From an uncultured Candidatus Saccharibacteria bacterium (GTDB taxonomy: Bacteria > Patescibacteriota > Minisyncoccia > Phycocordibacterales > UBA2100): a DNA stretch of 35,280 nt. The stretch's first letter is position 1; each line of letters begins with the position of its first letter. The stretch is taken from the NCBI GenBank assembly GCA_964350885.1, contig CAYGKV010000007.1, forward strand, positions 1 through 35,280. Direction: 5' to 3'. A program made the position numbers and the translations under genes. Shown in pieces: positions 1 through 35,280 of this stretch. The notes under the pieces were generated by a model. That model was not told where the DNA came from. It saw nothing but the letters and a program-made list of their open reading frames with translations, and made no database searches.

Positions 1-1
1 G

Positions 2-421
2 CGCTATGGGGAGGTGGGAGATGTGGCGCGGAAGCTCGCGCGCGAGCTTCCGCGCGGCAAGCTTACTCTTATCGTCCCCAAGAAGATAAGTTTCGATTCG
101 GGAATTTGCCGAGACATTTCAACATTTGGTTTTCGTATTCCTGACAATATATTCTGCATGGCCCTCTCGCGAGTGTTTGATGGGCCGATCACAGCGACGA
201 GCGCAAACAGAAGCGGCGAAAAGCCTGAACGAACTGTCGAGAAAATACTTAAACAGCTTGGTGGTAGTGCATCGGGTATTGATCTTGTCGTTGACGCAGG
301 CGAATTGCCACCCCGAGAACCATCTACCGTTGTGGATATCACTAATGTCAGCCCTCTTATTGTGAGGGAAGGCGGCATTTCTGCCCCCGAGGTATGGAAT
401 GTAGTACGCGATGAGTCCTAA
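2..421 (+). CDS. tsaC: L-threonylcarbamoyladenylate synthase (TsaC/YrdC/Sua5 fold), C-terminal part; the 5' end lies outside the window
   Basis: The frame of ORF 14..421 stays open to the window edge. Motifs ITATSANRSGE and EPSTVVDIT are typical of the YrdC fold. Confidence 0.8.
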   Translation, partial: RYGEVGDVARKLARELPRGKLTLIVPKKISFDSGICRDISTFGFRIPDNIFCMALSRVFDGPITATSANRSGEKPERTVEKILKQLGGSASGIDLVVDAGELPPREPSTVVDITNVSPLIVREGGISAPEVWNVVRDES

Positions 422-500
422 AATGCCTTCGACACGGCTTCCTTGACTCCGTTTTTGCCTGGACTACACTGGCGGCATATCCTTAATTCTTTAGTGACGT

Positions 501-1013
501 ATGATGAACATGAACGATAGAACGAATCAGGCTGCAGCGGGTGTAGCAGTTGTCTTACTTATCATTGGTGCGTGGTACTTTGGCGGCATGCAGGCGAGAT
601 CTGGAGTAGAAGTTTCTCCCACAGAGACGACTGTGCAAAACGACGCAGACGCAAAGAAAGACTCTGATACCAAAAGTACATCAGCAGCGACACGGGTTTC
701 TGTGAGCGGAGAGGCGATAGTCGTCACAGATCAGCCAGCGGGCTCGAAGGTTGTCGTCGCCTCAGTTACCTTAAAAGAACGTGGGTGGATCGCCGTACGT
801 GATAACAATGGGCGCGTCTTGGGCGCGGGCCGGTTCGAGGCGGGGACGAGCAAAGATGTTGTCGTCGAGCTTCTCCGCGCAACGGTGTCCGGAGAAAAAT
901 ACCAAGTACTTCTCTATGTTGACGACGGTGACAATCAATACGATCTCCACAAGGATTCCCTCGTAATGAATGCCGATGCCAGTGTTGCCGGCACAACATT
1001 TAGCGCTCAATAA
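501..1013 (+). CDS. Hypothetical membrane-anchored/secreted protein
   Basis: 170-aa ATG ORF with an N-terminal hydrophobic anchor (AAAGVAVVLLIIGAWYFGG) followed by a beta-rich soluble domain. No catalytic motif recognised. Confidence 0.55.
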   Translation: MMNMNDRTNQAAAGVAVVLLIIGAWYFGGMQARSGVEVSPTETTVQNDADAKKDSDTKSTSAATRVSVSGEAIVVTDQPAGSKVVVASVTLKERGWIAVRDNNGRVLGAGRFEAGTSKDVVVELLRATVSGEKYQVLLYVDDGDNQYDLHKDSLVMNADASVAGTTFSAQ

Positions 1014-1019
1014 TTTGAG

Positions 1020-1634
1020 CTAGCTTTGTTTATTTTCGTCCGCAGCGCGCCAGAGGTACCACGATGCTACCGAGGCGTGTTTGCGCCACTCCTTTGCGAG
1101 CCTCTCCATCGTGATGGGGCTCGGGAGACTCTTGAGCCCATATATAATCTGAAAGCCTTTGCGAATACCTAGATCTCCCGTAGGAAGCACGTCGGGCCTG
1201 TTCAGAGTGAATATGAGAAACATGTGCACCGTCCAGACACCGATACCTTTGACCTGGGTGAGGTGCGCGACGACCTCTGCGCTTTCCATACGGTGAAGCG
1301 TTCGATGCCGTATAGTGCCGTCCGCGAATTTTTCCGCGAGGTCTCTGATATACGAAGATTTTTGGCCCGAGAGTCCTGCTGCACGCAGCTTTTCGATAGG
1401 GATTTTCAAAACCGCGTCTGGAGTAGGGAATTTCGCGTGGGGAAAGAGGGCGACGAAACGTCCATAGATTGTTTCTGCAGCGCGACCGGACACCTGTTGG
1501 TGGATTATAGAACGCACGAGTGCTTGAAAAGAGTTTTTGCCACGCTTCAAGTCAGGCACGCCGTGCTTTTTGATAAGCCGCGCGAAGCGCTTGTCGCGCC
1601 TGAGGATTTTGAGAGATTCAGAGATGTTTCTCAC
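1020..1634 (-). CDS. DNA-3-methyladenine glycosylase II-like HhH-GPD base-excision repair protein
   Basis: 204 aa. Contains a helix-hairpin-helix (LTQVKGIGVWTVHMFLIF) and a downstream conserved Asp context (LPTGDLGIRKG), typical of the AlkA/HhH-GPD family. Confidence 0.8.
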   Translation of the reverse strand: MRNISESLKILRRDKRFARLIKKHGVPDLKRGKNSFQALVRSIIHQQVSGRAAETIYGRFVALFPHAKFPTPDAVLKIPIEKLRAAGLSGQKSSYIRDLAEKFADGTIRHRTLHRMESAEVVAHLTQVKGIGVWTVHMFLIFTLNRPDVLPTGDLGIRKGFQIIYGLKSLPSPITMERLAKEWRKHASVASWYLWRAADENKQS

Positions 1635-1696
1635 ACTACATACTCTAATACACAGACCTATATTGCAACTGTACCTTTAGGTGTCACAATACGCGC

Positions 1697-2056
1697 ATGA
1701 GCATGGATGGCTTGCGGGGAATGGGGAATACACAGGAGACTCGGCTTGCTAATCGGCAGATAGAAGGTCGTGCGGCGGTACTGAATCTCGAAGATATGGC
1801 AGCTCAGTACAAGGCGCAGGCAGAACGGGTGCTTGAGGGGAAGGATGCCGACTCCACGACAATCGACTATGAAGTGGCGCGTTCCGCTGAGAAGGTTCAT
1901 TCTACGAAAGGATTAGAACGAAATGCGGCGCTTGAAAAACTTGTACGTGCCCTGAATTTTCCCAAACATAATATTCTCGATACGGTACCCGAAGAAGAAC
2001 GGATAGCCTTTGCGTTTGCGCTTGTGCAGGCATACCAGAGGCGCCAGCTGCACTAG
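1697..2056 (+). CDS. Hypothetical protein
   Basis: 119-aa ORF filling the gap between the glycosylase gene and tRNA-Glu. No recognisable motif. Confidence 0.4.
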   Translation: MSMDGLRGMGNTQETRLANRQIEGRAAVLNLEDMAAQYKAQAERVLEGKDADSTTIDYEVARSAEKVHSTKGLERNAALEKLVRALNFPKHNILDTVPEEERIAFAFALVQAYQRRQLH

Positions 2057-2060
2057 TTTT

Positions 2061-2132
2061 TGACCCTACCGGGAATCGAACCCGGGTTTTAAGCTTGAAA
2101 AGCTCACGTCCTAACCGTTAGACGATAGGGCC
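2061..2132 (-). tRNA. tRNA-Glu (anticodon UUC), no encoded CCA
   Basis: Reverse complement GGCCCTATCGTCTAACGGTTAGGACGTGAGCTTTTCAAGCTTAAAACCCGGGTTCGATTCCCGGTAGGGTCA folds as a 72-nt cloverleaf with anticodon loop TTTTCAA. Confidence 0.9.
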
Positions 2133-2237
2133 CTAAAGGACTGCGATTTGCAAGCAACCGCGTTGCTCTTGGGCAAATCGGGAGCCTTAGAGAGAAATAT
2201 AGCCTAAAATAGGAAAAAATGGTACTTTGTCACGACT

Positions 2238-2322
2238 GGAGAGGTGGCTGAGTGGTCGAAAGCACCGGTTTCGAAAACCGGCATACCGCAAGGTATCGGG
2301 AGTTCGAATCTCCCCCTCTCCG
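2238..2322 (+). tRNA. tRNA-Ser (anticodon CGA), class II long variable arm, no encoded CCA
   Basis: GGAGAGGTGGCTGAGTGG...CCGGTTTCGAAAACCGG...GGGAGTTCGAATCTCCCCCTCTCCG. Acceptor GGAGAGG/CCTCTCC, anticodon loop TTCGAAA. Confidence 0.9.
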
Positions 2323-2484
2323 AGCGAGCGTCGCGAGTGAGGAGAAGCGCGGTGCCTGCGCATCGTGTGTGGGGGATTCGAAAAGCGGAGCGATGTCGAG
2401 CCAGAAGGCGAGACCGCGAGCTGGGGCTGCGACCAAGGCGAGTGACGACGAGCCGAGAGTCGTGGCCGAATCTCCCCCTCTCCG
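2323..2484 (+). repeat. tRNA-3'-linked GC-rich module (Ser copy) ending in an 18-nt direct repeat of the tRNA-Ser T-loop-to-discriminator segment
   Basis: cgaatctccccctctccg occurs at 2305-2322 (inside the tRNA) and again at 2467-2484. The 144 nt between them share a core with the Leu(UAG) module (2369-2398 vs the reverse complement of 26121-26150, 27/30). Confidence 0.8.
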
Positions 2485-2533
2485 CCTAGGTGCTCGAGTA
2501 CTTTTTAGAGGGAAAGCTTAAAGACAAAAAGAA

Positions 2534-3541
2534 ATGGCACTTCAAAACACTGTAGGATTTCGGTCGGTCATAGCCGCGGTTATCGGCAACGCGATTGTTA
2601 CCGTTATAAAATTCTTTGCTGCCGCGGTTTCCGGATCGAGCTCAATGTTTTCGGAGGCAATACACAGTTTAGCGGACACCGCGAATCAGACGTTGCTTCT
2701 TGTCGGCTTGCGCCGTTCACTCAAAAAGGCGGATCAGGATTTTGGATACGGGTATGGTAACGAGCTTTCTTTTTGGGCCCTCATCTCCGCCTGCGGCATA
2801 TTCTTTGTCGGCGCAGGGGTGACGGCGTACTCGGGGGTCGCCTCTTTTCTGCATCCAGAAGCGATAGAGTTCTCATGGATCATTGTCGGCGTACTTATTA
2901 CCGCCTTCGTAATAGAATCATATACGTTGTGGGTCGCCGTCTCTCAGTTAAAAAAGACGTTCCCAAGAATGCGGTGGGCGAAACGGATTGCGCGAGCAGA
3001 CCCCTCCACGCTCGCAGTGTTCCTTGAGGATTCGGTCGCAGTCCTCGGCGTGTTCATTGCGTCTGTCAGCATCGGGCTTTCATATTACACAGGGGTGCCC
3101 ATCTGGGACGCTATTGGCTCCATCATCATTTCCGCGCTCCTTGGCATCGTCGCCATCATACTCATCGTGAAGAATCGTTCCTACCTTCTCGGCCGCGCGA
3201 TACCAGAAGCACTGCAGGAGGAGCTCATCGAGTTGCTTCAAAGTGAGCCAGCGATAGAAAAAGTCGTCGATTTCAAATCGGTCGTGCTTGGTTTTGGGGT
3301 GTACCGCATTAAGTGCGAGGTGGAGTTTAACGGCGCGGCGCTTTTGGGAGAGGCATACCAACAGGAAGCGCTTCGCGACCAATTCGAGGAGATTCGGGAG
3401 GACTATGAAGCGTTCAAACGATTTTCCGCAGACTATGCCGATCGCATTCCGCGCTTGATGGGCAAGAAGATAGACGAGATAGAAGAGCGTATCAAAAAGC
3501 TGCATCCGGGCATTCGGCACATTGATATCGAGATCAATTGA
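2534..3541 (+). CDS. Cation diffusion facilitator (CDF) family metal efflux transporter
   Basis: 335 aa with a six-TM N-domain and a charged cytoplasmic C-domain. The HSLADTANQ motif is typical of the CDF TM2 region. Confidence 0.85.
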   Translation: MALQNTVGFRSVIAAVIGNAIVTVIKFFAAAVSGSSSMFSEAIHSLADTANQTLLLVGLRRSLKKADQDFGYGYGNELSFWALISACGIFFVGAGVTAYSGVASFLHPEAIEFSWIIVGVLITAFVIESYTLWVAVSQLKKTFPRMRWAKRIARADPSTLAVFLEDSVAVLGVFIASVSIGLSYYTGVPIWDAIGSIIISALLGIVAIILIVKNRSYLLGRAIPEALQEELIELLQSEPAIEKVVDFKSVVLGFGVYRIKCEVEFNGAALLGEAYQQEALRDQFEEIREDYEAFKRFSADYADRIPRLMGKKIDEIEERIKKLHPGIRHIDIEIN

Positions 3542-3611
3542 TGCATGTGGTTCGCGCGTCCCATTGTGTAGTATCCTCACGCCCCTCATGATGTCATGGT
3601 AAAGTTCCCCT

Positions 3612-3878
3612 GTGATTGAAATTGCCGACGTGTTTGGGTATGCCGGTATGGTGACTGGCGTTTCTTTTATGCTTCCGCAAGTCTACATGACCTACAAGAC
3701 AAAAAGCGTCGAAGATATTTCTTGGGGAATGCTCGTCGTGTTTTTTCTCAATTGCATCTTTTGGCTCATATACGGCCACCTCTCTGGCGCATTTCCGGTG
3801 GTGATCACCAATGGCATTGCGTTGCTCGTAACCACACTCCAAATCTCACTCAAGATTTTGTATAGAAATAACCCTTAA
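3612..3878 (+). CDS. SemiSWEET / PQ-loop (MtN3-like) three-TM transporter
   Basis: 88 aa, GTG start, three hydrophobic helices, PQ motif (MLPQVYMTYKTKS). Confidence 0.7.
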   Translation: MIEIADVFGYAGMVTGVSFMLPQVYMTYKTKSVEDISWGMLVVFFLNCIFWLIYGHLSGAFPVVITNGIALLVTTLQISLKILYRNNP

Positions 3879-3887
3879 CCACAGAGT

Positions 3888-4484
3888 ATGTACGACTACC
3901 AAATCGCGCTCGGCGCAATAGCGTCGGGTATAGGAATATTGGCTTTCGTCCCGTATTTTCGAGACATTATTCGTGGCACAACGAAGCCGCACCCTTTTTC
4001 GTGGCTTGTGTGGGGGTTGATCCACGTCATTGCATTTTTTGCGCAAGTATCGAGCGGGGGAGGAGCGGGCACATGGCTCACGGCTTCTGTGGCAATCGGC
4101 TGTCTGGTGATCGCGGCACTCTCTTTCTTTCGCGGTAAGGACGGCATCGTCGCGCTTGATTGGTGGTGTCTTATCGGCGCACTGCTCGGCGTAGTGCTGT
4201 GGCAAGTAACCAACAATCCATTTACCGCGATTATTTTTGTGATCCTCACCGACGCACTCGCTTGCGTGCCGACCTTTCGCAAGGGGTACCTGAAGCCCAA
4301 TGAAGAGACGGTTCTCACGTATGGCATCGGCGTACTCGCAAACATCCTCGCGCTTTTCGCCTTTGAATCCATCAATCCCACCACCGTCCTCTACCCCATA
4401 TTTATCGTCGTCATAAACATAGCTCTTGTCGCTATGCTTTTGATCCGCCGGAAGCAGTTGGCGCGGTCAATGATTGCCGATTGA
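3888..4484 (+). CDS. Hypothetical polytopic membrane protein (about 6 TM)
   Basis: 198 aa, highly hydrophobic, starts 10 nt after the SemiSWEET stop. Family not recognised. Confidence 0.6.
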   Translation: MYDYQIALGAIASGIGILAFVPYFRDIIRGTTKPHPFSWLVWGLIHVIAFFAQVSSGGGAGTWLTASVAIGCLVIAALSFFRGKDGIVALDWWCLIGALLGVVLWQVTNNPFTAIIFVILTDALACVPTFRKGYLKPNEETVLTYGIGVLANILALFAFESINPTTVLYPIFIVVINIALVAMLLIRRKQLARSMIAD

Positions 4485-4510
4485 GTGCGGAGAGGGTAGT
4501 ATGAAGCGCA

Positions 4511-5338
4511 ATGAGTCGGAATTTTCGGGAGCTTCTGGAAAAACAGTGGGAGCAAGGAAGATTTTTGTGCGTGGGGCTTGATAGCGATTTTGAAAAAATC
4601 CCCGAATCAGCACGGGGTAAGGGAGTCCGCGAGACCATCGTCGGATTCAACCGCGCCATCGTGGATGCGACCAAAGACCTTGTATGCGCCTACAAGCCCA
4701 ATTCCTCGTTTTATGAGGCGTATGGAGATGAGGGTTTTAGCGCTCTCCGAGAAACGATCCAATATATCCACGAAGCAGCACCTGATGTTCCGGTCATTTT
4801 AGATGCTAAGCGCGGAGATATCGGAAATACAAACAACGGGTACGTTCAATCCGCGTTCGATTACTTGCATGCGGACGCGATAACGGTGCAGCCATATATG
4901 GGAGGGGAATCACTCAAAGAATTTCTTGCGCGTGAAGAAAAAGGGATCTTTGTATTGTGCAAAAATTCCAATTCTGGCTCGGGAGAGTTTCAGGATCTTG
5001 AGGTGGATGGGCGTCCTCTCTTTGTTCATGTTGCGCGTGCGTTTGCAGAAAAATGGAACACGAATCAAAATTGCGGGCTTGTCGTTGGCGCCACGTACCC
5101 TGCGGATATCAAGCGCGTCCGTGAAGTAGCTCCAGAGATGCCGCTTCTTATACCAGGAATCGGAGTGCAGGGGGGAGATTTGGAGCAATCCGTTAAAAAT
5201 GGGAAGGACGCGCGCGGCAGAGGGTTTATTATCTCTACGGCGCGAACGATCATTTATGCGTCCAACGGTCCTGATTTTGCAGAGGCCGCTCGCAAGAAAG
5301 CCACAGAGCTTGATAGCGCAATACGCGCGGTGTTCTGA
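4511..5338 (+). CDS. pyrF: Orotidine 5'-phosphate decarboxylase (long/type 2 form)
   Basis: 275 aa with LCVGLD and DAKRGDIGNT active-site motifs. Confidence 0.9.
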   Translation: MSRNFRELLEKQWEQGRFLCVGLDSDFEKIPESARGKGVRETIVGFNRAIVDATKDLVCAYKPNSSFYEAYGDEGFSALRETIQYIHEAAPDVPVILDAKRGDIGNTNNGYVQSAFDYLHADAITVQPYMGGESLKEFLAREEKGIFVLCKNSNSGSGEFQDLEVDGRPLFVHVARAFAEKWNTNQNCGLVVGATYPADIKRVREVAPEMPLLIPGIGVQGGDLEQSVKNGKDARGRGFIISTARTIIYASNGPDFAEAARKKATELDSAIRAVF

Positions 5339-5430
5339 AAAGCTTCGCTTTTACTGCTTGCGTCACTCGGCAATGAATACACACACGTCTTCATTGCGCT
5401 CGTTATCCTCAGCAGATAAGATACTTCGAT

Positions 5431-6057
5431 ATGACTGAAGATGAAGTACTCGAGCTTTTGCAAAATGTCGGGGCATTTCGCGCTGGCCACTTCGTTTTGA
5501 CCTCGGGAAGGCACGCCGATTCGTATATTCTCAAAGATGCGATATATACTTTTACACGCGAGACATCGCGCGTCTGCCGCGAGATGGCCGAACGGTTCAA
5601 GGATGCAAACGTTGAGGTAGTCATTGGGCCCGCCATCGGTGCTGCGATCCTTTCGCAATGGACGGCATTTCATCTCTCGGAGATCACAGGTCGCGAGGTC
5701 TTCGCCGTATATGCAGATAAGGATGGAAAGGGGGGATTCATAATCAAGCGTGGATACGACAAGGTGATGAAAGGTAAACGGACTCTCGTTGTTGAAGATC
5801 TGACAACGACCGGGGGGTCTGTCGCAAAGGTAGTCGAAGCTTCGCGTGCTGTGGGAGCAGACGTGGCAGGAGCCATCGCCCTCGTAAATCGCGGCGACGT
5901 AACAAAGGAGCAGGTGGGTAATCCTCCCCTCTTCGATCAGCTTCTTCGCGTGCACCTCGATTCGTGGGAAGAGAGTAGTTGCGAGCTGTGCGAGAAGGGG
6001 ATTCCCGTCAATATTGATATAGGCCACGGGAAGGAATTTTTGGCAAGGAAACGATAG
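5431..6057 (+). CDS. pyrE: Orotate phosphoribosyltransferase
   Basis: 208 aa. HFVLTSGRHADSY and the PRPP-binding loop TLVVEDLTTTGGS. Adjacent to pyrF. Confidence 0.88.
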   Translation: MTEDEVLELLQNVGAFRAGHFVLTSGRHADSYILKDAIYTFTRETSRVCREMAERFKDANVEVVIGPAIGAAILSQWTAFHLSEITGREVFAVYADKDGKGGFIIKRGYDKVMKGKRTLVVEDLTTTGGSVAKVVEASRAVGADVAGAIALVNRGDVTKEQVGNPPLFDQLLRVHLDSWEESSCELCEKGIPVNIDIGHGKEFLARKR

Positions 6058-6110
6058 GCCCTTGCCATAGTATAATCGCACGCATACTAGCCACTTTATT
6101 TTTTAAATAC

Positions 6111-6590
6111 ATGAAACAGATTATAGGGATAGCAGTAGCGATAGTAGTTCTGGGCGGCGCATATTGGTGGTGGCAAGATTCGCAGTCACCCGCGATGGAG
6201 AATGGACCAGTAGCAGGTGGTGTTGAGCAGACGATGCCGGTTCCTGGCAGCGATACACCTGAGATGATCGTTACAGAGCCAATGACCGCAACGATAACAT
6301 ACAGTGCCGAAGGATTCTCTCCGAAAGAGATAACTATAAAGAAGGGAGGTACGGTGACATGGAAGAATGAAAGTGGGATAAAAATGTGGGTCGCATCGGC
6401 AATGCACCCTTCTCATATCGTCTATTCGGGCACGTCGCGTCAGGAGCACTGCCCCGACACGGCGAATACCTCGTTCGACCAATGTGCGGGTGGCGATGAT
6501 TATTCGTTCACCTTCGATAAGGCGGGAGCATGGGGTTATCACGATCACAACAACGCGAATTTCTTCGGCAAAGTGAACGTCATCGAATAG
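6111..6590 (+). CDS. Membrane-anchored cupredoxin-like domain protein
   Basis: 159 aa with an N-terminal anchor. The ITIKKGGTVTWKNES beta-sandwich start and His/Cys-rich ligand-like motifs (HPSH, HCPD, YHDH) fit a cupredoxin-like fold. Called by eye. Confidence 0.6.
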   Translation: MKQIIGIAVAIVVLGGAYWWWQDSQSPAMENGPVAGGVEQTMPVPGSDTPEMIVTEPMTATITYSAEGFSPKEITIKKGGTVTWKNESGIKMWVASAMHPSHIVYSGTSRQEHCPDTANTSFDQCAGGDDYSFTFDKAGAWGYHDHNNANFFGKVNVIE

Positions 6591-6591
6591 C

Positions 6592-6981
6592 ATGAGCGCT
6601 GAGAAAGCGGCGTACCTGTCTTTACGCGTCGGAGCAGCGTTTGCCTTCCTCTATCCGCCGATAAATGCGCTCGTCGATCCATATTCGTGGATAGGGTACT
6701 TTCCGTTTTTTGTAAAAGGGTATGTGCCCGATGAAGTGCTCCTGCACGCCTTTGGTGCGGTAGAGATTGTGCTCGCGCTCTGGATACTCTCCGGGTGGAG
6801 GATATTCTGGCCCTCGGTCGCCGCAACGGCAATGCTTCTTGGGATAGTTGTCTTTAATCCTGCGAATTTCCAAGTGCTTTTCCGGGATCTCTCGATTGCC
6901 GCGATGACCTTCTCGCTCGTTGTGATAAGCTATGGCGATGAGCGAAGAAGGCTTGGATTTTCCGGAAGAACTGAAGCTTAA
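6592..6981 (+). CDS. Small DoxX-like integral membrane protein
   Basis: 129 aa with four hydrophobic segments. Starts 1 nt after the cupredoxin-like stop, suggesting a coupled pair. The 3' end overlaps the next gene by 50 nt. Confidence 0.55.
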
Positions 6982-7912
6982 TCTCAAGCGTACCGAGGTC
7001 TTGCGCTACGGAGAGAATCCGCACCAACGTGCTGCCCTTTATATCGACCCACGAGATACGCGCCCGGGTGTAGCAACTGCGCGCAAGGTGCAGGGGAAAG
7101 AGCTGAGCTACAACAACCTGCAGGATGCTGATGCGGCGTTTGAGTGCGTCGCAGAATTCGAAGAGCCGGCGGCTGTTATCGTGAAGCATATGAATCCCTG
7201 TGGTGTTGCTGTCGGTGAAAATGTGCACGATGCATATCTCCGCGCCTTCGCGTGTGACACCGTCTCTGCTTTTGGCGGCATCGTCGCCCTGAATTCCACG
7301 CTCACTGCTGAGCTTGCTACCGAATTGGTAAAAATATTTCTTGAAGTAGTGATCGCCCCGGACGCAGAAGACGAAGCGCTTGCGATTCTTTCCGTAAAAC
7401 CAAACGTCCGCGTCTTGTTGACGGGCTCGATGCCGAACCCTTCCGAGAAGCGAGTAATGATGCGCTCGATTGCCGGGGGATTACTGGTGCAGGAAGCCGA
7501 TGCCATGGTATTTAATGGAGAAGTAAAGACAGTCACCAAGCGTGCTCCGACGGAGAAAGAGCTGCCCGATATGATTTTTGCCTTCACGGTCTGCAAACAC
7601 GTTAAATCAAATACAATCGTGTACGCGAAAGACGGTGCGACTCTCGGCATTGGCGCGGGGCAGATGAGTCGCATTTATTCTGCGAAAATTGCCGCGCAGA
7701 AGGCGCAGGATTCAAACATATCTCTTAAGGGGTCAGTCATGGCCTCCGATGCCTTCATGCCGTTTCCCGATTGTGTGCAGGAGGCTGCGGCAGTAGGTGC
7801 GACGGCAATAATACAACCCGGCGGCTCGCAAAAGGATCAAGATTCAATAGACGCAGCCGATGCTGCGAATATCGCGATGGTCTTTACCGGTATCCGGCAT
7901 TTTAGGCATTAA
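6932..7912 (+). CDS. purH: AICAR transformylase domain protein (PurH C-terminal domain only; no MGS/IMP cyclohydrolase domain)
   Basis: 326 aa. [14 protein letters not shown] lies about 24 aa from the N-terminus. [22 protein letters not shown] and ASDAFMPF...QPGGS are AICARFT motifs. Confidence 0.85.
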
Positions 7913-7920
7913 AGTAGAAT

Positions 7921-7944
7921 GCCGCCCCATTACCCGGGGGCGGC
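7921..7944. terminator. GC-rich hairpin between convergent genes (possible bidirectional terminator)
   Basis: gccgcccc(7921-7928)...ggggcggc(7937-7944) forms a perfect 8-bp stem. No clear U-run. Confidence 0.35.
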
Positions 7945-7952
7945 GACGGGTG

Positions 7953-8351
7953 TCAACGAGTGTTGAAGACGACGACAGGCCCCTCTCTTAGGTGCTTTGG
8001 CGTATGACTCCGCCAGAACTCGATGGCTTGTTTAATCGTGCATCCAGCGAGGATGCTTTTTGGAGACTCCTCCTCGAGCGCCGTCTCTACATTAGAGTAT
8101 GTCTTGACGGAGGTCACTGTAGTCCCAAACTTTCCGCCGTTGACGTCAACCAGGATTGAGTGGCCCTGAATGTCATCGACGTGTCTCGTCTTGGGGACGA
8201 CGATTATCTTTGCCCTCCCATTTCCTAGGTGTTCACACACTGCCCGTGGCAGTGAGAGGCGGATTTTTCTCAAGGCACTTCTCCCTATTATTTGGAAGGG
8301 AACCGTCCCCTCCTCTTGGAGAAATGTATCTCTAATAGGCAAATAAGCCAA
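7953..8351 (-). CDS. Hypothetical protein
   Basis: 132-aa ORF with no overlap to neighbours. No motif recognised. Confidence 0.45.
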   Translation of the reverse strand: MAYLPIRDTFLQEEGTVPFQIIGRSALRKIRLSLPRAVCEHLGNGRAKIIVVPKTRHVDDIQGHSILVDVNGGKFGTTVTSVKTYSNVETALEEESPKSILAGCTIKQAIEFWRSHTPKHLREGPVVVFNTR

Positions 8352-8388
8352 GTCTTTTGGAGGATACGTTTCAGATATCAGCCAAACC

Positions 8389-9348
8389 TCAGATTCCTTG
8401 CGGTAGATGTCGGAGAAACATATACATGTCTTCGATCGCTTTTACCGCGTCGCCGGCGGCGATGTTGTTTTGGTGGTAGAGGCCGTCGGTGCAGTCGCCA
8501 GCAGCCCAGATGCGAGGATGAGAGGTGCGGTGCGTCCGTGGATCGACTTTGACCTGTTTGACCGCGTTCATTTCAAGCGTGGTACCGAGCCAGCCGGTAT
8601 TGGGAAGGAGACCTATTTCGACAAAAATACCTTCCACCGGTAAGAGTGATTCCTTGCCAGAGAGCGAATCCTTCCATCGCAAGCCTGTAACGAATTGCGC
8701 ACCCTCTACCGCTACGATTTCGGAATTCTTGATGACGCGCATGTTGGGGTGGGAGAGCGCAGAGTCCACGCTTATTTTATCGGCCCTGAATGTATCGCCT
8801 CTGTTGAAGAGCGTGACAGTTTTGCAGTATGCGAGGAGTTGAAGCGCTGTCTCGAATGCAGCGTTGCCTCCGCCGATTACTGCGACATCCTTGTCGGCAA
8901 AGAGCGGGCCATCGCACGAGGCGCAATAGGTGAGACCCTTTTGGTCGTATTCCGCTGCCCCTGGCACCTCGAGCTTACGGCGATTTGCCCCGGTCGTAAT
9001 CAGGAGCGTCTGCGCTCGGTAGATCGTCTTTTCTTTTCCTCCCATGGTTGCGGCAGTTATTTCTAGCGAATCTTCGTGTGTCGTGAGCGATTCCGCAAGA
9101 GCGGGAGAAACGATGGTAAGCCACTCTCCTTTATAGCCTTCCACGTGCGTGCGCAGGTTGGCGGCGAGCTCTGCGCCGGAAATTGAGGGTGTCCCTATCC
9201 AATTTTGCACATCGGTAGAGACGGTGCTTTGGCCGCCCCACTCGGAGGTGATGAAGATGGTCTTGATGCGTTTGCGCGCGGCGTAAATAGCTGCGGCGGC
9301 CCCTGCGGGGCCGCCGCCCACTATCGAAAGCTCATATGTTTCTGTCAT
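8389..9348 (-). CDS. trxB: Thioredoxin-disulfide reductase-like FAD/NAD(P)H oxidoreductase
   Basis: 319 aa. FAD motif IVGGGPAGAAAAIYAARK, redox pair CASC, second dinucleotide motif VIGGGNAAFE, C-terminal AAGDC. Confidence 0.85.
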   Translation of the reverse strand: MTETYELSIVGGGPAGAAAAIYAARKRIKTIFITSEWGGQSTVSTDVQNWIGTPSISGAELAANLRTHVEGYKGEWLTIVSPALAESLTTHEDSLEITAATMGGKEKTIYRAQTLLITTGANRRKLEVPGAAEYDQKGLTYCASCDGPLFADKDVAVIGGGNAAFETALQLLAYCKTVTLFNRGDTFRADKISVDSALSHPNMRVIKNSEIVAVEGAQFVTGLRWKDSLSGKESLLPVEGIFVEIGLLPNTGWLGTTLEMNAVKQVKVDPRTHRTSHPRIWAAGDCTDGLYHQNNIAAGDAVKAIEDMYMFLRHLPQGI

Positions 9349-9365
9349 CGCGCTATTCTACCGTA

Positions 9366-10562
9366 CTATTTGCGACGTAGGAAAGACGGCAAGCCACCCC
9401 AATTATCATCTTCGTCGTCTACTTTAGGAGTGATCTTCGTGTCGATTTTTGGCGTGTCTTTCACGATCGGTTTTTCATATCCTTCCACGACGATTTCGCT
9501 TTTTTTCATCTCTTCGCGAACTCGTGGATTTACTGGCGGCACATCCTGATCTTTCTTGGCTACAAGGCGCTGAGAACCTGCAAAAAGATTGGATCGCTGG
9601 CCTGGCTCTGGGAAACCTGTCGCGATGACGGTCACGCGTACCTGGCCCTTCTTGAGCGAAGGATCAGTAACAGCACCAAAGATGACTTTTGCATCCGGAT
9701 CGATTGCTTCGGTGATGACGTTGGCGGCATCTTGGACTTCGAGCATACCCAAATCATCGCCACCAGCGACAGAGAAGAGCACGCCCTTCGCTCCTTGGAT
9801 CGAGACTTCGAGCAATGGAGAATTTATTGCGGCGCGAGCAGCCATTTCGGCGCGGTGTTCGCCGATCGCAGTGCCGATGCCCATGAGAGCGCTCCCGGCA
9901 TTCTGCATGATTGCGCGAACGTCGGCGAAGTCGACGTTTATGATGCCGGTCGTGGTGATGAGGTCTGAGATGCCTTCCACAGCCTGTTTCAGTATGTCAT
10001 CGCACATCGCGAATGCGTTTTTAATGCCGGTCTCTCGGGAAACGATCGCGAGGAGTTTGTCGTTTGGGATGATGATGAGTGCGTCCACCGCTTTGCGTAA
10101 TTCAGAAAGCCCGGCTTCTGCAAGACGCATGCGCTGCTGACCCTCAAAACTGAACGGTCGCGTAACGACTCCGACAGTGAGCGCGCCCAATTCTCGTGCG
10201 ATTTTTGCGACCGTGGGCGCTGCGCCTGTCCCCGTGCCACCACCCATGCCGCAGGTGATGAATACCATATCGGAACCCTTCACGGCTTCCTGGATGTCGT
10301 CGCGCGTTTCTTCCGCTGCTTGTTTTCCCAGTTCAGAATTCATACCGGCCCCCAATCCACGCGTCAGGTTTTTTCCGATATGGATTTTGCGTTTTGCTTT
10401 GGATTTGTGGAGGTCTTGCGCGTCTGTGTTGATAGCGATGAAGTCGACACCCATTACATGCGAAGCGACCATGTGATTCACGGCGTTGCCTCCCGAACCT
10501 CCGACTCCGATGACACGAATTCTCGCAAATGACTCTACGTCAGGCTTCACTTGTTTGGTCAT
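9366..10562 (-). CDS. ftsZ: Cell division GTPase FtsZ
   Basis: [13 protein letters not shown] and the tubulin signature [10 protein letters not shown], plus the C-terminal FtsA-binding-type peptide LPSFLRRK. The internal ATG at 10562 (MTKQVK) is preferred over the ORF-track start at 10631. Confidence 0.93.
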
Positions 10563-10667
10563 AGTGGGGACATCATAGCACTTTGAGGGAAAGCGCAAAC
10601 TTGACGAAATTGATATTCTAATGCAAGGCAAATCACCATAATCCAGCCAGAGGTCGGGAGTCGCAGG

Positions 10668-11840
10668 TCAGGGAAGGAGGTTTCGCACCCCTTGCTTCAG
10701 AGAGTCCCATGCGTCGCTGGCGATTTCCCCGAGCGAATGTCGGTTACCGCTCGTATCTTCAGCGTAACCCCAGCGGCACAAGCCGTAGGCGACGGCCCAC
10801 GAGGCGTCAACCCCCGATGACCGGGGCATCTGTCCAATCTGCGAGACCTGCGACGGGAGTTGCATAACGGCGCGTGCTATTTCTGCGGCTGAGGTAAGGC
10901 CAGAGCCGCCGCCAGTAATGACCACACCTGCGGGAAGCAAACGATGACGCCCCATGGATTTGAGATGTGCATTGACCACGGTGTACATTTCTTTGAGGCG
11001 TGCGCCGACGATCGTTTGCATCTTTTTTTCTGACACCTCGCTGCCGGTTACGCCTCCGCGCTTCAAACTTTCGGCTTCCGGCAGAGGTATGCGGAAAGAA
11101 AGTGCGATCGATTCAGTTATTTGTGCGGAACCGGTAGGGAAGATTTTGAGCGAAATCGGTGTATCGTCTTCGAACACCGCGACGGACAATGTTTCCGCGC
11201 CAATATTTGCCAAGACAACGCCGGCTGTCTTCTGTGCCTTAGTGAGCGTGACCAAGCTCGCAGCCAAAGGGGAAGCCATGATCCCTTCAACCTCGATTCC
11301 TGCCGCTTCTACCGCCTCCACAATGTCGTCTTGGTGTCGAGAGAGCATGGTGATCAAAAGCGTGTCCACCGCGAGCCGCGTGCCTTGGAGACCGAGCGGT
11401 TTGCCGAAGACTTTGGCGCCATCCACTCGATATTCAAGCGGGATTGCATGGACGATCGTGCGGTTGGTCAATTTGGGGCCGGCACGCTTCTCGCTTTCGC
11501 GCAATGCGCGCTCGATTTCACGGTCAGTCACGATGCCGCCCGAGGCGGTGAGCGCGACCTCGCCCGTACTTCGTATTTCGTCGAGGCCGATACCTCCCAG
11601 GCCCACGCGCGCACTGCGGACCTTTACTCTTGCGGAACCGATTGCACGCGCGAGCGCTTCAGAAACGCCCTTCGTCGCCTCTTTCTTGTCAATAATGTAG
11701 CCATGGCGAAGCCCTCGCGAGGACGAGGTGCCCGTACCTAGAATCGTGAGAGGGAGATCGGGGTTTTCTCCCGGTGCTGCAATAACCACTTTGACGTGGT
11801 AGGTCCCTATATCTATTCCTGTGTAGAATTGCCGTGCCAT
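10668..11840 (-). CDS. ftsA: Cell division protein FtsA (actin-like ATPase)
   Basis: YTGIDIGTYHVKVV phosphate-1 motif and GGGSGL near the C-terminus. Lies directly upstream of ftsZ. Start chosen at ATG 11840 (MARQFY). Confidence 0.9.
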   Translation of the reverse strand: MARQFYTGIDIGTYHVKVVIAAPGENPDLPLTILGTGTSSSRGLRHGYIIDKKEATKGVSEALARAIGSARVKVRSARVGLGGIGLDEIRSTGEVALTASGGIVTDREIERALRESEKRAGPKLTNRTIVHAIPLEYRVDGAKVFGKPLGLQGTRLAVDTLLITMLSRHQDDIVEAVEAAGIEVEGIMASPLAASLVTLTKAQKTAGVVLANIGAETLSVAVFEDDTPISLKIFPTGSAQITESIALSFRIPLPEAESLKRGGVTGSEVSEKKMQTIVGARLKEMYTVVNAHLKSMGRHRLLPAGVVITGGGSGLTSAAEIARAVMQLPSQVSQIGQMPRSSGVDASWAVAYGLCRWGYAEDTSGNRHSLGEIASDAWDSLKQGVRNLLP

Positions 11841-12304
11841 TGGTACGAGAAAGCGCGCAAGACGCCGCGCTCCTTGTCCTCCATTGTACGCCCATGTGAG
11901 AGGCCCTTCAAATGAAAACACCCGTGGACAAATAGGAGCGCGAGACGCTCTTCGAGGGTGATCTTGTAGCGGCGCGCTTCGCGCGCCGCTGCGCGCACAT
12001 TCAAAAATATCTCACCTTCCTGCTTTGAAAGAGGGAATGATAGTACATTCGGCGCGTACTTCTTTTTTCTATATTTCAGATTCATGCGGCGCGCGAGTGT
12101 GTCGCCGCAGATCACGAGCGAAAGCTCGTAGCGGGCGCCGAGTACGGCGCCCGCTATTTTCTCAAATGGAATCGGCGGTATGGGGCCGCGAAATGTCTTC
12201 TTTATAGCGACTAGCGAGGAACGAACATGAGAGCGTGCTCTCATGTTCTCCGAGCGAAGACGCAACATAAGGGAACCCTCTATGGAAATGCTCTCCGAGG
12301 ACAT
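11813..12304 (-). CDS. ybeY: rRNA maturation endoribonuclease YbeY
   Basis: HGCFHLKGLSHG matches the HxxxHxxGxxH zinc motif. Its start overlaps the rpsU stop (TAATG), and its 3' end overlaps the ftsA start by 28 nt. Confidence 0.85.
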   Translation of the reverse strand: MSSESISIEGSLMLRLRSENMRARSHVRSSLVAIKKTFRGPIPPIPFEKIAGAVLGARYELSLVICGDTLARRMNLKYRKKKYAPNVLSFPLSKQEGEIFLNVRAAAREARRYKITLEERLALLFVHGCFHLKGLSHGRTMEDKERGVLRAFSYQWHGNSTQE

Positions 12305-12618
12305 TACCGAGGGATCGCAGGAGCTTCGGGCTTCGGGGTTTGAGGTTGGTCGCGATTGAAAGATGGGCGACCTCGGCCGCGACCTACAGGGGTCTCGGAG
12401 ACTTTGCCTTCCTTAACGAGTTGCTTGAAGTCCGCACGGCGCTTGATGAGCTTGAGGGCGCGCTTTTTCTTTACGATCTTGGACGCGCCACGCACAAAAT
12501 AGCGCTGACCGCGGACGGTTCTCACCAAGCCCGTTCCCTGTACGCGCCGGCTGAATTTGCGAATGGTGGAAAGCGTGCTTTCATTGCCGCTTTTTGATAC
12601 TTCTGCATTGATTGACAT
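12304..12618 (-). CDS. rpsU: Ribosomal protein bS21 with an Arg/Gly/Pro-rich C-terminal tail
   Basis: MSINAEVSKSGNESTLSTIRKFSRRVQGTGL...RYFVRGASK is the bS21-like basic pattern. Start chosen at ATG 12618. Confidence 0.7.
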   Translation of the reverse strand: MSINAEVSKSGNESTLSTIRKFSRRVQGTGLVRTVRGQRYFVRGASKIVKKKRALKLIKRRADFKQLVKEGKVSETPVGRGRGRPSFNRDQPQTPKPEAPAIPR

Positions 12619-12746
12619 GTCGCGAGATAATAGCAGACTCAGTTCAAAAGTCAAAATGCCACGTCCCTTATATATGCGCTTCCGCCCGTCCGCCGATGCG
12701 GCGGCGGAGATGATCGGGGGCTGGGTTAAGAAGAGAGAACTAGGCG

Positions 12747-13430
12747 CTAGTCGAACAATTTTGGTACGTCGACTTCGCTCAGTTTTTCTACGACTTCATT
12801 TACACCCTCAATTTTCATCAGGGTTTCGTGCATCTCTTTTGGCCCAATCGCGACTATGTGTCCTGTGCCCGCGGCATGTGCGGCGGCTATTCCCGAACGT
12901 GCATCCTCGATAACAACACAATCTTCCGGCCTCAAGGAGAGTATTCTCGCGGCTTTCAAATAAATATCCGGGGCGGGTTTTCCGGGGAAAGTGCCGTCAT
13001 CAAAAGCGACAGCATCCATATCGAACCACGTCCCCAAATGCAGGTGATCAAAAAAGAATCGCACGTTACCGATCTCGGAGGATGTGGCAATGGTAAAAGG
13101 GACTTTCTTTCTCCGAAGTTGCTCAAGAAGTTCGATGGCACCTGGCGACAGCTTGAATTCCGACCCGAGAGCGAGGCAAGCGTTTTTATAAAGAGCTTCT
13201 TTTTCTTCCAAGAATTTCTGAGATTCTTCTTTGGGCACAGGGCGGCCCAGAAGATATTCCTGCACATTTTTATTCGGCTGTCCGTGTACGTGCTGGACCA
13301 TTTCATCATGTGCGAGCGGATGTCCTCTCAGTTTTTTCGAAAACTCTCTCCACGCCTCATCGTGGAGATGGGTGTCCCAAAGTAAGACGCCGTTGAAATC
13401 AAAGATAAGACCCTTAAATTTTTTCATCAT
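12747..13430 (-). CDS. HAD-superfamily hydrolase (subfamily IA, beta-phosphoglucomutase-like)
   Basis: Motif I LIFDFNGVL (DxN rather than DxD), motif II ATSS, motif III/IV GKPAP...VIEDARSG. Confidence 0.8.
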   Translation of the reverse strand: MMKKFKGLIFDFNGVLLWDTHLHDEAWREFSKKLRGHPLAHDEMVQHVHGQPNKNVQEYLLGRPVPKEESQKFLEEKEALYKNACLALGSEFKLSPGAIELLEQLRRKKVPFTIATSSEIGNVRFFFDHLHLGTWFDMDAVAFDDGTFPGKPAPDIYLKAARILSLRPEDCVVIEDARSGIAAAHAAGTGHIVAIGPKEMHETLMKIEGVNEVVEKLSEVDVPKLFD

Positions 13431-13435
13431 TCAGG

Positions 13436-14659
13436 CTAGGCAAGTGCTTCCGCGCGGCCGCCGATGCGGCGGCGGCGGAGGTAGTTGGATAATTCGGGGA
13501 GAGGAATCGCGTCTTGTGAATTTGTGGCGACTTCGCGCACGAGTATCGTCCCCTCCATCGCTTCTTTGTGTCCCATGATGATGATGTATGGCACCGCGAG
13601 CTCGCGCGCGGCGTTCATCTGCTCCGCCATGCGCTCGTACCAGAGACCTTGGTGCACTGGGATCATTGCCCGTCGCAGGCTCTCGAGGACCGAGATTGCG
13701 CGCCTGCGTGCTTCGTCACCGAGGTGTGCAAAATAAATTGCTGGCTGCGCTTCTCCGCTTCCGGCGCGCGCCTCGCGCTTGGGCCGCGTCTTACCGCGCA
13801 CTTCGCAGGTGATTGAAACAACCGCAGCCGATGCGGGCGATTGTGCAAAGCGGCTTGCGAGCGGATCATAGCGTCCACCGAATGCGATTGGCATATGGGT
13901 GCCACTCTCAGTGTCTGGAGTTGATATCTCAAACAACGAATGCGACCAGCAGTCGCGGCTCCCGAGGATGTGAGCGTTTAATTCATACGGCAGACCAAAC
14001 ACCTCAAGGTATTCGAGGAATTCCCAAAATCTTCGGCGCTCTTCTTCGGTCAAATATTCCATCGCCTGTGGTGCACGTGAGATTGCCGGATGGCCTCGCT
14101 CGATGAGTTGCACGAGTGTGCCTAGGGGATCGCTCGCTGCGCGCGGACGAAGCGTTGTCGATATGGACTCGATGTGTTTGCGCAAATACAATCCCACATC
14201 GCGGACATATCTATTGGATGAATCGGGCGATCCTATGTTGTTGACGCTCAGCACACGCTCCTTGATCCCGCCCTCTTCCGCAATTGCATTCGCGACGATG
14301 ACGAGGAGTGCCTCTGCGACGGCACTTCCCGGCCCGACGATATGCAGCTCAAACGTTATGGTCGGGATTACGGAGGTGTTGTTGAGAATTCGCCACGCGA
14401 GCACCGCACCATCTTTCTTCTCCGACAAAAGGCATTTGCGCGCCGAAGAGAGGAGCGGTCTCTCGTCGCGTCGTGCAAACGATACTTCAGATTCTACTTT
14501 CGAAAGTGGCATGATCGGTCGTCGCGTTACGCCGAGCTCTGGAGCGGCGGCGCGCGCCATTTCTTCAAGCGGAGAAAATCCGTAATACTCGGCGATTCGA
14601 ATAGCAGATCCTAGGAATGACGCAGTATTGGCATGCTGAGTGTCCTTCAGTCTAATCAT
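13436..14659 (-). CDS. Histidyl-tRNA synthetase-like class II protein (divergent; motif 2 degenerate)
   Basis: 407 aa. GGRYDPL (HisRS motif-3/HisB-like) and a C-terminal anticodon-binding-type domain (IYFAHLGD...PYIIIMGHKEAMEGTILVREV). The N-terminal motifs are poorly conserved by eye. Confidence 0.65.
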   Translation of the reverse strand: MIRLKDTQHANTASFLGSAIRIAEYYGFSPLEEMARAAAPELGVTRRPIMPLSKVESEVSFARRDERPLLSSARKCLLSEKKDGAVLAWRILNNTSVIPTITFELHIVGPGSAVAEALLVIVANAIAEEGGIKERVLSVNNIGSPDSSNRYVRDVGLYLRKHIESISTTLRPRAASDPLGTLVQLIERGHPAISRAPQAMEYLTEEERRRFWEFLEYLEVFGLPYELNAHILGSRDCWSHSLFEISTPDTESGTHMPIAFGGRYDPLASRFAQSPASAAVVSITCEVRGKTRPKREARAGSGEAQPAIYFAHLGDEARRRAISVLESLRRAMIPVHQGLWYERMAEQMNAARELAVPYIIIMGHKEAMEGTILVREVATNSQDAIPLPELSNYLRRRRIGGRAEALA

Positions 14660-14668
14660 AATATCTGA

Positions 14669-15286
14669 TTATTGTTCGGAAGAAGCGGATATGTTGGTCG
14701 TGTACGTAAATTGCGCGGGAAGGATGCCGATCTCTTGAAATGGATACAAACGAAACAGCACGCGCCCCACGATTTCTTCGCGCGGCAGAGCTCCCCACAT
14801 GCGAGAGTCGGATGAGACGCGGCGATTGTCGCCAAGAACAAAAAATTCGTCTTGATCGAGGGTGACACGCATATCGCCTACGCCACCTTGATTGGCTGGA
14901 TCGAGGTACGGCTCGGGAAGCGTGAAGCCTTGAAGGTTTTGCTCGTTGATAATGCTGATGCGAGAGCCCGAAAGCACGATGGTCTCTCCGGGGAGGCCGA
15001 TAATTCGCTTGATCAAGGCGCGGCTCGTATTTTGAGGGAGGTCGAAGATGATAATGTCGCCACGATGAGGCTCGGTAAAGTCGTATGACACGCGATCAAC
15101 GATCAAGTACTGCCAATCTGAGAAGTTTGGTTCCATCGAAGCTCCTTGAACGACGTATGGTGCTGCAATAAAGAAGCGGATGAAGAGCGCGAGACCGAGC
15201 GCAACCACGGTGTAGCCGAGCAATGAACCCTGCGAACCTTTTTTAATTTCCGGTGATGAATTTTCTTGCATCACGGGATCATTCAT
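14669..15286 (-). CDS. lepB: Signal peptidase I
   Basis: N-terminal TM, catalytic Ser box GASMEPN, Lys box IKRIIGLPGE, and GDNRRVSSDSR. Confidence 0.9.
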   Translation of the reverse strand: MNDPVMQENSSPEIKKGSQGSLLGYTVVALGLALFIRFFIAAPYVVQGASMEPNFSDWQYLIVDRVSYDFTEPHRGDIIIFDLPQNTSRALIKRIIGLPGETIVLSGSRISIINEQNLQGFTLPEPYLDPANQGGVGDMRVTLDQDEFFVLGDNRRVSSDSRMWGALPREEIVGRVLFRLYPFQEIGILPAQFTYTTNISASSEQ

Positions 15287-15438
15287 GGAGACATTCTACT
15301 GCGTGTTCGGCATTGACACCAAGTGTTTGTGATGTTGCATACGGTTTTTTTGTAAGGGAAATTTTTTCGCAGCAAGTTTTTTATTTTTTCTCCCACAGTA
15401 TTACTCTCCGGGACAGAAATACGCTATACTGCACCCTC

Positions 15439-16032
15439 ATGGCATGGGTAATCGTTGGCTTGGGCAATCCAGGAGAGGAATATGAGGGGACGCGACACAA
15501 TACCGGTCGCATAGTGCTCGATTTTTTCGTGCATCAGATGAAATTTGGCGAATGGAAGGTGGACAAGAAGGCAAAAGCGCGTGTGGCAAGTGGCATGATA
15601 GGGAAAACGGCAGTTGTCCTCGTCGAGCCAGACACGTTTATGAATAAATCGGGTGCCGCCATAGCGAAATTTGTGAAAAGCCAGAAAGCAGCAGAGCGTA
15701 TGGTCGTCGTGTATGACGATCTGGATCTTTCGATTGGCTCGATGAAGCTCTCATTCAATAGAGGAAGCGGTGGGCACAGGGGAGTGGAGTCCATCATGAA
15801 GGCGGTGAAGACCAAGAAGTTTACACGCGTCCGTATTGGCGTGTCGCCGGAGACTCCCGGGGGCGCATTGCGGAAACCCTCTGGTGAAAAAGAGGTCGTG
15901 AAATTTATTTTGGCGAAATTCAAATCGGCAGAGCTCGCCGATCTAAAGCCGGTTTTTAAGAAAGCCGCGCAGGCGCTCGAAGCGATCGTGCTCGATGGCT
16001 CCGAGCGCGCGATGAACCAGTTTAATTCGTGA
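15439..16032 (+). CDS. pth: Peptidyl-tRNA hydrolase
   Basis: VGLGNPGEEYEGTRHNTG N-terminal signature. Start chosen at ATG 15439, since the ORF-track start at 15253 would overlap lepB. Confidence 0.9.
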   Translation: MAWVIVGLGNPGEEYEGTRHNTGRIVLDFFVHQMKFGEWKVDKKAKARVASGMIGKTAVVLVEPDTFMNKSGAAIAKFVKSQKAAERMVVVYDDLDLSIGSMKLSFNRGSGGHRGVESIMKAVKTKKFTRVRIGVSPETPGGALRKPSGEKEVVKFILAKFKSAELADLKPVFKKAAQALEAIVLDGSERAMNQFNS

Positions 16033-17143
16033 CAGGCTTCAGTGTCATGCGACGATCCTTCGATTCGAAGAATGTAATCGTGAAAGGATAGACTTTGCCG
16101 AGTTCGAGCTTGGATCGGAGATCTTCTTCGCTCGCGAATTCGGAGATGTGTACCAAGCCCGCAACGCCCTCTTCGATCGATGCAAGAGCGCCGTGCTTGT
16201 TGTACTTGATCACGACCGCATCCACTCGCTGGTCTTTTTTGTATTTCTGAGCAGCCGCACCCCATGGATCTTCGAGGAGTGCTTTGATCGAGAGTGAGAC
16301 TTTGTCGTCTTTGACCTCGATCACTTTCACCTTCACCGCGTCTCCCACCTTGAATCGCGTTTTTGGATTCTCAACGAGCGCCCAATCCATTTCGGAAATG
16401 TGCACGAGGCCTTCGAGTCCTTCTTCGAGCTTTACGAACACGCCGAATTCGGTGGCACCGGTAACCACGCCACTCAATACATCGCCCACATGATATTTTC
16501 CTACAAGAGATGAGCGCTCCGTCACTCCCGCACCGCGCTCAGAGAAGATGAGCTTCTGCTCTTTCGGACTTGCCGTGATGACCATGACTTCCACTTTCTG
16601 TCCGACCATTTTTTTCAATTCAACAAAAATCTTTTCTTTGTCACCATCGGGGACGCGTGGATAGTGCGCAGGCGCAAGCTGCGAAGCTGGCAAGAATCCG
16701 GCCAAGCCGTTCCAATTAATGATGAGTCCGCCTTTGTTGGCATCGGTAACGGTGAGTTCAAAAACGGTCTTTTTCTGCACCGCTTGTTCGGCTTCGTTCC
16801 AGATGACCGCCTGCCGTGCTTCGCGGAGCGAGAGTTCGATATAGCCTTCGGCATTATCCATTCCCACGACCTTCGCCGTCACAATGTCGCCGATGTTTAC
16901 ATTCTTCAGCGCTTCGCGCGCCGAGAGGTATTCGCGGCCGTAGATGATGCCGGTGCCGTATGGCGCGAGATCGATAAAGACGCGCGCGCGACCAATTGCG
17001 ATCACGGGGCCTTCCACCACGTCATCTATAGTCGCTGGCGTAGCGGATTTTTGGAGCATCTCGGCCATTGGGCCTTGCTTTTCGACTACGGTCTCCACGT
17101 CACTCTCTTCGATAATAACAACCTTCTTTTCTTCTGTAACCAT
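16022..17143 (-). CDS. rpsA: Ribosomal protein bS1-like (four S1 RNA-binding repeats)
   Basis: 373 aa with repeated G.V.G.V...GvFV.L..g.eGLvHiSE S1 motifs. Confidence 0.85.
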   Translation of the reverse strand: MVTEEKKVVIIEESDVETVVEKQGPMAEMLQKSATPATIDDVVEGPVIAIGRARVFIDLAPYGTGIIYGREYLSAREALKNVNIGDIVTAKVVGMDNAEGYIELSLREARQAVIWNEAEQAVQKKTVFELTVTDANKGGLIINWNGLAGFLPASQLAPAHYPRVPDGDKEKIFVELKKMVGQKVEVMVITASPKEQKLIFSERGAGVTERSSLVGKYHVGDVLSGVVTGATEFGVFVKLEEGLEGLVHISEMDWALVENPKTRFKVGDAVKVKVIEVKDDKVSLSIKALLEDPWGAAAQKYKKDQRVDAVVIKYNKHGALASIEEGVAGLVHISEFASEEDLRSKLELGKVYPFTITFFESKDRRMTLKPVTN

Positions 17144-17263
17144 TGTTTTGTACGCTCGGGCTATCCTGCTTGCGCTACCGTATCAGTCTGCAGGGAAGCG
17201 TTACCGAACGCTCTGTTAATGAATAATGCACACAATATATATGAAATCGATGGGGAAAGCAAG

Positions 17264-17308
17264 AAAAATAAAAAAGGAGGGCAGCTGCGTCACGCAAGCT
17301 GCCCTCCC
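17264..17308 (-). terminator. Rho-independent terminator for a minus-strand transcript
   Basis: 11-bp stem ggagggcagct(17276-17286)/agctgccctcc(17297-17307). The A-run at 17266-17275 gives a U-run on the minus strand. Confidence 0.7.
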
Positions 17309-17366
17309 GAGGGTGCGGCCTTACAGGTCCCTGAGACCTATGGCCCACGGTAGTCCGGCCATTGGG

Positions 17367-17474
17367 TCAGGCCTCGCGCGCCGCGATGCCGGCAACTGAC
17401 GACGAATCCATGGCCACATCGATCTGGGCCGTCTTTGTCGCGGATGCCTGCGGAGTCTTCATGAATTTCTTCAT
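17367..17474 (-). CDS. Candidate small ORF (35 aa, MKKFMKTPQASATKTAQIDVAMDSSSVAGIAAREA)
   Basis: An ATG preceded by AAGGAGAA at SD distance. A strong terminator lies about 60 nt downstream. Below the ORF-track size cutoff. No homology assessable. Confidence 0.35.
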   Translation of the reverse strand: MKKFMKTPQASATKTAQIDVAMDSSSVAGIAAREA

Positions 17475-17659
17475 GATGTGTTCTCCTTGGTTTCAACCAA
17501 GCCTGCCTTCTGGACATCCCAGAAAGTGCTTGGCGAGGAATTTGCATTGGTTTGGATCCAATGCGCCTACGAGCCAAGCTACTCTCTCTCTATATATAAG
17601 TCAATTCGCTTGTGCGGGGGATAGTAGATTTTATGTGCTGTGTCTGGTACCATACAGTC

Positions 17660-17851
17660 ATGAACACGGTGACAAAAAACATGAATATGACAGGTATGAG
17701 AAAGCTTGCGCGAGAGGCCGACACGGCCGCGAAGACCGCGTTGCGCAATCGATTTCTTATCGAGACTTTTTTGAGTATTCGGGAAGCAGTGAATGGTAAG
17801 ACGAAAACACACGCGTCTGCGCGCGCTCTGTTTAAAAGGCTTGGCATATAG
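17660..17851 (+). CDS. Putative type II antitoxin (partner of the RelE/ParE-like toxin)
   Basis: 63 aa from ATG 17660, ending 12 nt before the toxin start. Small charged helical protein. Family not identified. Confidence 0.55.
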   Translation: MNTVTKNMNMTGMRKLAREADTAAKTALRNRFLIETFLSIREAVNGKTKTHASARALFKRLGI

Positions 17852-17863
17852 GGACCGCTGGGT

Positions 17864-18127
17864 ATGCGCATCAAAACAACTCCACGTTTTGATCGCAGGC
17901 TTAAGGCGTTTGTGAAATCACATCCGGAGCTGCGCGAGAAAACGGCCGAGCTTATTGATCGCATCGCACTCAATCCATTCAATACACGAAACAAGACGCA
18001 CATGCTCTCTGGGGCGCTCAAGGGTGTCTGGGCATCTGATATCAATTATCACTACCGGATATTATTCCTTCTATCAGGCGACGCGGCTGAACTTGTGAAC
18101 GTTGGTTCGCACGATGAAGTGTATTAG
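17864..18127 (+). CDS. RelE/ParE-superfamily type II toxin (mRNA interferase-like)
   Basis: 87 aa. LSGALKGVWASDINYHYRILF...VNVGSHDEVY is the characteristic RelE/YafQ/ParE-type C-terminal pattern. Confidence 0.8.
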   Translation: MRIKTTPRFDRRLKAFVKSHPELREKTAELIDRIALNPFNTRNKTHMLSGALKGVWASDINYHYRILFLLSGDAAELVNVGSHDEVY

Positions 18128-18188
18128 GACAGGAGAAGAATCCGTATACCTGATTTTGATGGATGAGTAAAAATGCTATTATATCGAT

Positions 18189-18806
18189 ATGATTCTCACA
18201 TTTCACGAAGGCGCATGTATTCGCGCAAGCGCGGGAGACACCACGCTCGTCTTCGGGCCGATATCCAAGAGTTCCAAGAATTTCAAGCCGACCAATTTTG
18301 GCGCGGACGTGGCATTCATCCCGCTCCATCACCCTGATATGAATGGGAGCGTTGAGGCGGGGCGCGGAGAGAAGCAGCCGTTTGTGATTTCTGGTCCGGG
18401 TGAATACGAAGTGAGCGATGTCACGGTCACGAGCTTTGGTGCGGGCTCGATGTACGCGGGTGAAGGACGCATCAATACGATCTACTCTGTCTCTTTCGAC
18501 GGCATGTCGATTCTGTACCTCGGTGCGCTCGGAGATTTGGATGTGCCGAATGATGTGCTTGAGATGGATTCACCGGATGTGCTCATTGTGCCTATTGGTG
18601 GCAACGGCATCTTGAATGCCGCCGAGGCGCAGAAACTTGCGGTGAAGCTCGAGGCGAAGATCGTGATACCTGTTTTATACGATGACAAGTCGCTCAAACA
18701 ATTTTTGAAAGAAGCGGGCGAGGACGTGAAGCCGGCAGACAAGCTCACCTTGAAACCGCGCGATTTGGTGGGCAAAGAGAATGATGTCGTTGTGTTATCA
18801 GCATAA
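18189..18806 (+). CDS. MBL-fold metallo-hydrolase-like protein
   Basis: 205 aa with an alternating beta pattern and ADVAFIPLHHPDMNG / VLIVPIGG motifs resembling UPF0173-type beta-lactamase-fold proteins. Called by eye. Confidence 0.6.
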   Translation: MILTFHEGACIRASAGDTTLVFGPISKSSKNFKPTNFGADVAFIPLHHPDMNGSVEAGRGEKQPFVISGPGEYEVSDVTVTSFGAGSMYAGEGRINTIYSVSFDGMSILYLGALGDLDVPNDVLEMDSPDVLIVPIGGNGILNAAEAQKLAVKLEAKIVIPVLYDDKSLKQFLKEAGEDVKPADKLTLKPRDLVGKENDVVVLSA

Positions 18807-18815
18807 GAGACTACC

Positions 18816-19190
18816 GTGCTCCAAAAATCCTTAAACAACTTAAACAACCTGAAGCAAGGTCCCAAGGAGGACAAGGTGGCCGTCGCGAGCGGGATTGCTA
18901 TCTCTGTTGTCGCAGTGCTTCTCGTTGGGTGGGGGATTTTGTTTTTCCACAAGATCCAAAAGGGGGACCAGGTATTAAACCTTGGTGGAGGAGCGCAGGA
19001 TGAATTTAATTTCCAAAATGTGAAAGATGCACAACAGCAATTGCAGGACGCATACTCAAATACCGCCGACGAACTTCGTCGGATTCGCGATGAAGCAGGG
19101 TTACAGATTGCGCCGATACAGATCGATAGCGGTACGCAGCAAACGCAAGGAGGAATTGACCCATTTGGTTCATCGAACTCAGCCCCCTAA
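18816..19190 (+). CDS. Hypothetical single-pass membrane protein
   Basis: 124 aa, GTG start, one TM (IAISVVAVLLVGWGILFF), Gln-rich C-terminal region. Confidence 0.5.
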   Translation: MLQKSLNNLNNLKQGPKEDKVAVASGIAISVVAVLLVGWGILFFHKIQKGDQVLNLGGGAQDEFNFQNVKDAQQQLQDAYSNTADELRRIRDEAGLQIAPIQIDSGTQQTQGGIDPFGSSNSAP

Positions 19191-19257
19191 AGCATCATAT
19201 TTCAAGCATTTTCGACTAGCGTTCGGAGTCATTTTCTGCTATAATTAAGTCTACTGT

Positions 19258-21750
19258 ATGGTTGCCAAAAAGGACGAAAAAACGCCGGATTCAGGTGAGA
19301 AGGCTCCGCACATCAACGTCGTTTCGCGCTCTATTACGACCGAGATGCGCGAGTCGTATCTCGATTATGCGATGTCTGTCATTACCTCTCGCGCCCTCCC
19401 GGATGTACGCGATGGGCTCAAGCCAGTGCACCGCCGCATTTTGTTTGCAATGCAAGATGCCGGCCTTACCGTATCGGCAAAGACGCGCAAGTCTGCCACC
19501 GTGGTCGGCGATGTGTTGGGCAAATATCATCCGCACGGCGACGCGTCTGTCTATGATGCGATGGTAAAAATGGCGCAGGATTTCACAATGCGGTACCCAT
19601 TGATTGTGGGTCAAGGCAACTTTGGTTCGATAGACGGCGATGGCGCGGCGGCCTACCGATACACCGAAGCCAAAATGTCGCGGCTTGCGGGCGAGATGAT
19701 GAAAGACATTGATAAAGAAACGGTGGATTTTGTCCCCAATTACGACAACACAAGAATGGAGCCTTCGGTCTTGCCATCGGGAACCCCGAATCTTCTTCTC
19801 AATGGAACGCTCGGTATTGCCGTCGGTATGGCGACCAACATCCCGCCGCACAATCTGCGAGAAGTATGCGAGGCCTCCGTTCACTTGATTGAAAACCCTG
19901 AAGCCACGACAGAGGATTTGTTGCAATTTGTGCAAGGCCCCGATTTCCCGACCGGTTGCATCGCGTTTAACCAAAAAGACATCGCGCACGCGTATTCGAC
20001 TGGTCGTGGCGGAGTCGTGGTGCGCGGTGACGCGGAGATTGTGGAAGGGAAGAAGGGTGATTACCATATCGTCATTACCTCGATTCCGTTTCGTGTCAAC
20101 AAATCGGATCTCCTCACCAAGATCGCGGATTTGGTGCATGAGAAAAAGCTCGAAGGAATCCGGGATATCCGCGACGAATCCACCAAAGACATTCGCATCG
20201 TGATCGAGCTCAAGAACAACGCGAACGCGCAGACGGTTTTGAATTATTTGTACAAACACACACAGATCGAAGAGACCTTCCACTACAACGTCGTCGCGCT
20301 CGTGGATGGCGTACCGCAGACGCTCTCGCTCAAGGCGCTTTTGGAATATTTTATCGCCCACCGGCAAGATGTCGTCACAAAGCGCACGAAGTATGATCTC
20401 AAGGTAGCGCTCGCGCGCGAACACATTCTGCTCGGTCTCAAAAAAGCGCTCGATCATATAGACGAAATCATTAAGCTCATCAAGAAAAGCAAGGATGTGG
20501 ATGAGGCGCGCCTCCAACTCATGAAGGTGTTTACATTTTCCGAAATTCAAGCAAACGCGATTCTCGAAATGCGCCTTCAGAAGCTTGCCGGTCTTGAGCG
20601 CAAAAAGATCGAAGACGAGCTCAAGGAAGTACAGGCGCTGATCGAGGAATTGACCGCGCTTCTGAAGAGCGCGAAAAAAATGATGGATCTCATCAAAAAG
20701 GAGATTCGCGAAGTGATCGAAAAATATGGCGACGATCGTCGTACCAAAATCGTGAAGCGCGGCGCGACGATACTTAGTGCAGAAGATTTGATTGCCGATG
20801 AGGACTCTGTGCTCGTCCTCACTTCTGGCGGTTACATCAAGCGCACCAACCCGAGCGAATATCGCCGACAAAAGCGCGGTGGAGTGGGCGTCGTGGACCT
20901 CGATACGAAAGAAGAAGATTTTGTAACCCAATTTTTGACCGCGAGCGCGCACAGTGATCTGCTCTTTTTCTCCGACCGCGGCAAAGCATACCAATTAAAA
21001 ATGTATGATCTTCCCGAAGGCAAGCGTGCGACAAAAGGCAAGTCCATCATGAATTTCATTTCGCTCGAACAGGGAGAAAACATCACCTCTATTCTTGCAA
21101 TGCCGAAGGAGAAAAAAGTGGTCGAGGGTCTGTCGCTCCTCATGGCAACACGCAATGGTACCGTGAAGCGCGCTGCCGCAAAGCAATTCAACGAAGTGCG
21201 ACGCAGCGGCCTAATCGCGATTGGTCTCGACAAAGGCGACGCGCTCATCTCCGCGCAGTTTGTGTATCCCGGCGATGACACCGTACTTGTCACGTCGAAA
21301 GGACAGGCGATCCGCTGTGCCGCAAAAAGCATTCGCGAGATGGGTCGGCAAGCCGGAGGGGTGCGTGGGATCAAACTCAAAAGCGGCGATACCATTGTGG
21401 GGACGGGTATCGTTCCAAAGGAGGCGAAAAACGCCGAACTCCTCGTGCTCTCTTCGACGGGGTACGGCAAAAAGACAAAACTTTCTGAATACAAAACGCA
21501 GGGGCGTGGCGGCAGCGGTATCAAGACCATGTCTATCACAGTAAAAACGAAGCAGCTTATAGGGGCAGCCGTTGTGTTGAACGGTGGTGAGCTCGTGGCG
21601 ATGTCGAAGAAGAGTCAGACCATCCGCACTGGCCTTGAAGAAATCCCTACGCTCAGCCGCGCGACACAGGGCGTTCGCGTTATGAAGTTGCGTGAAGGGG
21701 ACCAGGTAGCTTCGTTTGTGGTGTTTGAAGTACCCGCGACTGGAGAATAA
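19258..21750 (+). CDS. gyrA: DNA gyrase subunit A
   Basis: 830 aa. [24 protein letters not shown], active-site region [12 protein letters not shown]-terminal beta-pinwheel repeats. Confidence 0.97.
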
Positions 21751-21839
21751 ATACATGACGAAATTATGGATGTCGGACATCCACAACGTGTGCATAAAAG
21801 GGCGATGGTAGTGCTGGAAGTTCGCTATACTACATACTA

Positions 21840-22409
21840 ATGCAAACGCATACTCCGTTACAGACGGCACATTTTGCGCATCCGCGGCGCAACATCGCGG
21901 CACTCGGTGTTGAGCCCGGTATGTCTGTTGCCGACTTTGGATCGGGGAGCGGAATCTATGTGCTCCATATTGCTGAAGCGCTAAAAGACGCAGGACATGT
22001 GTACGCGATAGATATTCAACGCGATCTTTTGAAACGTCTCAAAAACGAAGCGCATCGACGTGGGTTCAAAAACGTCGAGGTTATCTGGGCTGATCTTGAG
22101 GGCGCGGGATCGTCGAAAATTGCAGATGGTAAACTCGATTTGGTGCTCGTGTCGAATTTTCTCTTCCAAATAGAGAATAAAGCTGCGATATTTAAAGAAG
22201 CGCGCCGGATCGTGCGGCCGAGCGGCCGTCTAGCGGTCATTGATTGGCGGGAATCATATGGCGGTATGGGGCCGCAAAAAGAAGATGTCGTCACAAAGGA
22301 GGCGGCAGAGGCTCTTGCGCGAGAATCTGGATTCGCACTGGAGCGTGAATTTCCCGCTGGCGCGCATCATTACGGACTCGTTTTTCGATTAGTCAAAGAA
22401 AGTGTATAA
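21840..22409 (+). CDS. Class I SAM-dependent methyltransferase
   Basis: 189 aa. Motif I VADFGSGSGIY, and post-I/II acidic residues (YAIDI, WADLE). Confidence 0.8.
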   Translation: MQTHTPLQTAHFAHPRRNIAALGVEPGMSVADFGSGSGIYVLHIAEALKDAGHVYAIDIQRDLLKRLKNEAHRRGFKNVEVIWADLEGAGSSKIADGKLDLVLVSNFLFQIENKAAIFKEARRIVRPSGRLAVIDWRESYGGMGPQKEDVVTKEAAEALARESGFALEREFPAGAHHYGLVFRLVKESV

Positions 22410-22414
22410 ACACC

Positions 22415-23767
22415 ATGAAAAGACTTTCAATATTTCAGATCATCCTTTTGGTTTCCTTCGGCAGTCTCGCGGTCGCCGGAGTGCTTGTATTTGCACTTGC
22501 CGTGGGAGGAGGGCAAACCAACACCGTTGGTTCCATTACGATCTGGGGGACTCTCGACAAGGCTGCGTTTTCGGCCGTTCTTCGAAGCGCGTCTCAAGAG
22601 GTTCAAGAGTTGAAACAAGTGACGTATGAACAAAAAGATCCAACGACATACGAAAGCGAGCTTACGAATGCGCTCGCGAGCGGTACGGGCCCTGATCTTT
22701 TCCTCATGCGACAGGATTATGCGCTCAAGAATAGTGGCAAGGTCTATCCCGTGCTCTTCTCTGTGTTTTCACAAACCAATTTTGAGAGCACCTTTATCGA
22801 ATCTGCAAAGACGTTTCTTATACAGGATGGTTTTGTAGCCGTCCCTTTGCTCGCCGACCCTCTCGTTTTCTATGTCAACAAGGACCTGCTTGCTTCTGGG
22901 GGATTTGCAGAGCCACCAAAGTATTGGGACGAGCTCTTCAACATATCTAAGAAACTTACGAAAAAAGACGACTCTGGGTCTATCATACAGTCCACTATTG
23001 CACTTGGTGAATATCAAAACGTACCATATGCAAAAAACATCCTTGCAACCCTTATTCTTCAGGCGGGGGGTTCTGTTACGAGACGCGACGTAGGGGGAAA
23101 TTTAATATCAACTCTTACGCCTAAAGAGGGAGAGAATTCGCAAGCCGCTATCTCCGCCCTCCGTTTCTTTACCGAATTTGCCGACCCATCGAAAGATTAT
23201 TATTCCTGGAATCGCTCGCTTCCAGACGCGCAAAAGGCATTTTCTGCAGGCGATTTGGCATTCTATATCGGCTACGCGAGCGAATCGTCTTTTATTTCTC
23301 GCACGAATTCAAACCTTAATTATGTTGTTGCGCCTTTGCCGCAGATTCGTCCTACTCCAAATACTTCCGGCACTGTCCTCAGCACGGCGCGCGTCTATGG
23401 GCTGGCAGCTTCTCGCACTGGTAAAAATCCCGGAGGAGCCATCACGGTTGCATTTATCCTCGCGGATAAAGTAAATTCTAATTCACTCTCATTTGCGCTA
23501 GGGCTTTCCCCCGCACGAACAGATGTTTTGAAAGCGCTGGAACAAAAAAGTACTCGGGCAGCGTCGTTGCTTCCCGATACTATTTGTAAGGGACAAGATG
23601 TTGCGCTCTGTTCGACCATCTTTGCCCGATTTTGGCTTGATCCTGATCCCGAAAAGACAGATCAGATATTCCGCGGTATGATTCAAAATACGACGAGCGG
23701 GGCACTGCAAGTCAGAGAAGCAATCCAGCGTGCAGACCAAGAGTTTGGGCAACTCTTAAAGCAATGA
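22415..23767 (+). CDS. Membrane-anchored extracellular solute-binding protein (ABC family-1-like), orphan
   Basis: 450 aa with an N-terminal TM. The overall pattern (GPDLFLM, PLLADPLVFYVNKDL, YWDELF) fits sugar-type SBPs. No permease or ATPase gene is adjacent. Confidence 0.7.
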   Translation: MKRLSIFQIILLVSFGSLAVAGVLVFALAVGGGQTNTVGSITIWGTLDKAAFSAVLRSASQEVQELKQVTYEQKDPTTYESELTNALASGTGPDLFLMRQDYALKNSGKVYPVLFSVFSQTNFESTFIESAKTFLIQDGFVAVPLLADPLVFYVNKDLLASGGFAEPPKYWDELFNISKKLTKKDDSGSIIQSTIALGEYQNVPYAKNILATLILQAGGSVTRRDVGGNLISTLTPKEGENSQAAISALRFFTEFADPSKDYYSWNRSLPDAQKAFSAGDLAFYIGYASESSFISRTNSNLNYVVAPLPQIRPTPNTSGTVLSTARVYGLAASRTGKNPGGAITVAFILADKVNSNSLSFALGLSPARTDVLKALEQKSTRAASLLPDTICKGQDVALCSTIFARFWLDPDPEKTDQIFRGMIQNTTSGALQVREAIQRADQEFGQLLKQ

Positions 23768-24129
23768 AAAACCTCAAACGCATCACACGATACTTTTTTG
23801 TAAGCGCTGCGAGTCTCGCCTTTGTGTTTTTCGCACAGGGAGTAACCGCACAAACACGTCTTGAGAATCCTTTGGATTCCAGCTTTAGTGACATTCCTTC
23901 GTTTATCGCGGGGGCGCTCAAGGTATTGGTCATGGTGGCACTTCCTCTGATCGCGCTTTTCATCGTCGTCGCGGGATTCATGTTTATCAAAGCGCGAGGG
24001 AACCCGAGTGATCTCACAAAAGCAAAAGATAACTTCTTGTACGTCATCATCGGGGCCTTGCTCATTCTGGGTGCGTGGGTGATAGCGACATTGATCAGCG
24101 GCACGGTCTCGCAGCTTCTTGGAAGGTGA
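23764..24129 (+). CDS. TrbC/VirB2-like (T4SS-pilin-like) small two-TM protein
   Basis: 121 aa. Signal peptide, LENPL motif, and two TM helices flanking KARGNPSDLTKAKD. The start overlaps the SBP stop (ATGA). Confidence 0.7.
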   Translation: MKNLKRITRYFFVSAASLAFVFFAQGVTAQTRLENPLDSSFSDIPSFIAGALKVLVMVALPLIALFIVVAGFMFIKARGNPSDLTKAKDNFLYVIIGALLILGAWVIATLISGTVSQLLGR

Positions 24130-24130
24130 T

Positions 24131-24442
24131 ATGAGACAGGTATTTGTCATTGCTACTAGTCTCCTTATTGCGTCTCCTGCGTTAGCGCTTGCTGCGCCGC
24201 GCACCTTCCAAGAACTCTCGATTAAGATTGTTGAGCTTATTAATCTCACGATTCCCGTGCTGATTCTCGCCGGGATCGTAATCTATCTCTATGGAGTTTC
24301 TACAAATATTCTAAACTTCAGTGACGACAGTAGAGAAAAGGTCAGAGCGTATTTCTTCTGGGGGATCGTCATATTGTTTGTTATGCTCTCCATTTGGGGC
24401 ATTTTGAATCTTCTCAAAAACACATTCCTTTCGGTAAGTTAA
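24131..24442 (+). CDS. Small secreted/two-TM protein, paralogue family with C-terminal SIWGI..LL.NTF motif
   Basis: An ATG 1 nt after the previous stop (TGAtATG). Signal peptide ...ALALAAP. C-terminal motif FFWGIVILFVMLSIWGILNLLKNTF. Confidence 0.65.
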   Translation: MRQVFVIATSLLIASPALALAAPRTFQELSIKIVELINLTIPVLILAGIVIYLYGVSTNILNFSDDSREKVRAYFFWGIVILFVMLSIWGILNLLKNTFLSVS

Positions 24443-24444
24443 TC

Positions 24445-24873
24445 ATGTGCGCGCTGCTCCATTCAAATCGCATGGAATATTTCACTCGCTTCATACCTTC
24501 GATGATCGCGCTTGTGGTCGCCTTGCCCATGTCGGCGGCCGCGCTCGGTCTTTCGCATGTAATCGGATTTTTCAATATTTTCGTGGGTCTTATGCTGGCT
24601 ACGGCGCTCGTTCTCTACGGTACGGGATTTATTATGTGGCTATGTCGATTGGGGACGTGGCCTTCGTATCGTACTGAAGCGCTTAGGATCATGGAGTGGT
24701 CGGTTGTTGTGCTTTTTGTTCTCGTAGTTCTTCTTGCTATAGTGCAATTTTTCCAAGGTCATCCGCGGACTGCTTCATATGTCGTCTCGACGATCGTGGT
24801 TCTTCTTGTTGTCGGCGGCGCTCTATTTGCCGCTGCAAAAAGCGGTGAAAAAAAAGAGGAAAAGAAACGCTAA
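24445..24873 (+). CDS. Hypothetical four-TM membrane protein with Lys/Glu tail
   Basis: An ATG 2 nt after the previous stop. 142 aa, hydrophobic, C-terminal SGEKKEEKKR. Confidence 0.55.
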   Translation: MCALLHSNRMEYFTRFIPSMIALVVALPMSAAALGLSHVIGFFNIFVGLMLATALVLYGTGFIMWLCRLGTWPSYRTEALRIMEWSVVVLFVLVVLLAIVQFFQGHPRTASYVVSTIVVLLVVGGALFAAAKSGEKKEEKKR

Positions 24874-24892
24874 TTTATCCAGCCTGGCCCAC

Positions 24893-25135
24893 CGCGTCAG
24901 CCTCCGGCTGACACTCGACCCGCCTAAAGGCGGGCGCACTCGCGTGCGGGTTCGCCCGCACATGCTTGTGCGTGCATAACACTCTCGCATCAGCCTTCGG
25001 CTGACACTCGACCCGCCTAAAGGCGGGCGCACTCGCGTGCGGGTTCGCCCGCACATGCTTGTGCGTGCATAACACTCTCGCATCAGCCTTCGGCTGACAC
25101 TCGACCCGCCTAAAGGCGGGCGCACTCGCGTGCGG
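24893..25135 (+). repeat. Head-to-tail tandem repeat, 93-nt unit x about 2.7, hairpin-rich, intergenic
   Basis: Units at about 24893-24980, 24981-25073 and 25074-25135 are identical except for 1 nt. Each full unit carries hairpins cagccttcggctg, cccgcc-taaa-ggcggg and gtgcggg-ttcg-cccgcac. Confidence 0.9.
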
Positions 25136-25212
25136 TGTTATCCACACGCGGGGCGGGGAAGGCTATTGTCTTTTGAGCCCCTGCTTATACCATTGAGAGT
25201 ACCTTAGAATAA

Positions 25213-25572
25213 ATGAGTAATCCTAATATTATGAAGAAACATGTTGTCGGTATTTCTGCGTTGATGCTTGTGTTTCCGGCTCTTGCGAGCGCGCAGGACT
25301 TTACCGGTACTCTTATCACCATTAGTAGCGTGCTGAATGCCGCGATAGGTATTTTTGTTACACTTGCAATTGTCGTCTTCTTCTGGGGTCTCATCCAGTA
25401 TCTGGTGAATGTGGGTGAGGAAAAAGCCAAGGGTCTATCGATCATGTTTTACGGTGTCGTCGCGATTTTCGTCATGGTTTCTATCTGGGGCATCATCCGC
25501 CTCCTCCAGAACACCTTCAAGGTTGGCAATACCACTCCTATCATTCCGGGCGGGATTTACTATAGGCCGTAG
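25213..25572 (+). CDS. Small secreted/two-TM protein, same paralogue family (SIWGI..LL.NTF)
   Basis: 119 aa. Signal peptide ...PALASAQ. C-terminal MFYGVVAIFVMVSIWGIIRLLQNTF. An alternative start exists at 25231. Confidence 0.65.
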   Translation: MSNPNIMKKHVVGISALMLVFPALASAQDFTGTLITISSVLNAAIGIFVTLAIVVFFWGLIQYLVNVGEEKAKGLSIMFYGVVAIFVMVSIWGIIRLLQNTFKVGNTTPIIPGGIYYRP

Positions 25573-25668
25573 GTGGTCGGATAGGGGCCTGGGATCGGTC
25601 ACTGACTCGGATGTTCAGCATGCATTCTCTCCAAAATCTAATAGATCAATGCTAGCTAGTCTTTCTTC

Positions 25669-25986
25669 ATGGATGCGATAGGCGACGTAATGCAGCGATT
25701 TGAGGAATTCATCATCGTCCCTGCGATAATGATAGTTTTTGCGGCAGGATTCCTCCTTTTTATATGGGGGCTTGTGGAGTTTTTGTGGAAACTAAACGAG
25801 GGAGGGGACAACAAAGAGGGAAAGTCGCACATGCTGTGGGGTATCGTGGGCATGTTTATCATGGTGTCTGTCTACGGCATTCTCAGCATACTCGACAACA
25901 CCTTCGGTCTCGATTTCAGAAATCCTGACGTCGGTCGCTCTCAGACCCAGACGGTCGTATCACCGGATTTTGGCGGCCCGCGCTGA
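25669..25986 (+). CDS. Small two-TM protein, same paralogue family
   Basis: 105 aa. C-terminal MLWGIVGMFIMVSVYGILSILDNTF matches the two paralogues above. Confidence 0.6.
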   Translation: MDAIGDVMQRFEEFIIVPAIMIVFAAGFLLFIWGLVEFLWKLNEGGDNKEGKSHMLWGIVGMFIMVSVYGILSILDNTFGLDFRNPDVGRSQTQTVVSPDFGGPR

Positions 25987-26000
25987 GGGGCACGTATATG

Positions 26001-26195
26001 TGGGCAGAGGGAGACTCGGTCACGAATAATTTGTTCGCCGCCGCTCACAAATTTTCTCGACGCCTATCGATCTTGATAGGCACCTGTGGACGGCCCGGCT
26101 CGCGGTCGCGCGTGCTCGCGCGACATCGCTCCGCCTTTCGAGACCCCCACGCCGCATGCGCAAGCATGCGGCTTCTGTCTCACTCGCCTTGCTCG
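26001..26195 (-). repeat. tRNA-3'-linked GC-rich module (Leu-UAG copy) ending in an 18-nt direct repeat of the tRNA 3' part
   Basis: tgggcagagggagactcg occurs at 26196-26213 (tRNA) and at 26001-18. The 177 nt between them contain the conserved cores and the hairpin at 26028-26053. Confidence 0.8.
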
Positions 26196-26277
26196 TGGGC
26201 AGAGGGAGACTCGAACTCCCATCCCTCGCGGGACCAGCTCCTAAGGCTGGCGCGTCTACCAATTTCGCCATCTGCCC
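26196..26277 (-). tRNA. tRNA-Leu (anticodon UAG), no encoded CCA
   Basis: Reverse complement GGGCAGATGGCGAAATTGGTAGACGCGCCAGCCTTAGGAGCTGG...GGGAGTTCGAGTCTCCCTCTGCCCA. Anticodon loop CTTAGGA, long variable arm. Confidence 0.9.
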
Positions 26278-26440
26278 GAACGTTTCTATCCTAGCACGGC
26301 ACATGTCGTCACAGATAATTCCTTCGCCGTCGCTCAGGAATTTCCGCGACCCCGGCTCGCGGCTCGCCCTGCTAGGCTCGCATCGCTCCGCCTCGGACAA
26401 AAGCAGAAAATCTCCAGCAGTGGAGATTTTCAGTCTTTTG
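26278..26440 (-). repeat. tRNA-3'-linked module (Lys copy): terminator-like hairpin plus conserved cores; no terminal tRNA repeat
   Basis: Contains catcgctccgcct (26381-26393), cccggctcgcgg (26351-26362) and the conserved-loop hairpin at 26317-26342. Fills the whole Lys to Leu(UAG) spacer. Confidence 0.7.
26407..26430 (-). terminator. Terminator-like hairpin just 3' of tRNA-Lys
   Basis: aaaa-tctcca-gcag-tggaga-tttt: a 6-bp stem flanked by A/T runs on both sides. Confidence 0.55.
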
Positions 26441-26513
26441 TCCGCCCACCAGGGATCGAACCTGGGACCCACTGCTTAAGAGGCAGTTGCTCTACCAGCT
26501 GAGCTATAGGCGG
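26441..26513 (-). tRNA. tRNA-Lys (anticodon CUU), no encoded CCA
   Basis: Reverse complement CCGCCTATAGCTCAGCTGGTAGAGCAACTGCCTCTTAAGCAGTGGGTCCCAGGTTCGATCCCTGGTGGGCGGA. Acceptor CCGCCTA/TGGGCGG, anticodon loop CTCTTAA. Confidence 0.88.
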
Positions 26514-26551
26514 AGTATGTGGGGATTCTACAGGAAACTATCGATTTATAA

Positions 26552-26728
26552 AGTGCCGGGGGTGGGACTCTGCTAAGAACACTTTTTCTCGCCGCCGCTC
26601 AAAAAAGTTTCTCAGCCCTGCTCACGCGACCCATACTGCTGCACGGGTCCCCGCGCTCGCCTTCTCGTCCCACTCCGAGCAAAGCCATTAGCAAAACCGG
26701 AGACAGGCTCTGATTTTGAATGTCTTAG
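26552..26728 (-). repeat. tRNA-3'-linked GC-rich module (Leu-UAA copy) ending in a 19-nt direct repeat of the tRNA 3' part
   Basis: agtgccgggggtgggactc occurs at 26727-26745 (tRNA 3' end plus 2 nt) and at 26552-26570. The interior carries ctcgccttct (26656-26665) and the hairpin at 26581-26608. Confidence 0.8.
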
Positions 26729-26812
26729 TGCCGGGGGTGGGACTCGAACCCACACGTTCTTTCGAACAATTGATCTTAAGTCAATTGCGGCTACCAATTA
26801 CGCCACCCCGAC
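26729..26812 (-). tRNA. tRNA-Leu (anticodon UAA), no encoded CCA
   Basis: Reverse complement GTCGGGGTGGCGTAATTGGTAGCCGCAATTGACTTAAGATCAATTG...GTGGGTTCGAGTCCCACCCCCGGCA. Anticodon loop CTTAAGA. Confidence 0.9.
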
Positions 26813-27287
26813 GTCCTCTATTTTTACCACGATGTGTGGGTTTTAAGCTATGGCAGTTGGGACAAAGGATCCGGAGGTTCTCAATGCGGTTATCGTGACG
26901 GTCTCCATTAATGTGATCAAGCTCAAGGGGTAATCTATCATTCTCAGCTCTCTGTGCCCACTTACATTCCTCGCAGTGTTGGGGCTTTATGCCCTCGGCA
27001 AAAAGCCTTTTCTTTAACTTGTAGCTCTGGTACGTACTATCTTTGACGAGGATTTGAGATGTTGGAATAAGTGGCATTATTCTGCCGCGCAACCCTTTGT
27101 TCCAGGCCTTGCCTTTGAAATGGGAAATGTCGAGTGCTAGATTTTTAACATATTGCCTAACGTGCTCGTAGTTCCCACCTGCCTGAACAAGGCCGATCTT
27201 TGCGATCACTTGCCGAAAGCTGAAAGAATCCTTAACTGCATTAACTAGTTGCTTCTCAGTCCAACGGTGTTTTCTCCGCATCGCCAT
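26781..27287 (-). CDS. HNH endonuclease (free-standing, homing-endonuclease-like)
   Basis: 168 aa with LELDHINGDRHDNRIENLRILCPNCH (the HNH/His-Me finger with a Cys pair) and an N-terminal putative DNA-binding region. The last 10 codons plus the stop lie inside tRNA-Leu(UAA). Confidence 0.85.
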   Translation of the reverse strand: MAMRRKHRWTEKQLVNAVKDSFSFRQVIAKIGLVQAGGNYEHVRQYVKNLALDISHFKGKAWNKGLRGRIMPLIPTSQILVKDSTYQSYKLKKRLFAEGIKPQHCEECKWAQRAENDRLPLELDHINGDRHDNRIENLRILCPNCHSLKPTHRGKNRGRRGGVIGSRN

Positions 27288-27384
27288 TGTTCGAGCGTAT
27301 CATGGCTTACGCACAGAAACTACCTACCAATTGCGTATACCATGTAGAAAAACGTGCTAAAGTACACGCGTTAGCCCGACTTTT

Positions 27385-27456
27385 GGCCACGTGGTGAAGG
27401 GGTAACACGGGAGTCTGCAAAACTCTTATGCGCGGGTTCGAGTCCCGCCGTGGCCT
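27385..27456 (+). tRNA. tRNA-Cys (anticodon GCA), no encoded CCA
   Basis: GGCCACGTGGTGAAGGGGTAACACGGGAGTCTGCAAAACTCTTATGCGCGGGTTCGAGTCCCGCCGTGGCCT. Anticodon loop CTGCAAA, discriminator U. Confidence 0.9.
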
Positions 27457-27460
27457 CAAT

Positions 27461-27784
27461 TTATTTCCGCGTTAATTCATCGATGCGCTGACGATTCTTT
27501 TCTCCGAGGTCGATTTCGAAATCAACGATCGGGATGGGATGTAAGAGCGCGTGTTTTTTTATGTAGTCACGAAAGTCGCTGCGGCTTCGTTTTGCAAACG
27601 TGAGCGCCGCTTTCTCGCTCGTTTGCGGGAGGACAGAAAAATAGATCGTGGCTGTCTTGAAGTGGGGGGCGACCTCGGCGTGCGTGACTGTGATGAGCGC
27701 CTTCACGTTTGATTCGCGCGCGAGGAAGTCGCCTGCAAGATGGGCCAGTGCTTCCTCGATTTGTGTGTGGCGTATCGATCCCAT
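27461..27784 (-). CDS. rbfA: Ribosome-binding factor A
   Basis: 107 aa. Follows infB in the conserved order. ITVTHAEVAPHFKTATIYFSV is the RbfA KH-like pattern. Confidence 0.8.
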   Translation of the reverse strand: MGSIRHTQIEEALAHLAGDFLARESNVKALITVTHAEVAPHFKTATIYFSVLPQTSEKAALTFAKRSRSDFRDYIKKHALLHPIPIVDFEIDLGEKNRQRIDELTRK

Positions 27785-27789
27785 AGGAA

Positions 27790-29301
27790 TTATTGAAATG
27801 AGACCCTAAAGTTCTCGAGCGTGTCGCCGGGGAGGATTTCAAACGGGGCGGAGATTTGAGCGCCGAACTCTCGGTCTATCTCGATTCTGCCGACATCCTC
27901 TTTGTTGGCCTGAATGTTTTTTATCTTTCCGACTCCGATCACTTCATTTCGACGCATGATGCGCACCTCTCCGCCACGCTCGAGAAAGCCCTCTGATACC
28001 TTCCCACCGATGACATGTGCGTCCTTGCGGGTGGAAAATTGCTTGAGAACTTTTGCACGGCCGATAACTTCCTCCACTCGCCGTTTTGGTGCGCCTTCCT
28101 GGAGGAGTTCCTCGAGACGCTCGGTGAGTTTATAAATGATCGTGAATGTCTCAATGTTGATTCCGTGCTGAAGGGCGAGCGCTGATGCGATTCCATCGAT
28201 CCCAACATTGAATCCGATGACTGCAGCTGGCGTCTCGCTTGCGATTGCTGCCTTCACGTCATTTTCAGATATTGCGCCGATCCCGGATTGCACGATATGT
28301 ACCCGCGCATGCTCGCTCCCAAGCTTTGCGGCCTCTTGCACGATTGCTTCGAGGGAACCCGTCGCGTCTGCGCGGATAATGACGGGCAACGAGAAGGGGC
28401 CGATCTCGCCCTCGGCGAGTACAGGCTGCGCGGCGTTTTGTTTCCCCGCAAGGGGCGCGGCTGGGCGTGCCCGCTCAGCATCTTTCTTAGATGGGTATGC
28501 GTGAAATTCTTCACCCACTTCAGGCAACATATCAAATCCGACAAGTTGTATGGGTGAGGAGAAGCTTGCTTCGGTGATATTTTTGCCCGCGTGATTTTCC
28601 ATAATACGTACTGGAGCGAGCGAGCGGCCCGCGAGTACTGCCATGCCAAAACGCAGTGTGCCGTCAGCGATGATGAGGGTCGCCGCGAGACCGCGCTTTT
28701 GGTCACGATGCGCTTCGATCACGTAGCCTTTCGCGGGGGCAGATGTGTCGCCGGTAAATCCTTCGATCTCGGCCACAAGCAAAATGAGATCCAGAAGTTC
28801 TTCCACGCCAGCACCTGTTTTTGCAGAGATTGCAGCCCACGGCACGTCGCCGCCGTACTTTTCGAGGTACACCTCTTGATCCAACAACATACGTATCGCC
28901 CGCTCTTGGTCCGCGGTTGGTTTGTCTATTTTGTTGATCGCGACAATAAAGGGTGTGCCCGCATCGCGTATGCTCTTAAGGGCTTCAAGTGTTTGAGCTT
29001 TGACACCGTCGTCGGCTGCAACCACTAATATCGCGATATCGGCAGCTGTGGCACCCCGCGCGCGAATCGCGCTAAAGGCCGCGTGTCCCGGAGTGTCGAT
29101 AAACGTAATGCGTTTCTTGATTCCTTTTTTCTCCCGTTCCACCTCATACGCGGCTACGTGTTGAGTTATGCCGCCGGCCTCTTTGGCCACCGTGTTTGAT
29201 TTTCGGATGAAATCGAGAAGCGTGGACTTACCGTGATCGACGTGGCCCAACACTGCCACAATAGGAGGACGTTCGATTTGATGTGCTGGTTCGTTTTTCA
29301 T
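27790..29301 (-). CDS. infB: Translation initiation factor IF-2 (short form lacking the N-terminal extension)
   Basis: 503 aa. G1 GHVDHGKSTLLD, G3 DTPGH, G4 NKID, followed by beta-barrel/C-domains. Confidence 0.93.
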   Translation of the reverse strand: MKNEPAHQIERPPIVAVLGHVDHGKSTLLDFIRKSNTVAKEAGGITQHVAAYEVEREKKGIKKRITFIDTPGHAAFSAIRARGATAADIAILVVAADDGVKAQTLEALKSIRDAGTPFIVAINKIDKPTADQERAIRMLLDQEVYLEKYGGDVPWAAISAKTGAGVEELLDLILLVAEIEGFTGDTSAPAKGYVIEAHRDQKRGLAATLIIADGTLRFGMAVLAGRSLAPVRIMENHAGKNITEASFSSPIQLVGFDMLPEVGEEFHAYPSKKDAERARPAAPLAGKQNAAQPVLAEGEIGPFSLPVIIRADATGSLEAIVQEAAKLGSEHARVHIVQSGIGAISENDVKAAIASETPAAVIGFNVGIDGIASALALQHGINIETFTIIYKLTERLEELLQEGAPKRRVEEVIGRAKVLKQFSTRKDAHVIGGKVSEGFLERGGEVRIMRRNEVIGVGKIKNIQANKEDVGRIEIDREFGAQISAPFEILPGDTLENFRVSFQ

Positions 29302-29400
29302 ACAAGGTAGTCATAGGGCCGGTCCAGGAGATATGTCGGATGGAGTATACAATTTATTTTGCGATTTGTAAAAGAAGGCGCTTACGCGCACAATGGACGC

Positions 29401-30603
29401 ATGTGGAGATTCAAGAAACCCTACTTCGTTAAAACTACGAAGGACAGGCGCATATATCTCGATTACGCGAGCGCGACGCCGATTGTATCTGAAGCGCAAA
29501 AAGCGCTCATCTCTGCACTTCGGATATACGCGAATCCGGGCGCGATTCATTCAGAGGGGGTTGTCGCGCGGCGGGCACTCGCGAGCGCGCGCGAGCGCAT
29601 CGCGGCGCATCTCGGGTGCAAGGCGCGGGAAGTGATCTTTGCCTCGGGGCTCACGGAAGCAAATGCAATCGCGATTGTGGGCGCGGCTCGCGCACTACTC
29701 CTCCAAAGACGTACGCTGAAAGGTACTCACTGGATCGTCAGCTCAATCGAGCATTCTTCGGTCTTGGAATGCTTTGCAGAAGTTGAGCGAATGGGAGGCA
29801 GCGTGACGCACGTCGACCCTGATCCAAGCGGGATCATATCTCCCCAGCGTATATTGAGCGCACTCAAACAGGGGACGGTATTTGTGTCGGTCGGGTGGGG
29901 GAATAATGAGATCGGTATCATTCAGCCACTTTCAGAAATCGCGCGATCAATACGTGAGCATGAGAAGAAGCATGATTCTATAGTTCTTTTCCACAGTGAT
30001 GCCGGGCAAGCCCCGCTCTACCTCAAAACGCAAGTACATAGTCTTGGGGTTGATATGTTTTCTCTTGGTTCAGGAAAACTCTACGGCCCGCGAGGTATCG
30101 GCGCTCTGTATCTGCGCAATCGCGCGGAGCTCGCCCCCATTGTATTCGGAGGAGGGCAGGAGCGCGGATTGCGGAGCGGGACGGAAGATCCGGTACTCGC
30201 GATTGGTTTTGCAGAAGCATACGACGCGATCGCGAAAGAGCGTGAAAGTGAGGCGCGGCGCTTGCGAGATTTGCGGGACGCTCTTGCTCACGGAATCATG
30301 GAGAAAATTCCTGGCGTGGTTGTTAATGGAAATCTAAAACATGCGATGCCGCACATGCTCAACATTTCGATTCCCGGGGAGAGAAGCGGCGAGTATCTCG
30401 TACTCGCTCTCGACGCGAAAGGCATAGCGCTCTCCACGAAGAGTGCGTGTCGGGAAGGGGAGGCAATCTCGCATGTTGTGGGTGCGCTTGGAGGAGATCC
30501 TTGGCGTGCAAAAAACACTCTTCGATTCTCACTCGGGCGCGATACCACGGCACGTGATCTCAAACGTATAATTATGACGCTTGAAGAATTACTCAGACCT
30601 TGA
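29401..30603 (+). CDS. Cysteine desulfurase (class V aminotransferase, NifS/IscS-like)
   Basis: YLDYASATP N-terminus, a PLP-Lys region SLGSGKLYGPRGIG, and an active-site Cys loop STKSACREG. ATG 29401 is preferred over the TTG at 29359. Confidence 0.85.
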   Translation: MWRFKKPYFVKTTKDRRIYLDYASATPIVSEAQKALISALRIYANPGAIHSEGVVARRALASARERIAAHLGCKAREVIFASGLTEANAIAIVGAARALLLQRRTLKGTHWIVSSIEHSSVLECFAEVERMGGSVTHVDPDPSGIISPQRILSALKQGTVFVSVGWGNNEIGIIQPLSEIARSIREHEKKHDSIVLFHSDAGQAPLYLKTQVHSLGVDMFSLGSGKLYGPRGIGALYLRNRAELAPIVFGGGQERGLRSGTEDPVLAIGFAEAYDAIAKERESEARRLRDLRDALAHGIMEKIPGVVVNGNLKHAMPHMLNISIPGERSGEYLVLALDAKGIALSTKSACREGEAISHVVGALGGDPWRAKNTLRFSLGRDTTARDLKRIIMTLEELLRP

Positions 30604-30632
30604 TTTTTATGTGGTTGTGATACGATGCGCGT

Positions 30633-31472
30633 ATGAACATGGAGGAACTTTCAAAGTCTCAAATCATACTCCTCACCCTTCTTGTCTCCTTCGTAACATC
30701 GATCGCGACCGGCATCGTCACGGTTTCCCTCATGGATCAGGCGCCACCGGCAATCGCTCAGACCGTCAATCGAATCATAGAGCGTACGGTAGAAAAGGTA
30801 GTCCCTGCGGGCCAGTCCGCAGCGACCGTGGTCACGCAAGAGAAGACCATTGTGGTAAAAGAATCCGAGCTTATCTCAAAGGCGGTAGAGCTCGTCAATG
30901 TCTCGACCGTGCGCTTGTATGCGAGTGGTGCGGAAAATCCGGCTTTTCTCGGATTGGGGATCGTCATTGATTCTTCAGGGACCATCGTTGGTGATGCGGA
31001 TAGTTTGGGTGAGGGCGTCGTTGATGTGGTTGCAGAGCTTGCTGACAAATCGAAAGTTCGTGCGACTGTCTCCGTTACGGACACTATTTCCGGTCTTGTG
31101 CACTTTACTACCGGGACGACGACGGTAGACGCGAAACCAGATGCGAAGCCGATCGTATGGTCACCCGTTACGGTAGCGACGGGGCGTCCGATGTTGGGGG
31201 AAACAGTCGTTATGCTTGCCGGGAAGACCATCGCGCGTATCGGTGCGGGAATCGTGACAGCTGTCAGCACTGCATCAGACACCGGGCCCGGAATCATTGA
31301 GACAGACATCGCAGCGGACTCGATAATCTCGGGTTCCCCACTTATTGATTCAGATGGAACTCTTTTGGGCATAAGCACCCATGCTTCCCGCAATGCTTCA
31401 GCGTCGGGATTCGTCTCGGCCACAATCCTCCTGAAGCCGGCACCCACCGAGGAAGAGAAAAAAGAAGAGTAA
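30633..31472 (+). CDS. Membrane-anchored trypsin-fold (HtrA/S1C-like) domain protein, possibly non-catalytic
   Basis: 279 aa with an N-terminal TM. GLGIVIDSSGTIVGDADSL and ETDIAADSIISGSPLIDSDGTLLGI align by eye to the HtrA His-box and Ser-box regions. The His position is not conserved. Confidence 0.6.
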   Translation: MNMEELSKSQIILLTLLVSFVTSIATGIVTVSLMDQAPPAIAQTVNRIIERTVEKVVPAGQSAATVVTQEKTIVVKESELISKAVELVNVSTVRLYASGAENPAFLGLGIVIDSSGTIVGDADSLGEGVVDVVAELADKSKVRATVSVTDTISGLVHFTTGTTTVDAKPDAKPIVWSPVTVATGRPMLGETVVMLAGKTIARIGAGIVTAVSTASDTGPGIIETDIAADSIISGSPLIDSDGTLLGISTHASRNASASGFVSATILLKPAPTEEEKKEE

Positions 31473-31534
31473 TAAAAGTTCGCACAATGTACAAATCTGT
31501 GGTAAAATTTGCTTGTAAATAAGTTATTTATTGT

Positions 31535-34246
31535 ATGGCTCCATTCAATAATTACACGACCAAGGCTAAAGAGGCGATTCACCGCTCACACCAGCTTGCG
31601 GTAGAGCGCGGGCATAACCAAGTATCGACCCTCCATCTCCTCGCCGCACTTTTGATGCAAGAAGAAACGATGGTTGTGCCTATGCTCGAACAGGTAGAGA
31701 TCGACGTGGCGCACCTAAGCGACTCGATTCTCGAATTGATAGAGGGGAGCAGCGGAAATACTGCCGTATCGCCTTCTTTCCAGCTGTACCTTACGCCGGA
31801 GTTGGTCCGTGTGTTTGAGGCGGCACCGCGCATTGCAGCGTCGTTTAATGATCAGTTTGTCTCGCCAGAACACCTTTTGCTCGGTATCGCAGAACATCCA
31901 GGACCTGCCTCAGACATCTTGTCGCGTTTTCGTATCGATCGCGCTGCACTTGCGCGCGTGCTCACGGATATTAAAGAAGGGAAAATCCGAGATACAGAGA
32001 CAACAGCCAAACCGCGTGCGCTAACGCGCTTTGCGCGCTCGCTCACCGACCGTGCACGGGAGAACAAACTTGACCCCGTCATTGGGCGTGACACCGAGAT
32101 CACCCGCGTGATCCAAATACTTTCTCGACGCACCAAAAACAACCCGATTCTTATCGGCGAAGCTGGGGTGGGGAAGACTGCGGTCGCCGAAGGCTTGGCA
32201 CAGCGCATTGCAAATGGCGATGTGCCTGAATCTTTGCGCGGCAAGGAGCTCATACAACTTGATCTTGGGCTTTTGATCGCGGGTACAAAATACCGGGGCG
32301 AGTTTGAGGAACGCCTCAAGGCGGTCATGAAGGAGGTGGAGCGCTCCGAGGGTAAAATCATTCTCTTTATTGATGAGATTCATACGCTCGTTGGCGCGGG
32401 TGCGGCAGAAGGCTCTATGGATGCCTCCAACATGTTGAAGCCAGCGCTCGCGCGCGGAGAGATTCGCGTTGTAGGTGCGACGACTATCAAGGAATACCAA
32501 AAACACATCGAGCACGATGCGGCTCTCACGCGCCGATTCCAGCCTGTGTATGTGAACGAGCCTTCGGTCGAAGATGCGATCGCGATTTTGCGAGGCCTGA
32601 AAGAGCGTTATGAGCTCTATCACGGTGTGCACATCACAGATGATGCGATGGTCGCGGCAGTGCAACTCTCCGCGCGGTACATTACAGAGCGATTCTTACC
32701 GGATAAAGCAATTGATCTCATAGACGAAGCATCGTCTGCGTTGCGGCTCTCGCTCGAGAACAAGCCGCCGATTCTCGAAGAGGCTCACCGCAAGGTGACG
32801 CGCCTCGAAATCGAGCGTGAAGCCCTGAAGAAGGAGTCGGAGGCAGGAGAAGGGAAAGCGCGTACGCGGGTCAAGTCAATTGAAAAGGAGATTGCCGATC
32901 TCCGTGACGCAACACGCGAACTTGAAATGAAGTGGAAGAATGAGAAAGAAACGCTCACGGAAATCAAACGCGCCAAGAGCGAGCTGGAGCAGTCGCGTAT
33001 CGAGGCTGATGCGGCAGAGAGCATAGCTGACTTTACGAAGACCGCCGAGTTGCGCTATGGCAGAATTCCGAATCTCGAGCGCGAGATCGAAGTAGCGCAG
33101 AAGCGCCTCAAGAAGCTCCAGCAGACCCGACGAGTGCTGAAAGAAGAGATTACTGAAGAAGATATCGCCGCGGTCGTTTCTCGATGGACGGGCGTGCCTG
33201 TAGCACGCATGCTTGAAGAAGAGGCCGAGAAACTTTCTCGAATCGACGGCGAACTCAAGAAGCGCATCGTAGGACAAGATGAGGCGGTACAGAGAGTCTC
33301 TGACGCTATCAAACGGTCTCGTGCAGGAATTGCAGACCCGAATCGTCCGGTAGGCTCCTTCCTCTTCCTTGGTCCGACTGGTGTGGGGAAAACCGAATTG
33401 ACACGGGCGCTCGCGGAATTTCTTTTCAATAGCGACAAATCCTTGATTCGTGTCGATATGTCTGAGTACATGGAGAAGCACTCTGTCTCCAAGATGATCG
33501 GCTCGCCTCCGGGCTATGTCGGCTACGACGAGGGTGGGGGACTTACCGAGCTTGTGCGACATCGCCCCTACTCGGTTATCCTCTTCGATGAGATTGAAAA
33601 AGCACACCCGGAAGTTTTCAACATTCTTTTGCAAGTCTTGGACAACGGCCGCCTAACCGATGCGAAGGGTCGCGTCGTGAACTTCAAAAATTCTGTCATC
33701 ATCATGACCTCAAATATCGGCTCCGAGCACATCGACAAGATGTCTGGTTTGGGTTTCGGCAGCGGCCTCTCGAAGACCGAGGGCGAACGCTACGATCAAG
33801 TGAAGGAGCGGGTGATGGGTTCTCTCAAAGAATTTTTCCGTCCCGAATTCCTCAATCGTCTCGATGAGATCATTCTCTTCAATATCTTGGGAACGGAGGC
33901 GATCAAAGACATTGTACGGATGCAGATTAAAATTGTATCCGAGCGTCTGACCGAAAAACAGATAACACTCTCGTTTACAGATGCTGCGCTCGATCATTTG
34001 GCAAAAGAGGGGTACAGCCCGCAGTATGGCGCTCGACCGCTGAAGCGCCTCATTCAGACCAAAATCCTCACTCCCGTCGCCAATATGATGGTCGCACGCG
34101 GAGTGCTTGAGGGCGGCTCTGTGGCGGTGGATTTCAAGTCTGATGCTGGTATCGACGGGAAGGGCGAATTTACCTTCGATGTCCGCAAGGGGCCGGAGCG
34201 CAATCGCAGCGTTCGCTCTCGCGCTAAAGCATCGGTTAGTGCATAA
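31535..34246 (+). CDS. clpB: ATP-dependent chaperone/disaggregase ClpB
   Basis: 903 aa. Clp N-domain repeats, Walker A GEAGVGKT and GPTGVGKTE, a long coiled-coil M-domain between the NBDs, and GARPLKR. Confidence 0.96.
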
Positions 34247-34256
34247 TACCCGCACT

Positions 34257-34339
34257 GCGTCGGTGGCAGAGTGGTCAAATGCACGTGGCTGTAAACCACG
34301 CGACTTCGGTCTCCGCAGGTTCGAATCCTGCCCGACGCA
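34257..34339 (+). tRNA. tRNA-Tyr (anticodon GUA), class II long variable arm, no encoded CCA
   Basis: GCGTCGGTGGCAGAGTGGTCAAATGCACGTGGCTGTAAACCACGCGACTTCGGTCTCCGCAGGTTCGAATCCTGCCCGACGCA. Confidence 0.9.
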
Positions 34340-34474
34340 CTCGGTGCAAAAGACGTCCCTTGGGGACGTTTTTTGTGCAGAGATATGAGGATTCGAACCG
34401 CGGGCCGCAGCTCCCGACGAGGGGGCGAAGGTCTCGAGCGCAGCAGCGCGAGAGGCGAATCCTGCCCGGCGCAC
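34340..34474 (+). repeat. tRNA-3'-linked module (Tyr copy) ending in a 17/18 direct repeat of the tRNA-Tyr 3' part
   Basis: cgaatcctgcccgacgca (34322-34339) vs cgaatcctgcccggcgca (34456-34473). The interior holds a weaker partial copy (ggattcgaacc 34389-34399 ... cccgacg 34413-34419) and the hairpin at 34432-34453. Confidence 0.75.
34347..34375 (+). terminator. Rho-independent terminator directly after tRNA-Tyr
   Basis: aaaagacgtcc-cttg-ggacgtttttt: a stem followed by a T-run. Confidence 0.7.
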
Positions 34475-34502
34475 AGCATCTTCAGCGTGCTACAATATTT
34501 GC

Positions 34503-34907
34503 ATGACTCGGAAGTACTCGAACTGGTTTGTGGTGCTCGCGCTCCTTTTTTGCATGGCCCCCTCGCTTGCATTCGCTGCTCCGACCGGTGGTCTTGCAGG
34601 TCAAATTGTCCCAGAAGAGTGTAACGAAGTGGGTGGATGTAAATCGATCTGTAGTATTGCAGTCCTCGCTAGCAACGTCCTCAACACGGGTATTTATGTC
34701 ACGGTATTTCTTTCTGCCGTGCTCTTTGCTTGGGCGGGATGGCTGTATCTGACCGGTGTTGCAGGGAGTGATTTAAATCGCGCCAAGGAAATTTTCTTTA
34801 ATGTCGTCGTCGGCCTCGTCATTATCCTCATCGGCTGGCTCGTGGTGGATACGCTTATACGGACGCTGACGGGCAGCAAATTGGGCATGTGGAACGAGAT
34901 CTGCTGA
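34503..34907 (+). CDS. TrbC/VirB2-like (T4SS-pilin-like) small two-TM protein
   Basis: 134 aa. Signal peptide ...SLAFAAP, a Cys-rich IVPEECNEVGGCKSIC segment, and two TMs flanking TGVAGSDLNRAKE. Confidence 0.7.
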   Translation: MTRKYSNWFVVLALLFCMAPSLAFAAPTGGLAGQIVPEECNEVGGCKSICSIAVLASNVLNTGIYVTVFLSAVLFAWAGWLYLTGVAGSDLNRAKEIFFNVVVGLVIILIGWLVVDTLIRTLTGSKLGMWNEIC

Positions 34908-34971
34908 CCAGAGTCAGTCCTCGTTCGACGCTCGGTTGCAAAAAGGGCCTATTTCCCGTATAGTGCCGCGC

Positions 34972-35130
34972 ATGTCTCAAGATCAACTTTTCAAACTCGC
35001 CTGCTCGAAATGCGACCGCGTCAACTATTGGTCGCGCAAGAACCGCAAACTCGTCACGCGCAAGATAGAACTCAAGAAATATTGCAAATGGTGCAAGGCA
35101 CACACCAAGCACAAAGAGGCGAAGAAATAA
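34972..35130 (+). CDS. rpmG: Ribosomal protein bL33
   Basis: 52 aa from ATG 34972. Zinc-ribbon pairs CSKC...CKWC, basic composition, and tRNA-Trp downstream as in many bacteria. Confidence 0.85.
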   Translation: MSQDQLFKLACSKCDRVNYWSRKNRKLVTRKIELKKYCKWCKAHTKHKEAKK

Positions 35131-35225
35131 TCGGCCTCCGGCCTCATGTGTCTTTCGCTCGCTCGGAAGTGAGAGCCAGCTCTCGCTTCCCTCGGCTTGC
35201 TCAGCCATAGTATACTGCCCACGTT

Positions 35226-35280
35226 GGGCGATTAGTTAAATGGTATAACTTCGGTCTCCAAAACCGACGTCGTAGGTTCG
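35226..35280 (+). tRNA. tRNA-Trp (anticodon CCA), 3' part beyond the window end
   Basis: GGGCGATTAGTTAAATGGTATAACTTCGGTCTCCAAAACCGACGTCGTAGGTTCG. Anticodon loop CTCCAAA. Truncated by the window. Confidence 0.8.

Follow-up and report, generated by a model that had tools for sequence, protein, structure and literature searches.

Protein-less 130- to 250-bp insertion elements behind tRNA genes of Saccharibacteria: a widespread and apparently undescribed family

RESULTS

Repeats of tRNA gene ends in the window

The window, by which we mean the whole 35,280-nucleotide stretch of Saccharibacteria DNA analysed here, carries seven complete tRNA genes and one that is truncated by the window end, as identified with ARAGORN and the Rfam tRNA model. 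The initial annotation of this DNA described four tRNA genes followed by a noncoding module that ends in a second copy of the tRNA's own 3' part. Reading of the sequence confirmed all four repeat pairs and extended the pair at tRNA-Leu(UAG), which matches at 19/19 rather than 18/18 positions. The first repeated base in these pairs is C56 or G57 of the T-loop, the last is the discriminator or the base after it, and the spacing between the two copies is 116 to 177 nt. Chance cannot account for an exact repeat of 18 nt within a distance of 200 nt.

The interiors of modules behind different tRNAs had been described as homologous, and a repeat search bore this out: the Ser and Leu-UAG interiors match at 78% across 83 nt, cccggctcgcgg occurs twice in the window, and agaaggcgag and its reverse complement are present at 2403-2412 and 26656-26665, respectively. 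The four modules proved to be an incomplete set. A fifth, detected by model R1 (core at 26308-26391, 83 bits), lies on the minus strand behind tRNA-Lys and contains the second cccggctcgcgg copy; it had gone uncounted because its terminal repeat is just 3 nt (GAC). A sixth lies behind tRNA-Leu(CAA), 1.6 kb past the window end (L007 11817-11995). Thirteen tRNA genes were seen on the contig, about half of them with an element.

The features are as follows, with the supporting evidence in parentheses. P1 is a hairpin, P2 to P4 are the core helices, and X is the segment before the core.

2237..2323, plus strand: tRNA-Ser(CGA), target gene (ARAGORN; Rfam tRNA; sequence)
2305-2322, plus: Ser proximal block, last 18 nt of the tRNA, C56 to G73 (sequence)
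2323..2466, plus: Ser element, whole (R1, fold, sequence)
2323-2346, plus: Ser trailer, conserved AGCGAGCG..GAGTGAG (sequence)
2347-2368, plus: Ser P1 hairpin, CTGC loop (fold, sequence)
2371-2380, plus: Ser X, GGGGGATTCG, complementary to CGAATC(T)CCCCC (sequence)
2381-2384, plus: Ser AAAA linker (sequence)
2385-2466, plus: Ser core, P2/P3/P4, terminus GTGGC (R1, 81.7 bits)
2467..2484, plus: Ser distal block, second copy of C56 to G73 of tRNA-Ser, read as the resident 3' end after displacement; native flank next (18/18 identity to 2305-2322)
26195..26277, minus strand: tRNA-Leu(UAG), proximal block 26195-26213 (ARAGORN; Rfam tRNA; sequence)
26019..26194, minus: Leu-UAG element, trailer first (83-nt, 78% match to Ser element; fold z = -5.3)
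26151-26172, minus: Leu-UAG P1 hairpin, TTGC loop
26139-26148, minus: Leu-UAG X, GGGGGTCTCG, 7/10 complementary to CGAGTCTCCC
26019-26134, minus: Leu-UAG core, one additional hairpin in P4, terminus GTGAC (R1, 47.6 bits at 26041-26134)
26000..26018, minus: Leu-UAG distal block, C56 to A73 plus C (19/19 identity to 26195-26213)
26440..26513, minus: tRNA-Lys(CUU) (ARAGORN; Rfam tRNA)
26305..26439, minus: Lys element, "simple" class, junction 2 nt before the tRNA 3' end (R1, 83 bits; sequence)
26406-26431, minus: Lys P1 hairpin, following the trailer, terminator-like, CTGC loop (terminator scan)
26395-26403, minus: Lys X, CTTTTGTCC, complementary to GGACAAAAG at the tRNA end and trailer
26308-26391, minus: Lys core (R1, 83 bits)
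26305-26307, minus: Lys 3-nt repeat GAC (sequence)
26728..26812, minus: tRNA-Leu(UAA), proximal block 26727-26745 (ARAGORN; Rfam tRNA; sequence)
26571..26726, minus: Leu-UAA element, divergent B subtype (R1, 29.9 bits, E=0.002; fold)
26681-26725, minus: Leu-UAA trailer and P1
26667-26680, minus: Leu-UAA X, GCTCGGAGTGGGAC, complementary to GTCCCACCCCCGGC with two mismatches
26572-26654, minus: Leu-UAA core
26552..26570, minus: Leu-UAA distal block, G57 to A73 plus CT (19/19 identity to 26727-26745)
34257..34340, plus: tRNA-Tyr(GUA), proximal block 34322-34339, A at position 69 (ARAGORN; Rfam tRNA; sequence)
34340..34455, plus: Tyr element, C type (sequence; fold; signature search)
34347-34375, plus: Tyr terminator-like P1
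34387-34395, plus: Tyr X, GAGGATTCG
34398-34455, plus: Tyr GC-rich body, two hairpins
34456..34473, plus: Tyr distal block, 17/18 identical to the proximal block, the difference being G here at tRNA position 69 (sequence; relatives' tRNA-Tyr)

Model R1 recovered the Ser, Lys, Leu-UAG and Leu-UAA elements. The proposal that one family sits at the four tRNAs first described therefore holds for Ser and the two Leu genes, and the Tyr module went undetected by R1. The sole close relative of the Tyr element found in a signature search lies behind tRNA-Trp in L012. Both have the layout of the other elements, yet neither is matched by R1, so their homology to those elements is not established. The Leu-UAA element and its Leu-CAA counterpart are about 90% identical over the trailer, P1 and X. 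Promoter and terminator scans gave one notable feature, the terminator-like P1 behind tRNA-Lys.

A covarying core and a junction-complementary segment

The conserved core is ~82 nt long, is made up of helices P2, P3 and P4, and reads in gene sense GCGGAGCGAUG-P3-CCGCGAGCCGGGG-P4...GUGAC, its final base abutting the junction. In the core alignment, 91.9% of cells are paired, compared with 70.2% in shuffles (0 of 500 reach 91.9%) and 28 to 43% in slid controls. Double changes number 415, against 105 in shuffles, and occur at 22 of the 30 core pairs; the covariation score is 0.573, against 0.181 for shuffles and at most 0.166 for slid controls. G47.U84 is a wobble pair in all 62 of 62 core copies, and tandem G.A pairs also occur in the core. 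The strong covariation and the invariant G.U wobble show that selection acts on the helices of the core and that it is the gene-sense (tRNA-sense) strand that folds. Because the alignment was seeded with a sequence pattern, part of the invariance seen in unpaired stretches follows from its construction. Outside the core, P1 has a conserved CTGC loop and is terminator-like in many copies.

Copies within one genome are divergent, with differing P3 and P4 sequences and compensatory changes. This divergence fits long-lived selected elements better than a recently bursting transposon, and it would also be compatible with a role of the RNA in the host.

The 9- to 12-nt segment X is complementary to the insertion junction in every class of element and spans 2 to 4 nt left of the junction plus the first 6 to 10 nt of the block. 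There are three junction classes: within the T-loop, 2 nt before the tRNA 3' end (a large class), and ~66 nt before the stop codon of topA-like genes. The initial annotation had placed the junction always at C56/G57, which is correct for its four pairs and does not extend to the 3'-end class, with its 3-nt repeat, or to the topA class. Across the family, the block measures 2 to 3, 18 to 23, or at least 66 nt. The left boundary of the element is target specific, the right end (GTGAC) alone is constant, and the paired segments (X and block) differ at each target. These observations show that the crossover takes place at a fixed site adjoining the core.

At topA, X is perfectly complementary to the proximal copy, and the X segments of the Leu-UAA and Leu-CAA elements differ by one compensating base. 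In the "simple" class, X pairs mainly with the element's own trailer and the tRNA contributes 4 to 5 nt; X is therefore not purely a target guide. Copying of X from the target at insertion, by fold-back synthesis, was rejected, because at topA X mirrors just the first 9 to 11 nt of a 66-nt block and because the imperfect X segments of Leu-UAG (7/10) and L042 do not fit. Pairing between X and the distal block (P0) includes 15 G.U and 7 A.C combinations, a 15:7 count that is confounded by donor/resident divergence and is not decisive as a test of RNA-level selection. The covarying three-helix core and the junction-complementary X, the two most informative features, had both been overlooked in the initial annotation.

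Family size and targets

The core pattern matches at least 120 metagenome stretches, and the core profile yielded 109 copies in 99 metagenome contigs. Of the 109 copies, 76 (70%) lie within 250 nt downstream of a same-strand tRNA, against a background of 3.2%. The tRNA targets span 16 amino-acid identities, and further copies lie at tmRNA and at seven topA-like gene ends. Tandem copies occur too, and successive insertions pile up displaced ends (L071 and L011). All of the more than 100 copies share one compact layout, in which the conserved core directly adjoins the distal block.

Rfam 15, searched at the gathering score, contains no family for the element, and the matches were to tRNA, tmRNA, rRNA and an unrelated group II intron fragment. 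The literature that we searched consisted of general work on islands and tRNA fragments, and no description of the element family was found in it. The modules thus make up a widespread, apparently undescribed family of protein-less 130- to 250-bp insertion elements. The family occurs in Saccharibacteria and, going by sample type alone (groundwater small-size fractions, soils and sediments), possibly in other CPR-like bacteria.

Polymorphism and replacement of gene ends

The comparison set was three related Saccharibacteria genomes with IF-2 79 to 85% identical. Empty orthologous tRNA sites, which the initial annotation had suggested looking for, were found in two of them: L012 is empty at tRNA-Tyr, Leu-UAG, Leu-CAA and Lys, and L011 is empty at Leu-UAA and Trp. 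In L012, the orthologous downstream ORF follows directly behind the empty tRNA-Tyr. Elements of other subtypes than the window's are present at L011 Lys, L012 Leu-UAA, L012 Trp and L013 Tyr. By this sequence comparison, the modules are shown to be DNA insertions that are polymorphic between genomes, and from such comparative data alone we infer that the elements are mobile. Older, larger rearrangements were also seen in L011, at tRNA-Lys and tRNA-Leu.

The topA-like targets are informative about which copy of the gene end is which. At five loci, the proximal and distal copies differ by 48 synonymous and 11 nonsynonymous codon differences. The copies are ~55 to 85% identical with short identical runs, and the block always starts immediately after GTGAC. 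Distal copies retain their own stop codon and terminator, with a 1-nt indel at the junction. The mostly synonymous differences and the retained stop codon and terminator indicate that a foreign end arrives with the element and that the resident end gives way to it, as with attL and attR of integrative elements, the footprint that the initial annotation had recognised in the repeats; the proximal copy is thus shown to be element borne and the distal copy resident. Likewise, tRNA-Tyr of the three related genomes has G69, as does the distal copy in the window, which identifies that copy as the resident or ancestral version. Where an element sits at a new tRNA (Leu-CAA or Leu-UAG), the proximal block matches the new target's type, for which the model of a carried copy needs later correction or separate horizontal acquisition.

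These data contradict an 18- to 19-nt target duplication of fixed length, the second explanation offered in the initial annotation, since some blocks are as short as 3 nt and others exceed 66 nt, and since the topA copies diverge like orthologues. A fixed staggered-cut duplication of the casposon or CRISPR-like type was rejected on the same variable block length and synonymous-biased divergence. A template/variable repeat pair of a diversity-generating retroelement was also rejected, the differences not being adenine restricted and no reverse transcriptase being found.

Searches for an enzyme or a parent element

The reported lack of an integrase in the window was borne out, and no integrase, transposase or recombinase domain was found there or within 10 kb on either side. 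An HNH gene is the sole nuclease-like ORF in the window and these flanks; it adjoins tRNA-Leu(UAA). No ORF or encoded protein was found inside the elements, and no recombinase or TnpA gene within them or among their recurrent neighbours. Clustering of the ORFs within 2.5 kb of elements returned only housekeeping genes and a LAGLIDADG-like ORF (4 loci).

An autonomous version was sought as a distal block with a partner more than ~300 nt upstream, and none was found apart from low-complexity or internal topA repeats. No copy has kilobase-scale content between its blocks, and no autonomous parent sharing the ends was found among about 110 copies, IMG/VR, or phage and plasmid collections. In the viral contigs of IMG/VR, the gapped core pattern had 0 matches and a 16-mer had 22, all of which were rejected by the model; BLAST searches of phage and plasmid collections gave no match.

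DISCUSSION

A model for insertion

We propose, with a probability of roughly 0.6, that each module is a miniature, ORF-less, site-specific insertion element that is mobilised in trans, probably as a folded single strand whose X pairs with the target. A nonautonomous miniature integrative family moved in trans was the first explanation offered in the initial annotation, and it is the reading best supported by the evidence: presence/absence polymorphism; more than 100 copies at 16 tRNA identities, tmRNA and a protein gene; a foreign orthologue upstream and the displaced resident downstream at topA; and neither an ORF nor an autonomous relative among the material searched.

In this model, the element consists of four parts: a replacement for the 3' end of the target gene, running from the junction to the gene end (18 to 20 nt for the T-loop class, 2 to 3 nt for the tRNA 3'-end class, and ~66 nt plus the stop codon for topA-like genes); a short trailer with the P1 hairpin; X; and the ~82-nt core. 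The resident gene end is shifted downstream and persists as the distal repeat, and since the element supplies a gene end, the target gene survives insertion intact. The element may move as, or be recognised in, a folded single strand (RNA or sense DNA). The X-target helix, P2-P3 and P4 could form a three-way junction that brings the left junction beside the 3' end of the element, in which case X would supply target specificity. Strand transfer might then be performed by an enzyme encoded elsewhere or by the fold itself. Natural transformation and homologous recombination are probable further routes by which occupied alleles spread, and recombination between the two block copies could lead to loss.

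A more specific version, which we put forward tentatively and think somewhat doubtful, is that the core and X form a nucleic-acid-guided integration system. X would pair with an arbitrary junction, the paired GUGAC end would be placed beside it, and a helper would be recruited or the transfer self-catalysed; by carrying a replacement gene end, such an element would be able to live inside essential genes. If this is true, it would be a minimal, protein-less, retargetable element of a kind separate from introns, bridge-RNA insertion sequences and integrase islands.

Relation to known systems

Williams (2002) reportedly distinguished T-loop and 3'-end sublocations of tRNA-gene integration. The Islander resource is described as a catalogue of genomic islands and prophages that integrate at tRNA and tmRNA genes via tyrosine integrases (PMC4383910). 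The elements resemble tyrosine-integrase islands in that a split target gene is restored by an element-borne copy with the displaced resident fragment at the far end, in their targets (tRNA T-loops, tRNA 3' ends, tmRNA and conserved protein-gene 3' ends) and in tandem accumulation. In contrast to those islands of 5 to 100 kb, they measure 130 to 250 bp, have no integrase or ORF, and contain a covarying strand-specific core and an internal junction-complementary segment; and whereas an integrase family uses one or a few related att sequences, the elements occupy 16 tRNA identities, tmRNA and topA.

CIMEs of the Streptococcus ICESt family are flanked by att sites, are nonautonomous and rely on a related ICE for mobilisation, in cis or trans. 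The elements share with them attL/attR-like flanks, the lack of recombination genes and a presumed helper. However, a CIME is kilobase sized, derives by deletion from an ICE that can be identified and has the att sites of that ICE, whereas the elements are uniform and minimal, with no autonomous parent found. Like MITEs and REPIN/REP sequences, the elements are short, noncoding, hairpin rich, multicopy and intergenic behind genes. Unlike these, they lack constant terminal inverted repeats and a target duplication of fixed length (theirs spans 3 to more than 66 nt, and its copies sometimes differ as orthologues do), are divergent rather than near identical within a genome, and have a strict orientation and position relative to the target gene.

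Guide sequences and folded strands have precedents. In IS200/IS605, subterminal hairpins and short guide sequences set the cleavage sites in single-stranded DNA, and IS110/IS1111 are bridge-RNA elements with guide-dependent recombination. Shared features are the target-complementary sequence, the strand-specific fold, an element 3' end (GUGAC) paired to an internal strand at a hairpin foot, and a target choice that is evidently not made by fixed DNA-binding specificity. The elements differ in having no recombinase or TnpA gene in or near them, no Rfam match, and an X that lies outside the core, beside the three-way junction. To our knowledge, guide-dependent IS systems carry no replacement gene end and leave no long direct repeats. 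Recombination in the form of a folded single strand is also known from integron cassettes (attC) and the CTX-phage attP hairpin; as in the elements, the unit opens with sequence right of the crossover, the terminal fold has a 5' arm complementary to the sequence after the crossover, and tandem arrays form. However, attC has conserved IntI-bound boxes (R''/R', RYYYAAC/GTTRRRY) where the elements have target-specific paired segments, and the targets here are gene 3' ends rather than attI or dif. Group I introns in tRNA genes likewise have conserved RNA-gene hosts, a junction-pairing guide and a conserved RNA-sense structure, but the core here falls far short in size, nothing matched a catalytic core, and gene function is kept by a duplicated gene end instead of splicing.

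If the proposed insertion model is true, the small genomes of Saccharibacteria and related bacteria contain an abundant, unannotated class of mobile DNA that achieves the integrative islands' strategy of restoring the gene they interrupt with about 150 bp and free of protein. The family would explain why assemblies of such genomes break at tRNA genes and why isolated tRNA 3' fragments occur there, add a new conserved structured element for annotation and provide a concrete candidate in which the guidance of site selection by base pairing can be tested. For genome engineering, a minimal integration module that can be retargeted would be of interest as well.

Alternative explanations

The alternative that survives best, which we nevertheless consider unlikely, is that the core is a host-serving structured RNA in tRNA, tmRNA and topA trailers, acting in processing, termination, stability or protein binding. 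Ordinary recombination and DNA uptake would spread it, and the repeats would be Campbell-type or allelic by-products. Such a role would agree with the strand-specific covariation and invariant wobble, with the divergent paralogues of one genome that keep the structure, with the often terminator-like P1 and with the presence of an element at about half of the 13 tRNA genes on the contig; natural competence, which would allow uptake, is reported for Saccharibacteria (PMC10187176). However, close relatives have no element at the same tRNAs and carry one at others, which makes the element dispensable at any given locus. The topA crossover always falls at the left edge of the block despite the low identity and short identical runs, unlike RecA recombination. 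Moreover, no processing pathway is common to a tRNA T-loop, a tRNA 3' end, tmRNA and an ORF, and a T-loop X complementary to the tRNA's own T-arm would hinder tRNA folding. Should the core be a host RNA element after all, it would still be a new, widespread structured RNA on tRNA, tmRNA and topA transcripts.

It is improbable that the module behaves as an intron-like RNA, in which the proximal block through the core is excised and the left base joined to the distal block, X acting as an internal guide for the 5' junction and then the 3' exon. X does span the junction and can pair with either block copy, the core terminus coincides with the distal junction, P4 stacks on the helix between X and the block, and the RNA-sense fold has a conserved G.U. 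On the other hand, 82 nt is well under any self-splicing core known to us, all of which are far larger, and no Rfam intron or ribozyme matched the elements even at E values up to 10. Splicing is not needed, since the gene is complete without it; in many copies the terminator-like P1 would halt transcription ahead of the core; and the junction indel in distal topA copies breaks the frame.

The view that the modules are scars of integrase-borne prophages or islands in tRNA genes, their interiors mostly deleted so that attL and attR were left close together, is largely refuted, and we give it very little weight. The identity blocks from T-loop or anticodon to 3' end and the tmRNA targets are those of classic tyrosine-integrase islands (PMC4383910), and the larger rearrangements in L011 would suit such an origin. 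Against this, the more than 100 copies share one compact layout without kilobase-scale content between the blocks, and the RNA-type covariation of the core is not expected of att arms. One core family also serves dozens of unrelated targets, as a sequence-specific integrase would not do, and the viral contigs, phages and plasmids searched yielded no copy.

Decay in place of tandem tRNA-gene duplicates, to which a stretch at L011 Lys identical to the tRNA 5' acceptor and T-stem 5' strands (CCGCCCA ... GTAGG) might point, is refuted by interiors homologous across different tRNAs and not to their own tRNA, by the lack of any Rfam tRNA model match on the modules at E values up to 10, by an acceptor complement no commoner than chance, and by the same core behind tmRNA and inside a protein gene end. 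The third explanation in the initial annotation, a tRNA-like minihelix or decoy, likewise fails as a family feature: in 20 T-loop-class copies, the acceptor match averages 5.05/7, compared with 4.97/7 in mismatched pairings. A perfect acceptor-strand complement does occur in some copies (L011 Lys and L061).

Modules in the window and its source contig

The window corresponds to positions 69111-104390 of a 147.7-kb metagenome contig whose nearest genome relatives are uncultured Candidatus Saccharibacteria, and it contains eight tRNA genes, seven complete and one truncated (ARAGORN and Rfam). The initial annotation had described GC-rich modules behind four of these genes, each ending in a repeat of the tRNA's own 3' part. 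Direct reading of the sequence recovered all four repeats, each starting in the T-loop at C56 or G57. The count of four was incomplete, however, as an additional module lies behind tRNA-Lys and another behind tRNA-Leu(CAA), just past the window end.

2305-2322 and 2467-2484: tRNA-Ser repeat, 18/18 identical
26195-26213 and 26000-26018: tRNA-Leu(UAG) repeat, 19/19 identical
26727-26745 and 26552-26570: tRNA-Leu(UAA) repeat, 19/19 identical
34322-34339 and 34456-34473: tRNA-Tyr repeat, 17/18 identical
26305-26439, minus strand: module behind tRNA-Lys
11817-11995 of L007 (DNA past the window end): module behind tRNA-Leu(CAA)

The reported homology of the interiors across different tRNAs was borne out by the Ser and Leu-UAG modules, which align over 83 nt at 78% identity, and the short words said to be shared lie where they had been placed.

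A conserved folded core

Read in the tRNA sense, a module consists of the proximal block, which completes the functional gene, a short trailer, P1 (a hairpin whose stem covaries and whose loop is recurrently CTGC), segment X, a 2- to 4-nt linker, the core and, directly 3' of it, the distal block. The core comprises GCGGAGCGATG, the P3 hairpin, CCGCGAGCCGGGG, the long P4 hairpin and yGTGAC, and P4 is capped by a GACG loop that often has a tandem G.A beside it.

The P2/P3/P4 structure was tested on A2, an alignment of 62 distinct cores that was seeded with a sequence pattern, so that its unpaired stretches look more invariant than they are; the divergent copies that the model detected retain only roughly CGGAG..ATG, GAG.CGGGG and GTGAC. 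Paired cells made up 91.9% of A2 versus 70.2% in shuffles, with none of 500 shuffles reaching the former value, and double-change cells numbered 415 versus 105. Sliding the partners as a control lowered pairing to 28-43%. Compensatory changes were seen at all seven P3 pairs and at 15 of 19 P4 pairs. G47.U84 is a wobble in 62/62 copies, and G49.U82 varies among GU, GC and AU. Since wobbles and tandem G.A pairs become mismatches on the other strand, the fold belongs to the gene-sense strand, as RNA or single-stranded DNA.

A covariance model (R1) was built and matched the Lys (83 bits), Ser (81.7 bits), Leu-UAG (47.6 bits) and Leu-UAA (29.9 bits) cores. The low Leu-UAG score is due to an extra hairpin within P4, and the Leu-UAA element is a divergent subtype. 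R1 gave no match to the Tyr module, for which the Trp module of the related genome L012 was the only close relative found; we classed the Tyr module separately, as a C type that shares the layout. R1 also gave no match to three head-to-tail copies of a 93-nt GC-rich unit (24893-25171; 100, 98 and 73% identity), each with several short hairpins, between small T4SS-pilin-like ORFs.

Junction classes and replacement of gene ends

Three junction classes were distinguished. In the T-loop class (Ser, Leu and Tyr modules of the window), the block starts at position 56 and extends to the end of the tRNA. The window Lys module and many metagenome copies belong to the "simple" class, whose junction is set back 2 nt from the tRNA 3' end; the repeat is then no more than N72-N73-C74, which varies with the tRNA (CAC or GAC, for instance). 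In the topA class, the block is the final ~66 nt of coding sequence. At five topA loci, the upstream and downstream copies differ by 48 synonymous and 11 nonsynonymous codon differences; at a sixth they are identical. The upstream copy is the in-frame, functional one, and the downstream copies retain their own C-terminal tail, stop codon and terminator, with a 1-nt indel precisely at the junction.

We regard this class as decisive. Because the differences are mainly synonymous, the copies diverged as working genes in different lineages, and the element thus brought in a gene end from elsewhere, displacing that of the resident gene. Although only short identical runs are common to the two copies, GTGAC is in every case directly followed by the block. 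These features point to a site-specific event and argue against both RecA recombination and fill-in target duplication. Stacked insertions were observed at four loci (L071, L023, L041 and L128).

Segment X mirrors the insertion junction

X, located four bases before the core, is the reverse complement of T54-N65 in T-loop elements (e.g., GTGGGACTCGAA for TTCGAGTCCCAC) and mirrors GACGAAAACTA at topA. In the "simple" class, the mirrored stretch comprises the final 4-5 nt of the tRNA together with trailer sequence of the element itself. The leftward reach of X past the junction is always 2-4 nt. X is imperfect in some elements (7/10 in Leu-UAG); where proximal and distal copies differ, it matches the proximal copy perfectly. 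In this genome, the Leu-UAA and Leu-CAA elements share ~90% identity over trailer, P1 and X, and their tRNAs are not recent paralogues. One base differs between the two X segments, compensating a T-stem change, and a second T-stem change is tolerated as G.U. This compensation, together with the GTGGGGG(A/T)(T/C)TCG common to the Ser and Leu-UAG elements, suggests that X is inherited and undergoes adaptation, and is not newly copied with every insertion.

Occupied and empty sites in related genomes

We compared the window with three related genomes (L011-L013; IF-2 79-85% identical). The tRNA neighbourhood is largely common to all, and module occupancy differs. Empty sites were found at tRNA-Tyr, Leu-UAG, Leu-CAA and Lys in L012 and at Leu-UAA and Trp in L011. 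Modules are present at Lys in L011, at Leu-UAA and Trp in L012 and at Tyr in L013, several of them of another subtype than the window's at the same tRNA. Downstream of tRNA-Tyr, the window and L012 have orthologous pilin-like ORFs, with a module in the window and an empty site in L012. Position 69 of tRNA-Tyr is G in the window's distal copy and in all three relatives versus A in the functional copy. Read from these sequences, the modules are insertions.

L011 also carries older events at the same tRNAs, among them the insertion of a complete new tRNA-Leu(UAG) and module into the old gene. At 14512-14783, the old tRNA-Leu(UAG) is split between the D-arm and variable arm by a complete, quite different tRNA-Leu(UAG) with a B-type module, flanked by a GTCCCG repeat, so that the whole tRNA is replaced by inserted DNA. 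A third tRNA-Lys 3' half (14443-14480), decayed, lies downstream of the Lys module; it begins in the anticodon loop and resembles what an older insertion at that sublocation would leave behind. In sister sample ERZ27247837, the same tRNA-Tyr and module (L010, 175-290) have a different upstream context and the 5' acceptor strand GGGCAGG instead of GCGTCGG, reflecting either a recombinant strain or an assembly chimera. Several short sister-sample contigs (L002, L003, L005 and L006) have their first base either within the T-arm of tRNA-Ser or immediately past the distal Ser block, so modules tend to be places where assemblies break.

Breadth of the family

The gapped core pattern had at least 120 matches in metagenome contigs from groundwater, soils and sediments; judging by these sample types, the family may range beyond Saccharibacteria. 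A profile of A2 found 109 copies, spread over 99 of these loci. The chance expectation for a position within 250 nt downstream of a tRNA is 3.2%.

Upstream context of the 109 copies
Same-strand tRNA within 250 nt (16 amino-acid identities): 76
tmRNA: 1
topA-like gene end: 7
Another copy (tandem): 4
Contig start too near to judge: 9
Other: 12

The tmRNA target (L029) was confirmed by Rfam, and a tmRNA-type 3' end terminates two further copies. The gapped pattern had no match in IMG/VR, none of 22 viral contigs with a common 16-mer was a model match, phage and plasmid collections held no match to the module, and no Rfam family corresponds to it. The literature searched contained only general work on islands in tRNA genes and on tRNA gene fragments.

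Proposed nature of the modules

We propose, with a probability of roughly 60%, that the modules are miniature, protein-less, site-specific integrative elements. The target would be preserved through the replacement gene end that the element carries. Secondary structure suggests that a single strand, once folded, could form a three-way junction from the X-block helix, P2-P3 and P4, which may place the left junction beside the paired 3' end of the element. That a strand complementary to the target is needed within the element is consistent with base-pair recognition in a single-stranded form, although guided integration specifically is a tentative proposal that we consider rather doubtful. Near mechanistic analogies may be found in bridge-RNA IS110 elements, guide-dependent IS200/IS605 single-strand transposition, folded attC sites and the CTX-phage attP hairpin; the modules, in contrast, carry none of the defining proteins or sequence signatures of these systems. 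A sequence-specific integrase is unlikely to be the agent, because one core family serves dozens of unrelated targets and the constant crossover sequence is the element's own end only. The window had been reported to lack an integrase, and indeed no recombinase gene was found in it or its flanks, nor did any recur among genes neighbouring the elements.

A host-serving trailer RNA spread only by ordinary recombination would account for the slow, structure-preserving divergence of the copies, but we think it unlikely, since it leaves unexplained the dispensability at each locus, the fixed topA crossover and an X aimed at the tRNA's own T-arm. The geometry would also suit an intron-like RNA; the size, the terminator-like P1 and the frame-breaking indel in distal topA copies do not, making this improbable. 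Four observations contradict both scars of ordinary islands (very improbable) and decayed tandem tRNA genes (even more so): the layout is uniformly compact, there is covariation, some targets are not tRNAs, and the acceptor complement is at chance level.

Neighbouring genes and motifs

An ORF for a 168-aa HNH endonuclease (26781-27287, minus strand) lies between tRNA-Cys and tRNA-Leu(UAA), its final ~11 codons and stop overlapping the first 32 nt of the tRNA-Leu gene. It is absent at this place in L011 and L012 and is therefore itself an insertion adjoining a tRNA. Positions 23764-25986 contain a series of small ORFs that encode TrbC/VirB2-type T4SS pilin domains (PF18895/PF04956), and a further orthologous pilin-like ORF (34503-34907) lies directly behind tRNA-Tyr. 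At four metagenome loci (L130, 182-937, and three others), the surroundings of module-bearing tRNAs include a recurrent 252-aa ORF, which combines a helix-turn-helix at its N terminus with a LAGLIDADG-like motif (LMLYVAEGDK). On contig L103, a group II intron D1-D4 fragment (4699-4811 and 5086-5385) lies just downstream of the 16S rRNA 3' end, and the contig also holds one module without tRNA association. Both in the window (26525-26552, minus strand) and in L012 (after the Leu-UAA module), tRNA-Lys is preceded by a conserved TTTCCTGTAGAAT motif that gives a promoter-like match, which suggests that the tRNAs of the cluster are served by promoters of their own in spite of the modules between them.
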